Shown piece by piece: positions 1 through 14,225 of a stretch of 14,225 nucleotides of DNA. The notes beneath the pieces are model-generated. The model ran no database searches. It saw only the letters and a program-made list of their open reading frames with translations, and was not told the origin of the DNA. Source of the DNA: a virus (lineage: Duplodnaviria; Heunggongvirae; Uroviricota; Caudoviricetes); the IMG/VR virus record IMGVR_UViG_2778261499_000009, positions 1-14,225 of that record, one strand, 5' to 3'. Positions within the stretch are counted from its first letter, which is position 1; the number at the start of each line of letters is the position of its first letter. The position numbers were made by a program, and so were the translations under genes.

Positions 1-1248
1 ATGGCACTGAATATTCCATTCAGAAATGCGTACTATCGTTTTGCATCCAGTTACTCATTTCTCTTTTTTATTTCCTGGTCGCTGTGGTGGTCGTTATACG
101 CTATTTGGCTGAAAGGACATCTAGGATTAACAGGGACGGAATTAGGTACACTTTATTCGGTCAACCAGTTTACCAGCATTCTATTTATGATGTTCTACGG
201 CATCGTTCAGGATAAACTCGGTCTGAAGAAACCGCTCATCTGGTGTATGAGTTTCATTCTGGTCTTGACCGGACCGTTTATGATTTACGTTTATGAACCG
301 TTACTGCAAAGCAATTTTTCTGTAGGTCTAATTCTGGGGGCGCTCTTTTTTGGCCTGGGGTATCTGGCGGGATGCGGTTTGCTTGACAGCTTCACCGAAA
401 AAATGGCGCGAAATTTTCATTTCGAATATGGAACAGCGCGCGCCTGGGGATCTTTTGGCTATGCTATTGGCGCGTTCTTTGCTGGTATATTTTTTAGTAT
501 CAGTCCCCATATCAACTTCTGGTTGGTCTCGCTATTTGGCGCTGTATTTATGATGATCAACATGCGTTTTAAAGATAAGGATCACCAGTGCATAGCGGCG
601 GATGCGGGAGGGGTAAAAAAAGAGGATTTTATCGCAGTTTTCAAGGATCGAAACTTCTGGGTTTTTGTCATATTTATTGTGGGGACGTGGTCTTTCTATA
701 ACATTTTTGATCAACAACTCTTTCCTGTCTTTTATGCAGGTTTATTCGAATCACACGATGTAGGAACGCGCCTGTATGGTTATCTCAACTCATTCCAGGT
801 GGTACTCGAAGCGCTGTGCATGGCGATTATTCCTTTCTTTGTGAATCGGGTAGGGCCAAAAAATGCATTACTTATCGGTGTTGTGATTATGGCGTTGCGT
901 ATCCTTTCCTGCGTGCTGTTCGTTAACCCCTGGATTATTTCATTAGTGAAGCTGTTACATGCCATTGAGGTTCCACTTTGTGTCATATCCGTCTTCAAAT
1001 ACAGCGTGGCAAACTTTGATAAGCGCCTGTCGTCGACGATCTTTCTGATTGGTTTTCAAATTGCCAGTTCGCTTGGGATTGTGCTGCTTTCAACGCCGAC
1101 TGGGATACTCTTTGACCACGCAGGCTACCAGACAGTTTTCTTCGCAATTTCGGGTATTGTCTGCCTGATGTTGCTATTTGGCATTTTCTTCCTGAGTAAA
1201 AAACGCGAGCAAATAGTTATGGAAACGCCTGTACCTTCAGCAATATAG
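1..1248 (+). CDS. MFS transporter, LacY-like (oligosaccharide:H+ symporter family)
   Basis: 415-aa ORF, polytopic hydrophobic protein. Alignable by eye to E. coli LacY (e.g. DKLGLKKPLIW vs LacY DKLGLRKYLLW; NFHFEYGTARAWG vs NFEFGRARMFG; GPKNALLIG vs GGKNALLLAG). Not LacY itself. ATG at position 1, so the true start could lie upstream of the window. Confidence 0.8.
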   Translation: MALNIPFRNAYYRFASSYSFLFFISWSLWWSLYAIWLKGHLGLTGTELGTLYSVNQFTSILFMMFYGIVQDKLGLKKPLIWCMSFILVLTGPFMIYVYEPLLQSNFSVGLILGALFFGLGYLAGCGLLDSFTEKMARNFHFEYGTARAWGSFGYAIGAFFAGIFFSISPHINFWLVSLFGAVFMMINMRFKDKDHQCIAADAGGVKKEDFIAVFKDRNFWVFVIFIVGTWSFYNIFDQQLFPVFYAGLFESHDVGTRLYGYLNSFQVVLEALCMAIIPFFVNRVGPKNALLIGVVIMALRILSCVLFVNPWIISLVKLLHAIEVPLCVISVFKYSVANFDKRLSSTIFLIGFQIASSLGIVLLSTPTGILFDHAGYQTVFFAISGIVCLMLLFGIFFLSKKREQIVMETPVPSAI

Positions 1249-1327
1249 ACGTAAACTTTTTCCGGTTGTTGTCGATATCTCCATATCCCTCAACCGGAAA
1301 ATAATAATACAAAAATGCTTACCCCTG

Positions 1328-1597
1328 CTAATAATCACCTAATCCAAACGCCTCATTCATGTTCTGGTACAGTCGCTCAAATGTACTCCGGATACGCGGT
1401 TCGCTGATTTCCAGGACATTGTCGTCATTCAGCGACGTGTCCCGTGTATCACGGGCCTGCGAATTCATCAAGGAATGCATTGCAGAGTGAAGTATCGAGT
1501 CACGCCATATTTCGCTATCAGGATTCTGTATGATGGTTACATCGCCCGGCCAGGGCTGTTTAGTCATCAGCGCTTTCTGACAGTGCTGAGATTTCAA
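1328..1597 (-). CDS. hypothetical protein (weak call; possibly a remnant)
   Basis: 89-aa ORF between the transporter and the xis-like gene; no recognisable motifs. It sits where an integrase would be expected but is far too short and lacks tyrosine-recombinase motifs. Confidence 0.25.
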   Translation of the reverse strand: MKSQHCQKALMTKQPWPGDVTIIQNPDSEIWRDSILHSAMHSLMNSQARDTRDTSLNDDNVLEISEPRIRSTFERLYQNMNEAFGLGDY

Positions 1598-1776
1598 CCT
1601 GTTGCAGTAAAAATGAGTAGATATAGGGCAAGTGTGCTGCCAAACCCATCTTTTACGGGGTGAAGGTAGATTTGGTTTGAAGGGTATCTGGTGTCCCCTG
1701 CAGACATCTACTTCAAGCGGCAGGGGATTGATTGGAATGGTGTTTTTTAGATGTGAAAAATATTTTACCCGCTATT

Positions 1777-1977
1777 TTACCCATTGGCGCGGCTTAAGAG
1801 CTTATTTTTGAATTCACAATGGTCACGATATAACCATCTTGCTCGCCCGTGGATAACTTTGGCTTTTGGCAGGTCGCCGGACTTAATCCGGTCATAGATG
1901 AAGGTTTTACCGAAGCCAGTATCGGCCATGATGAATTTCAAATCAACCAGTGAATCAGGCTGTAGTTCGTGTTGCAT
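1777..1977 (-). CDS. AlpA/excisionase-like small DNA-binding protein (putative Xis)
   Basis: 66 aa; segment LKFIMADTGFGKTFIYDRIKSGDLPKAKVIHGRARW matches the AlpA/Xis-type winged-helix pattern (recalled family consensus). Confidence 0.55.
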   Translation of the reverse strand: MQHELQPDSLVDLKFIMADTGFGKTFIYDRIKSGDLPKAKVIHGRARWLYRDHCEFKNKLLSRANG

Positions 1978-2020
1978 GAGTGCTATCTCCGAATAGGGAA
2001 TCGAACCTGCAAATCAGGTA

Positions 2021-2043
2021 ATAAAAAACCGCCATCAGGCGGC
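2021..2043 (-). terminator. intrinsic terminator (minus strand) downstream of the 2086..2397 gene
   Basis: Minus-strand reading: stem CCGCC / loop TGAT / stem GGCGG followed by TTTTTTATT (plus strand shows AAAAAACCGCCATCAGGCGG). Confidence 0.5.
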
Positions 2044-2085
2044 TTGGTGTTCTTTCAGTTCTTCAATTCGAATATTGGTTACGTC

Positions 2086-2397
2086 TTATTCGATGCGCAC
2101 TCCTGGTATTTCGCCTTTTGATATTGCGAAGTCATAAATTTGCGCAGCACTATACCCATCTCGCATCCATGAATCTAATGCGCGAATAGCCTCGCTACGC
2201 TTTTTATCTTCTCTCTCATTTTTGATATCAACGAGGACATCAACGCAATTAAGGCAAATGTGGATTTTGTCCTTACATTCGATCATGGCGGCTTTACCAT
2301 GATTTCCGCCGCACAGTGAGCATAAATCTTCAGGGTCTGGCTGGTATTTCTGTAACGTTAGATGGTTGAATGTTGAACAGACCATAATCATCTCCAT
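2086..2397 (-). CDS. hypothetical Cys-rich small protein
   Basis: 103-aa ORF with CxxC-type motifs (CSLCGG ... CLNC). A hairpin lies 9 nt upstream of the annotated ATG, so the true start may be an internal Met (MIMVCS / MVCS). Confidence 0.4.
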   Translation of the reverse strand: MEMIMVCSTFNHLTLQKYQPDPEDLCSLCGGNHGKAAMIECKDKIHICLNCVDVLVDIKNEREDKKRSEAIRALDSWMRDGYSAAQIYDFAISKGEIPGVRIE

Positions 2398-2558
2398 AAA
2401 ACAAAACTCGCCGTAGCGAGTTCAGATAAAAGAAATCCCCGCGAGTGCGAGGATTGTTAGTTGCGCTCTGCTGCTGCCTTAGCCATTACCATATCCACCC
2501 AATTTCACCAGACATGATTCTCGCAATCACTATTATCACCAAAGTGATAATCACAACT

Positions 2559-3209
2559 TTAACTGGCGGCATCATTCACTCCCTGCGGCGGTTCTGGTAG
2601 CGGCATCCAGTGTGACGGTTTCCACGACGCACCAGGAATTATCCACCCATCATTAGCGTCAGGATGCCCGGGGATGTAAGTAGCCCATTTCATTCGCCAG
2701 TCACCTTTCCTGTCAAACTCCACGGCAACAAGTACGGCTGTTTTGGTATTCGGCATTCGCTCACTACAGCTTATCCAACCATCCGGAGTTACCGGAGAGT
2801 TGCCGGGTTCTTTAATGTGCAAACGAGGCTCACCATCTTTTGGTTCAGGCCACTGGCGCTCCATGTTGATCTTCAATTTATTTTCCATAGCAGCGGTAAT
2901 TTCAGCATCACTGATACCAGCACGGCGCTGTGCATCCCACAACAGGAACTGCATATCAGCCCACTCGCTGAGATCGTCAGGTTCGGCTGCGGCTTCCAGT
3001 GCCTCTTTTGAGAGGTGTTTCAGTGGACCAATGGGGCCAACGCAGCCAAATGTGGAGTCAGACCATTTGGCATGCTCGTGGCGAATCTGTTCGCGTTCCA
3101 GTGATGCCAGTGCAATTCGTGCCAGTTCCATTTGTTCGCCACGAGTAAGCCCGTTTTCAAGCGGATTTTTAATGAATAATTCGATACGTTCTTTGGTAAT
3201 AGTGGTCAT
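2559..3209 (-). CDS. DUF551-domain protein with N-terminal MazG-like (DUF550-type) region
   Basis: C-terminus DGWISCSERMP...VLVAVEF...SHWMPLPEPPQ matches the recalled DUF551 signature (WI..ER.P...VLV....HWMPLPEPP). The N-terminal half resembles prophage dATP/dGTP pyrophosphohydrolase-like domains (less certain). Confidence 0.5.
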   Translation of the reverse strand: MTTITKERIELFIKNPLENGLTRGEQMELARIALASLEREQIRHEHAKWSDSTFGCVGPIGPLKHLSKEALEAAAEPDDLSEWADMQFLLWDAQRRAGISDAEITAAMENKLKINMERQWPEPKDGEPRLHIKEPGNSPVTPDGWISCSERMPNTKTAVLVAVEFDRKGDWRMKWATYIPGHPDANDGWIIPGASWKPSHWMPLPEPPQGVNDAAS

Positions 3210-3211
3210 AG

Positions 3212-3403
3212 CTATTTCACCTTAATCTCAACATTTCGCAGCTTTAGCTCTACTGGCAGGTCTGACTTTCCTGTTAATGCTAATGCGAGATTTTCTGGGG
3301 TAATGAGAGCAGTTATTGCTTTCCCCATTGCCAGACGAATAATTATTCGTATTTCGCGATCGTCACATGCTCCTGGTCGAACGATTGATATTTGTCCGTC
3401 CAT
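3212..3403 (-). CDS. hypothetical small protein
   Basis: 63-aa ORF tightly packed between flanking genes (start 2 nt after the stop of the upstream gene); packing supports a real gene. Confidence 0.4.
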   Translation of the reverse strand: MDGQISIVRPGACDDREIRIIIRLAMGKAITALITPENLALALTGKSDLPVELKLRNVEIKVK

Positions 3404-3404
3404 C

Positions 3405-3812
3405 TCACTCTCCTTTGATGCGAATGCCTGCGGCGCGGATTGCAGCGATGACTTCAGAAACTTTGTATGCCATTACCGTTTGGTAATCATCGTGAAAATC
3501 TGTTCGATGAAGCATGCTGCTACGTTCCGGGAGCGATATTTCCCGCGCTTCCAGTTCTGCAATGCGCTTTTTTGCTGCTTCCAGTTCATCCAGTAATTCC
3601 AGCACGGTAGCCGGATTAGCCTTGGCAACAAAATCCCGGACTGGCTTACAATCAATCTCCGCAATGGGTTGATACGATGTGTAGCCATGCTGTCTTGTAT
3701 AACTACCGTGACGAATAACAAAAAAATCACCATTTATTTTTTTAGCCTGCCACTTATCTTCACCGGCTTTCTCTGCCGCTTCACGCAGTGCCTGATAGTC
3801 AATCTTGTTCAT
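3405..3812 (-). CDS. Ead/Ea22-like protein
   Basis: 135 aa; N-terminus MNKIDYQALREAAEKAG and PATVLELLDELEAAKKRIAELEAR resemble recalled Ead/Ea22-like lambdoid early-region proteins. Confidence 0.5.
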   Translation of the reverse strand: MNKIDYQALREAAEKAGEDKWQAKKINGDFFVIRHGSYTRQHGYTSYQPIAEIDCKPVRDFVAKANPATVLELLDELEAAKKRIAELEAREISLPERSSMLHRTDFHDDYQTVMAYKVSEVIAAIRAAGIRIKGE

Positions 3813-3813
3813 G

Positions 3814-4113
3814 TCACATCACCCTGAATCCGTTGCATTTACGTAAGAAATCGCAGATATAGCCCTTCATTTTTTCATGCCAATCTCGATCATTCCCATT
3901 GCACCAACCATCAGGTGGAGTCCAGTTTTCTATCAGAGCAGCCATTTTCTTTGCTTTCGCCGGAGTAGCTGTTGCGGTATCGCAGTAATGACGAGTTTCA
4001 ACCAACGCATCCATACCATCGATATCAAGTACGCAAAACCATGTGTGATTCGGCATTCCAACAGATGGTATTTGTTGCCCACGTCGACGTTTATCAATAA
4101 GACATACAGTCAT
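3814..4113 (-). CDS. hypothetical protein
   Basis: 99-aa ORF; its start overlaps the stop of the upstream gene (ATGA-type coupling at 4110-4113); several Cys/Trp residues. Confidence 0.45.
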   Translation of the reverse strand: MTVCLIDKRRRGQQIPSVGMPNHTWFCVLDIDGMDALVETRHYCDTATATPAKAKKMAALIENWTPPDGWCNGNDRDWHEKMKGYICDFLRKCNGFRVM

Positions 4114-4655
4114 GGTTCCACCTTCTCTATTTGCTTAAGACCGTCTCTCACTGCATTAAGTACGCGTTCCAGATACTGGTATTTCTGGTTTGGTGCCGTT
4201 GGCCAGTCGGCATACCATGGATCATCACCAAAGAGATTCAGCAGTTTGTTACCGACGCCGAAACAACAGCAGCTTTCTTTTACGTCATCGGCGTTTTCCG
4301 CCTCGTCCCACATTTCGCGAGCCTGTACCGCGTCGATTTCTCTCTCTCTTCGTAATTTTATGATTTCTGACTTCACGAAAAGCAGATTTGCATCGTTGTC
4401 ATCGTCGACCGTGCTTCGCAGTTGAGGGTCGAAATAGCCGATTAGATACTCGTTGCTGACCCGCTTAATGAACGTCTGCACATCATCACCGCCCATAGCA
4501 AACCAAGCCGCAGTCCACGCTTTTCCGTAGCAGGTGATGGTGATTCTTCCCTTACCAGGTTCGTAGTTTTCAATCATCACTCGAACCGGATCTAGTCGCT
4601 CTGCACCGGTTATAACGAATGACAACACATCAATCTTTTCAACCGTTACACTCAC
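4110..4655 (-). CDS. hypothetical protein (start refined to GTG with strong SD)
   Basis: The track ORF runs to 4676, but an AAGGAGG Shine-Dalgarno (plus 4662-4668) sits 6 nt upstream of an in-frame GTG at 4653-4655, which is the likelier start. Acidic central region. Confidence 0.5.
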
Positions 4656-4835
4656 TGGTTGCCTCCTTTGCGCCACATCGCATTCAGATATTTGTTGTCA
4701 TTAACAGAACCGAAACTATTTCTCTTAAGCAATTCCTCTCTCGATGGCATTGGCTTTACGCGTTGGCGAATAATCATTTCTGCCGGAAGAATGCCGGGAT
4801 TGTATGCAAGTCCTCTCATGGTAAATTCCTCTTTG

Positions 4836-5150
4836 TTAATTTATTCGTATGCCTGCTCTTTCTTCATCGAGTTTTTTTAGCTTGTATCGCATAGCTCTCA
4901 CTGAATAAATTGAGCGGCAGGTTGCAATTGCTATTTCTTCTGCGGAGAACTTACCGAAAAGTGATACTTCAGCTCTTGTCCATCGTCTTCCACGAAGTCG
5001 GCTAACAATGTCAGCGCCAATCCTTGTTGCTTTCGCCATAACTGCTTTTTCAGTCCTTTCCAGTTTTTCAGCGATAACTTCAACTGGCATTGTCGCCGCT
5101 ACTTCGCGCAAGAAATCGACTTCCCATTTCTCCCATGGAGTCTTTTTCAT
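4836..5150 (-). CDS. hypothetical protein
   Basis: 104-aa ORF with an internally duplicated W..E(V)..F/L motif ([13 protein letters not shown] / [13 protein letters not shown]), possibly a tandem helix-turn-helix-like fold. Confidence 0.45.
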
Positions 5151-5161
5151 AGGCGATACCG

Positions 5162-5650
5162 TTATTTGATAAGAAGTGAAGGTTTCCCAACTTTGAGTTG
5201 AGCGCCGGGGATATTTATTCCTGCTTTTAGTTGGTGTTTGATTGCCAGTTTGTCGGCTTTTATTGTTGTTTCAAACTCAACGTATTCAGGAGGAAGGGCG
5301 CTTGAGTCGATGATTTCTACAGTTTCTGACGGTTTGCGGATTGTTACCTGGTGAATACCTGCTCGAATCTTTTTCTTGCCAACCATTTCAAGCGATGACG
5401 CTATATACGCCATAATGCTGTCAATCTTATTTTGAATTACTGCGGCTCGCTCATTCAGTGACTTTGCCTCTTCCTTGAGGCGTTCAGCATAACCAGATTC
5501 ATTTTTAATAATGGCAAGAAGTTGCTCTATTTTATCGGTAAATTCTCCTTCCATGCCTTCTATTGTGTCAGCAATCATCTCTGGTTCTAAATCTGAATCC
5601 ATCAATTTTGCGTATTCATTGGCAATTTCATACAGTTTGCTCACTGGCAA
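5162..5650 (-). CDS. Siphovirus Gp157-family protein
   Basis: 162 aa; LYEIANEYAKLMDSD...TIEGMEGEFTDK...IKNESGYAERLKEEAKSLNER...KPSETVEIID...LKAGINIPGAQL fits the recalled Gp157-family pattern; lies immediately downstream of the RecT-family gene. Confidence 0.5.
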   Translation of the reverse strand: MPVSKLYEIANEYAKLMDSDLEPEMIADTIEGMEGEFTDKIEQLLAIIKNESGYAERLKEEAKSLNERAAVIQNKIDSIMAYIASSLEMVGKKKIRAGIHQVTIRKPSETVEIIDSSALPPEYVEFETTIKADKLAIKHQLKAGINIPGAQLKVGKPSLLIK

Positions 5651-6539
5651 CCTCCAGTTTCGCTTTGCATTCTGCGTAAATGGCTTGTACGTTCTGCTGC
5701 AATTTCATTCCAGATGTCAGGCGATATGCTTCTGCAAAATATCGCTTCAAATCATCCATGTTTTCTGCCTGAGCCATTTCATCGCAAAGAAGTTGTGCTT
5801 TATCCATTATTTCCTGCTGGCGTTTCCGTTCATCTTCGCGGATATCTTCCTCTGATTTGTGCGGCATAACTGGTTCAGTCCACACACCTTCTTCTTCGTT
5901 TAGTACGTGAATAGCACTATCAAGACGTGATGCCTTAGGCCAATACTTGCTTGCACGCTTTACGACCGTCTTTCGCGCCATCTCATTCCAGTGATTTACC
6001 CATGGTCCTTTATCGCTGAATGCTGCCTTGCTTGTTTTCCTTACAGCCTCAATTTCAGCCAGACTCATCTCTTCCGTTAGATAATCACCTGCTGGCGTCT
6101 TAACTGTGCAGTAAACGCCAACGATATCACCACGATCACCGAAGGCGTTGTATTTATGGGTTGGTGCTTTATCAAGCCCGTTTGACTCATAGGTATCGTT
6201 AGCATGAACAAGTTTTGCCTGACCCCATGAGATAACACCAGACTCCATTGCAATATGGAGCAATCCCATATAGCTGATATCAAGGCAAACCATGCCGTCT
6301 CGCGGAACTAGATAAGCAAGTTTGCTGGCCGGGTTTAAGGTGATGCCGATCGCCGCAACATTGATGATGGCGTTCTGTGCGCTGGTTGGGTTTGCCAGTG
6401 CTGTTTTAGCCAGGTAATCATTTTTCTGGAAATACTGAATTGCAAACTGGCTTTCCTTAGCCCATGTCACCGTCTGTTCAGTCAATGCTCCGCAGAATAA
6501 CTGCTCCTGCTGTTTAACGAATTCAACGATATTGCTCAT
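5628..6539 (-). CDS. recT: RecT-family single-strand annealing protein
   Basis: 303 aa; GPWVNHWNEMARKTVVKRASKYWP closely matches the recalled conserved RecT segment GPWVTHWEEMAKKTAIRRLFKYLP; start overlaps the stop of the upstream gene (ATGA). Confidence 0.75.
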   Translation of the reverse strand: MSNIVEFVKQQEQLFCGALTEQTVTWAKESQFAIQYFQKNDYLAKTALANPTSAQNAIINVAAIGITLNPASKLAYLVPRDGMVCLDISYMGLLHIAMESGVISWGQAKLVHANDTYESNGLDKAPTHKYNAFGDRGDIVGVYCTVKTPAGDYLTEEMSLAEIEAVRKTSKAAFSDKGPWVNHWNEMARKTVVKRASKYWPKASRLDSAIHVLNEEEGVWTEPVMPHKSEEDIREDERKRQQEIMDKAQLLCDEMAQAENMDDLKRYFAEAYRLTSGMKLQQNVQAIYAECKAKLEVASEQTV

Positions 6540-6847
6540 GCTGCTTCTCCATAAATGTGTCTGCGTTTGAATATTGCGAAGGCATATTCAGCCTTAACTC
6601 TTTCGGTTATTGCATCCCAGAACCATTCAGCGGCTTTTTCCTGATAGTTACAGTCATCATCTTCCAGCCAGTCGATAGCGTCCTTAGTGTGTTCATCTGG
6701 TTTATATGAGCGAAGCATTTCGCTTATTGGGTCGCAACGTTTGCAGAGACGATCAACTTCACTGTTGATTCGTTCGTAATCTTCATCAGTAAAACTTGCG
6801 ATTATTTGCGATATTTCACGCTTATCATTCAGAGTCAGAATCATCAT
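6536..6847 (-). CDS. hypothetical protein translationally coupled to recT
   Basis: 103-aa ORF; its stop overlaps the recT start; acidic, Trp-rich C-terminal half. Confidence 0.5.
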   Translation of the reverse strand: MMILTLNDKREISQIIASFTDEDYERINSEVDRLCKRCDPISEMLRSYKPDEHTKDAIDWLEDDDCNYQEKAAEWFWDAITERVKAEYAFAIFKRRHIYGEAA

Positions 6848-7065
6848 CTTTCTCCTGTTCTTTGTGCTGATTGAGCATTTTGTTCATCTGACGAATGAAT
6901 TCTTCGTCTGACCAGTTATCTGTAAAACTCATTTCCTGCGATACCACGGAAGGTTGATAGCTGATTTCATCGCTTTATTTGCTTCAAGCCACATTTTTGA
7001 ATCACCAATAAATCGGGCTATTACTGCTTTGTTCTGTGCAGCACGAAGCATCTGGTGATTAATGG

Positions 7066-7200
7066 CTATTTCATTGCGCATAACGCCTCCAGTTGTTTCT
7101 TTGCTGCTCTGATTAATTGTTTAACTCGGCGTGATAATTCAGATTCGTGCGGGTAGAAAGCGGACATGACGCCGCTACCCGCGAGCTGAAAGTGCATCAT
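7066..7200 (-). CDS. cIII: cIII-like peptide (putative FtsH inhibitor)
   Basis: The track ORF starts at 7251, but AAGGAG (minus strand) lies 6 nt upstream of the internal ATG at 7198-7200. The resulting 44-aa peptide MMHFQLAGSGVMSAFYPHESELSRRVKQLIRAAKKQLEAL parallels lambda cIII MQYAIAGWPVAGCPSESLLERITRKLRDGWKRLIDIL (recalled). Confidence 0.45.
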   Translation of the reverse strand: MMHFQLAGSGVMSAFYPHESELSRRVKQLIRAAKKQLEALCAMK

Positions 7201-7275
7201 GGGTAACTCCTTATATTTGATTGCATAACGAAAATGCCTCTCGTGAAGCATTATTGGTATGCGGTAAAGCCGCGC

Positions 7276-7644
7276 TCAGGCGGCTTTGATAGTCATATCA
7301 TCTGAATCAAATATTCCAGATGTGTCGATATCGGTAATTCTTATTCCTTCGCTACCATCCATTGGAGGCCATCCTTCCTGACCATTTCCATCATTCCAGT
7401 CGAACTCACACACAACACCATATGCATTTAAGTCGCTTGAAATTGCTATAAGCAGAGCATGTTGCGCCAGCATGATTAATACAGCATTTAATACAGAGCC
7501 GTGTTTATTGAGTCGGTATTCAGAGTCTGACCAGAAATTATTAATCTGGTGAAGTTTTTCCTCTGTCATTACGTCATGGTCGATTTCAATTTCTATTGAT
7601 GCTTTCCAGTCGTAATCAATGATGTATTTTTTGATGTTTGACAC
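7276..7644 (-). CDS. hypothetical acidic protein (early-left operon)
   Basis: 122-aa ORF with GTG start (AGGA about 9 nt upstream); strongly acidic (many D/E, C-terminus ...ITDIDTSGIFDSDDMTIKAA); occupies the ral/ea10-like position. Confidence 0.5.
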   Translation of the reverse strand: MSNIKKYIIDYDWKASIEIEIDHDVMTEEKLHQINNFWSDSEYRLNKHGSVLNAVLIMLAQHALLIAISSDLNAYGVVCEFDWNDGNGQEGWPPMDGSEGIRITDIDTSGIFDSDDMTIKAA

Positions 7645-7662
7645 CTATTCATATCCTCATAG

Positions 7663-7690
7663 ATAAAAAATCGCCCTCACACTGGAGGGC
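7663..7690 (-). terminator. intrinsic terminator in the pL operon (tL-like)
   Basis: Minus-strand reading: stem GCCCTC / loop CAGTGT / stem GAGGGC followed by GATTTTTTAT. Confidence 0.55.
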
Positions 7691-7813
7691 AAAGAAGATT
7701 TCCAATAATCAGAACAAGTCGGCTCCTGTTTAGTTACGAGCGACATTGCTCCGTGTATTCACTCGTTGGAATAAATACACAGTGCAGTGTTTATTAGTAT
7801 GCCTGTCTTTTAA

Positions 7814-8711
<898 letters not shown>

Positions 8712-8869
8712 CTGGATTCTCTTGTCAGTTAGCTTTGGTGGTGTGTGTGAGTCGTAGTCCTGAACGAAAACACCCCACGATTGGCTCATTTGCAGCTAAT
8801 CCGGATTCGCACTTCCGGCCAATGCTTCGTTTCGTATCACACACCCCAAAGCCTTCTGCTTTGAATGCT

Positions 8870-8900
8870 GCCCTTCTTCAGGGCTTAATTTTTAAGAGCA
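8870..8900 (-). promoter_or_regulatory. nutL (boxA + boxB)
   Basis: Minus-strand reading TGCTCTTAA-AAATTAA-GCCCTGAAGAAGGGC; boxB is a perfect hairpin identical to recalled lambda nutL boxB; boxA as CGCTCTTAA in my recollection of lambda. Confidence 0.8.
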
Positions 8901-8939
8901 TCACCTTCATGTGGGTTAGTGCGTCCTGCTGGTGTGTTT

Positions 8940-8968
8940 AGTATCACCGCTAGTGGTATTTGTGTCAA
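8940..8968 (-). promoter_or_regulatory. pL promoter
   Basis: Minus strand -35 TTGACA (plus 8963-8968), 17-nt spacer, -10 GATACT (plus 8940-8945); overlaps oL1/oL2 as in lambda. Confidence 0.75.
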
Positions 8969-9002
8969 CACCGCCAGAGATAATTTATCACCGCAGATGG
9001 TT
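8942..9002. promoter_or_regulatory. oL1-oL2-oL3 cI operator sites
   Basis: TATCACCGCTAGTGGTA (8942-8958), CAACACCGCCAGAGATA (8966-8982), TATCACCGCAGATGGTT (8986-9002); match recalled lambda oL sites, with one difference in oL1. Confidence 0.85.
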
Positions 9003-9157
9003 ATCTGTATGTTTTTTATATAGATTTATTTTTTGCAGGGTTGTGTGGCTTGGGAGGTGATCGAGAGATCAGAATTGCGTTGTTTAGTGAGTTGCACCTA
9101 TTAATTTTAAAATAAATACAATTGGTTATGTGTTTTTAGGTGGGGCGATCGTGAGGC

Positions 9158-9183
9158 AAAGAAAACCCGGCTCGGTGGCCGGG
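9158..9183 (-). terminator. intrinsic terminator ending the cI-region leftward transcript (timm-like)
   Basis: Minus-strand reading: stem CCCGGC / loop CACCGA / stem GCCGGG followed by TTTTCTTT, starting 10 nt after the stop of the 9193..10050 gene. Confidence 0.6.
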
Positions 9184-9192
9184 TTGATGGGA

Positions 9193-10050
9193 TTATCGTT
9201 TATTTCTTTGATGTTTCTTTGCAGACTCAGCTTGAGTGTTTCCATACCTGCGTTTACCGCTATTGTTTTTTCCCCTAGGCTTGCCTTTTTTTCGATCTTC
9301 CCACCAGTCAGGTGCCGGGTCTGGCTCAACATGTAAAGCATCGGCAAGTCCTGATATCAAGCTGTATGACTGAACTCCATCAATGTGCTCTGACAGTGAT
9401 GGGGTAACATTCTGTCTTAGTGGATCAAGAATAAAATCAATACCTTTAATTCTGGCGTGTTTGGCGGCAGGCACAAAGTCTGAGTCCCCAGCAACAAGGA
9501 CAATTACATCAACAAGTTTTTCATAAGCTAAAGTCGTGATATCCATCCCTAGCTTGATATCAACTTGTTTTTGTTTGATGTCATAGTAAAAATCATCATT
9601 TGTCAGTTCATCCCATTTTTTCGTTCCTTTCATCAGAGCATCAAGGGAGAATGTAGTTAGTTGCCATCGCTTATTATCAACAAGATTCCCTAATCTTAAG
9701 GCTGTTTTTCGAGTTTTTCTTAACTCTTCATGCAGCTCCGTTCTCAGAATATATGATTTTTCGAGTTTGAAATTCTTGCGACCAGGCGTCTTATTGCCAG
9801 GCTCAGGAAGTGGAAGGCGTGTTTGAATGTCGAGTGGTGGACAGTCATAGAAGTAAATTCTATAAAGCTCAAGCGGTTCCCTACGTTCTTGTGATTGACG
9901 TTTTCCATTAAGATGGGAAAGAACCATTGACCATATTACTTTCATTATGCATTGCGCAGTCAGTTCATGCTCGGCGAAGTGTTTACGATGCGTAGCATGA
10001 ACACGCTGCATGAAAAAACCCGCATCAATTAAAATTGCTGCTTTCTTCAT
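9193..10050 (-). CDS. NYN/LabA-like (PIN-fold) nuclease-domain protein with Lys/Arg-rich C-terminal tail, in the rexAB position
   Basis: 285 aa; N-terminal MKKAAILIDAGFF and downstream VDVIVLVAGDSDFVPAAKHARIKGIDFI match recalled NYN/LabA hallmark motifs; tail RKKGKPRGKNNSGKRRYGNTQAESAKKHQRNKR is highly basic. Lies between cI and the timm-like terminator, where lambda carries rexA-rexB. No resemblance to RexA or RexB. Confidence 0.65.
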   Translation of the reverse strand: MKKAAILIDAGFFMQRVHATHRKHFAEHELTAQCIMKVIWSMVLSHLNGKRQSQERREPLELYRIYFYDCPPLDIQTRLPLPEPGNKTPGRKNFKLEKSYILRTELHEELRKTRKTALRLGNLVDNKRWQLTTFSLDALMKGTKKWDELTNDDFYYDIKQKQVDIKLGMDITTLAYEKLVDVIVLVAGDSDFVPAAKHARIKGIDFILDPLRQNVTPSLSEHIDGVQSYSLISGLADALHVEPDPAPDWWEDRKKGKPRGKNNSGKRRYGNTQAESAKKHQRNKR

Positions 10051-10060
10051 AAGAGTCCCA

Positions 10061-10120
10061 AAAAAATAGCCCAGAGCCGTTATGCAGATATTAACAATTG
10101 TCTGCGAACGGGGCTGGGCT
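10061..10120 (-). terminator. large imperfect hairpin followed by a U-run, immediately upstream of the NYN gene start (terminator/attenuator-like)
   Basis: Outer stem AGCCCAGAGCCGTT (10068-10081) pairs with AACGGGGCTGGGCT (10107-10120) at 12 of 14 positions; inner stem GCAGA/TCTGC; on the minus strand it is followed by ATTTTTTT and then the ATG 13 nt later. Confidence 0.4.
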
Positions 10121-10130
10121 TGGTTTAATT

Positions 10131-10159
10131 AATCTATGCCAAGTTGACTGTGCCGTCAA
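10131..10159 (-). promoter_or_regulatory. candidate sigma70 promoter reading toward the NYN gene, embedded in a GTTGAC-N6-GTCAAC palindrome
   Basis: Minus strand TTGACG, 17-nt spacer, TAGATT; perfect inverted repeat GTTGAC TGTGCC GTCAAC at 10143-10160. Confidence 0.35.
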
Positions 10160-10177
10160 CATAAAACTTACTTCCTA

Positions 10178-10894
<717 letters not shown>

Positions 10895-10901
10895 TTAAAT
10901 C

Positions 10902-10967
10902 TATCACCGCAAGGGATAAATATCTAACACCGTGCGTGTTGACTATTTTACCTCTGGCGGTGATAAT
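10902..10967. promoter_or_regulatory. oR3-oR2-oR1 with pRM and pR
   Basis: TATCACCGCAAGGGATA (10902-10918), TAACACCGTGCGTGTTG (10925-10941), TACCTCTGGCGGTGATA (10949-10965); pR -35 TTGACT (10939-10944) and -10 GATAAT (10962-10967); SD TAAGGAGG before cro. Confidence 0.9.
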
Positions 10968-10982
10968 AGTTGCATGTACTAA

Positions 10983-11192
<210 letters not shown>

Positions 11193-11199
11193 ATAACCC

Positions 11200-11231
11200 C
11201 GCTCTTACACATTCCAGCCCTGAAAAAGGGC
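11200..11231 (+). promoter_or_regulatory. nutR (boxA CGCTCTTAC, boxB GCCCTGAAAAAGGGC)
   Basis: boxA at 11200-11208; boxB perfect hairpin at 11217-11231; matches recalled lambda nutR. Confidence 0.8.
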
Positions 11232-11255
11232 ATCAAATTAAACCACACCTATGGT

Positions 11256-11290
11256 GTATGCATTTATTTGCATACATTCAATCAATTGTT
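11256..11290 (+). terminator. tR1-like terminator region between cro and cII
   Basis: Hairpin GTATGCA / loop TTTATT / TGCATAC (11256-11275) followed by an AT-rich tract; position equivalent to lambda tR1 (Rho-dependent in lambda). Confidence 0.5.
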
Positions 11291-11300
11291 ATCTAAGGAA

Positions 11301-11333
11301 ATACTTACATATGGTTCGTGCAAACAAACGCAA
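11301..11333 (-). promoter_or_regulatory. pRE with cII-binding TTGC-N6-TTGC repeat
   Basis: Minus strand TTGCGTTTGTTTGC (plus 11320-11333) overlapping the cII start; -10-like AAGTAT (plus 11301-11306). Confidence 0.6.
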
Positions 11334-11607
11334 CGAGGCTCTACGAATCGAGAGTGCGTTGCTTAACAAAATCGCAATGCTTGGAACTGAGAAGACAGCG
11401 GAAGCTGTGGGAGTTGATAAGTCGCAGATCAGCAGGTGGAAGAGGGACTGGATTCCAAAGTTCTCAATGCTGCTTGCTGTTCTTGAGTGGGGTGTCGTCG
11501 ACGACGACATGGCTCGATTGGCACGACAAGTTGCTTCGATTCTCACCAATAAAAAACGCCCGGTGTGCAAGACCGAGCGTTCTGATCAAATACAAATGGA
11601 ATTTTAA
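11311..11607 (+). CDS. cII: cII transcriptional activator (lambda type)
   Basis: From the ATG at 11311 (SD TAAGGAA upstream): MVRANKRNEALRIESALLNKIAMLGTEKTAEAVGVDKSQISRWKRDWIPKFSMLLAVLEWGVVDDDMARLARQV... matches recalled lambda cII; the C-terminal few residues differ. The track ORF begins 60 nt upstream. Confidence 0.95.
   Translation: MVRANKRNEALRIESALLNKIAMLGTEKTAEAVGVDKSQISRWKRDWIPKFSMLLAVLEWGVVDDDMARLARQVASILTNKKRPVCKTERSDQIQMEF
11548..11579 (-). terminator. oop-like antisense terminator overlapping the cII 3' end
   Basis: Minus-strand reading: stem CGCTCGG / 9-nt loop / CCGGGCG (one mismatch) followed by TTTTTTATT; position as for lambda oop RNA. Partner promoter not identified. Confidence 0.35.
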
Positions 11608-11629
11608 CAACATCCAACGAGGTAATTAT

Positions 11630-11902
11630 ATGCGAAACAAAGGCTTTAATCCACCTGATACACACAAAGAAGCTAAGCGTTTGCGCTTCCTTCGTTCCAT
11701 TGATGAAAGAACTCAAATCTCTTTTGTGAAAGTTGCCAGAACTGAGCTTCTGAAGGCTGAGGCGAGGGCGTTGCTCCCGTCTCTACCAAAAGAGGAGGGA
11801 TATACGTTCATTCCAAACGCATTTCTGGAAAAGCTTCTCAAAGAAGACATATCCGTAAGTCAGTTTAACGATGTTCTTAAGGTCTTTCGTCAAGGCAGGT
11901 AG
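11630..11902 (+). CDS. hypothetical protein inserted between cII and the replication initiator
   Basis: 90 aa from the ATG at 11630 with GAGG 9 nt upstream (MRNKGFNPPDTHKEAKRLRFL...); the longer track ORF (11318) overlaps cII out of frame and is not credible; the stop is followed 2 nt later by the next start. Confidence 0.55.
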   Translation: MRNKGFNPPDTHKEAKRLRFLRSIDERTQISFVKVARTELLKAEARALLPSLPKEEGYTFIPNAFLEKLLKEDISVSQFNDVLKVFRQGR

Positions 11903-11904
11903 TT

Positions 11905-12852
11905 ATGAGCAATACAGCAAAAATCTACGATTTCAGCGCCGCACACGAGCGCAGGAGCAACAGGATGGAGAACCAGAAAACTGGTTACATTCCGTTGTAC
12001 CGGAGCATTCTGAAACAGTCATGGGCGAAAGATGTTTATCTTCGCACCCTGTGGGAAAACCTTCTCCTGAATGCCGCCAGAAAGCCATACAAAGCGAATT
12101 TCAAAGGTCATGAATGGCATCTGCAACCCGGTCAACTGGTTGTGACAGCAGCTGATTTAGGTCTTCAGTTATGCGACAGACATGGCAAGCCAGCAAGCCG
12201 TGATCAGGTTGAGCGGATGCTTCAGGTTTTTGTGAAAGAGGGGATGATCTCCATTGATGGAGAGAAGCAAAAAGGTCGTGTGATAACCATCACAAATTAC
12301 CATGAATATGCTCAAAAAATGGACAATTTACCCGCACATGAAGCCGCACAAACAACCGCACATGATGCAGCACATGACGAAGACAGTAATGGCGCGGCTT
12401 TCAGAGCACATGCCGCACATGAAAGCGCACATGAAGCCGCACAAACAACCGCACATCATGAACAAGAAGGTATTAACAAGAATATAAATAATACCCCCCT
12501 ACCCCCCAATGGGGGAGGCGATGGGCAGGTTAAACCTGAACGTCGCAAGGCAGAACGAATCGACTACGAATCCTTCCTGAACGCCTACAACACCGAAGTC
12601 GGTGACAGACTTCCACACGCTGTTGCGGTCAACGAGAAACGAAAACGCCGCCTGAAGAAAATCATCCCGCAACTGAAAACGCCAAACGTGGACGGTTTCA
12701 GAGCGTATGTCAGGGCGTTTGTGCATCAGGCCAAGCCGTTTTACTTCGGAGACAACGACACGGGCTGGACAGCTGATTTTGATTACCTGCTGAGGGAAGA
12801 TTCGTTAACTGGAGTACGGGAAGGGAAGTTTGCAGACAGGGGGATTGCATGA
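11905..12852 (+). CDS. phage replication initiator (O-like / P22 gene 18-like) containing the origin
   Basis: 315 aa; N-terminus [10 protein letters not shown] resembles lambda O MTNTAKILNF; position immediately before the helicase; a central low-complexity AHE/AHD-repeat linker is encoded by the iteron DNA; stop overlaps the helicase start (ATGA). Confidence 0.7.
12330..12520. repeat. ori-type iteron cluster + AT-rich tract + C5/G5 palindrome inside the initiator gene
   Basis: GCACATG-containing units recur at least six times; an exact 30-bp direct repeat CGCACATGAAGCCGCACAAACAACCGCACAT occurs at 12333-12362 and 12427-12456; followed by AT-rich GGTATTAACAAGAATATAAATAATAC and CCCCCCTACCCCCCAATGGGGGAGG. 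Confidence 0.65.
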
Positions 12853-14225
12853 GACAGGATATCGAAGCGAGCGTTATCGGTGGCCTGCTGATTGGTGGAT
12901 TAACACCAACCGCCAGCGACGTTCTGGCAACGCTGGAGCCGGAAGCGTTTTCAATTCCGCTCTACCGGAAAGCCTTCGAGGTTATCCGCAAGCAGGCGAG
13001 AAACAGAAACCTAATCGATGCGCTGATGGTTGCCGAGGCGTGCGGAGAGGAGCATTTCACGTCAATCCTGATGACCAGCAAAAACTGCCCGAGTGCCGCA
13101 AACCTGAAGGGATATGCCGGAATGGTCGCGGATAACTATCACCGCCGTCTGGTGCTGGAAATCATGGATGAAATGCGTGAACCAATTCAGAGCGGAACCA
13201 TCGACGCATCGAGTCAGGCGATGGATGAGCTTGTAAAGCGTCTTTCAGCCATCAGAAAGCCCCGTGACGAGGTTAAACCGGTACGGTTAGGGGAAATCAT
13301 CACCGACTACACTGACACGCTTGACAGGCGTCTGAGGAACGGAGAAGAGTCAGATACCCTGAAGACCGGAATCGAAGAACTTGATGCCATCACCGGAGGG
13401 ATGAACGCGGAAGACCTGGTGATAATCGCTGCTCGTCCTGGTATGGGGAAAACCGAACTGGCGCTGAAGATTGCCGAAGGCGTTGCAAGCCGCGTTATTC
13501 CTGGTTCTGACGTCCGGCGCGGAGTGTTGATTTTCTCGATGGAAATGAGCGCATTGCAGATCGCAGAGCGAAGCATTGCCAACGCCGGGAGGATGTCGGT
13601 TAGCGTACTGCGAAATCCTGCATCGATGGATGACGAGGGCTGGGCACGTGTTGCTAACGGAATGAGTCAGCTTGCAGATTTGGATGTATGGGTGGTCGAT
13701 GCCTCGCGGTTATCGGTCGAAGAAATACGCTCAATCGCAGAACGGCACAAACAGGAAAATCCAAACCTGTCACTCATCATGGCGGATTATCTTGGCCTGA
13801 TTGAGAAGCCGAAAGCAGACCGCAACGACCTCGCAATTGCTCACATCTCAGGAAGCCTTAAGGCGATGGCGAAAGACCTGAAAACTCCAGTTATCTCCCT
13901 GAGTCAGCTTTCACGCGATGTTGAGAAGCGACCAAACAAACGCCCGACAAACGCAGATTTGCGTGATTCAGGAAGCATTGAACAGGACGCAGACTCAATC
14001 ATCATGCTCTATCGGGAAGCGGTATATGACGAGAACAGTAGCGCCGCGCCATTTGCTGAAATCATCGTGACGAAAAACCGTTTTGGCTCACTTGGTACGG
14101 TTTACCAGCGGTTCTGTAACGGACACTTTGTTGCATGTGACCAGGATGAAGCCAGACAGATTTGCACAGCATCAAATGCACCCGCTGCACGTGGCAGACG
14201 ATATGCACAAGGGGCTGACGTATGA
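12849..14225 (+). CDS. DnaB-family replicative helicase (P22 gene 12-like)
   Basis: 458 aa; Walker [17 protein letters not shown]; DnaB-like C-terminal RecA-fold motifs ([19 protein letters not shown]); SD AGGGGG 5 nt upstream; stop codon is the last 3 nt of the window. Confidence 0.9.

Follow-up and report, generated by a model that had tools for sequence, protein, structure and literature searches.

In the DNA analysed here, a stretch of 14,225 bases to which we refer as the window, we identify the interval 1249-2085 with high confidence as the place where the right end (attR) of a prophage in the tRNA-Arg gene argW meets the host chromosome. This prophage is P22-like (Sf6/HK620-type), about 40.7 kb long and essentially intact. 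The excisionase gene that stands alone at this junction is an ordinary arrangement, and the main finding is to this extent biology that is already known; the sole new element is a small and apparently undescribed detail, a conserved box in the leader of that gene. The original prediction was right to place an xis-like gene at 1777-1977, an 89-aa ORF and an MFS gene on the other strand, and it saw in the lack of an integrase beside xis either a decayed prophage end, with the integrase deleted and an att remnant left behind, or a hint that the attachment site and integrase lie elsewhere. That expectation of int after xis arose because the gene order of lambda was assumed, an order that is not valid for the KplE1/HK620/Sf6 module. 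The absence of an integrase beside xis does not point to decay here, and the answer on mobility changes with it.

The host junction and the attR core

The chromosome of APEC O2-211 matches all 14,225 bases of the window at 99.986%, with 2 mismatches and no gaps, and it is by this match that we assign the window to E. coli. From the host side up to the excisionase gene, the features are:

1-1248, plus strand: cscB, a sucrose/oligosaccharide MFS permease of 415 aa (Pfam LacY_symp, E=5e-193; RefSeq name cscB)
1249-1688, no strand: chromosomal flank 3' of argW in csc+ E. coli, from direct flank-argW junctions elsewhere
1328-1597, minus strand: truncated DUF4942 fragment, the 89-aa ORF (Pfam PF13708, E=2.6e-9)
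1689-1703, minus strand: attR core CTGCAGGGGACACCA, equal to the 15 nt that end tRNA-Arg(CCU) argW, directly repeated at attL
1704-1800, minus strand: P arm of attR, with two GGGTAAAA repeats (1776-1783 and 1763-1770), running into the 3' end of torI

The cscB gene is chromosomal and lies outside the prophage. We read 1249-1688 as chromosomal flank as well, and not as prophage DNA, because argW adjoins the same sequence in unoccupied alleles. In two loci (L004 and L204) the sequence of 1249-1688 comes straight after the 3' end of argW, and comparison with uninterrupted alleles, which had been proposed as a check, has argW continuing directly into GATACCCTTCAAAC..., that is, into window position 1688 and leftwards. 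The contiguous junction of flank and argW occurs in 2,621 of 5,426 complete E. coli genomes. To the left of 1689, no homology was found in Sf6, HK620 or Kapi1.

The 89-aa ORF had been described as belonging to no recognisable family; it is in fact a truncated DUF4942 match. The match covers positions 5-62 only of the 190 in the PF13708 profile, and in another genome the same ORF carries the RefSeq remark "incomplete; missing C-terminus", which together argue that it is a fragment of a chromosomal DUF4942 pseudogene, unrelated to the prophage. It is probably the relic of an older element at argW. A Pfam search found no integrase-derived sequence between xis and the host junction, and 1249-1688 held the DUF4942 fragment only.

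We assign 1689-1703 as the attR core, and 1704 to about 1800 as the P arm, because the match to the 3' end of argW, the homology breakpoints and the cores of Sf6 and KplE1 all agree. CTGCAGGGGACACCA has a single exact match in the window (1689-1703, minus strand), whereas 0 of 200 shuffles matched, and argW ends in the identical sequence at the attL of L005, the locus from which the argW sequence was taken. The homology of four free phages (Sf6, HK620, IME10 and Kapi1) starts exactly at 1689, and in records where cscB, flank and argW follow one another, homology to the window stops at 1703. The Sf6 annotation gives the same sequence, as a 16-mer, for its attP core, and the published core of KplE1 is CTGCAGGGGACACCAT (PMC2951348). 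It is this 15-nt argW 3' end that is the real att remnant, missed by the original prediction; the T-loop-like motif beside xis is not.

The P arm agrees with what is known of the module. Both of its GGGTAAAA repeats are of the IntS arm-type kind, and such sites contain TAAA (PMC2951348). The attR-IHF2 primer (CTCTTAAGCCGCGCCAATGG) of the published in-vitro attR maps to window 1781-1800, and the 135-bp attR fragment that it bounds suffices for in-vitro excision (PMC3509656). From the attR core to the torI stop there are 73 bp, exactly as in the attP of Sf6.

The excisionase gene and the early-left region

On the phage side of the core the features are:

1777-1977, minus strand: torI, the recombination directionality factor (RDF, or excisionase) gene of the KplE1/HK620/Sf6 module, 66 aa
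1987-1990, minus strand: Shine-Dalgarno (SD) GGAG of torI, from the sequence; kept as cGGAG across TorI-family leaders
2026-2045, minus strand: intrinsic terminator directly upstream of the torI leader, an 8-bp stem (5 G-C pairs) followed by a T-run
2086-2397, minus strand: homologue of Sf6 gene 19 and 933W L0063, from the Sf6 annotation; the first early-left gene outside the recombination module
about 1689 rightwards, no strand: P22-like/lambdoid prophage early region (Ead/Ea22-like, RecT, Kil, N, lambda-type cI, cro, cII, an O-like gene and a DnaB-like helicase)

TorI is a winged-helix protein of 66 aa that is also an inhibitor of TorR. The product of 1777-1977 on the minus strand, to which RefSeq gives the name torI, is identical at 66 of 66 residues to PDB 1Z4H, "Tor inhibition protein", and 100% identical to the excisionases HkaC of HK620 and gp18 of Sf6. 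The earlier label "AlpA/excisionase-like" can thus be made more exact: on these identities the protein is TorI itself. Experiments have characterised TorI as the RDF of KplE1 (CPS-53), a prophage of E. coli K-12 (PMC2951348, PMC3509656). Pfam returned HTH_17 alone, at E=0.0079, below Pfam's cut-off, with no Phage_AlpA (PF05930) match at E<=0.1, and NCBIfam returned no match; the links of TorI to AlpA are that depositors of related phages cite COG3311 AlpA, and that AlpA-annotated proteins of Pseudomonas match it at 43% over 47 aa.

Upstream of the leader, homology to Stx phages begins at window 2018, and the product of 2086-2397 has a weak match to a ClpX-type zinc finger. The terminator at 2026-2045 is the dominant hairpin in the RNA fold, and relatives carry a hairpin and T-run at the matching place, with different stem sequences. 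A consensus scan found no sigma-70 consensus between this terminator and torI. Taken together, the strong terminator and the result of that scan suggest that torI is probably reached by N-antiterminated early-left transcription, and the terminator would then end transcription of the upstream early-left genes and gate read-through into torI.

The integrase and the far prophage end

The integrase end lies outside the 14-kb window and was checked in the near-identical public genome of APEC O2-211. There the order is yfdC, argW (75 nt, complete), intS (385 aa) and tailspike, and the prophage spans 40,674 bp (40.7 kb) from core to core. The intS gene is intact; its product agrees with Sf6 Int at all but 3 of the 385 residues and carries the Arm-DNA-bind_3, Phage_int_M and Phage_integrase domains (arm-binding, central and catalytic), which makes it a P4-family tyrosine integrase with an arm-binding N-domain. 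When the attR-left part from the window and the attL-right part are set against the xis-attP-int region of Sf6, the alignment runs without a gap for 1,724 bp, and 96.8% of it is identical. Among the sequences of the attL arm, AGTTCGC, AGTCCGT, AGTTCGT, GGTTCGC and AGATCGT are published TorI sites; the arm also has GGGTAAAA/TTTACCC arm-type sequences, overlapped by a TTGACA/TAAAAA intS promoter. Between the two ends lie full sets of P22-like tail/injection, head, portal, terminase, lysis, nin and replication genes, of which the capsid gene is flagged as frameshifted.

In Sf6 int, the attP core and xis follow one another on one strand, and the same holds in the relatives examined; this order is reported for Sf6 and HK620 (Casjens 2004, Clark 2001). 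Thus of the suggestion that both the att site and the integrase lie elsewhere, the second part held, the integrase being at the opposite end, 40.7 kb away and next to argW, and the first did not, attR being at 1689-1703.

It is against this arrangement that a decayed end has to be weighed, in which the prophage would have become immobile through deletion of an integrase gene that, as in lambda, had separated xis from the host DNA. The gap between torI and cscB is indeed only 528 bp and contains no integrase, and the frameshift flag on the capsid gene of the near-identical prophage would fit a decaying element. However, the 440 bp at 1249-1688 are the normal flank of argW in thousands of genomes, the distance from the core to the torI stop has its Sf6 attP value, an intact intS is present at the opposite end, and the order xis-attP-int is documented for this module. 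On these grounds we take the deleted integrase to be refuted.

Splitting of the module and mobility of the prophage

On the reading that we prefer, an ordinary attR junction, the phage circle carries torI, the P arm, the 15-nt core, the P' arm and int in this order, and integration at the core splits the pair, leaving TorI here beside the displaced copy of the argW 3' end and IntS downstream of the reconstituted argW. The integrase is at the opposite end because attP sits between xis and int in this module. In KplE1, intS is the first gene and torI the last, and the module is common to HK620, Sf6, CUS-3 and the APEC-O1 and UTI89 prophages (PMC2951348, PMC3509656).

The two genes are also controlled apart. 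Low-level, constitutive synthesis of IntS is driven by a promoter within attL (Panis 2010, 2012), which both IntS and TorI repress (PMC2951348). Expression of TorI triggers excision; TorI binds GTTCG sites in attL and steers IntS to excision (Panis 2010, 2012). Transcription of int and of the RDF gene is uncoupled, the excision switch rests on RDF expression, and the torI promoter has been called "non-characterized" (PMC2951348). We suggest that in the intact phage antiterminated early-left transcription would pass the terminator at 2026-2045 and so reach torI.

Judged by sequence, nothing has been deleted: the recombination module, comprising torI, attR, attL and intS, looks complete and near-identical to those of the viable phages Sf6 and HK620, and because of this the prophage should be considered excision-competent. 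The near-identical genome has a frameshift flag on its capsid gene; for this reason virion production may be defective even if excision works, and particle production is uncertain. The point is of some general interest, as expectations of gene order that are drawn from lambda cause tRNA-integrated prophages of a very common class to be taken for degraded ones.

A conserved box in the torI leader

The remaining feature of the interval is:

1997-2012, minus strand: T-loop-like leader box TTGCAGGTTCGATTCC, an exact 16-nt copy of the argW T-arm that contains GTTCG

The T-loop-like motif that had been reported at 1996-2007 of the minus strand is present, with its position and extent revised: GGTTCGATTCC occupies 1997-2007, and the match to argW is longer, 16 nt at 1997-2012. 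The statement that it does not form a proper tRNA arm was borne out. ARAGORN, which had been proposed as a check, was run on the window and found 0 tRNA genes; Rfam gave no tRNA at the box even at E<=10, its best match, STnc130, reaching 24 bits where the gathering score is 55; and the RNA fold has no T-stem around the loop. The box lies 293 bp from the attR core, on the phage side of torI and outside the 135-bp attR that is sufficient for in-vitro excision (PMC3509656), and it is also found in the free phage genomes of Sf6 and HK620.

TorI homologues were collected from phage records, GTDB species genomes and IMG/VR, with divergent homologues used as IMG/VR queries; before these divergent queries the IMG/VR scan had returned 100%-identical TorI loci only. 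GTTCGA lies at -60 to -10 upstream of 25 of the 48 distinct TorI-family proteins (36% to 100% identity), and its same-strand background elsewhere in these loci is 0.01 per 50 nt. Counted over distinct leaders, 63 of its 79 occurrences start at -29 relative to the ATG, with the others at -28, -26 and -35. The consensus of the box is cagGTTCGATTyCC, followed after a few bases by cGGAG, and its 9-nt core GGTTCGATT is invariant; the leader flanks cannot be aligned between distant lineages (phiEt88, the Salmonella phages Emek and g341c, and Edwardsiella, Serratia and Pantoea prophages). Some Erwinia-type leaders (L006 and L164, also L165/L169) have two tandem boxes, the second copies starting at -42. 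A second pentamer abuts the SD 12 nt downstream of the box in several lineages (GTTCG in L016 and L025, GTCCG in L024), and the window has a degenerate form of it, ATTCG, at 1990-1994, also 12 nt downstream. About half of TorI-family leaders have no box, among them L007, L008 and L134, whose P' arms carry GTTCG.

It might be asked whether the motif is a chance resemblance to a T-loop, or a cryptic tRNA or pseudo-tRNA that marks a second att site. T-loop-like 11-mers are common in genomes, and no more than about 300 bp separate the motif from the true att core. Against this, the exact 16-nt match is essentially never reached by shuffles (2 of 200 window shuffles matched TTGCAGGTTCGATTCC even with two mismatches allowed), and the position is fixed in 25 of 48 distinct relatives over the low background given above; there is no tRNA by ARAGORN or Rfam and no T-stem in the fold; and the box occurs in free Sf6 and HK620 as well as at prophage junctions, and outside the minimal in-vitro attR. 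Both forms of this explanation are scarcely credible, and from its conservation we regard the leader box as real, neither a chance match nor an att site. By the 16-nt match, what it copies is the T-loop of argW, which would correspond to the B-arm side of attB.

As to what such a copy might do, we propose that the box, 29 nt upstream of the ATG, would act in cis, most likely as an operator through which TorI and/or IntS feed back on RDF expression. As a statement about TorI-family excisionase genes in general, namely that the box is an undescribed operator through which TorI and/or the integrase feed back on excisionase expression, the idea is tentative. Mutagenesis has defined TorI sites as GTTCG, GATCG or GTCCG (PMC2951348). 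The box contains the first of these pentamers, at a fixed position and with strong enrichment, and the second pentamer near the SD also speaks for TorI; against TorI as the binding protein, phiEt88 keeps the box though its arm repeats are GTAACC-like, and several phages with GTTCG arms have no box. A candidate role is that of a mimic of the core-type (B-arm) site of the integrase, given that the T-loop lies immediately left of the attB crossover region and that the C-arm of attP is also TTCGAT in most lineages. If the box is an operator, it would fill an acknowledged gap in the control of RDF expression, which is the excision switch of this module.

The box may instead be a fossil of tRNA-derived sequence, from a longer tRNA-like attP or a captured fragment of argW, handed down in a conserved 5' leader through descent and modular exchange without being recognised by any protein; this we regard as possible, if somewhat doubtful. 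In its favour, the match to argW is an exact 16 nt in E. coli lineages, the 16-mer and the core, overlapping by 1 nt, together make up the last 30 nt of argW, and the box carries the argW-specific T59 (GATT). Its absence from about half of the TorI family points the same way, as do the near-identical leaders of L009 and L017, present though the Xis is only 46% identical to TorI; such leaders on divergent Xis proteins suggest that the leader moves as a mosaic unit. A fossil would however not be expected to keep GGTTCGATT invariant and at a fixed distance from the ATG while the flanks become unalignable, down to 36% protein identity, nor to be duplicated in tandem in some lineages. In most lineages, moreover, a T-loop-like arm (TTCGAT) is already present in attP, directly beside the core and in the same register as attB (aaTTCGATgtaTGCAGGGG), and because of this the leader copy is not the missing half of a split attP. 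The tiling of 16-mer and core had suggested a split tRNA, with torI inserted into a longer tRNA-like attP, and this we rejected as the main reading, since the TTCGAT arm is contiguous with the core in most attP outside E. coli.

Several other readings of the box were tried and set aside. It is not an IntS arm-type site, since these are of the GGGTAAAA (TAAA) type. A sigma-70 promoter, annotated in Sf6 as a putative "pI", is not found at the box by the consensus scan, and GGAGAT is better read as an SD. A T-arm hairpin or covarying RNA structure is not conserved. The box is not a general feature of the AlpA family, as the vis leader of P4 has none. The proposal that it tracks the T-loop of the target tRNA fails for the int-proximal box of P4; as for the xis leader, every relative found targets an argW-type core. 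We also note that other argW-targeting P4-like integrase modules have (G)GTTCGAT between arm-type repeats just upstream of int. At the int-proximal position P4 itself has CTTCGATT, though its target leuX has TTCGAGT, and because of this mismatch the int-proximal box is not a simple copy of the target tRNA. A literature search that covered part of the key papers found no mention of the leader-box motif, and a search with the motif string gave unrelated eukaryotic tRNA constructs.

Comparison with known systems

The closest characterised system is KplE1 (CPS-53; Panis et al. 2007, 2010, 2012), with which the prophage shares an identical TorI, the core sequence, the GGGTAAAA repeats of the P arm, the placing of torI as last gene by attR and of intS as first gene by argW, and the torI leader with its T-loop-like box (L012, L015). 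KplE1 is however defective, a remnant of 10 kb that lies beside dsdC and has a repeat of 16 nt, whereas the prophage described here is a full-length, 40.7-kb P22-like element with lambda-type immunity next to the csc sucrose locus, with a repeat of 15 nt because the host flank starts with G and not with T.

The likeness to Sf6 extends over window 1689-2459 at 97.8% identity, with a collinear reconstructed attP and, as given above, three differing residues in Int. With the Lederbergvirus phages Sf6 and HK620 the prophage also shares the P22-like head, tail and DNA-injection gene set, and it differs from them in its mosaic early region, which has lambda-like cI and cro, a RecT-type recombinase and an NYN-domain gene; the APEC O2-211 copy has no oac gene between tailspike and int.

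The comparison with lambda is one of shared parts in a different order. Both systems use a heterobivalent tyrosine integrase, a small winged-helix RDF and arm-type sites, and IHF sites are reported in the literature for the KplE1-type module. In lambda, attP is outside the int-xis pair, which remains whole at attL; the two genes share a transcript from pL, and Xis binds the P arm (attR). In the module found here, by contrast, attP sits between int and xis, an autoregulated promoter in attL serves intS by itself, and attL is also where TorI binds (PMC2951348).

Finally, the module shares with P4, whose RDF Vis is of the AlpA family, a P4-family integrase with an arm-binding N-domain. Further points of likeness are the int leaders of P4 and of other P4-like integrases, which carry a (G/C)TTCGAT(T) box between arm-type repeats, and the repression of the P4 int promoter by Int as well as by the RDF (PMC7286903). 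P4 differs in that vis lies far from int, its leader is without the T-loop-like box and the target is leuX.

A T-loop-like box in excisionase leaders

Upstream of torI, the gene for the excisionase of the window's prophage, lies a short conserved motif:

1997-2012, minus strand: T-loop-like box, GGTTCGATTyCC

The same box precedes 25 of 48 distinct TorI-family excisionase genes at a fixed spacing from the start codon (about -29), and some lineages carry it in tandem copies in these leaders. It recurs in the related phage and genome loci L006, L009-L011, L016-L019, L021 and L024-L026, and in many IMG/VR loci. Within the box is GTTCG, the TorI recognition pentamer.

We also note that a (G/C)TTCGAT(T) box stands just 5' of the int start in other argW-targeting P4-like integrase modules, and in P4 itself:

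L014, L025, L035, L036, L042, L068 (compared loci): (G/C)TTCGAT(T) box upstream of int
L203 (P4), 3925-3965: (G/C)TTCGAT(T) box

This int-proximal box sits between flanking arm-type repeats, two direct and one inverted, which vary by module (GGGGCAT, GGTAT, GGGTAT, CGTATA) while the box is constant. Among the loci compared, IntS-type modules carry no such box at the int-proximal position.

A possible second integration site at argW

In many E. coli carrying the csc sucrose locus, argW is bordered on its 5' side by another phage, whose integrase is divergently oriented:

L004, 3445-4881, and L204, 3743-5182 (compared loci): phage abutting argW 5' side, divergent integrase

The start of argW reads GTCCCCTTAG in L004 versus GTCCTCTTAG in APEC O2-211, which suggests that the other end of argW serves as a second, independent integration site in the same tRNA gene.

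Capsid, replication and early-operon genes

The near-identical prophage of APEC O2-211 carries a flagged gene:

L005 (APEC O2-211), 23405-24659: P22-type major capsid gene, flagged frameshifted

The flag reflects either a real defect, in which case virion production would be blocked, or an assembly error.

Further features belong to the window:

12333-12367 and 12426-12460: pair of 35-bp direct repeats at 97% identity
2559-3209, minus strand: single 216-aa fusion ORF, dATP/dGTP pyrophosphohydrolase domain plus DUF551
7892-8395, plus strand: 167-aa ORF, opposite in strand to the leftward early operon enclosing it
9193-10050, minus strand: 285-aa NYN-domain ORF (Pfam E=6.8e-9)

Both repeats fall within the O-like replication initiator gene and are probably origin iterons, like those of lambdoid phages. 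In its annotation of APEC O2-211, RefSeq breaks the DNA of the fusion ORF into four fragments or pseudogenes, even though the sequence there is gap-free compared with the window. The 167-aa ORF, which overlaps the end of the N gene region and matches no Pfam or PADLOC family, may be a moron. The NYN-domain ORF, a possible moron or defence gene, is split into two fragments in the APEC O2-211 RefSeq annotation and has a weak PADLOC match to HEC-09 (E=2e-4). It is flanked by N on one side and a lambda-type cI on the other, a position occupied in lambda by rexAB.

Follow-up and report, generated by a model that had tools for sequence, protein, structure and literature searches.

Gene content and coupling of the block

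An ORF check of the window, by which we mean the whole 14,225-nucleotide stretch analyzed here (IMG/VR virus record IMGVR_UViG_2778261499_000009), found three intact and translationally linked ORFs on the minus strand. They encode a small acidic protein (p102), a RecT-family annealase and a Gp157-family protein, and they are accompanied by the following features.

8940–8968, minus strand: pL-like promoter (TTGACA-17-GATACT; 10/12 matches in a consensus scan) between lambda-type cI and N genes, predicted to drive the early left operon
7066–7251, minus strand: cIII (PF08134, E = 4.6e-30)
6929–7081, minus strand: kil, host division inhibitor, next to the module on its upstream side, as in lambda (PF06301, E = 1.7e-20; RefSeq kil)
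6825–6932, minus strand: acidic ORF of 35 aa (phrog_17766, E = 5e-16; annotated in phage Kapi1)
6536–6844 (6847 if 103 aa), minus strand: p102, acidic ‘gam-slot’ protein of 102 aa, predicted all-helical, candidate host-nuclease inhibitor (phrog_3486; AF2 model)
5628–6539, minus strand: RecT-family single-strand annealing protein, ‘SAP-4’ type of Zheng et al. 2025 (PF03837, phrog_148, TIGR00616)
5631–5864, minus strand: RecT C-terminal domain, residues 226–303, specific to Gp157-partnered RecTs (identity comparison)
5162–5644, minus strand: Sipho_Gp157-family protein, in the exonuclease slot (PF05565, phrog_253)
4836–5150, minus strand: basic Mu gp9 homologue of 104 aa, same PHROG as P22 Abc1 (phrog_323)
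4652–4819, minus strand: DUF2737 gene, P22 orf56 homologue, distal border of the exchangeable Rec cassette (PF10930, E = 1.5e-30)

These genes are the recombination block (a Rec module of the HK140/mEpX1 type) of a common lambda-like E. coli prophage. They are arranged, in what we think is an N-antiterminated pL operon, in the order cIII, kil, orf35, p102, RecT, Gp157, gp9/Abc1-like and DUF2737. No minus-strand terminator-like site was found between 7233 and 4000, which is consistent with one pL-driven transcription unit. Chi sites numbered 0 in the window, versus ~0.4 expected, and the count is hence uninformative.

A sequence-only reading had held that the three genes are coupled by overlapping stop and start signals, and the junctions bore this out. 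The TGA stop of the small ORF overlaps the ATG start of RecT as ATGA (GCAGCATGAGC), and the RecT stop (5628–5630) falls within the Gp157 ORF. The overlap of 23 nt given earlier for RecT and Gp157 rested on a TTG start at 5650. The GTG at 5644 appears to be the better start, because it is preceded by GGAGG at 6 nt, is the start chosen in RefSeq, and agrees with the M-S/T-K-L-Y beginning of all 160-aa homologues; the overlap is then 17 nt. The small ORF is acidic as first described, but its length of 103 aa was revised: a 102-aa protein from the second ATG (6844) is more likely because the spacing to AGGAG and the N-termini of the family fit this start. Likewise, the three genes do occupy 5162–6847, but this span is not the full extent of the module, which also takes in the 35-aa ORF, coupled to kil, and the Mu gp9/P22 Abc1-family gene downstream. 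The extension of the module to the latter gene (4836–5150), as judged from sequence, is new here.

The ATG of the 35-aa ORF overlaps the kil stop (ATGA), its last 20 nt lie within the next gene, and the ORF is kept in nearly all of 80 viral contigs. A candidate relationship to P22 Arf was rejected, the likeness being confined to 12 residues (SDEEFI) and the two proteins belonging to different PHROGs.

The 104-aa protein is basic (pI 10) and two-repeat helix-turn-helix-like. It matched phrog_323 (E = 2.8e-20), the same PHROG that is matched by Mu gp9 (5.2e-29) and P22 Abc1 (1.3e-23). Against a Mu gp9 profile, hhalign gave a probability of 93.7% (E = 1.9e-7), and BLASTP against Mu gp9 gave E = 5e-5. 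Comparison with P22 Abc1 yielded no BLASTP alignment and an hhalign E of 0.12; the Abc1 link consists of joint phrog_323 membership only, with partly different profile regions matched, and the Abc1-like annotation of the homologue in phage Gally likewise derives from PHROG membership only. The protein had no direct similarity to P22 Abc2, and the module had no Abc2 homologue. Its gene lies downstream of Gp157 in nearly all of the 80 contigs, and genes resembling this family follow Gp157 in Serratia and Cronobacter loci. The DUF2737 protein shares 75% identity with P22 orf56, whose gene comes after abc2 in that phage.

Over 99% of the region, the module has ~98% nucleotide identity (97–98%) to phages HK140, mEpX1, Gally and Kapi1. 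The block was present in 13 sequenced phages, in 265/5426 complete E. coli genomes and in at least 80 IMG/VR contigs, with the five-gene block conserved in 80 contigs. The pairing of RecT with Gp157 is thus not unusual, contrary to what the sequence-only reading had supposed. A recent survey points the same way, describing nuclease-less modules as frequent (nuclease absent from 84/246 lambdoid Rec modules) and placing the HK140 module in the class ‘SAP-4 + MuGam, no nuclease, no SSB’ (Zheng, Casjens, Davidson, Amundsen & Smith, Genome Res 2025, PMC12315714). A RecT plus Gp157 module without exonuclease is therefore already known and covered by a published classification. The main text of PMC12315714 leaves the 102-aa gene that precedes the annealase without an assigned function and does not take up the co-variation of the RecT C-terminal domain described below.

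The RecT annealase and its Gp157 partner gene

Profile searches upheld both family assignments that had been made by inspection. RecT matched PF03837 (E = 3.7e-32, 111.9 bits vs a cut-off of 24), TIGR00616 (82.4 bits vs 52.65) and phrog_148 (E = 2.9e-92). Residues 4–219 were 59% identical to phi80 Rec, and residues 34–208 aligned weakly but collinearly with the sequence of a RecT of known structure, 7UB2 (E = 0.0044). The Gp157 protein matched the full PF05565 model (1–162/162; E = 1e-36, 126.8 bits vs a cut-off of 28.6) and phrog_253 (E = 2e-53), and all 32 aligned homologues matched PF05565. A tblastn search with Gp157 reached orf157 of the Streptococcus phage Sfi19 (S. thermophilus) at 28.9% identity over 94% of the query (E = 3e-9). 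Homologues are common in phages of Enterobacterales, Vibrio and Pseudomonas. The Pfam family comment on Sipho_Gp157 refers to an effect on the host’s phage sensitivity, and our literature searches found no experimental study of Gp157 protein function.

The earlier statement that the annealase has no recognizable exonuclease partner also stood: a search of the early-left-region ORFs found no nuclease family in Pfam, PHROGs or NCBIfam. Sister modules carry a YqaJ or DUF3799 exonuclease beside the annealase, whereas this module has neither.

We compared RecT proteins according to the gene that follows them. Among RecTs followed by Gp157, the C-terminal domains were 50–78% identical to one another; against the C-terminal domain, itself conserved, of RecTs that precede a lambda-type Exo, the figure was only 17–19%. 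The N-terminal domains were 48–83% identical throughout, whichever the partner gene. That is, in the sequences compared the C-terminal domain of RecT changes together with whichever partner gene lies downstream (Gp157 or Exo), an observation that is new here. The co-variation suggests a specific RecT–Gp157 partnership; the domain could instead bind host SSB or something other than Gp157.

The AF2 model of Gp157 (pLDDT 79, pTM 0.43) had a long helix (21–88) and a small beta domain, the monomer being dominated by the one helix. We take this architecture, a coiled coil plus a beta domain, to resemble Mu Gam. PHROGs labels Gp157 ‘Mu Gam-like end protection’. The match to Phage_Mu_Gam PF07352 was collinear over nearly the whole model but below the cut-off (E = 0.008, 16.6 bits vs 28.3), and only 4/32 Gp157 homologues touched PF07352 at E ≤ 1. 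When the Gp157 alignment was compared with a 23-sequence Mu Gam profile by hhalign, the score was 17.3 (E = 0.067), a value reached by 17/200 column shuffles; with a single sequence or a profile, the hhalign probability was 1–2%, not above the level of column shuffles. By eye, the aligned C-terminal motifs (RxPS..V, K.AI, PG...K.G) looked plausible. A Foldseek search of the PDB with the model (at its pTM of 0.43) gave nothing below E = 0.6 and no Mu Gam or Ku structures. Among the best 50 BFVD matches none was named Mu Gam; these were other Gp157-like proteins together with weak matches to PD-(D/E)XK/YqaJ-like exonucleases (E 0.03–2). Sequence searches gave only coiled-coil noise in the PDB, only a far-sub-threshold Rad50 coiled-coil match in NCBIfam, and nothing in PADLOC.

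The acidic protein in the gam slot

The p102 protein has a pI of 4.65, with 24 D+E and 15 K+R. At about 100 aa and strongly acidic, it is in the size range of Gam, and the medians of its family (pI 4.65, net charge −9) compare with 4.80 and −10 for Gam and 4.56 and −7 for GamL. It matched phrog_3486, and no Pfam family was found; neither p102 nor the 104-aa protein matched anything in NCBIfam or PADLOC. Pfam Gam PF06064 was matched by 0/33 members of the p102 family (scan at E ≤ 10; scattered noise only). NCBIfam GamL NF033500 did not match p102, whereas phi80 GamL matched it at 4e-44, and in the loci compared the GamL HMM matched only the protein of one locus (L190) and not the p102 family. 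A PDB sequence search with p102 returned coiled-coil noise only, and the Arf PHROG phrog_2445 was not matched. Multi-stretch matches of p102 to long proteins involved saposin-repeat proteins, which we judged to be chance likeness amplified by repeats.

Profile comparisons gave a marginal link to Gam. With hhalign, the p102 and Gam families aligned over 25 collinear columns that include DDDxx[FY]QE (E = 0.0012, probability 19–20%); over the hhalign comparisons of p102 with Gam and GamL, probabilities were only 10–20%. None of 300 column shuffles reached this score (z about 5.8), and unfiltered HMMER gave 11–13 bits in a register that agrees with hhalign. We do not claim p102 as a GamL homologue, the hhalign score being 15 against a 7-sequence GamL profile, below the 20.5 obtained against the single phi80 sequence. 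Gam and GamL (PF28165) themselves align (probability 90–91%) through an N-terminal helix motif, MNAYxxxDRIExxxW. We take this motif to be part of the GamS helix that enters the DNA channel of RecBCD in the GamS–RecBCD structure. The motif is absent from the p102 family, whose differing N-terminus splits into two helices.

The AF2 model of p102 was all-helical (pLDDT 90.6, pTM 0.77). When it was searched against the PDB with Foldseek, the best-fitting structures were lambda GamS (2uv1, 2uuz, 5mbv). Five GamS chains were among the 30 matches, at E-values of 2–9, which are not significant; TM was 0.53–0.69 in four of them, and rmsd was 2.6–2.7 Å in the three closest.

The gene occupies the slot of lambda gam and phi80 gamL, that is, after kil/cIII and directly before the annealase or exonuclease. 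Besides this module type, nine informative contexts had a p102-family gene in first place, right beside RecT-YqaJ or DUF3799-RecT; the neighbor could not be seen in a tenth contig, which was too short. At L190, a bona fide GamL stands in place of p102 ahead of RecT-Gp157, and in phi80 GamL stands ahead of RecT-Exo. Taken together, these arrangements amount to a full 2 × 2 interchange of p102 and GamL. In SEN22, a mosaic junction falls exactly at the stop codon of the p102-family gene. This junction, together with a next gene that may be RecT or an ExoVIII-type nuclease, argues that the p102 family is not tied to one recombinase partner.

The possibility that the small protein has a Gam-like role, raised from the sequence alone, was thus indirectly favored by the shared slot, the interchange with GamL, size, charge and the GamS-like predicted fold. 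p102 looks like a so far unrecognized relative of the lambda Gam nuclease inhibitor, a point that is new here, although the sequence tests were all weak.

Related modules and a proposed mechanism

The module is the same as the HK140/mEpX1-type module, with the same gene order, no exonuclease, no SSB and no substantive sequence difference. Lambda Red (kil - gam - bet - exo) likewise follows cIII and kil directly in the pL operon and shows the same order of a small acidic helical protein, an annealase and a partner gene, with overlapping stops and starts. The two differ in that lambda has a Beta-type annealase and a 5'-3' exonuclease as third gene, whereas here the annealase is of the RecT type and Gp157 comes third; p102 and lambda Gam have only marginal sequence similarity. 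The phi80 cassette (gamL - rec - exo) carries the Rec protein to which the N-terminal domain of RecT here is 59% identical, and L190 has the same RecT-Gp157 pair with the same type of C-terminal domain. Both differ from the present module in holding GamL in the slot, whereas the p102 family has neither a match to the GamL model nor the N-terminal motif. According to PMC12315714, HK639 also has a GamL - RecT - Gp157 module.

Other likenesses are more distant. The P22 cassette (arf - erf - abc1 - abc2) is bordered, as here, by kil and by orf56/DUF2737; it is likewise nuclease-less and dependent on handling RecBCD, and a phrog_323 gene is found in both. P22 differs in its Erf annealase and in Abc2, which has no counterpart here, and Abc1 has no pairwise similarity to the 104-aa protein. 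In Mu, as here, a gp9 homologue adjoins a gene labeled Gam, and gp9 lay directly before gam in 51/80 loci of Mu-like phages. Mu has the reverse gene order and no annealase, and homology between Gp157 and Mu Gam was not demonstrable here. In Firmicutes phages, gp157, Mu-gam-like, DUF1351 and DUF2483 genes lie beside erf or sak4, gp157 and Mu-gam-like genes share one slot there, and the normal companion of RecT is an exonuclease of the YqaJ or DUF3799 type (Steczkiewicz et al. 2021, PMC8093625). The Firmicutes gp157 belongs to the same protein family, Sfi19 orf157 having been reached, and also adjoins an annealase, but it lies upstream of Erf/Sak4 and usually with an SSB, whereas in the present module it follows RecT and an SSB is absent.

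We weighed several other explanations. It is somewhat improbable, in our judgment, that p102 is some other accessory protein and not a nuclease inhibitor; it might then help the annealase or exonuclease as an Arf-like cofactor, regulate kil or cIII, or act on a different host target such as SSB. Such a role would fit the lack of any HMM-level match to Gam or GamL, the missing N-terminal motif, the non-significant Foldseek E-values against GamS, and the small acidic cofactor gene arf that P22 has in the same position, before erf. It accords less well with a family that precedes either RecT or an ExoVIII-type nuclease and has, with the SEN22 junction at its stop, no single recombinase partner; with GamL standing in for p102 in the same slot; with a size, charge and predicted fold that all match Gam; and with the failure of p102 to match the Arf PHROG. 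Gp157 might instead supply the only anti-RecBCD function of the module, as a free-standing end-binder of the Mu Gam/Ku type that blocks RecBCD alone and is not specifically tied to RecT. This view is the published one, Zheng et al. 2025 (PMC12315714) having placed Gp157 in the MuGam type, and it draws on the PHROG label, the sub-threshold collinear match to PF07352, a gp9 homologue that adjoins Gp157 as gp9 adjoins gam in Mu, and a model with a coiled coil and a beta domain. We regard it as unlikely, since the profile comparison with Mu Gam did not rise above chance, the model had no structural match to Gam or Ku, and the change of the RecT C-terminal domain with Gp157 versus Exo suggests a specific partnership; moreover, a gam-slot gene (p102 or GamL) is also there, so that RecBCD blocking need not fall to Gp157.

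Two further readings seem much less probable. Gp157 could itself be a nuclease, or a domain descended from one, so diverged as to be cryptic, that supplies end resection, in which case the module has an exonuclease partner after all. It does sit in the Exo slot after RecT, its model gave the weak BFVD matches to several PD-(D/E)XK/YqaJ-like phage exonucleases mentioned above, and its C-terminal secondary structure runs beta-beta-beta-alpha-beta. This reading is nonetheless very unlikely: Pfam, PHROGs, NCBIfam and PDB sequence searches matched Gp157 to no nuclease family, its invariant residues form no recognizable D...(D/E)xK motif, and the Foldseek matches are weak in a model of moderate confidence. 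That the block is a decaying RecT-Exo remnant in a defective prophage, without current function, we find hardly credible. The window has no integrase gene between the bacterial flank and xis, and several neighboring genes are pseudogenes in RefSeq, but the plaque-forming phages HK140, mEpX1, Kapi1 and Gally carry the same block at 97–98% identity, all of the module’s ORFs are intact and coupled, and the gene order is kept across genera despite amino-acid divergence (Serratia, Cronobacter).

Our preferred account is that of an HK140/mEpX1-type module working by the mechanism proposed below, and we put its probability at roughly 60%. The established parts are the membership of RecT and Gp157 in their families, the coupling, the lack of a phage exonuclease, the near-identity to functional phages and the conserved five-gene block. 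In the proposed mechanism, RecT would anneal single-stranded DNA, either at the replication fork or where host enzymes have resected an end, and this annealing would support mosaic exchange and the formation of concatemers by recombination. Lacking an exonuclease of phage origin, the module would control host nucleases rather than bring its own. Gp157 is most likely the physical partner of RecT at double-strand ends, acting as a dimeric coiled-coil protein that binds or protects the ends; we favor this role because Gp157 fills the Exo slot and a dedicated RecT C-terminal domain travels with it. End protection of ‘MuGam type’ is also the role given to Gp157 in PMC12315714. The target of p102 is most likely a host nuclease, RecBCD and/or SbcCD, which it would bind and inhibit in the manner of lambda Gam and phi80 GamL; the basic gp9/Abc1-like protein may serve as an accessory DNA-binding factor.

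A bolder form of this account, to which we give somewhat less than even odds, has two elements. p102 would be a third sequence type of host-nuclease inhibitor with the lambda Gam fold, found in the gam slot of many RecT-Exo, RecE-RecT and RecT-Gp157 modules of Enterobacterales phages, and Gp157 would dock on the special C-terminal domain of RecT and so replace the exonuclease. If this is true, the N-terminal helix of p102, unlike that of Gam, may engage RecBCD or SbcCD differently; docking of Gp157 on RecT would define a nuclease-free route to double-strand-end recombination; and the modules concerned would be those that, carrying p102, are now scored as having no, or only one, anti-RecBCD gene.

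Gp157 proteins occur in hundreds of phages of Gram-positive and Gram-negative hosts, and the co-variation of the RecT C-terminal domain with Gp157 versus Exo offers a concrete, testable handle on their role. If the p102 family inhibits RecBCD or SbcCD, it would be a new type of inhibitor, of use to recombineering toolkits. Such inhibition would also bear on which phages trigger the defenses that guard RecBCD (retron Ec48, Gabija), and it would revise the tally of phages said to be without an anti-RecBCD gene.

Genes, borders and setting of the block

The module lies on the minus strand, in the early-left operon of the prophage:

8940-8968: pL-like promoter upstream of the module, from our promoter scan
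6825-6932, minus strand: orf35, a 35-aa acidic ORF (phrog_17766) whose ATG overlaps the kil stop codon (ATGA)
6536-6844, minus strand: p102, a 102-aa acidic protein
5628-6539, minus strand: RecT annealase
5162-5644, minus strand: Gp157 (Sipho_Gp157 protein)
4836-5150, minus strand: 104-aa protein of pI 10 with two helix-turn-helix-like repeats, the next gene after Gp157

All three core ORFs described in the sequence-only reading (the small ORF, RecT and Gp157) were found on the minus strand, linked by overlapping stop and start signals: the small-ORF stop and the RecT start share ATGA, and the RecT stop lies inside the Gp157 ORF. The latter overlap is real, but shorter than the 23 nt proposed. 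Gp157 starts at a GTG at 5644 rather than a TTG at 5650, and the overlap with RecT is therefore 17 nt. The GTG has GGAGG 6 nt upstream and is the start used by RefSeq; every one of the 160-aa Gp157 homologues begins M-S/T-K-L-Y. The small ORF was acidic as described (pI 4.65), but the second ATG is the more likely start, giving 102 aa instead of 103. In profile searches the predicted family memberships of RecT (PF03837, E = 3.7e-32; TIGR00616 above cut-off) and Gp157 (PF05565, E = 1e-36, entire model) were solid, and orf157 of Streptococcus phage Sfi19 was a direct tblastn match for Gp157. No ORF of the region matched a nuclease family, in agreement with the reported absence of an exonuclease. 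The original observation was confirmed with small corrections.

The extent first assigned to the module (5162-6847) was too narrow. In P22, an exchangeable cassette, arf-erf-abc1-abc2, lies between kil and orf56. In the window the cassette is bounded likewise by kil and by a DUF2737 gene (4652-4819, minus strand; 75% identical to P22 orf56). Between them lie orf35, the 102-aa gene, RecT, Gp157 and the gp9/Abc1-like gene, so that the module extends over about 4836-6932. By profile alignment the 104-aa protein is a homologue of Mu gp9 (hhalign probability 93.7%, E = 1.9e-7). In Mu, and likewise in 51 of 80 Mu-like loci, gp9 directly precedes gam, whereas in the window its homologue follows Gp157. 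The 104-aa protein shares a PHROG with P22 Abc1, and direct pairwise comparison of the two showed no similarity. The small orf35 is annotated in phage Kapi1 and unannotated in the RefSeq record; many P22-like Salmonella phages with erf-abc1-abc2 instead of this module share its DNA at about 89% identity.

The window comes from the E. coli APEC O2-211 chromosome and differs from NZ_CP006834.2 by only two bases. These sole differences, at 8748 and 8825, are located within the 5' portion of the 133-aa N frame (8388-8789) or immediately before that frame. The lambdoid prophage encodes lambda-type N, cI, cro and cII, an O-like replication protein and a DnaB-type helicase, and is adjoined by a sucrose-utilisation locus. 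No minus-strand terminator-like sites were seen from 7233 to 4000. The block forms a coupled unit of the pL operon in which a RecT annealase, but no exonuclease, is encoded. Four further features were recorded:

1328-1597: DUF4942 fragment, the sole feature between the sucrose-transporter and xis/TorI-like genes
2559-3209, minus strand: intact, EaA-like 216-aa dATP/dGTP pyrophosphohydrolase-DUF551 fusion
7892-8395, plus strand (opposite to the module): 167-aa ORF in the sieB position, between N and an ea10-like gene
9193-10050, minus strand: 285-aa NYN-domain protein (PF01936, E = 6.8e-9; weak PADLOC NYN and HEC-09 matches)

An integrase gene is absent from 1248-1977, the interval that separates the sucrose-transporter gene of the bacterium from the xis/TorI-like gene, and the prophage appears truncated or rearranged at its left end. 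The N-terminal part of the fusion protein is 59% identical to P22 EaA; RefSeq annotates its gene as several pseudogene fragments. Neither Pfam nor PADLOC gave a family match for the 167-aa ORF. The NYN-domain gene, which lies between cI and N in the place of lambda rexAB, is a candidate defence or moron gene of the prophage; its ORF is intact in the window and is divided into a CDS and a pseudogene in RefSeq.

Occurrence of the module

The module had been called unusual, which was wrong because it is already in the literature. A survey of 246 lambdoid Rec modules (Zheng, Casjens, Davidson, Amundsen, Smith, Genome Res 2025, PMC12315714) names HK140 as the example in which a SAP-4 annealase is combined with an anti-RecBCD protein of 'MuGam' type and with neither a phage nuclease nor an SSB, and gives 84 of the 246 modules as lacking a nuclease. 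The 1.85-kb region was 97-98% identical to sequenced phages HK140, mEpX1, Gally, Kapi1 and others; at least 80% of it was covered in 13 phage records and in 265 of 5426 complete E. coli genomes. Nearly all IMG/VR contigs with a near-identical Gp157 (n = 80) contained the whole block (orf35, 102-aa gene, RecT, Gp157, 104-aa gene and DUF2737). RecT in the IMG/VR contigs L027-L106 fell into two allele classes (at least 90% versus about 87% identical to the window RecT) within otherwise near-identical modules, which suggests recombination inside the module. Gp157 homologues of 60-85% identity were common in Citrobacter, Klebsiella, Serratia, Cronobacter and Salmonella, and 591 phage records gave a tblastn match to the family, among them about 100 from Vibrio phages and several from Pseudomonas phages. 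The module itself is not new.

Gp157 and its RecT partner

The C-terminal domain of RecT (residues 226-303) co-varied with the downstream gene. The RecTs partnered with Gp157 (window, Serratia, Cronobacter and the comparison locus L190) had a common C-terminal domain (50-78% identity). Those partnered with a lambda-type Exo (phi80, ENT47670, Midgardsormr38 and even a distant RecT in L021) had another conserved C-terminal domain, just 17-19% identical to that of the window, whereas the N-terminal annealase domains were homologous across both types. In lambda, Exo is the partner bound by the Red-beta C-terminal domain; from this analogy we infer that the window-type domain may dock Gp157.

A rival reading takes Gp157 as a stand-alone analogue of Mu Gam. 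Its family carries the label 'Mu Gam-like end protection' in PHROGs and is classed as MuGam type in the 2025 survey (PMC12315714). In Firmicutes phages, gp157-like and Mu-gam-like genes share one slot beside erf or sak4, read by the authors as analogous function (PMC8093625). Gp157 aligned collinearly with the whole Pfam Phage_Mu_Gam model at 16.6 bits, below the 28.3-bit threshold, and just 4 of 32 homologues touched that model. Its hhalign score against a 23-sequence Mu Gam profile was no better than shuffles (17 of 200 reached it). The Gp157 model (pLDDT 79, pTM 0.43) consisted of a long helix (21-88) and, after it, a small domain rich in beta structure. Foldseek searches with it gave neither Gam nor Ku from the PDB, and no match named Mu Gam among the top 50 from BFVD. 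Homology of Gp157 to Mu Gam was not established by the present tests. The secondary-structure elements in the C-terminal part of the model run in the order beta-beta-beta-alpha-beta. A weak further alternative makes Gp157 a cryptic nuclease; its sole support was several low-scoring BFVD matches (E 0.03-2) to 300-400-aa PD-(D/E)XK/YqaJ-like phage exonucleases, and no catalytic motif was evident in Gp157.

The protein in the gam slot

We found p102 to match phrog_3486, a PHROG without a function label, and no family in Pfam or NCBIfam. An exhaustive search gave about 48 cluster representatives, of which nearly all were 100-105 aa long. The gene lies directly 3' of cIII and kil and directly 5' of the annealase gene, the same slot as lambda gam and phi80 gamL. 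In all other informative contexts examined (Salmonella phage SEN22, Cronobacter phage ENT47670, Erwinia phages Midgardsormr38 and phiEt88, and five contigs of metagenomic or genomic origin whose members go down to 27% identity) a family member was the first gene, followed directly by RecT-YqaJ/Exo or by a RecE-like DUF3799 nuclease and RecT. Nucleotide similarity between SEN22 and the window ends exactly at the p102 stop codon; the p102 gene therefore travels independently of the downstream recombinase. Serratia and Cronobacter RecT-Gp157 modules also had the p102 family upstream (hmmsearch E 1e-34 to 1e-42), and in a third, L190, the slot was held by a bona fide GamL (PF28165; E = 6e-54 with our GamL HMM). 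Counting phi80, all four pairings of GamL or p102 family with Exo or Gp157 were present. We concluded that p102 is a Gam-slot protein.

In SEN22 (L005), the annealase position (3614-4183), between an ExoVIII-type nuclease and the gp9/Abc1-like gene, is held by a 189-aa protein (phrog_11517, no Pfam family) that may be an unrecognised annealase type.

The size and charge of p102 agreed with those of Gam and GamL: family medians were pI 4.65 and net charge -9, compared with 4.80 and -10 for lambda Gam and 4.56 and -7 for GamL. An AlphaFold model built from 33 diverse members was confident and had five helices (pLDDT 90.6, pTM 0.77). In a blind PDB Foldseek search it matched lambda GamS chains in all three GamS entries hit (2uv1, 2uuz, 5mbv), with the top probabilities and TM-scores among the matches (TM 0.53-0.69, rmsd 2.6-2.7 A) at non-significant E values of 2-6; the fold is probably Gam-like on this model. 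The sole sequence similarity was a collinear DDDxx[FY]QE stretch (hhalign E = 0.0012, probability about 20%), whose score was reached by 0 of 300 column shuffles and whose register agreed in unfiltered HMMER. Multi-stretch phmmer matches of p102 to long saposin-repeat proteins (P0159 and P0182, at least five repeats each) were set aside as probably chance, amplified by the repeats.

The Gam-like role first proposed for p102 was supported by where its gene lies, by its interchange with GamL, by its physical properties and by a suggestive fold match. Against it, no family member matched Pfam Gam, and the family lacked MNAYxxxDRIExxxW, the N-terminal motif by which Gam and GamL match each other at 90% probability. 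These absences leave room for the rival reading of p102 as an accessory of a different kind; it is not a demonstrated Gam or GamL family member. Our best single guess, at about 40-45%, is a host-nuclease inhibitor. Viable phages carry the block, which contradicts a reading of it as a dead remnant.

In the mechanism we favour, RecT would anneal ssDNA from forks or host enzymes, and Gp157 would act at DNA ends as its partner, protecting or organising them with no resection. The basic gp9/Abc1-like protein may be a helper. As for p102, it would neutralise a host nuclease in the manner of Gam or GamL, and this role, raised as a side remark, was the most interesting part of the sequence-only reading.

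Follow-up and report, generated by a model that had tools for sequence, protein, structure and literature searches.

A predicted NYN nuclease gene with a conserved structured leader RNA in the rexAB slot of a lambdoid prophage

The single gene that stands in the rexAB position of the lambda-type prophage analyzed here is preceded by a covarying leader RNA which is unlisted in Rfam and is specifically coupled to genes for NYN-domain proteins, and it is this RNA that is new in the present work. Our preferred reading, to which we give a probability of about 0.5, is that gene and leader make up an autonomous NYN endoribonuclease cassette that would be restrained by its cognate leader RNA and would act in conflict with phages or mobile elements; the cassette is probably a conflict effector. 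No prophage exclusion locus has been known for longer than the lambda rex slot, and its contents in wild phages offer a direct view of prophage-encoded conflict genes. Through its coupling to a leader, an otherwise anonymous gene for a nuclease domain becomes part of an RNase-RNA pair that can be tested, and the leader offers a likely substrate or ligand, a regulatory handle and a safe route to expression of the protein. Coordinates refer to the window, by which we mean the whole stretch of 14,225 nucleotides that was analyzed, and all of the genes and signals described lie on its minus strand.

The cassette between cI and the timm-type terminator

In place of lambda rexB-rexA (35827-37222) the window carries a 988-bp segment (9186..10173), as seen by blastn comparison with lambda, ev099, 2B8 and an Stx2a phage. 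Homology to lambda stops at position 9185, immediately past the site of the rexB stop codon, and the segment 9186-10173 gave no blastn alignment to lambda rexAB, with no homology to RexA or RexB. The cassette replaced the rexA-rexB pair by recombination in the interval that runs from the end of cI to the timm terminator. Both flanks are of lambda type: the cI repressor ORF (237 amino acids, 10178..10891, named 'LexA family protein' in RefSeq) is 98.2% identical to lambda in DNA sequence by blastn, and the N-pL region, with the N antiterminator ORF at 8388-8789 and a pL-like promoter found by promoter scan (TTGACA-17-GATACT, 8968..8940), is 92.6% identical. The timm-type terminator, common to lambda (9164..9185; in the terminator scan a hairpin, AACCCGGC...GCCGGGTT, with a T-rich tail), doubles as the left recombination junction. 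The slot between cI and N is already known from the literature as a mosaic hotspot that holds rexAB and bstA (PMC8585504). The first-pass annotation had proposed a cassette swap at a known hotspot, between lambda-type flanks and with a single NYN gene in the rexAB slot; each of these points is confirmed, and the nucleotide alignment now supplies precise junctions.

The segment encodes one soluble-looking protein of 285 amino acids (9193..10050) and not a two-gene, RexAB-type combination of a sensor and a membrane effector. The same cassette is found behind different cI types in ev099, 2B8 and Stx2a phages, and unrelated phages share it at 100% identity. Among 5426 complete E. coli genomes the segment is present in 275 and full length in 74, a patchy distribution with recent horizontal spread. 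It is common in pathogenic E. coli, being intact in APEC and in O121 Stx2a phages and truncated in O157:H7.

The protein scores 36.8 bits with the Pfam NYN family (PF01936), above the gathering cutoff of 24.2, over residues 158-205 only, and its TIGR00288 score of 29.6 bits is far under the 178-bit cutoff, so that it is not a member of that equivalog. The predicted structure is a three-layer alpha/beta PIN-like fold that superposes on solved NYN domains, at an identity of only 15-18% to the MARF1/LabA-type structures PDB 5yaa and 2qip; a sequence-profile search of the PDB gave no match, and the likeness to those structures came from the fold comparison alone. The acidic metal-binding set is present in the sequence as an Asp after strand 1, an Asp in a helix motif and a GDxD motif, and D9, D164, D170, D189 and D191 do not vary among 30 homologues with identities as low as 42%. 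The NYN/PIN-like fold and the conserved Asp motifs had both been suggested earlier, and both are upheld by these results. The product looks like an active, metal-dependent nuclease of the LabA/MARF1-type NYN (PIN-like) class, most likely an endoribonuclease. Its NYN core carries about 100 extra residues, which form several short insertions and not one domain, and which include the invariant motifs RKxALRLG and YYDxPP.

The folded core covers approximately residues 1-257. The Lys/Arg-rich tail (residues 258-285), which had been put forward as a nucleic-acid-binding feature, is predicted to be disordered and is not a family trait, as it is missing or acidic in many homologues. The protein is a member of phrog_5783 and has about 7,000 homologues, and RefSeq calls it 'NYN domain-containing protein', often annotating it as two fragments. 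The view that it belongs to no described system stands in part: the protein already has a RefSeq name, and no description of the function of this NYN family was found in the literature searched.

A covarying leader RNA coupled to NYN genes

Between cI and the NYN gene lies a sigma-70-like promoter (10131..10160) with a -35 element TTGACG (10159-10154), a 17-nt spacer and a -10 element TAGATT (10136-10131). Its match to consensus, 9/12, is not significant alone, and the scan yielded no more sites than did shuffles; of 13 diverged lineages, 12 have a TTGAC hexamer 107-124 nt 5′ of the ATG. Overlapping this promoter-like element is a palindrome, GTTGACggcacaGTCAAC (10160-10143), a possible operator that recurs in many lineages, though not in all. 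The leader RNA, which we call type A, starts only a few nucleotides from the point at which transcription is predicted to begin: a three-tier hairpin of about 53 nt in the RNA fold, with the 13-nt loop CAAUUGUUAAUAU (10068..10120). Directly 3′ of the hairpin is an A followed by a U7 tract, a terminator-like tail (10060..10067), then an SD-like GGGA (10059-10056) and the ATG at 10050, so that the order from 5′ to 3′ is promoter-like element, hairpin, U7 tract and ATG.

The stem base GGGCU followed by A and U7 gives the G+C-rich stem and U-tract of an intrinsic terminator, but the hairpin is atypical for one, having 17 interrupted pairs and a 13-nt loop where 3-8 nt is usual, and it was not among the calls of the terminator scan. 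A 5′ hairpin and a U-rich stretch could alternatively serve mRNA stabilization and translation enhancement. Every type A leader retains the T-run, as do most of type B. In lambda, rexAB is co-transcribed with cI. These features do not favor the same mode of expression for the NYN gene: the gene appears to carry its own promoter-like element and a terminator-like leader before the ATG, and expression simply as part of the cI operon is unlikely.

The leader is a conserved structured RNA, its pairs being kept by compensatory changes beyond those in controls. In type A 94.5% of cells are paired and 14 of the 17 pairs have changed on both sides, a covariation score that none of 500 shuffles matched, while slid controls were 28-46% paired; RNAalifold returned the same structure. 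Between the covarying helices the loop holds a nearly invariant unpaired A..UUA. A second form, type B, likewise has nearly invariant unpaired nucleotides (CAGUAC / CGAnC) between covarying helices, with compensatory changes in six of the eight pairs of its outer helix. Its inner helix is hypervariable and could not be aligned by MAFFT, and an arm-swap energy test was used in place of column counts: cognate arms had a mean of -10.0 kcal/mol as compared with -4.2 for swapped arms, and 18 of 240 swaps were equally stable. A further leader type, that of gut phages, shows three compensatory pairs at shallow diversity. We considered and rejected the possibility that the hairpin is a palindrome or operator at the DNA level, since it is complementarity and not sequence that is conserved and the G-U pairs of type A are confined to the sense strand. 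It was also rejected as the terminator of the upstream gene, since it accompanies NYN in every context and lies 3′ of the promoter-like element.

Covariance models show how specific this coupling is. The model R1 scores the window leader at 80.5 bits and, in 835 kb, gave 86 matches scoring 39 bits or more, without exception on the sense strand, of which 85 lie directly 5′ of a NYN start and one is upstream of an apparent second cassette copy in locus L004. The next best match reached at most 24 bits, generic terminators scored no higher, and lambda gave no R1 match. R1 also matches 25 genome loci. All 29 matches of a second model, R2, are directly 5′ of NYN genes, 11 of them outside the training set, and some loci are matched by both models. 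Rfam 15 had no matching entry for the window leader, even at E values of up to 10, nor for the leaders of the gut-phage or type B loci. Leader type tracks the clade of the protein and not the host, Pseudomonas having both types A and B, and the leader, which spans several phyla, is present in the cI, Q and integrase slots of prophages as well as on plasmids and chromosomes.

The gene is specific neither to this slot nor to prophages. Of 75 IMG/VR loci, 31 have it directly 3′ of a same-strand HTH+S24 repressor, belonging to two unrelated repressor clusters; in about 14 loci it lies beside the Q antiterminator and in several beside an integrase, and its sites also include the Q-lysis slot, conjugative plasmids and a position beside glmS in Proteus. 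In Campylobacter it is found on pTet-type conjugative plasmids (n = 136), flanked on one side by a gene for an SNF2-related protein of 1,931 aa and on the other by the MobP1 relaxase region; it is also on plasmids of Xanthomonas, Aeromonas and Pseudomonas; in the tblastn search of plasmids Escherichia was represented by one record only. On virulent-looking gut phage contigs it adjoins terminase and portal genes. In Enterobacteria it is overwhelmingly on mobile elements, and in lambdoid prophages it occupies slots of lysogen-expressed genes and is oriented away from the lytic operons. The Rhodanobacteraceae lineage appears to be a syntenic chromosomal gene, adjoining RluE-like and TatD-like genes, in which the hairpin is kept and the U-tract has been lost; this synteny and the missing U-tract suggest that at least part of the family serves cellular RNA metabolism. 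No conserved protein partner was present in the neighborhoods examined. TA modules recur often among the neighbors of the gene.

What the cassette might do

In a lysogen, the cassette's own promoter would fire apart from the phage circuit, and transcripts from it, together with PRM/cI read-through, would mostly halt at the leader hairpin and U-tract. A minority would reach the nuclease ORF, so that a potentially toxic RNase would be kept low. The invariant loop and internal-loop nucleotides between the covarying helices could form a specific recognition site, for which the simplest candidate reader would be the NYN protein itself. RNase III, RNase E, PNPase and the NYN/PIN-type Regnase-1 all autoregulate through structured elements in their own mRNAs. 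The NYN enzyme may similarly cleave or bind its own leader, or the short leader RNA may restrain the enzyme, which would then act on RNA in conflict with incoming phages or mobile elements, as superinfection exclusion or abortive infection.

A simpler proposal is that a single-protein effector of abortive infection or exclusion, co-transcribed with cI and binding nucleic acid through its basic tail, has functionally replaced RexAB. The slot is the same as that of rexAB and bstA, the predicted nuclease fold has an intact catalytic set, the cassette has the patchy and recent distribution described above, and in the Stx2a phages a neighboring gene matches the PADLOC candidate PDC-S43. We consider this proposal unlikely, because it leaves no place for the promoter-like element and terminator-like leader between cI and the ATG, for a tail that is disordered and not conserved, or for a family that is neither slot- nor phage-specific, and because RexA/RexB homology is lacking and comparable candidates have been negative. 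PADLOC-DB v2 gave partial core matches (HEC-09, E = 2e-4 over 46 residues; an NYN model, E = 1.4e-3) and no full-length match to a defense-system component. The NYN-domain candidate HEC-09 gave no defense in an E. coli panel (10.1101/2024.01.29.577857), and neither did NYND, a DefensePredictor candidate of about 215 aa (WP_001399740.1; PMC13092281 Table S6) whose comparison with the present family is by description only and not by sequence. The leader may account for such a lack of phenotype when NYN candidates are naively cloned. No published phage-defense test of this NYN family was found in the literature searched, and the fragment accessions of the gene are absent from those portions of the DefensePredictor tables that were covered. 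Two apparent leads were discarded: DefensePredictor DS-3, labelled 'PIN domain split between N and C terminus', turned out to be another protein, VapC-like and 340 aa long (WP_022645725.1), and 'NYN' in PMC12704755 and PMC12557735 refers to codon design and not to the domain. The gene had been called a strong candidate for an abortive-infection effector; we would say that it may have an abortive-infection or exclusion role, and the grounds for this are its position and its domain.

An explanation of the same rather low standing is a type III TA-like module, in which a short leader RNA, made in abundance and extending from promoter to U-tract, would bind and neutralize the NYN RNase, and loss of leader synthesis through phage host shutoff or element loss would lead to abortive infection or post-segregational killing. 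The order of promoter, structured RNA, terminator-like element and nuclease resembles the logic of ToxIN, leader type and protein lineage co-vary, and the frequent TA neighbors and the want of a conserved protein partner would both fit. Tandem repeats, however, define the known type III antitoxins, and TRF and a repeat finder detected none in 9900-10400 or 9000-10300; the toxin fold is NYN and not ToxN/AbiQ, and the Rhodanobacteraceae chromosomal copies have the hairpin without the terminator tail. No paper linking NYN to type III TA was found in the literature searched. A tentative and wider form of our preferred reading, which we hold to be improbable to about the same degree, is that NYN and its non-repetitive leader RNA constitute an unrecognized, phylum-spanning two-part module, in which the RNA would be an antitoxin or a terminator-embedded sensor that frees the enzyme on infection, and which lambdoid prophages would use in rex, Q-lysis and att-proximal slots for abortive infection or exclusion. 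If this were true, toxin-RNA systems would gain an architecture unlike that of type III TA, and RNA motifs a new class.

It is decidedly doubtful that the leader is a terminator-embedded riboswitch or a protein-dependent attenuator, whose internal and apical loops would sense either a small molecule or some factor of host or phage origin and so set read-through, with the nuclease serving mainly RNA processing or turnover and not defense. The nearly invariant unpaired nucleotides of types A and B and the synteny of the chromosomal copies with RluE-like and TatD-like genes are consistent with such a role, and an aptamer inside a terminator hairpin has a precedent in the HMP-PP thiS riboswitch (PMC6478431). 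Yet RNA folding of the leader revealed no evident alternative anti-terminator fold, the element is small and differs between subfamilies, and in Enterobacteria the gene is overwhelmingly mobile.

Quite improbable is the view that the leader is generic plumbing, a terminator or insulator combined with a 5′ stabilizing hairpin, with no specific recognition and no relation to NYN function, that lets a mobile gene work in any insertion context. Morons typically bring their own promoter and terminator, the hairpin lies near the predicted transcription start as 5′ stabilizers do, and the U-rich stretch abuts the SD. An insulator would be expected 5′ of the promoter, though, and not between promoter and ORF, and neither the retention of loop and junction nucleotides across phyla while the helices covary, nor the persistence of the hairpin after loss of the U-tract, nor the high NYN specificity of both covariance models would be anticipated.

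An establishment or anti-defense factor of mobile elements, for example one degrading host immune RNAs or transcripts on entry, would be compatible with the Campylobacter and other plasmids and with the virulent-looking gut phage contigs, but it is very unlikely, given that the lambdoid slots hold lysogen-expressed genes facing away from the lytic operons and that a NYN anti-defense protein has no precedent in the literature searched.

Comparison with known systems

The NYN cassette shares with lambda RexA-RexB the slot from the cI stop to the timm terminator, upstream of pL, and both presumably provide accessory functions expressed in the lysogen. They differ in that RexAB consists of two proteins, a sensor and a membrane protein, while the NYN cassette has one protein of nuclease fold with no sequence similarity to them, and in that the cassette comes with a promoter-like element and a structured leader of its own, the latter a motif that lambda lacks. 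Another parallel is BstA of prophage BTP1, a single-gene abortive infection protein encoded 3′ of cI with a cis 'aba' self-immunity element (PMC8585504). Like the NYN gene, bstA is a single gene 3′ of prophage repressors which is at times plasmid-borne or prophage-independent, and it has a short conserved cis element at its 5′ end (PMC8585504). BstA is not a NYN protein, however, and aba is reported to be DNA-based (PMC8585504), while the covariation of the NYN leader, with its G-U pairs on the sense strand, is of the RNA type.

Type III TA systems (ToxIN, CptIN, TenpIN) resemble the cassette in having a promoter, a structured RNA, a terminator-like element and a (here predicted) endoribonuclease gene, in their residence on mobile elements and in using no protein antitoxin; they have tandem RNA repeats and the ToxN/AbiQ fold, and the NYN cassette has neither. 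The HMP-PP thiS motif (PMC6478431) and the rnc, rne and pnp leaders are, like the NYN leader, 5′ leaders with conserved nucleotides in a hairpin followed by a U-tract, but the NYN leader differs from them in having no evident alternative fold and no entry in Rfam 15.

Among NYN proteins, HEC-09 and NYND are, like the window protein, bacterial and were proposed for defense from genomic context or machine learning; HEC-09 has an N-terminal HTH-like domain and matches just 46 residues of the catalytic core. Compared with MARF1/LabA-type NYN proteins and the eukaryotic Regnase-1, KHNYN and N4BP1, the window protein is without the OST-HTH/LOTUS, KH and zinc-finger partner domains. If the leader RNA does restrain the enzyme or act as its sensor, the cassette would give toxin-RNA and defense biology a new architecture and would tie bacterial NYN enzymes to the eukaryotic antiviral proteins KHNYN, N4BP1 and Regnase-1.

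The NYN cassette in the rexAB slot

The window is prophage DNA from E. coli APEC O2-211 (NZ_CP006834.2), where it lies beside the csc sucrose locus. By blastn against lambda, window 8388-9185 matches the stretch from N to the base after the rexB stop at 92.6% identity, and window 10174-11400 matches cI-cro at 98.2%. Since the lambda matches end at 9185 and restart at 10174, the 988 bp at 9186-10173 replace lambda 35827-37222, which carries rexB and rexA; the left junction is a timm-type hairpin (9185..9164, minus strand) common to lambda and the window. The 285-aa ORF of this segment (9193-10050, minus strand) is intact. The first-pass annotation, which had placed a single gene between cI and a timm-like terminator with lambda-type sequence on both sides, was thus correct as to the locus. 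That rexAB can be replaced in lambda-immunity phages is already known: other genes, hicAB among them, fill the slot in GenBank immunity-region records EF120455-60, and the cI-N slot, which holds rexAB and bstA, has been discussed as a hotspot (PMC8585504).

The 285-aa protein contains the ILIDAGFF and VLVAGDSDFVPA motifs, scores 36.8 bits against Pfam NYN (gathering score 24.2) with a match that covers the GDSDF half of the domain only, and matches over its whole length phrog_5783, a PHROGs family of unassigned function (E=1.5e-119). PADLOC returned only weak core-domain matches, to its candidate HEC-09 and to a NYN model. An AlphaFold2 model built with 30 homologues is confident (pLDDT 86.4, pTM 0.78), with disorder confined to residues ~258-285. 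The family alignment, which reaches down to 42% identity, shows no change at D9, D69, D164, D170, D189 or D191, nor in the family-specific insertion motifs YYDxPP and RKxALRLG. Taken together, the profile match, the predicted fold and the invariant acidic residues place the protein in the NYN/PIN-like superfamily, as had been proposed, and give it the appearance of an active nuclease. The proposed Lys/Arg-rich tail is present (14 Lys/Arg in 35 residues) but does not hold as a family feature: many homologues lack it or have an acidic one. Here it is predicted to be disordered. In several complete genomes RefSeq/PGAP splits the intact 858-nt ORF (window 9193-10050; comparison loci L007 4176-5033, L005 10008-10865 and L023 3508-4365) into a pseudo "hypothetical protein, missing C-terminus" of the first 118 codons and a "NYN domain-containing protein" starting at an internal Met (WP_137413698.1, 117 aa, or WP_224471529.1, 146 aa), so that protein-based surveys will undercount or truncate the gene.

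Other features of the window were also observed. A 167-aa ORF (7892-8395, plus strand), convergent with N at the lambda sieB position, belongs to phrog_1244 (function unassigned in PHROGs), has a C-terminal CxxC...CxxC zinc-ribbon-like motif and gave no PADLOC match, which makes it another uncharacterised exclusion-gene candidate in this immunity region. The sucrose permease gene cscB (1-1248) abuts the prophage and is followed, within 1-1980, by a TorI-type excisionase gene (1777-1977, minus strand) and a DUF4942 remnant; RefSeq annotates truncated early-region genes at ~2400-3200 (DUF550, DUF551 and a dATP/dGTP pyrophosphohydrolase fragment), and no integrase was found in the window. Despite the lambda-type immunity region, the replication module (11905-14225) differs from lambda O/P, encoding a replication protein (315 aa, with a repeat region rich in His and Ala) and then a DnaB-like replicative helicase, as in O121 Stx2a phages, which illustrates the mosaicism around the immunity cassette.

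A leader RNA under selection

On the minus strand, the interval from the cI stop (10178) to the NYN ATG (10050) holds, in order, a -35-like TTGACG overlapped by a palindrome GTTGACggcacaGTCAAC and followed 17 nt on by a -10-like TAGATT (10160-10131), a three-tier hairpin (10120-10068), an A followed by U7 (10067-10060), and GGGA (10059-10056) ahead of the ATG. Taken alone, the promoter match is a weak one, and as a terminator the hairpin would be atypical. Homologues from every context, down to ~46% protein identity, have the same arrangement in their 5' flanks, and in 12 of 13 lineages a TTGAC stands 107-124 nt ahead of the ATG. Among 14 distinct leaders of this kind (type A), pairing holds in 94.5% of cells, against 79% after shuffling and 28-46% with slid partners; both sides have changed in 14 of 17 pairs, and the covariation score (0.557 vs 0.259) was reached by 0 of 500 shuffles. 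The G-U pairs fall on the sense strand, and RNAalifold independently predicts the same structure. A type A covariance model, R1, gave 86 matches of at least 39 bits in the 835 kb searched, all on the sense strand and 85 directly 5' of a NYN start; the next-best matches reached at most 24 bits, lambda gave none, and R1 also marks 25 genome loci. The remaining match (7478-7551 of L004, the Stx2_EH0505 record) precedes an apparent second cassette copy. In this Stx2a phage tblastn places NYN at two sites; in the stretch 7091-7551 the second leader copy (R1, 82.3 bits) comes after an IS3-family element and a partial duplicate of cI, which points to a duplication of the immunity region linked to an IS.

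Type B, a second form of the leader, is found in Alpha-, Beta- and other Gammaproteobacteria, Acidobacteriota, Polyangium, Elusimicrobiota, Xanthomonas plasmids and one phage. Six of the eight pairs of its outer helix, GCCCCUGG/CCAGGGGC, are compensatory. The inner helix is hypervariable, each arm pairing with its cognate at -10.0 kcal/mol and with arms of other sequences at -4.2, and only 18 of 240 arm swaps were equally stable; a U-tract usually terminates the leader. The corresponding model, R2, matched directly 5' of NYN genes in 29 of 29 cases in 671 kb, 11 of them outside its training set, and several loci, from Marinomonas, Proteus and uncultured Gammaproteobacteria, are matched by both R1 and R2, which links the two types. 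The internal loop is nearly invariant, 5'-CAGUA(C/A) opposite 5'-CGAnC (columns 18-23 and 57-61 of the type B alignment; e.g. locus L154 2892-2960), and by eye resembles the loop-E/sarcin-ricin bulged-G module AGUA/GAA. The sarcin-ricin loop of 23S rRNA is a cleavage site of some PIN-domain toxins, VapC20 among them, so by analogy the leader might mimic the substrate of its enzyme.

Gut-metagenome phages with Bacteroides-type promoters carry a related multi-stem leader with CUAC/CAAC junctions and three compensatory pairs, in a set of shallow diversity. Copies in Rhodanobacteraceae keep an upstream hairpin, often with AUCC in its loops, and have a strong SD (AAGGA) and no U-tract. No leader variant matched Rfam 15, and we found no description of the leader in the literature searched. 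These results show selection on the structure of the leader RNA, and a cassette that carries its own promoter-like element, a structured leader with U-tract and the NYN ORF and moves as one self-contained unit.

Distribution and genomic positions

The NYN family comprises 7,035 clusters at E<=1e-3 and is present in at least 574 contigs of IMG/VR and in 589 or more of ~100,000 species-representative genomes, from Alpha-, Beta- and Gammaproteobacteria, Myxococcota, Acidobacteriota, Verrucomicrobiota, Elusimicrobiota and Bacteroidales. The identical protein is encoded by phages 2B8, E212, EC.P3, ev099 (whose copy RefSeq calls "NYN domain-containing protein") and ~48 Stx2a phages, which have at least three different repressor types. 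Matches were found in 275 of 5426 complete E. coli genomes and the full cassette in 74, while ~200, mostly O157:H7, hold only the 5' half of the gene, in a decayed CP-933H-like remnant at tRNA-Thr (thrW); in O157:H7 86-24 (L006 3959-4348) the product is the 129-aa WP_000708838.1. The O157:H7 half-copies keep the leader and sit behind an identical lambda-type cI.

In a sample of 79 viral loci, NYN lies directly downstream of an HTH+S24 repressor, on the same strand, at 31 of 75 loci, whose repressors form two unrelated clusters (a DUF3024 gene intervenes in two of the 31); it is convergent with a Q antiterminator at 12 loci, downstream of a Q-like gene at two and adjoins an integrase at several. 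Elsewhere it occupies the prophage Q-holin slot (Edwardsiella), a prophage edge just past the integrase (P. syringae), plasmid/ICE-like DNA adjoining HigBA (P. aeruginosa), the position immediately downstream of glmS (Proteus), the interval that separates the gene for a giant SNF2-related protein from the relaxase region on Campylobacter pTet-type conjugative plasmids (n=136), and sites between IS elements on Xanthomonas plasmids. TA modules are frequent neighbours. The gene is always solo, no conserved protein partner having been found across the contexts examined.

The O121-type Stx2a phages have a DUF3024 gene of 113 aa separating cI from the cassette (L004 3512-3853; L023 4513-4854); its product matches PDC-S43, a single-gene PADLOC candidate (E=7e-42), and also phrog_3467, and the cI-N slot of these phages therefore holds two candidate conflict genes side by side. 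An antisense RNA of the Rfam C4 family (P1/P7 immunity type) was found within ~1-1.5 kb of NYN on a Xanthomonas plasmid (L025 4158-4250, minus strand) and, with its a1/b1 targets, in Pseudomonas paraglycinae (L176 2566-2762, minus strand); these are probably unrelated MGE immunity elements. Rhodanobacter, Dyella, Frateuria and relatives (L133-L164) carry ~213-aa homologues in a recurring chromosomal neighbourhood of aldo-keto reductase, LysR, RluE-type pseudouridine synthase and TatD-type hydrolase genes, named by reading the sequences rather than by Pfam, from crude ORF calls in high-GC DNA. In these genomes the gene appears to be inherited vertically as part of the chromosome, and the module may be present here in a domesticated or ancestral cellular form.

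Regulation, role and known systems

RNase III, RNase E, PNPase and Regnase-1 autoregulate via structures in their own mRNAs, and by analogy the simplest reader of the leader motif would be the NYN protein itself. Transcripts from the cassette promoter, and PRM/cI read-through, would largely end at the leader, keeping the nuclease low, and the conserved unpaired leader nucleotides would form the recognition site. Two alternatives to such autoregulation are live: the leader could be a terminator-embedded sensor, for which there is precedent (PMC6478431), or a short leader RNA could act as an inhibitor, with type III TA-like logic.

The enzyme may act in phage or MGE conflict, a role suggested by its domain and by its positions: three classic lambdoid moron slots, TA neighbours, the PDC-S43 candidate beside it in Stx2a phages, and the rexAB/bstA hotspot (PMC8585504). 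The gene had been called a strong candidate for an abortive-infection or exclusion effector, and positions and domain are likewise what would argue for a simple phage-defence gene. That simpler reading is opposed by HEC-09, a MARF1-like NYN candidate that protected against none of the phages tried (10.1101/2024.01.29.577857), by the non-defensive score of the DefensePredictor candidate clone NYND (PMC13092281), which may or may not belong to this family, and by the cellular look of the Rhodanobacteraceae lineage. The weak promoter match and atypical hairpin also count against the simple defence reading, and the pTet context would fit an establishment role as well.

The cassette is not RexAB, and its protein is a full match to no PADLOC system. 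Nor is it a type III TA system, because a search for tandem repeats, a criterion of that type, found none and the toxin fold differs. What appears to be new is the tight, phylum-spanning coupling of a NYN subfamily to a covarying leader RNA absent from Rfam, the apparent autonomy of the rex-slot gene that follows from this coupling, and the survey of slots that the gene occupies. Co-transcription as a passenger of cI is opposed by the promoter-like element and structured leader between cI and the ATG; given the coupling of gene and leader, the rex-slot NYN gene appears instead to be an autonomous, self-regulated unit.

Follow-up and report, generated by a model that had tools for sequence, protein, structure and literature searches.

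In type III toxin-antitoxin systems (ToxIN, CptIN, TenpIN) a promoter is followed by an RNA gene, a Rho-independent terminator and the gene of an endoribonuclease, and the terminator sets a high ratio of RNA to protein; such systems are carried by mobile elements and serve as abortive-infection modules, and in ToxI and CptI the RNA consists of tandem repeats of 34-45 nt. In phage lambda the genes rexA and rexB occupy the slot between cI and oL/pL and are co-transcribed with cI from pRM without an intervening terminator. Ribonucleases may also regulate their own synthesis through a hairpin in the 5' leader, as known for the 5' UTR of rne and the leader of rnc in E. coli, and eukaryotic Regnase-1 cleaves a stem-loop of its own mRNA. 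Phage morons, in turn, are autonomous transcription units inserted between backbone genes at positions that vary among prophages, and in their classic form they have neither a terminator between promoter and gene nor a conserved structured RNA. Finally, lambdoid prophages of E. coli O157:H7 encode AsxR and AgvB, small RNAs that contain a terminator hairpin and measure about 50-60 nt (PMC4104026).

In the present study a stretch of 14,225 nucleotides of a caudoviral record (IMGVR_UViG_2778261499_000009), hereafter the window, was analysed. It is a lambda-immunity prophage. Comparison with lambda showed that a cassette of about 1 kb stands exactly in place of rexA-rexB: lambda homology ends just past the stop codon of cI and restarts at the tIMM stem, and between these points lie, in this order, a promoter, a hairpin/terminator, a gene for an NYN nuclease and a terminator. 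The cI gene is the upstream neighbour and is situated outside the NYN cassette. The features are as follows:

10178-10891, minus strand: cI repressor gene, lambda type, 237 aa (from the list of open reading frames; DNA near-identical to lambda cI through the stop codon)
10180-10178, minus strand: stop codon of cI
10143-10160, no strand assigned: perfect palindrome GTTGAC-N6-GTCAAC over the -35, a possible operator
10154-10159, minus strand: -35 hexamer TTGACG (sequence and promoter scan; TTGAC keeps a fixed distance to the hairpin in 31 of 33 loci)
10131-10136, minus strand: -10 hexamer TAGATT after a 17-nt spacer (sequence and promoter scan)
10068-10120, minus strand: three-helix hairpin, 53 nt (fold, covariance-model match, compensatory changes)
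10120-10114 with 10074-10068, minus strand: helix P1, AGCCCAG/CUGGGCU
10111-10107 with 10081-10077, minus strand: helix P2, CCGUU/AACGG
10105-10101 with 10088-10084, minus strand: helix P3, GCAGA/UCUGC
10100-10089, minus strand: hairpin loop, 12 nt
10088-10096, minus strand: junction of loop and P3, TGTTAATAT, which holds the invariant loop UUA and reads also as an extended -10-like element
10060-10067, minus strand: A + U7 tail, a U-tract of the intrinsic-terminator type (sequence; 6-8 T within 9 nt past the stem in 33/33 loci)
10056-10059, minus strand: weak Shine-Dalgarno-like GGGA abutting the U-tract (sequence)
9193-10050, minus strand: NYN-domain (PIN-like) nuclease gene, 285 aa (Pfam NYN, E = 6.8e-9)
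9164-9185, minus strand: downstream terminator, a stem of the lambda tIMM type and end of the cassette (terminator scan; lambda homology restarts exactly here)
8940-8968, minus strand: pL promoter TTGACA-17-GATACT with the oL region (near-identical to lambda oL/pL; backbone landmark downstream of the cassette)

With lambda cI-rexA-rexB the cassette shares slot, orientation and the end terminator tIMM, and like rexAB it would be a lysogen-expressed accessory module expected to exclude other phages; however, a promoter and a terminator hairpin intervene between cI and the nuclease gene, and neither RexA nor RexB is related to the NYN protein. The resemblance to type III systems lies in the arrangement, since a terminator is located between RNA and nuclease gene behind one upstream promoter, and this order is conserved. 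In contrast to those systems, one 53-nt hairpin takes the place of tandem repeats, the RNA itself is the terminator instead of being followed by a separate one, and the nuclease has an NYN/PIN-like fold (Pfam; MARF1 match) and not that of ToxN/AbiQ. On the reading favoured below, the NYN cassette is ToxIN-like in its logic but not a member of the ToxIN family. What it has in common with rne, rnc and Regnase-1 is that the nuclease is encoded by an mRNA with a conserved stem-loop, which may be a recognition site for negative feedback, but those leaders are not terminators and yield no separate small RNA such as is predicted for the hairpin described here. Moron-like is its autonomy as a transcription unit placed among backbone genes, at sites that differ from one prophage to another. 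AsxR and AgvB differ from it in sequence (no Rfam match was obtained here) and in location, the PR' moron site as opposed to the immunity region, and they carry a variable single-stranded 5' seed, whereas the hairpin RNA is almost fully helical.

The product of the NYN gene is, on the predicted structure (mean pLDDT 86; best PDB match the NYN domain of MARF1), a protein of the PIN-like RNase fold. More than 7000 homologues were retrieved at E <= 1e-10, and aspartates D9, D69, D164, D170, D189 and D191 are invariant. The protein belongs to PHROG 5783, a family of unknown function, and its matches in PADLOC were no better than weak (E = 2e-4 and 1.4e-3).

A preliminary description had reported, in a gap of 127 bp between cI and the NYN gene, a minus-strand TTGACG-17-TAGATT element with its -35 inside a perfect palindrome and, behind it, a hairpin with 12 of 14 outer pairs and an inner stem of 5 bp. 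All of these were recovered: the gap extends from the cI stop codon to the ATG at 10050, the promoter-like element was also picked up by the promoter scan, the palindrome (10160-10143) does contain the -35 (10159-10154), and the hairpin is present with a length of 53 nt (10120-10068). Two of its measures were corrected, as the supposed U-run of 8 nt consists of one A and then 7 U in a row (10066-10060), and the distance from the last U to the ATG is 9 nt instead of 13. Fold prediction, which had been proposed as a check, gave a minimum free energy of -25.9 kcal/mol (z = -3.68), and none of 200 shuffled sequences was as stable. P1 is separated from P2 by a CC/CU mismatch, and the features expected of an intrinsic terminator, namely a GC-rich P1 and then A + U7 on the transcribed strand, are present. 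At the position that corresponds to the weak GGGA, a sequence of the type GGA, GGAG or AAGGA was found in most related loci.

Judged from comparison among loci, the structured RNA formed by the hairpin is deeply conserved. It was encountered 5' of NYN homologues in Enterobacterales, Pseudomonas, Acinetobacter, Pasteurellaceae and others, with a length of 52-54 nt and a tail of 6-8 U across 33 distinct loci, in which it was placed by covariance-model searches because an automatic script looking for a hairpin before a T-run proved too noisy. The model matched the window at 10060-10120 (80.7 bits, E = 4e-17) and gave a single match per locus, directly 5' of the NYN gene and on the same strand, in 49 loci (51-82 bits). 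From the end of the hairpin to the start codon 15-41 nt were counted in the 29 loci with correct start placement (of the 33, two had no start assigned by the script and two were evident mis-calls of 4-6 nt), a gap too short for a second promoter between hairpin and NYN gene. Compensatory double changes, counted on a MAFFT alignment made from sequence only and not fitted to the structure, affect 17 of the 18 base pairs; 91.3% of the cells are paired as compared to 26-43% in slid controls, and the observed pairing score was reached by none of 500 shuffles.

The conservation of the hairpin exceeds that of its surroundings. Four loci (L098, L101, L102, L134) have a hairpin 100% identical to that of the window, at an identity of 73-76% in the NYN coding sequence, 45-48% at third codon positions and about 60% in the 80 nt upstream, although this complete identity among enteric phages could in part be due to recent recombination and not to selection. 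In Proteus phage Brookers, whose NYN protein is 74% and whose cI is 62% identical to those of the window, the hairpin is 93.5% identical and includes a compensatory change from C-G to U-A. The terminator past the NYN gene may be regarded as an internal control: unlike the upstream hairpin, it drifts or is swapped in related cassettes. The hairpin of the window falls under the definition proposed for type B of the NYN-associated 5' hairpin RNAs (helices of 7, 5-6 and 5 bp, a 12-13-nt loop with UUA, a U-tract, and a position directly 5' of a same-strand NYN gene). A second motif type, likewise a hairpin with a U-run 5' of NYN genes, was found in Acidobacteriota, Betaproteobacteria, Elusimicrobiota and Bacteroidota; its structure was assigned by hand, then counted and modelled, RNAalifold having returned only 3 pairs on an unrefined MAFFT alignment. 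Presumably related versions of the hairpin-NYN module are present in at least five phyla. Cross-matches between types A and B reach E = 0.013 for L015, 0.56 for the window and 0.1-1 for Bacteroidales searched with the type-B model, all of them marginal.

Taken by itself, the promoter match is not above chance (3 sites in the promoter scan against 4.5 +/- 2.3 expected). The cassette promoter was taken as real because it is conserved, 31 of 33 distinct loci having a TTGAC at an offset of -37 to -47 to the hairpin (-37 to -42, and -45 to -47 in Pasteurellaceae), and a -10-like hexamer, commonly TAnnnT, was seen by eye upstream of the hairpin in most homologous loci. Transcription is predicted to start at about 10124. 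The palindrome over the -35 has a single match in the window, where 0.03 would be expected by chance. Its suggested role as an operator is borne out only in part: by eye, perfect TTGAC-N(4-9)-GTCAA repeats with a variable spacer sequence occur in about 8 of the 33 distinct loci, including L146 and L148 of Pseudomonas, and about 6 further loci have an imperfect version, but the repeat is not universal.

Promoter, hairpin and NYN gene were also found together where no repressor gene lies upstream, for instance downstream of ninG, beside a DNA methylase gene, beside an ABC ATPase gene or, in Stx2a phages, behind a DUF3024 gene. The unit therefore belongs to the NYN cassette and not to cI, and insulation from pRM read-through, one of the purposes suggested earlier, is not supported as its main one. 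Exact matches to the RNA in viral contigs were followed by an NYN gene in 38 of 40 cases. In one orphan copy (L198) no NYN gene accompanies the identical hairpin, which is situated in the late region of a phage, 10 nt upstream of a gene for tRNA-Arg; from this it follows that the hairpin can persist, at least temporarily, as a plain terminator. The cassette occurs in Shiga-toxin phages and in prophage immunity regions; lambda-type prophages that carry the module in the rexAB slot include Stx2a phages and the CP-933H remnant of O157:H7, which adjoins thrW and has a copy identical to that of the window. A relic of the cI 3' end was carried along by the cassette into Stx2a phages, which points to recombination at the junction. 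In E. coli, 290 places were counted in 275 of 5426 genomes (about 5% of complete genomes), with a median of 1 per genome. A repeat or mobile palindromic element (REP, MITE-like) was discarded, as the element is single-copy per genome with one match per locus.

Searches for known elements gave no assignment. Rfam 15 yielded nothing at the gathering threshold, either in the window or upstream of NYN in 16 related loci, and when the element of two loci was scanned permissively, chance-level matches only were returned (E > 2). In the literature searched on NYN genes, prophage defence and O157 loci no description of the hairpin element was found, and a preprint on Pas sRNA does not mention repressor or NYN contexts. 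A tandem-repeat RNA antitoxin was rejected, Tandem Repeats Finder detecting nothing in 9900-10300 and each locus holding a single hairpin. A leader peptide was likewise dismissed: the sole ATG frame across the element (10161) starts upstream of the -35, and its ATG is missing in, e.g., L004. Pairing of the loop with the NYN translation start would involve about 6 bp in the window through the palindromic CAAUUG, is missing in Pseudomonas and was attributed, by eye, to chance. An antitermination RNA of the nut/boxB or HK022 put type is presumably to be set aside as well, for neither the loop nor the architecture matches, and the hairpin is followed by a U-tract.

The reading we favour, and to which we would give nearly even chances, combines a cassette promoter, a structured terminator RNA made in excess, NYN expression by read-through, and sequence-specific recognition of the RNA, most likely by NYN. 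The sigma-70 promoter (10159-10131) would fire about 4 nt upstream of the 53-nt hairpin, whose GC-rich basal stem and U7 would act as an intrinsic terminator, and most transcripts, read-through from pRM/cI included, would stop at about 10060-10064. An abundant RNA of about 62 nt would result from the cassette promoter, and the NYN open reading frame would be found only on read-through transcripts, with its weak ribosome-binding site directly past the U-tract, hence the level of nuclease would be low relative to that of the RNA. The separate promoter and terminator-type hairpin before the NYN gene, as proposed in the preliminary description, agree with the position, architecture and U-run conserved in 33 distinct loci, and the RNA of about 60 nt and the attenuated expression of NYN are implied by the same comparison. 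Since loop, internal loops and helix lengths are kept far beyond what termination needs, sequence-specific recognition of the RNA, most likely by NYN, is suggested. The RNA may act as an inhibitory or antidote-like partner in excess or as a handle by which the leader of the NYN mRNA is cleaved for autoregulation, and by position and by analogy with rexAB the cassette may be a prophage exclusion or abortive-infection module. The hairpin RNA probably keeps the nuclease in check. More tentatively, and rather doubtfully at present, it might be a dedicated antidote or cofactor of the NYN RNase, in an undescribed class of RNA-protein toxin-antitoxin/abortive-infection modules; that such a module would follow type III-like logic with a single structured RNA doubling as its own terminator is possible to a similarly limited degree.

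An alternative is a purely cis-acting attenuator or leader, in which the hairpin limits NYN transcription and shapes the 5' end of the mRNA (stability, ribosome access), and the short terminated RNA is a functionless by-product without recognition between NYN and RNA. The universal order of promoter, terminator and open reading frame with its U-tract, the ribosome-binding site adjoining that tract, and the orphan hairpin outside an NYN context speak for it. However, a terminator requires just a GC-rich stem and a U-tract, so the constant three-helix design of 52-54 nt, the invariant loop nucleotides and the 100% identity despite near-saturated synonymous sites are left unexplained, and the downstream terminator drifts freely in the same loci; we consider both the cis-acting role and the by-product status of the RNA unlikely, if far from negligible. 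Conditional attenuation by alternative folding, another earlier proposal, is unlikely too, because an antiterminator would have no space between the predicted start and the stem, only 4 nt apart; no alternative antiterminator fold as in riboswitch-type attenuators was found, the conserved structure being the terminator hairpin itself. Lower still is the probability we assign to a trans-acting, Hfq-type prophage sRNA whose apical loop pairs with host or phage mRNAs and with which NYN merely shares a promoter. A stand-alone promoter and terminator giving an RNA of about 62 nt, an A/U-rich and partly invariant loop, and the 51-60-nt sRNAs encoded by EHEC lambdoid prophages (PMC4104026) would fit, and terminator hairpin and U-tail are both present, the unpaired stretch being the 12-nt loop only; yet just about 4 nt are single-stranded at the 5' end, neither AsxR/AgvB nor any other Rfam family was matched, the known EHEC anti-sRNAs sit at the PR' moron site instead, and the strict one-to-one linkage to NYN over distant taxa would be expected of a partner of NYN rather than of an RNA that regulates taxon-specific targets.

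The invariant loop nucleotides admit a reading at the level of DNA. The extended -10-like TGTTAATAT (10096-10088) could start the NYN mRNA within the 3' arm, at about 10080; lacking the 5' arm, this mRNA would escape termination, and the upstream promoter would yield terminated RNA only. The TA at -12/-11 is invariant in 23/23 distinct sequences, TAnnnT is present in 15/23, among them all from Enterobacterales, Acinetobacter and Pasteurellaceae, and such a promoter would account for NYN expression behind a strong terminator. Against it stand the absence of the -7 T from most Pseudomonas copies and from L014, L015, L017 and L144, the lack of a -35, a TG in some copies only, and helix lengths and internal loops whose conservation it does not explain. 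We regard an internal start as improbable, and its escape from termination as equally so. An internal promoter is compatible with the favoured explanation; the junction may be either an RNA contact or an internal promoter, and the invariant loop TA could be a -10 signal in the DNA and not an RNA contact. Very improbable, finally, is an ordinary terminator with a chance promoter, whose apparent conservation would stem only from recent horizontal transfer and from recombination at a mosaic junction. In line with it, 56 phage records and 275 genomes of E. coli, largely clonal, share the identical sequence, and the cI relic in Stx2a phages shows recombination at the junction, but the structure is kept through many compensatory changes across orders of Gammaproteobacteria, with NYN proteins 43-59% identical to that of the window, the promoter offset is conserved, and a median of one copy per genome does not indicate a repeat element.

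With the hairpin, an unannotated class of structured RNA with strong covariation support is described that is tied one-to-one to a family of NYN nucleases, and the cassette is located where exclusion and defence genes sit. Even when read most conservatively, the hairpin qualifies as a clean candidate for a new Rfam family and as an example of a terminator under selection over its whole body and not over the stem alone. Should the nuclease be controlled or neutralised by the RNA, the cassette would represent a new RNA-controlled nuclease module and would offer a handle on the replacement of Rex in many lambdoid phages.

The window derives from a lambda-immunity prophage, whose DNA is near-identical to that of lambda through cI to the stop codon, loses this homology entirely from ~10175 and resembles lambda once more from the tIMM terminator stem (~9186) through oL/pL. 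Thus, rexA-rexB is exactly replaced by a cassette of ~1 kb consisting of a promoter, a hairpin, an ORF of 285 aa and a terminator. The ORF was identified as a NYN (PIN-like) nuclease (Pfam NYN, E = 6.8e-9); its predicted structure (mean pLDDT 86) found the best solved match in the NYN domain of MARF1, and among 31 homologues aspartate is invariant at D9, D69, D164, D170, D189 and D191. More than 7000 homologues were detected at E <= 1e-10, the PHROGs entry for the family reads 'unknown function', and PADLOC produced weak matches.

The gap between cI and NYN measures 127 bp, in agreement with the preliminary description, and is organised as follows.

Features of the cI-NYN gap, with the basis of each in brackets
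10180-10178, minus strand: stop codon of cI (sequence)
10160-10143: perfect palindrome GTTGAC-N6-GTCAAC, enclosing the -35 element (sequence)
10159-10154, minus strand: -35 element TTGACG (sequence; site also in the consensus promoter scan)
10136-10131, minus strand: -10 element TAGATT, after a 17-nt spacer (sequence; consensus promoter scan)
10120-10068, minus strand: hairpin of 53 nt with three helices, P1 (AGCCCAG/CUGGGCU), P2 (CCGUU/AACGG) and P3 (GCAGA/UCUGC), and a 12-nt loop, CAAUUGUUAAUA (sequence and fold)
10066-10060, minus strand: tract of seven U, separated from the hairpin by an A (sequence)
10050, minus strand: ATG of the NYN ORF (sequence)

Both the minus-strand TTGACG-17-TAGATT and the palindrome around its -35, as described earlier, were found in the sequence. 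By itself the promoter pattern is not above chance in a scan of the window (three sites vs 4.5 expected), and the palindrome has one match in the whole window vs 0.03 by chance. The large hairpin, likewise reported before, folds with -25.9 kcal/mol (z = -3.68), a value equalled by none of 200 shuffles. A U-run does follow it next to the NYN start codon, but it comprises seven U instead of eight, and nine instead of 13 nt separate its last U from the ATG. The window loop opens with the self-complementary CAAUUG (10093-10100, minus strand), by which loop-loop dimerisation of two RNA copies is conceivable; in Photorhabdus and a Proteus phage it is replaced by CAAUAG, and this self-complementarity is probably incidental because it is not conserved.

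The P22-like Proteus phage Brookers encodes a NYN protein 74% and a repressor 62% identical to those of the window, and a blastn query of 151 nt spanning the gap detected in it the hairpin alone (93.5% identity), in whose P3 a C-G pair has become U-A by compensatory change. Among NYN loci drawn from 185,000 species genomes and viral contigs, hairpins of this kind (type B) were located immediately before NYN, in its orientation, in the Enterobacterales Tatumella, Yersinia, Photorhabdus, Xenorhabdus, Ewingella and Proteus as well as in Pseudomonas, Acinetobacter, Pasteurellaceae, Marinobacterium and one genome of Thiohalomonadales. A covariance model of 23 distinct type B sequences matched each type B locus exactly once, with 51-82 bits (window: 10060-10120, 80.7 bits), and in the rest of these loci returned nothing beyond weak terminator-like matches. 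The genes 5' of the promoter-hairpin-NYN unit differ, namely an S24/HTH repressor in some loci, ninG, a DNA methylase or an ABC ATPase, and in Stx2a phages a DUF3024 gene, itself situated after an unrelated repressor. Between this gene and the Stx2a cassette a relic of ~20 nt of the lambda cI 3' end persists (GAAGAGACGTTTGGGTGA; L205:1735-1760), so that the unit was evidently carried over as a block from a lambda-cI setting to another immunity region. The separate promoter, the terminator-type hairpin and the likely small RNA of the preliminary description are upheld in outline by conservation, but not the proposed insulation of NYN from pRM read-through, since the hairpin belongs to the NYN gene and not to cI, from which it is found apart where the upstream genes vary.

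Several copies accompany a damaged NYN gene or none. In the thrW-adjacent CP-933H remnant of O157:H7 (L163:3122-3651) promoter and RNA are 100% identical and the NYN ORF, which adjoins lambda-type cI, cro and cII, is truncated (129 aa); in L183 an exact RNA copy precedes a NYN gene with an internal deletion. One of 40 exact RNA copies in viral contigs is an orphan (L198:3565-3625), an identical 53-nt hairpin without NYN and 10 nt 5' of a tRNA-Arg(UCU) gene, whose likeness to the window is confined to the hairpin, both flanks being unrelated. Its neighbours, holin/lysozyme genes on one side and on the other an ORF of 207 aa that matches no family, place it in a phage late region. These three cases show that the hairpin can persist, at least temporarily, as a plain terminator, which weighs against the RNA-NYN partnership proposed below. 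In Pseudomonas yamanorum (L010, 5009-5208, minus strand) a C4 antisense RNA with its a1/b1 target, a P1/P7-type immunity, was noticed ~2.5 kb 3' of the NYN cassette, which indicates a prophage context there too.

Covariation was assessed on a MAFFT alignment fitted to no structure. Standard pairs filled 91.3% of cells at the 18 proposed pairs vs 26-43% with partners slid by 1-3 columns, compensatory double changes occurred at 17 of them vs 1-7 in the slid controls, and none of 500 column shuffles matched the observed covariation score, which is evidence of selection on the structure. Over 33 distinct loci the hairpin measures 52-54 nt, folds with -18 to -28 kcal/mol and is followed by six to eight U within 9 nt; it ends 15-41 nt before the start codon in the 29 loci where a script placed the start correctly (no start was returned for two loci, and for two the distance given, 4-6 nt, was evidently a mis-call). 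The window hairpin recurs with 100% identity in the four enteric loci L098, L101, L102 and L134, where identity amounts to only 73-76% in the NYN coding sequence, 45-48% at third codon positions and ~60% in the upstream 80 nt. The terminator 3' of NYN serves as internal control, as in the same four loci it drifts or is swapped for unrelated hairpins, and a generic terminator would be expected to do likewise. Enterobacterales copies that differ do so mainly by paired substitutions in P1 and P3; those of Ewingella type are altered in P2 and loop as well, and the loop UUA is invariant or nearly so among the 23 sequences. Selection thus appears to act on the sequence of the hairpin and not on its fold alone.

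In 31 of the 33 loci TTGAC is positioned 37-42 nt before the hairpin (45-47 nt in Pasteurellaceae), and in most a -10-like hexamer, commonly TAnnnT and judged by eye, follows ~17 nt later. Given this near-constant offset, the promoter is part of the cassette, and its transcripts would run directly into the hairpin. Its placement across loci predicts a start 3-6 nt before P1, which in the window coincides with the position near 10124 anticipated earlier. A perfect TTGAC-N(4-9)-GTCAA with unrelated spacers occurs in ~8 of 33 loci, two Pseudomonas included, and imperfect repeats, scored by eye, in ~6 more; an operator role for this recurrent, not universal palindrome is plausible. Many enteric cassettes (L091, L098, L101, L102, L105, L134) carry another TTGAC(A/T) exactly 30 bp 5' of the -35 TTGAC, at about -68/-69 relative to the hairpin, which could be a second promoter or a regulator's second site; the window lacks it, since the 3' end of cI lies at that position.

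A different-looking hairpin with U-run (type A) was detected 5' of NYN in Acidobacteriota, Betaproteobacteria, other Gammaproteobacteria, Elusimicrobiota and Bacteroidota, directly 3' of a promoter (TAnnTTTG-type in Bacteroidales). It lies ~40-100 nt 5' of the NYN start at 2501 in L031, L039, L047, L061, L066, L069, L072, L078-L081 and L083; the Bacteroidales loci are L037, L050, L054, L071, L077 and L153-L162. Its internal loop is nearly invariant (5' side CAGUA(C/A)G, 3' side CCGA(N)CC) and resembles a bulged-G/loop E (AGUA/GAN) arrangement. In an unrefined alignment the outer two helices were 81.5% paired vs 24-66% in slid controls, with double changes at seven pairs. The type A model gave strong matches in 17 non-Bacteroidales loci (E <= 2e-8) and weaker ones in ~11 of Bacteroidales (E between 1e-5 and 0.2), always directly 5' of NYN. 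Cross-detection between the two models is marginal, and common ancestry is possible. Most members of the chromosomal Rhodanobacteraceae NYN clade (L018-L060: Rhodanobacter, Dyella, Frateuria) lack the U-run element; many display, ~20-120 nt 5' of NYN, a TAGAAT/TAAAAT -10-like box and a GC-rich hairpin, e.g., GGCCGG-CUAUGG-GCCGG, in the majority with a CAUAAGGAUUUCCUAUG-like ribosome-binding region, which may represent a third type of leader.

Neither type A nor type B matched any Rfam 15 family, whether gathering thresholds or permissive settings were applied, RefSeq assigns no feature to the stretch covered by the element in 275 genomes of E. coli, and text searches yielded no description of its sequence or of NYN with RNA, defence or toxin-antitoxin topics. 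Short prophage sRNAs known in EHEC are unrelated and located at the PR' moron site. The element belongs to a hitherto undescribed leader RNA that accompanies NYN genes and is widely distributed, and we rate it as an RNA-plus-terminator front end of a nuclease gene.

What is confirmed here is the sequence observation, and the following mechanism is proposed. It follows from the anatomy that polymerase arriving from the cassette promoter or from cI meets a GC-rich stem and U7 before the NYN ORF, with no space for a second promoter 3' of the hairpin, so that NYN expression would require read-through, and the main product is predicted to be a terminated transcript of ~62 nt; with a start at the foot of the stem, no alternative fold could make termination conditional. 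A secondary possibility is an internal start at an extended -10 element in the loop (TGTTAATAT, 10096-10088), giving a NYN mRNA unable to form the terminator. The loop TA is invariant, 15 of 23 sequences have TAnnnT and some also TG, but most Pseudomonas copies and those of several other lineages lack part of the signal; such a start could coexist with the reading favoured here, a partnership between RNA and NYN. A three-helix design that stays constant, loop nucleotides that do not vary and an extreme conservation of sequence would call for a sequence-specific reader, and the NYN RNase is favoured as partner because it alone always co-occurs with the RNA. Either excess RNA would restrain the nuclease, or NYN would recognise the hairpin where it forms the 5' end of the NYN mRNA, and limit its own synthesis. 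The former resembles ToxIN-type type III toxin-antitoxin systems, in which RNA in excess likewise holds a nuclease in check, although membership in the type III families is ruled out, as RNA repeats are missing and the protein has a NYN instead of a ToxN fold. The position of the cassette in the rexAB slot suggests, by analogy, a role in exclusion or abortive infection.

Follow-up and report, generated by a model that had tools for sequence, protein, structure and literature searches.

orf90, a conserved small gene between cII and the O-like initiator of lambdoid phages, with a C-terminus that resembles the start of an O-type initiator

Introduction

Small ORFs in the slot between the oop region and the replication initiator of lambdoid phages have already been described (PMC3349717). 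In lambda, the antisense oop RNA is transcribed from the promoter pO and down-regulates cII (PMC3349717). Lambda naturally lacks the orf48 gene found in P22, and a lambda/P22 hybrid with its junction within pO has also been described (PMC3349717).

P22 orf48 encodes 48 aa (DUF2740, PF10872; phrog_1913) and is the first gene after c1/cII, the slot considered here. In both P22 orf48 and a 47-aa relative from O157:H7 prophages, the start codon lies on the oop promoter's −10 element, while the stop codon overlaps the start of the initiator gene. The P22 record annotates an oop promoter overlapping the orf48 start, and a DnaB-type helicase gene follows the P22 initiator. The P22 RefSeq record (NC_002371) and phrog_1913 label this 48-aa early-operon ORF, located between c1 and gene 18, as a "tail protein", a label that is implausible and looks like a propagated annotation error. 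HK97 gp53 and HK544 gp45 (phrog_1331) occupy the same slot; they are small and basic and overlap the start of an O-like gene, which is followed by a DnaB-type helicase gene. As in P22 orf48 and in the gene described below, pO overlaps the start of HK97 gp53.

No function has been reported in the searched literature for the small ORFs of this slot, including P22 orf48, HK97 gp53 and the gene described here, and a literature search returned no paper mentioning DUF2740. The name "orf48" in accessory-gene screens refers to another gene, and the supplements of those screens contain no peptides of P22 orf48 or of the gene described here.

This study concerns a 14,225-nt stretch of phage DNA, referred to throughout as the window, in which the slot is occupied by a 90-codon gene, orf90. 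It is the first gene after cII and oop, carries pO over its start and lies directly upstream of an O-like gene. orf90 thus belongs to a recurrent, already described class of small slot ORFs, and its family is catalogued as hypothetical. New with respect to the searched literature are the strong purifying selection acting on orf90, its strict association with modules consisting of an O-like initiator and a phage helicase, and the evidence that its C-terminus is an initiator stub.

Gene organization and expression signals

The early region of the window is lambdoid. A lambda-type cI (10178–10891, minus strand) and cro (10992–11192) are followed by these elements:

11311–11607, plus strand: cII (PF05269, E 3.8e-48), whose stop lies 22 nt 5' of orf90
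11619–11622, plus strand: Shine-Dalgarno sequence GAGG of orf90, 7 nt 5' of the ATG; GAGG or GGAG is kept at homologous loci
11630–11902, plus strand: orf90, 90 codons (phrog_2519), encoding a small, basic, helical protein, as supported by selection data and an AlphaFold2 (AF2) model (pLDDT 83.7)
11905–12852, plus strand: O-like replication initiator (PF04492, phrog_345), beginning 2 nt past the orf90 stop
12849–14225, plus strand: phage DnaB-type replicative helicase, reaching the last base of the window; annotated "replicative DNA helicase" in JEP4 and HK544, with Pfam DnaB matches at homologous loci

The ATG of orf90 is at 11630 and its TAG stop at 11900–11902. The original prediction of a 90-aa ORF between cII and the initiator, preceded by GAGG and ending 2 nt before the next start, was accurate in every coordinate. 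It had also stated that O directly follows cII in lambda; this is correct, and compared with lambda orf90 is a truly additional gene.

The O-like start at 11905 was accepted because the N-terminus of the encoded protein matches MTNTAKILNF of lambda O, in protein as well as DNA sequence. In several relatives (JEP4 (L001) 4335; L005, L006, L010 4336), the O-like gene is called from an internal ATG, 60 nt past its probable real start. Such calls, made by public annotation and gene callers alike, hide how closely the orf90 stop and the O-like start are spaced.

No plus-strand promoter-like site was found between pR and orf90, and no plus-strand terminator was found after it. The sole sigma-70-type match upstream of orf90 on the coding strand lies at the expected position of pR. 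orf90 would therefore be read as an early gene of the rightward (pR) operon, translated just before the O-like initiator, and the spacing of the two genes, 2 nt apart or overlapping, probably couples translation of O to that of orf90. The suggestion that orf90 might be a moron finds no footing here, given the missing promoter and terminator of its own, a GC content (0.43) similar to that of neighbouring genes, and the probable translational link to O.

The oop-like RNA and the pO-like promoter

Opposite the end of cII and the start of orf90, the minus strand carries a counterpart of the lambda oop transcription unit:

11547–11618, minus strand: oop-like RNA of ~72 nt, antisense to the cII 3' end; its ends are predicted from alignment with lambda oop and from the terminator
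11553–11583, minus strand: intrinsic terminator of the oop-like RNA, a hairpin with a T run after it, located inside the 3' end of cII
11625–11630, minus strand: TATAAT, the −10 element of the pO-like promoter; it overlaps the start codon of orf90 and is invariant at all orf90 loci
11648–11653, minus strand: candidate −35 element TGGATT, suggested by sequence, with a 17-nt spacer; a weak match (3/6) within codons 7–8 of orf90

The terminator is homologous to that of lambda oop, and compensatory changes affect 9 of the 11 pairs of its stem across 10 phages. An Rfam search of the whole window gave no match, so the identification of the oop-like RNA rests on the lambda alignment, the terminator and this covariation.

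In lambda, the −10 element of pO overlaps the O start codon, and the −10 in the window has the equivalent position (PMC6022878). The two units also share a terminator inside the 3' end of cII, but differ in the gene whose start codon bears the −10, which is O in lambda and orf90 in the window, where the hexamer is a perfect TATAAT. The RNA of the window is predicted to be ~10 nt shorter at its 5' end than lambda oop. Codons 1–8 of orf90, which lie over pO, have a synonymous divergence (pS) of 0.43 versus 0.75, as expected of a double constraint by promoter and protein.

The claim that orf90 overlaps the oop region holds for the promoter, which extends over codons 1–8, whereas the oop-like RNA itself lies upstream of the gene. 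The further idea of a one-off insertion into this region is contradicted by the intact terminator and pO and by the position of the orf90 start on pO, as for the start of lambda O. Judged from sequence comparison, orf90 takes the place of the 5' end of lambda O and leaves oop undisturbed.

A degenerate lambda-pO-like copy, recognized by eye, is present on the minus strand at the O start of the window (11895–11925), with CATAAC in place of CATAAT. This copy would fit a duplication of pO together with the gene start, followed by decay of the second site.

Distribution and purifying selection

A search of 5.8 billion clustered proteins yielded 34 relatives of orf90, and exhaustively searching 1.84 billion representatives with a profile returned 15 proteins at E ≤ 0.001. 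The family is small and enterobacterial; its members have ~90 residues, share 41–100% identity and keep the frame, the length and the C-terminal end. At the DNA level, copies with 99–100% identity are present in CUS-3, JEP4, TL-2011a and 49 Stx2/Stx2a-converting phages, while Kapi1, Gally and HF4s encode proteins of 98–99% identity. Among 5,426 complete E. coli genomes, 278 (~5%; at least 80% of the query covered) carry the gene, annotated as a hypothetical protein; carriers include UTI89, ST131, APEC and EPEC strains. The comparison with relatives that had been proposed alongside the original prediction found the gene conserved down to 41% identity, with the order cII–orf90–O kept.

orf90 matches phrog_2519 ("unknown function") over its full length (residues 1–90 against profile positions 1–90, E 1.9e-57), and all 19 aligned family members match this profile. 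A Pfam scan gave no match above threshold and an NCBIfam search none at all; a PDB sequence search returned only a chance match (E 1.4), and the PADLOC defence-system library gave only JetB (E 0.021), which was judged to be chance and not a credible match.

orf90 is a real gene, beyond a chance ORF, and its protein is under strong purifying selection. Pairwise comparison of five diverged copies gave saturated pS values of 0.40–0.82 and nonsynonymous divergence (pN) of 0.06–0.32. The dN/dS ratio, given where dS could be estimated, was 0.06–0.17, below those of cII (0.08–0.38) and O (0.22–0.34) and similar to that of the DnaB helicase gene. Seven diverged DNA copies are open in this frame only. 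Across these copies, 85 of the 90 third codon positions are variable, compared with 54 first and 40 second positions (pS ~0.75, pN ~0.25). Both halves of the protein are constrained, with pN of 0.24–0.28 at saturated pS.

Chimeric relatives were noted among P0043, P0024, P0023 and P0030. One, of 52 aa, combines a Cro-like N-terminus with the C-terminal motif of orf90; others join orf90 N-termini to unrelated sequence, in P0024 to the C-terminus of a helicase. The latter type are probably deletion derivatives in decaying prophages.

Protein features

The product is basic (18 K/R versus 12 D/E) and, in the AF2 model, mostly helical, in line with the original prediction. Built from an alignment of 19 sequences, the model (pLDDT 83.7, pTM 0.62) comprises helices at residues 10–23 and 26–51, a short hairpin at 53–59, and helices at 63–71 and 76–87; a run with 12 close sequences only gave a pLDDT of 57.6. 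Foldseek searches of the confident model against PDB and BFVD returned nothing below E 0.6. Two segments of the gene resemble known families:

11654–11713, plus strand: codons 9–28, weakly similar to P22 orf48/DUF2740 (HK..R.RFL.S motif)
11789–11896, plus strand: codons 54–89, similar to the O-type winged-helix domain over its first strand and two helices

Residues 54–89 (KEEGYTFIPNAFLEKLLKEDISVSQFNDVLKVFRQG) can be aligned with the beginning of the winged-helix domain of O. Positions 6–39 of PF04492 are matched by 16 of the 19 family members (best E 5.2e-5), and phrog_678 ("replication initiation O-like") is likewise matched by 16 of the 19. The orf90 protein of the window scores 14.6 bits (E 0.048) against PF04492, below the Pfam gathering threshold of 28.7 bits. 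Aligning the family with six O N-termini using hhalign gave E 0.0034, in the register of the PF04492 match. The hidden Markov model (HMM) of the 39 C-terminal columns was searched against 1,734 six-frame ORFs of the collected loci. Its top non-family matches were the O N-termini of HK97 and HK544 (E 4.3e-5), followed by lambda O (E 0.09); P22 gp18 was non-significant (E 1.3), and the O of the phage's own locus was not matched among these ORFs. The stub therefore resembles the HK97/lambda type and not the resident initiator. The statement that the product belongs to no nameable family thus stands insofar as no named or characterized family applies, but is partly superseded by the resemblance of the C-terminal 36 residues to an O-type N-terminus.

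With the lambda/HK97 O domain (PF04492), orf90 shares the pattern G-Y/F-x-x-I/V-x-N ... L-L ... D-L-S/T-V-x-Q ... R in one register. It differs in stopping just short of the recognition helix and wing. A complete winged helix spans ~95 positions, of which orf90 covers only PF04492 positions 6–39, and the AF2 model places just two short helices after the hairpin. Ending before the recognition helix, orf90 cannot bind DNA as the O winged helix does. It also lacks the iteron-bearing linker, with its internal origin, and the C-terminal domain for recruitment of a helicase or loader. Both are present in the next gene, a complete O gene.

The N-terminal similarity is weak. Residues 9–28 (PDTHKEAKRLRFLRSIDERT) align with DUF2740 positions 10–29 (hhalign E 0.0067 over 20 columns, a marginal value). 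phrog_1913 is matched by 10 of the 19 family members (best E 0.0024), while hmmsearch gave a weak E of 0.28, and Pfam scans of orf90 and its family members returned no PF10872 match. A relationship of this segment to DUF2740 is suggestive. P22 orf48 itself is half the length of orf90 and has no O-like C-terminal module.

The slot and its replication modules

orf90 was compared across eight sequence-distinct contexts (the window with its near-identical JEP4 and Stx2a copies, and the groups L005; L006–L009; L010; L011; L017; L018; and L019/L020). The order cII, ~20 nt, orf90, O-like gene is found in all eight, and the O-like start lies 2 nt past the orf90 stop or overlaps it by 4–8 nt. A DnaB-family helicase gene follows the O-like gene in all seven contexts where the contig extends that far, and the immunity genes upstream of orf90 differ among contexts. 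orf90 coexists with at least three types of O N-terminal (origin-binding) domain, including the lambda type in L019, and with two C-terminal types.

The reverse comparison reveals the same components without orf90. In Klebsiella and Yersinia phages, the O N-terminal domain of the window occurs with a lambda-type C-terminal domain and a P-like loader, and the slot holds a 265-aa regulator or a KilAC antirepressor. HK544 has a nearly identical O C-terminal domain and a near-identical helicase, the helicase region lying within a match averaging 96.6% nucleotide identity, but it carries the HK97 gp53 gene in the slot instead of orf90. The 53-aa HK97 gp53/HK544 gp45 protein has no detectable sequence similarity to orf90. 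Given these varied O domains and the HK544, Klebsiella and Yersinia arrangements, orf90 goes with O plus phage-DnaB modules, with no single component as its obligate partner. Across phages, the slot thus houses unrelated genes: HK97 gp53, DUF2740, the KilAC antirepressor and the 265-aa regulator.

The window and the O157:H7 prophages share identical sequence from the cII 3' end through ATGCGAAA (window position 11637). Past this breakpoint in pO, the prophages carry the 47-aa DUF2740-type ORF, and their initiator differs and is accompanied by a toprim primase-helicase, so that this DUF2740 relative, unlike orf90, precedes another replication module. The mosaic breakpoint is visible in the alignment of window 11560–11637 with L015 3001–3078, where divergence sets in 8 nt into orf90.

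The O-like gene of the window contains a repeat array:

12320–12495, no strand assigned: iterons with a 12-nt period (12320–12474) and an AT-rich stretch, inside the O-like gene

The iterons form two blocks, with repeats such as CCGCACATGAAG and CCGCACAAACAA, and the AT-rich stretch follows them. The array is the probable replication origin. An iteron-like copy, GCCGCACACGA, was also seen near the O start (11938–11948). No iteron copies were found within orf90.

Possible origin of orf90

A slot ORF of ~50 codons plus O codons ~22–58 adds up to ~90 codons, which makes orf90 look like an in-frame fusion. A small slot ORF may have been joined in frame to 5' sequence from an O gene of the HK97/lambda type, and the fusion may have been cut off where a complete new O and helicase module joined. 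On this view, orf90 would be the fused remnant of an ancient swap of replication modules, retained ever after by strong selection on the protein. In the exhaustive search of 1.84 billion representatives, no match exceeded 164 residues except two proteins of ~2,000 and ~2,500 residues, which matched over short stretches only, and no O-like protein with the orf90 N-terminus was found. Since no extant full-length initiator has this N-terminus and synonymous sites are saturated, the fusion would be old and its product retained by selection.

Two other origins were considered and rejected. Recent truncation of an extant gene would leave a longer O-like protein bearing the orf90 N-terminus, and none exists among the matches; a frameshifted piece of the present O gene does not apply, as O keeps its own conserved N-terminus.

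Possible functions

The reading we favour, though only tentatively, gives orf90 an accessory role in replication by O and the phage DnaB, exerted through protein–protein contacts. It may tune assembly of the initiator or the helicase at the origin. A role in replication is the best supported because orf90 appears to be expressed with the initiator, is confined to O plus DnaB modules, seems initiator-derived and is under strong selection. Counting against it are the fold searches of PDB and BFVD (E ≥ 0.6), which offer no structural tie to replication, the fact that orf90 is not the obligate partner of any single replication component, the sub-threshold similarity to O (14.6 versus 28.7 bits) and the marginal similarity to DUF2740. 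If orf90 modulates replication initiation, it could change how many phage copies arise after induction and thereby how much Shiga toxin is produced.

A role apart from the phage's own replication is rather unlikely. As an accessory gene of a variable slot, orf90 could serve host takeover, counter-defence or inter-phage competition, for example as an O stub that poisons lambda/HK97-type initiators. The unrelated genes that share the slot, the occurrence of each replication component, taken singly, without orf90, and a C-terminus closer to HK97/lambda-type O than to the resident O are all compatible with this. However, orf90 was never found away from O and DnaB in the seven contexts long enough to show this; it apparently lacks a promoter of its own and would be expressed with lytic early genes only, and the defence library contained no credible match. 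Should orf90 act on foreign initiators, it would represent a new form of prophage–prophage competition.

The original prediction had also raised a part in the lysis–lysogeny decision; orf90 would then act on cII, oop or the repressors. The constant position of orf90 ~20 nt past cII, the pO promoter within its first codons and the basic nature of its protein could be read in this way. The O157:H7 prophages argue otherwise: there, the cII 3' end, oop and pO −10 found in the window precede another small ORF and another replication module, which makes the link between orf90 and cII a positional one. Moreover, orf90 is probably coupled to O and not to cII, and the model predicts no complete DNA-binding fold. 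A search for cII boxes (TTGC-N6-TTGC) found only pRE at 11320–11333 and none in orf90. Nothing was found in support of a regulatory role of this kind, which we regard as improbable, and the existing evidence ties orf90 to the replication module.

A more speculative and quite improbable variant takes orf90 for an exapted initiator stub, a fragment of an ancestral lambda/HK97-type O that a module swap fused to a slot ORF and that would now act as a decoy by pairing with O-type initiators. Such a decoy could set the timing and stoichiometry of the origin complex of its phage, or it could poison initiators of lambdoid phages that share the host or superinfect it. On this reading, orf90 would constitute a protein-level replication-incompatibility factor among prophages, Stx2a phages included.

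That orf90 is instead a functionless evolutionary scar, open only to carry pO and to bring ribosomes to the O start, is very improbable: the reduced pS over pO, a stop–start layout suited to translational coupling and a chimeric make-up resembling a recombination by-product agree with it, but a mere leader ORF would not keep its amino acids as both halves of orf90 do, nor would it be expected to show a dN/dS below those of cII and O or a confident AF2 fold.

A neighbouring NYN-domain gene

Directly downstream of cI, in the position of lambda rexAB, the minus strand of the window (9193–10050) encodes a 285-aa NYN-domain protein (PF01936, E 6.8e-9; phrog_5783). Its PADLOC matches are weak (HEC-09, E 2e-4; NYN, E 1.4e-3). 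From these matches and its location, this may be a prophage-expressed defence gene.

Follow-up and report, generated by a model that had tools for sequence, protein, structure and literature searches.

That an origin of replication can lie inside the gene for its own initiator, with the binding sites dictating the sequence of the linker peptide, is textbook knowledge for λ. The annotated iterons of λ (39034 to 39118) are four sites of ~18 bp with internal dyad symmetry, spaced 20 to 24 bp apart, and are followed by an AT/purine-rich tract and then by an EcoRI-containing palindrome. The iterons of P22 (TTTACC-N5-GGTAAA) and HK97 (TTAGCT-N5-AGCTAA) are also dyad symmetric and have a spacing of ~24 bp. 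Plasmid iterons are 17 to 22 bp long, usually lie outside the rep gene, and have DnaA boxes nearby. Iteron plasmid origins of the Rep, pi, and TrfA class combine same-orientation repeats with winged-helix initiators and an adjoining AT-rich unwinding element (see also PMC4081077). The principle of an intragenic origin has been noted for P22 and for phage L (PMC8022706), and in gene 18 of phage L, which has six imprecise 11-bp repeats, a putative origin has been annotated (Zaworski et al. 2020, PMC8022706; GenBank MW013503, rep_origin 31650 to 31726).

We propose that positions 12332 to 12518 of the window, meaning the whole 14,225-nt stretch analyzed here, are very probably the vegetative (theta) origin of a lambdoid, P22-like (Lederbergvirus-type) prophage and that this origin lies inside its own initiator gene. 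The window covers the early region of the prophage. Its gene order is cII (11251 to 11607), a 90-amino-acid (aa) open reading frame (ORF), an O-like replication initiator gene of 315 codons (11905 to 12852, + strand), and a gene for a DnaB-family replicative helicase of the P22 gene 12 type (12849 to 14225, + strand). The start of the helicase gene overlaps the initiator stop codon, and the gene continues past the end of the window. The preliminary description had taken the gene that contains the repeats to be a replication initiator, and database searches bear this out: the protein matches Pfam Phage_rep_O (PF04492) over aa 20 to 132 with 56.9 bits (E value, 3.2e-15; cut-off, 28.7 bits) and belongs to PHROG 345 (“replication initiation O-like”), and a DnaB-type helicase gene comes next. 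The helicase matches DnaB_C (261.5 bits), the DnaB N-terminal domain (49.6 bits), and PHROG 19, and its CUS-3 counterpart is annotated as a replicative DNA helicase.

The initiator consists of an N-terminal, winged-helix-type Phage_rep_O domain (aa 20 to 132), a linker encoded by the repeats (aa 143 to 190), and a C-terminal domain of the P22 gp18/HK97 O type (aa 190 to 315), which presumably recruits the DnaB-family helicase as its partner. The N-domain is a divergent member of Phage_rep_O; the corresponding scores of λ, P22, and HK97 are 114 to 129 bits. The whole gene is 98.5% identical at the nucleotide level to gene O of CUS-3 and ~98% identical to genes of HF4s, JEP4, Gally, and a series of Stx2a-converting phage records, and the N-domain of the Kapi1 protein is 98.6% identical to that of the window. 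A PDB sequence search with the initiator gave no match at an E value of ≤1. A single-sequence AlphaFold2 model of aa 1 to 144 was of low confidence (pLDDT, 59), and its Foldseek matches in the PDB were all weak (E value, >0.003; TM, ≤0.41). The top matches were mostly winged-helix DNA binders (CRP, CodY, MarR, the DnaD N-domain, and plasmid initiators), which is compatible with a winged-helix N-domain and is not evidence for one.

Two other features of the region deserve mention. The 90-aa ORF between cII and the initiator gene (11630 to 11902, + strand) corresponds to phrog_2519, a family of unknown function. It weakly resembles the first third of Phage_rep_O (E value, 0.048, below the cut-off), is 29% identical to aa 26 to 59 of λ O, and may be a relic of a displaced initiator N terminus. 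Farther upstream, a 20-nt inverted repeat (10314 to 10333 and 10436 to 10455; 80% complementary, with the arms 102 nt apart) lies under a 237-aa minus-strand ORF (10178 to 10891).

The proposed origin begins with eight phased 12-bp units that share the core CGCACAW. These units occupy 12332 to 12460 in two clusters of four, all on the + strand, and encode aa 143 to 186. Cluster I (12332 to 12379) has unit starts at 12332, 12344, 12356, and 12368 and reads CCGCACATGAAG, CCGCACAAACAA, CCGCACATGATG, and CAGCACATGACG; cluster II (12413 to 12460) has unit starts at 12413, 12425, 12437, and 12449 and reads CCGCACATGAAA, GCGCACATGAAG, CCGCACAAACAA, and CCGCACATCATG. Between them is a spacer of 33 bp (12380 to 12412) that contains the box AGTAATGGCGCGGCT (12385 to 12399) and an extra GCACATG (12406 to 12412). 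The extra copy is read as AGA GCA CAT in the window and a minority of relatives; most close relatives have AGC GTA CAT (GTACATG) at this place, and the copy is therefore probably not a functional unit. Dyad symmetry is absent from the units, and 12200 to 12600 contains no TGTGC (the complement of the core).

We determined whether such a cluster could have arisen by chance. GCACATG, the motif on which the preliminary description had based its repeat cluster, occurs six times in the 14.2-kb window, and all six copies lie at 12334 to 12433 on the + strand. The shorter word GCACA has 16 copies in the window, 9 of which are at 12334 to 12455 on one strand. The largest same-strand cluster per 130 bp thus has nine copies, against a maximum of four in 2,000 first-order Markov simulations. 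This test supersedes a weaker one, a count of CGCACAW over the whole window (9 found and 4.9 expected). An exact direct repeat is also present, although it is 31 bp long with copies 93 bp apart (CGCACATGAAGCCGCACAAACAACCGCACAT at 12333 and 12426), rather than 30 bp and ~94 bp as first described; in 30 simulations, short-range exact repeats reached at most 13 bp. No other direct-repeat family was found in 9000 to 14225. Scans of the origin for DnaA boxes, IHF sites, and GATC found nothing at the iterons. The region from 12100 to 12700 has no IHF consensus site, and its single DnaA-box-like site (one mismatch; 12231, minus strand) is in the N-domain coding sequence, upstream of the repeats.

Cluster II is followed directly by an AT-rich tract of 33 bp (12461 to 12493; 82% A+T) and then by a C-run/G-run inverted repeat, CCCCCCTACCCCCCAATGGGGGAGG (12494 to 12518), both at the places at which an AT-rich tract and a CCCCCC...GGGGG palindrome had been reported. 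No 30-mer in the initiator and helicase genes is less stable than the AT-rich tract, which ranks third in instability over the window as a whole and is presumed to be the DNA-unwinding element. An AT-rich tract preceded by CATCATGAACAAGAA is found again in most diverged loci. The inverted repeat consists of CCCCC-AAT-GGGGG plus flanking pairs and opens the C-terminal module. The predicted hairpin does not exceed those of shuffled sequences in stability (z, −0.40), and we therefore do not claim a cruciform at 12494 to 12518. HK97, P22, Citrobacter phage Omnitron, and Pasteurella phage Pmp10 also have ACCCCCYTACCCCC, in most cases with a G-run after it, to the right of the AT-rich tract; they keep its position despite having different iterons. 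This recurrence marks the box as the left edge of the P22-type C-terminal module, and the C/G inverted repeat belongs to that exchangeable module and not to the iteron module. In 2 of 80 near-identical IMG/VR loci (L013 and L033), the first C-run (equivalent to 12494 to 12499) has five C residues, compared to six in the window, and the resulting frameshift truncates the initiator to a 675-nt ORF; this could reflect a defective prophage, homopolymer slippage, or a sequencing error.

We then compared this arrangement to the λ and P22 gene 18 origin regions. As in λ, the origin occupies the DNA that encodes the linker of a Phage_rep_O initiator, between its N- and C-terminal domains, and the order of iterons, AT-rich tract, and inverted repeat is common to all. 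In λ ori, the place of the C/G inverted repeat is taken by the right-arm palindrome, although the two sequences are unrelated. The earlier statement that the locus has canonical lambdoid ori architecture is therefore correct for the order of the elements, which matches λ and P22/HK97, but not for the iterons. In place of four dyad-symmetric iterons, the window has eight asymmetric 12-bp units that run in one direction and form two clusters around a conserved spacer. The difference is also apparent when the iteron regions are folded as single-stranded DNA. Those of λ (z, −5.30) and P22 (z, −5.48) fold strongly because each iteron is a palindrome, whereas that of the window folds no better than shuffled sequences (z, −0.51, with DNA parameters). 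The binding mode of the proven λ and P22 iterons, which have dyad symmetry, is therefore not simply transferable to these units. The partner proteins of λ and the window differ as well (a P-type loader and a phage DnaB-type helicase, respectively), and the two N-domains give only a local match, with 32% identity over a 69-residue alignment.

The likeness to P22 gene 18/gene 12 and to HK97 O/P lies in the other half of the locus: the type of the C-terminal domain, the DnaB-type helicase encoded by an overlapping gene downstream, and the ACCCCCYTACCCCC..GGGGG box that follows the AT-rich tract on the right. P22-type iterons are absent from the window, the linker DNA is unrelated, and BLASTP did not detect similarity between the P22 or HK97 N-domains and that of the window. 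The units differ from the P22 and HK97 iterons, as they do from those of λ, in lacking dyad symmetry. With iteron plasmid origins, the window shares same-orientation direct repeats beside an AT-rich element, a resemblance in possible working; the window differs in having 12-bp intragenic units with no DnaA box or IHF site adjoining them.

Among described origins, phage L gene 18 is the nearest parallel. In our reading, the phage L origin consists of 3 + 3 units around a AGTAATGACGCGGCT box, with an AT-rich tract next to them. It thus shares with the window two clusters of short same-orientation units, a central AGTAATGRCGCGGCT box, an AT-rich tract after the clusters, and an O-like gene followed by a DnaB-like helicase gene. 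Both origins are predicted only. The units themselves differ: those of phage L read TGTCCAACGGA with a period of 11 bp, compared to 4 + 4 units of the type CCGCACATGAAG with a period of 12 bp in the window. TGTCCA occurs six times in the phage L linker and not at all in the window, whereas CGCRCAW occurs seven times in the window linker and not at all in phage L. Phage L has another type of C-terminal domain, without the C-run/G-run box, and the whole O proteins are 23% identical (E value, 4e-10). When the loci collected here were searched for the phage L unit, none was found. A more distant case comes from a Gram-positive host. ORF30 of Lactobacillus phage phiAT3, a “DnaD-like helicase loader,” has an N-domain that is 32% identical to that of the window, and TCAATCAA direct repeats and a purine-rich tract (~1230 to 1330) come immediately after this domain, which suggests that ORF30 shares the intragenic-origin layout.

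The box AGTAATGGCGCGGCT between the clusters is not an iteron, yet it is kept across loci that have entirely different iterons, including phage L. Scored against a consensus drawn from the window, phage L matches at 14 of 15 positions (the window, by construction, at 15 of 15). The box was also located at 3690 to 3704 in L129, 890 to 904 in L005, 1948 to 1962 in L119, and 1951 to 1965 in L123. At its synonymous sites, the Ser codon is always AGY and the first Ala codon is almost always GCG, with substitutions retaining G-N-G. The box may represent either a second DNA element or a peptide under constraint.

To follow the iterons across a wider range of phages, we used, out of ~120 loci collected in all, a diverged set of 36 loci from one-genome-per-species contigs, with N-domains 47 to 87% identical to that of the window and with genera that include Klebsiella-like bacteria, Yersinia, Xenorhabdus, Proteus, Sodalis, Pantoea, Brenneria, and others. 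The type of repeat covaries with the type of N-domain. All 30 other loci with an N-domain ≥71% identical to that of the window have 2 to 8 CGCRCAW units in the linker. By contrast, none of the nine loci with an N-domain ≤49% identical has CGCRCAW; they carry other 11- to 12-bp units (CCGATGAACCA, GAGGTAACA, GATACACC, GTCGAAGG, or TGTCCAACGGA) on the same skeleton. The partition of these 39 other loci by N-domain identity is perfect.

The two halves of the initiator have separate affinities. Residues 190 to 315 are 97.6% identical to HK97 O, and residues 190 to 312 are 60.5% identical to P22 gp18; residues 3 to 143 are 74 to 81% identical to O proteins of Klebsiella and Yersinia phages. These Klebsiella and Yersinia relatives have a λ-type C terminus and a P-type partner, yet they keep the CGCRCAT units and the AT-rich tract, whereas HK97 and P22 have the C terminus and helicase of the window type but other N-domains and iterons. 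Klebsiella, Yersinia, and Enterobacter relatives with a P-type partner also have a λ-type palindrome (TCGTC..GAATTC..GACGA), and a near-copy of the λ palindrome (TCGTCCGAGAATTCTGACGA) stands where the window has its C/G repeat. In a sliding-identity comparison, identity to the Klebsiella phage falls and identity to HK97 rises at 12470 to 12500, which places the boundary of modular exchange between the N-domain/iteron module and the C-terminal module at ~12485, inside the AT-rich tract. As in λ, the N-domain travels with its sites and the C-domain with its partner protein, which is the classical lambdoid pattern.

One of the records compared here has a host label that looks wrong. L005 (OR850084.1) was deposited as “Staphylococcus phage SA 1298 Kay” (UNVERIFIED_ORG). 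It encodes an enterobacterial lambdoid initiator that is 62% identical to that of the window, with a P22/HK97-type C terminus and the unit CCGATGAACCA, and its linker-region sequence is identical to that in the record of Salmonella phage S.Inf 5-2 (L131, OR850760.1).

Covariation indicates that sites and N-domain evolve together, but it does not say what their complex does. The units might bind the initiator or another protein in a role other than initiation (autoregulation or titration, inhibition of replication, or a landing pad for a host factor), with the origin elsewhere; indeed, iteron-containing fragments of λ inhibit replication when present in trans (PMC3349717). However, directly after the units comes a tract that is invariant and has the lowest stability in the replication genes, and the whole arrangement is collinear with the λ origin. 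Moreover, we found no other repeat cluster in 9000 to 14225 and no σ70-like promoter in 11800 to 12900 for the sites to regulate. Given the collinearity with λ ori and the lack of another repeat cluster nearby, we consider a non-origin role very unlikely, and we favor the reading of 12332 to 12518 as the origin.

We next asked whether selection in the repeat region acts on DNA or on protein. The units are in the frame of the 315-aa ORF (11905 to 12852) and, as first noted, are translated as a repetitive, AH-rich linker. The repeats could accordingly be a mere coding duplication, or a low-complexity His/Ala-rich linker, with no function as DNA. Among 65 distinct 948-nt genes, obtained from the 80 near-identical loci, polymorphism within the gene is highest in the repeat region (segregating sites: repeat region, 34%; N-domain, 7%; C-domain, 15%), and this holds at the amino acid level, as for an unconstrained linker. 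The polymorphism nevertheless avoids the cores, with a pi of 0.007 at 56 core sites compared to 0.050 at 75 non-core sites, and it avoids the AT-rich tract, in which the 32 positions from 12462 to 12493 have no segregating site.

Codon usage across diverged loci gave the same answer. We counted codons in 31 loci with an AH-type linker (including the window and two phage records), which come from prophages of Enterobacterales such as Escherichia, Klebsiella, Yersinia, Xenorhabdus, Proteus, Sodalis, and Pantoea and contain 157 Ala-His dipeptides. The Ala codons of these dipeptides are GCA in 122 cases, GCG in 35, and GCC or GCT in none, compared to 25% GCA, 19% GCG, 27% GCC, and 29% GCT elsewhere in the same genes. 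The His codon is CAT in 154 cases and CAC in 3 (elsewhere, 57% CAT). Ten different amino acids precede the Ala residue, yet their codons end in C in 154 of 157 cases (elsewhere, 19%). Fixation at synonymous sites means that the selected object is the DNA word C-GCR-CAT with a period of 12 bp, rather than the peptide. The 12-bp phase is fixed across genera, and in the window and most relatives a jump of 45 bp separates the last core of cluster I from the first of cluster II. Constraint on the peptide alone predicts neither the synonymous fixation nor the avoidance of cores nor the fixed spacing, which leaves the coding-duplication explanation highly improbable. Selection at the DNA level thus dominates the protein sequence of the linker, as the preliminary description had supposed, and the AH peptide is dictated by the DNA sites because these lie in the linker between two protein domains. 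Constraint on the mRNA (a structure, a ribosome-pausing signal, or an antisense RNA target) instead of duplex DNA cannot be separated from constraint on DNA by synonymous sites alone, but it is the least credible alternative, since an Rfam scan of the whole window gave no match, the repeat strand folds no better than shuffled sequences, two minus-strand terminator-like matches in a scan of 11800 to 12900 are at chance level, and covariation with a DNA-binding domain has no RNA-based rationale.

Comparison with the described origins suggests how initiator binding, unwinding, helicase loading, and origin firing might proceed at 12332 to 12518. The O-like N-terminal winged-helix domain would bind the eight same-orientation 12-bp units (4 + 4 around the 33-bp spacer), and the resulting nucleoprotein array would destabilize the adjacent 33-bp AT-rich tract. 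The C-terminal domain, of the P22 gp18/HK97 O type, would then load the phage's own DnaB-type helicase onto the opened DNA.

The initiator gene itself is annotated in many records. A literature search found neither a description of this CGCACAW iteron class nor an experimental report on it, and no origin is annotated in the CUS-3 and Kapi1 records. Hence, the iteron class and its bipartite, nonpalindromic layout appear to be undescribed for these phages. A more far-reaching reading, to which we give only a small chance, is that the locus represents a distinct and widespread class of origin in the O family. In such a class, a divergent winged-helix N-domain would read asymmetric 11- to 12-bp units head to tail in two clusters, and the box AGTAATGGCGCGGCT, with the fixed 45-bp jump, would be recognized, as a second element, by the initiator or a host factor. 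Hairpins at λ ori have been proposed as triggers of the Lamassu and OLD defenses (PMC12663957; bioRxiv 10.64898/2026.07.10.737580). If the origin class is indeed distinct, phages that have it, including one Stx2a-converting group, might escape sensing of the Lamassu/OLD type, because asymmetric iterons cannot form such hairpins. The set of loci also amounts to a natural experiment: one shared skeleton carries five or more different unit sequences, each of these is paired with an N-domain variant of its own, and the pairs could help to work out how this branch of the O family reads DNA without palindromic sites.

A 321-bp piece that spans the repeats is present in 282 of 5,426 complete E. coli genomes, almost always on the chromosome, and the replication module is also found in CUS-3, Kapi1, HF4s, JEP4, and 48 Stx2a-converting phage records. 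Our analysis places the likely origin of a replication module that these 282 genomes carry. Phage replication amplifies Stx gene dosage after induction, and the initiator-origin pair is for this reason a plausible handle with which to study or block Stx amplification.
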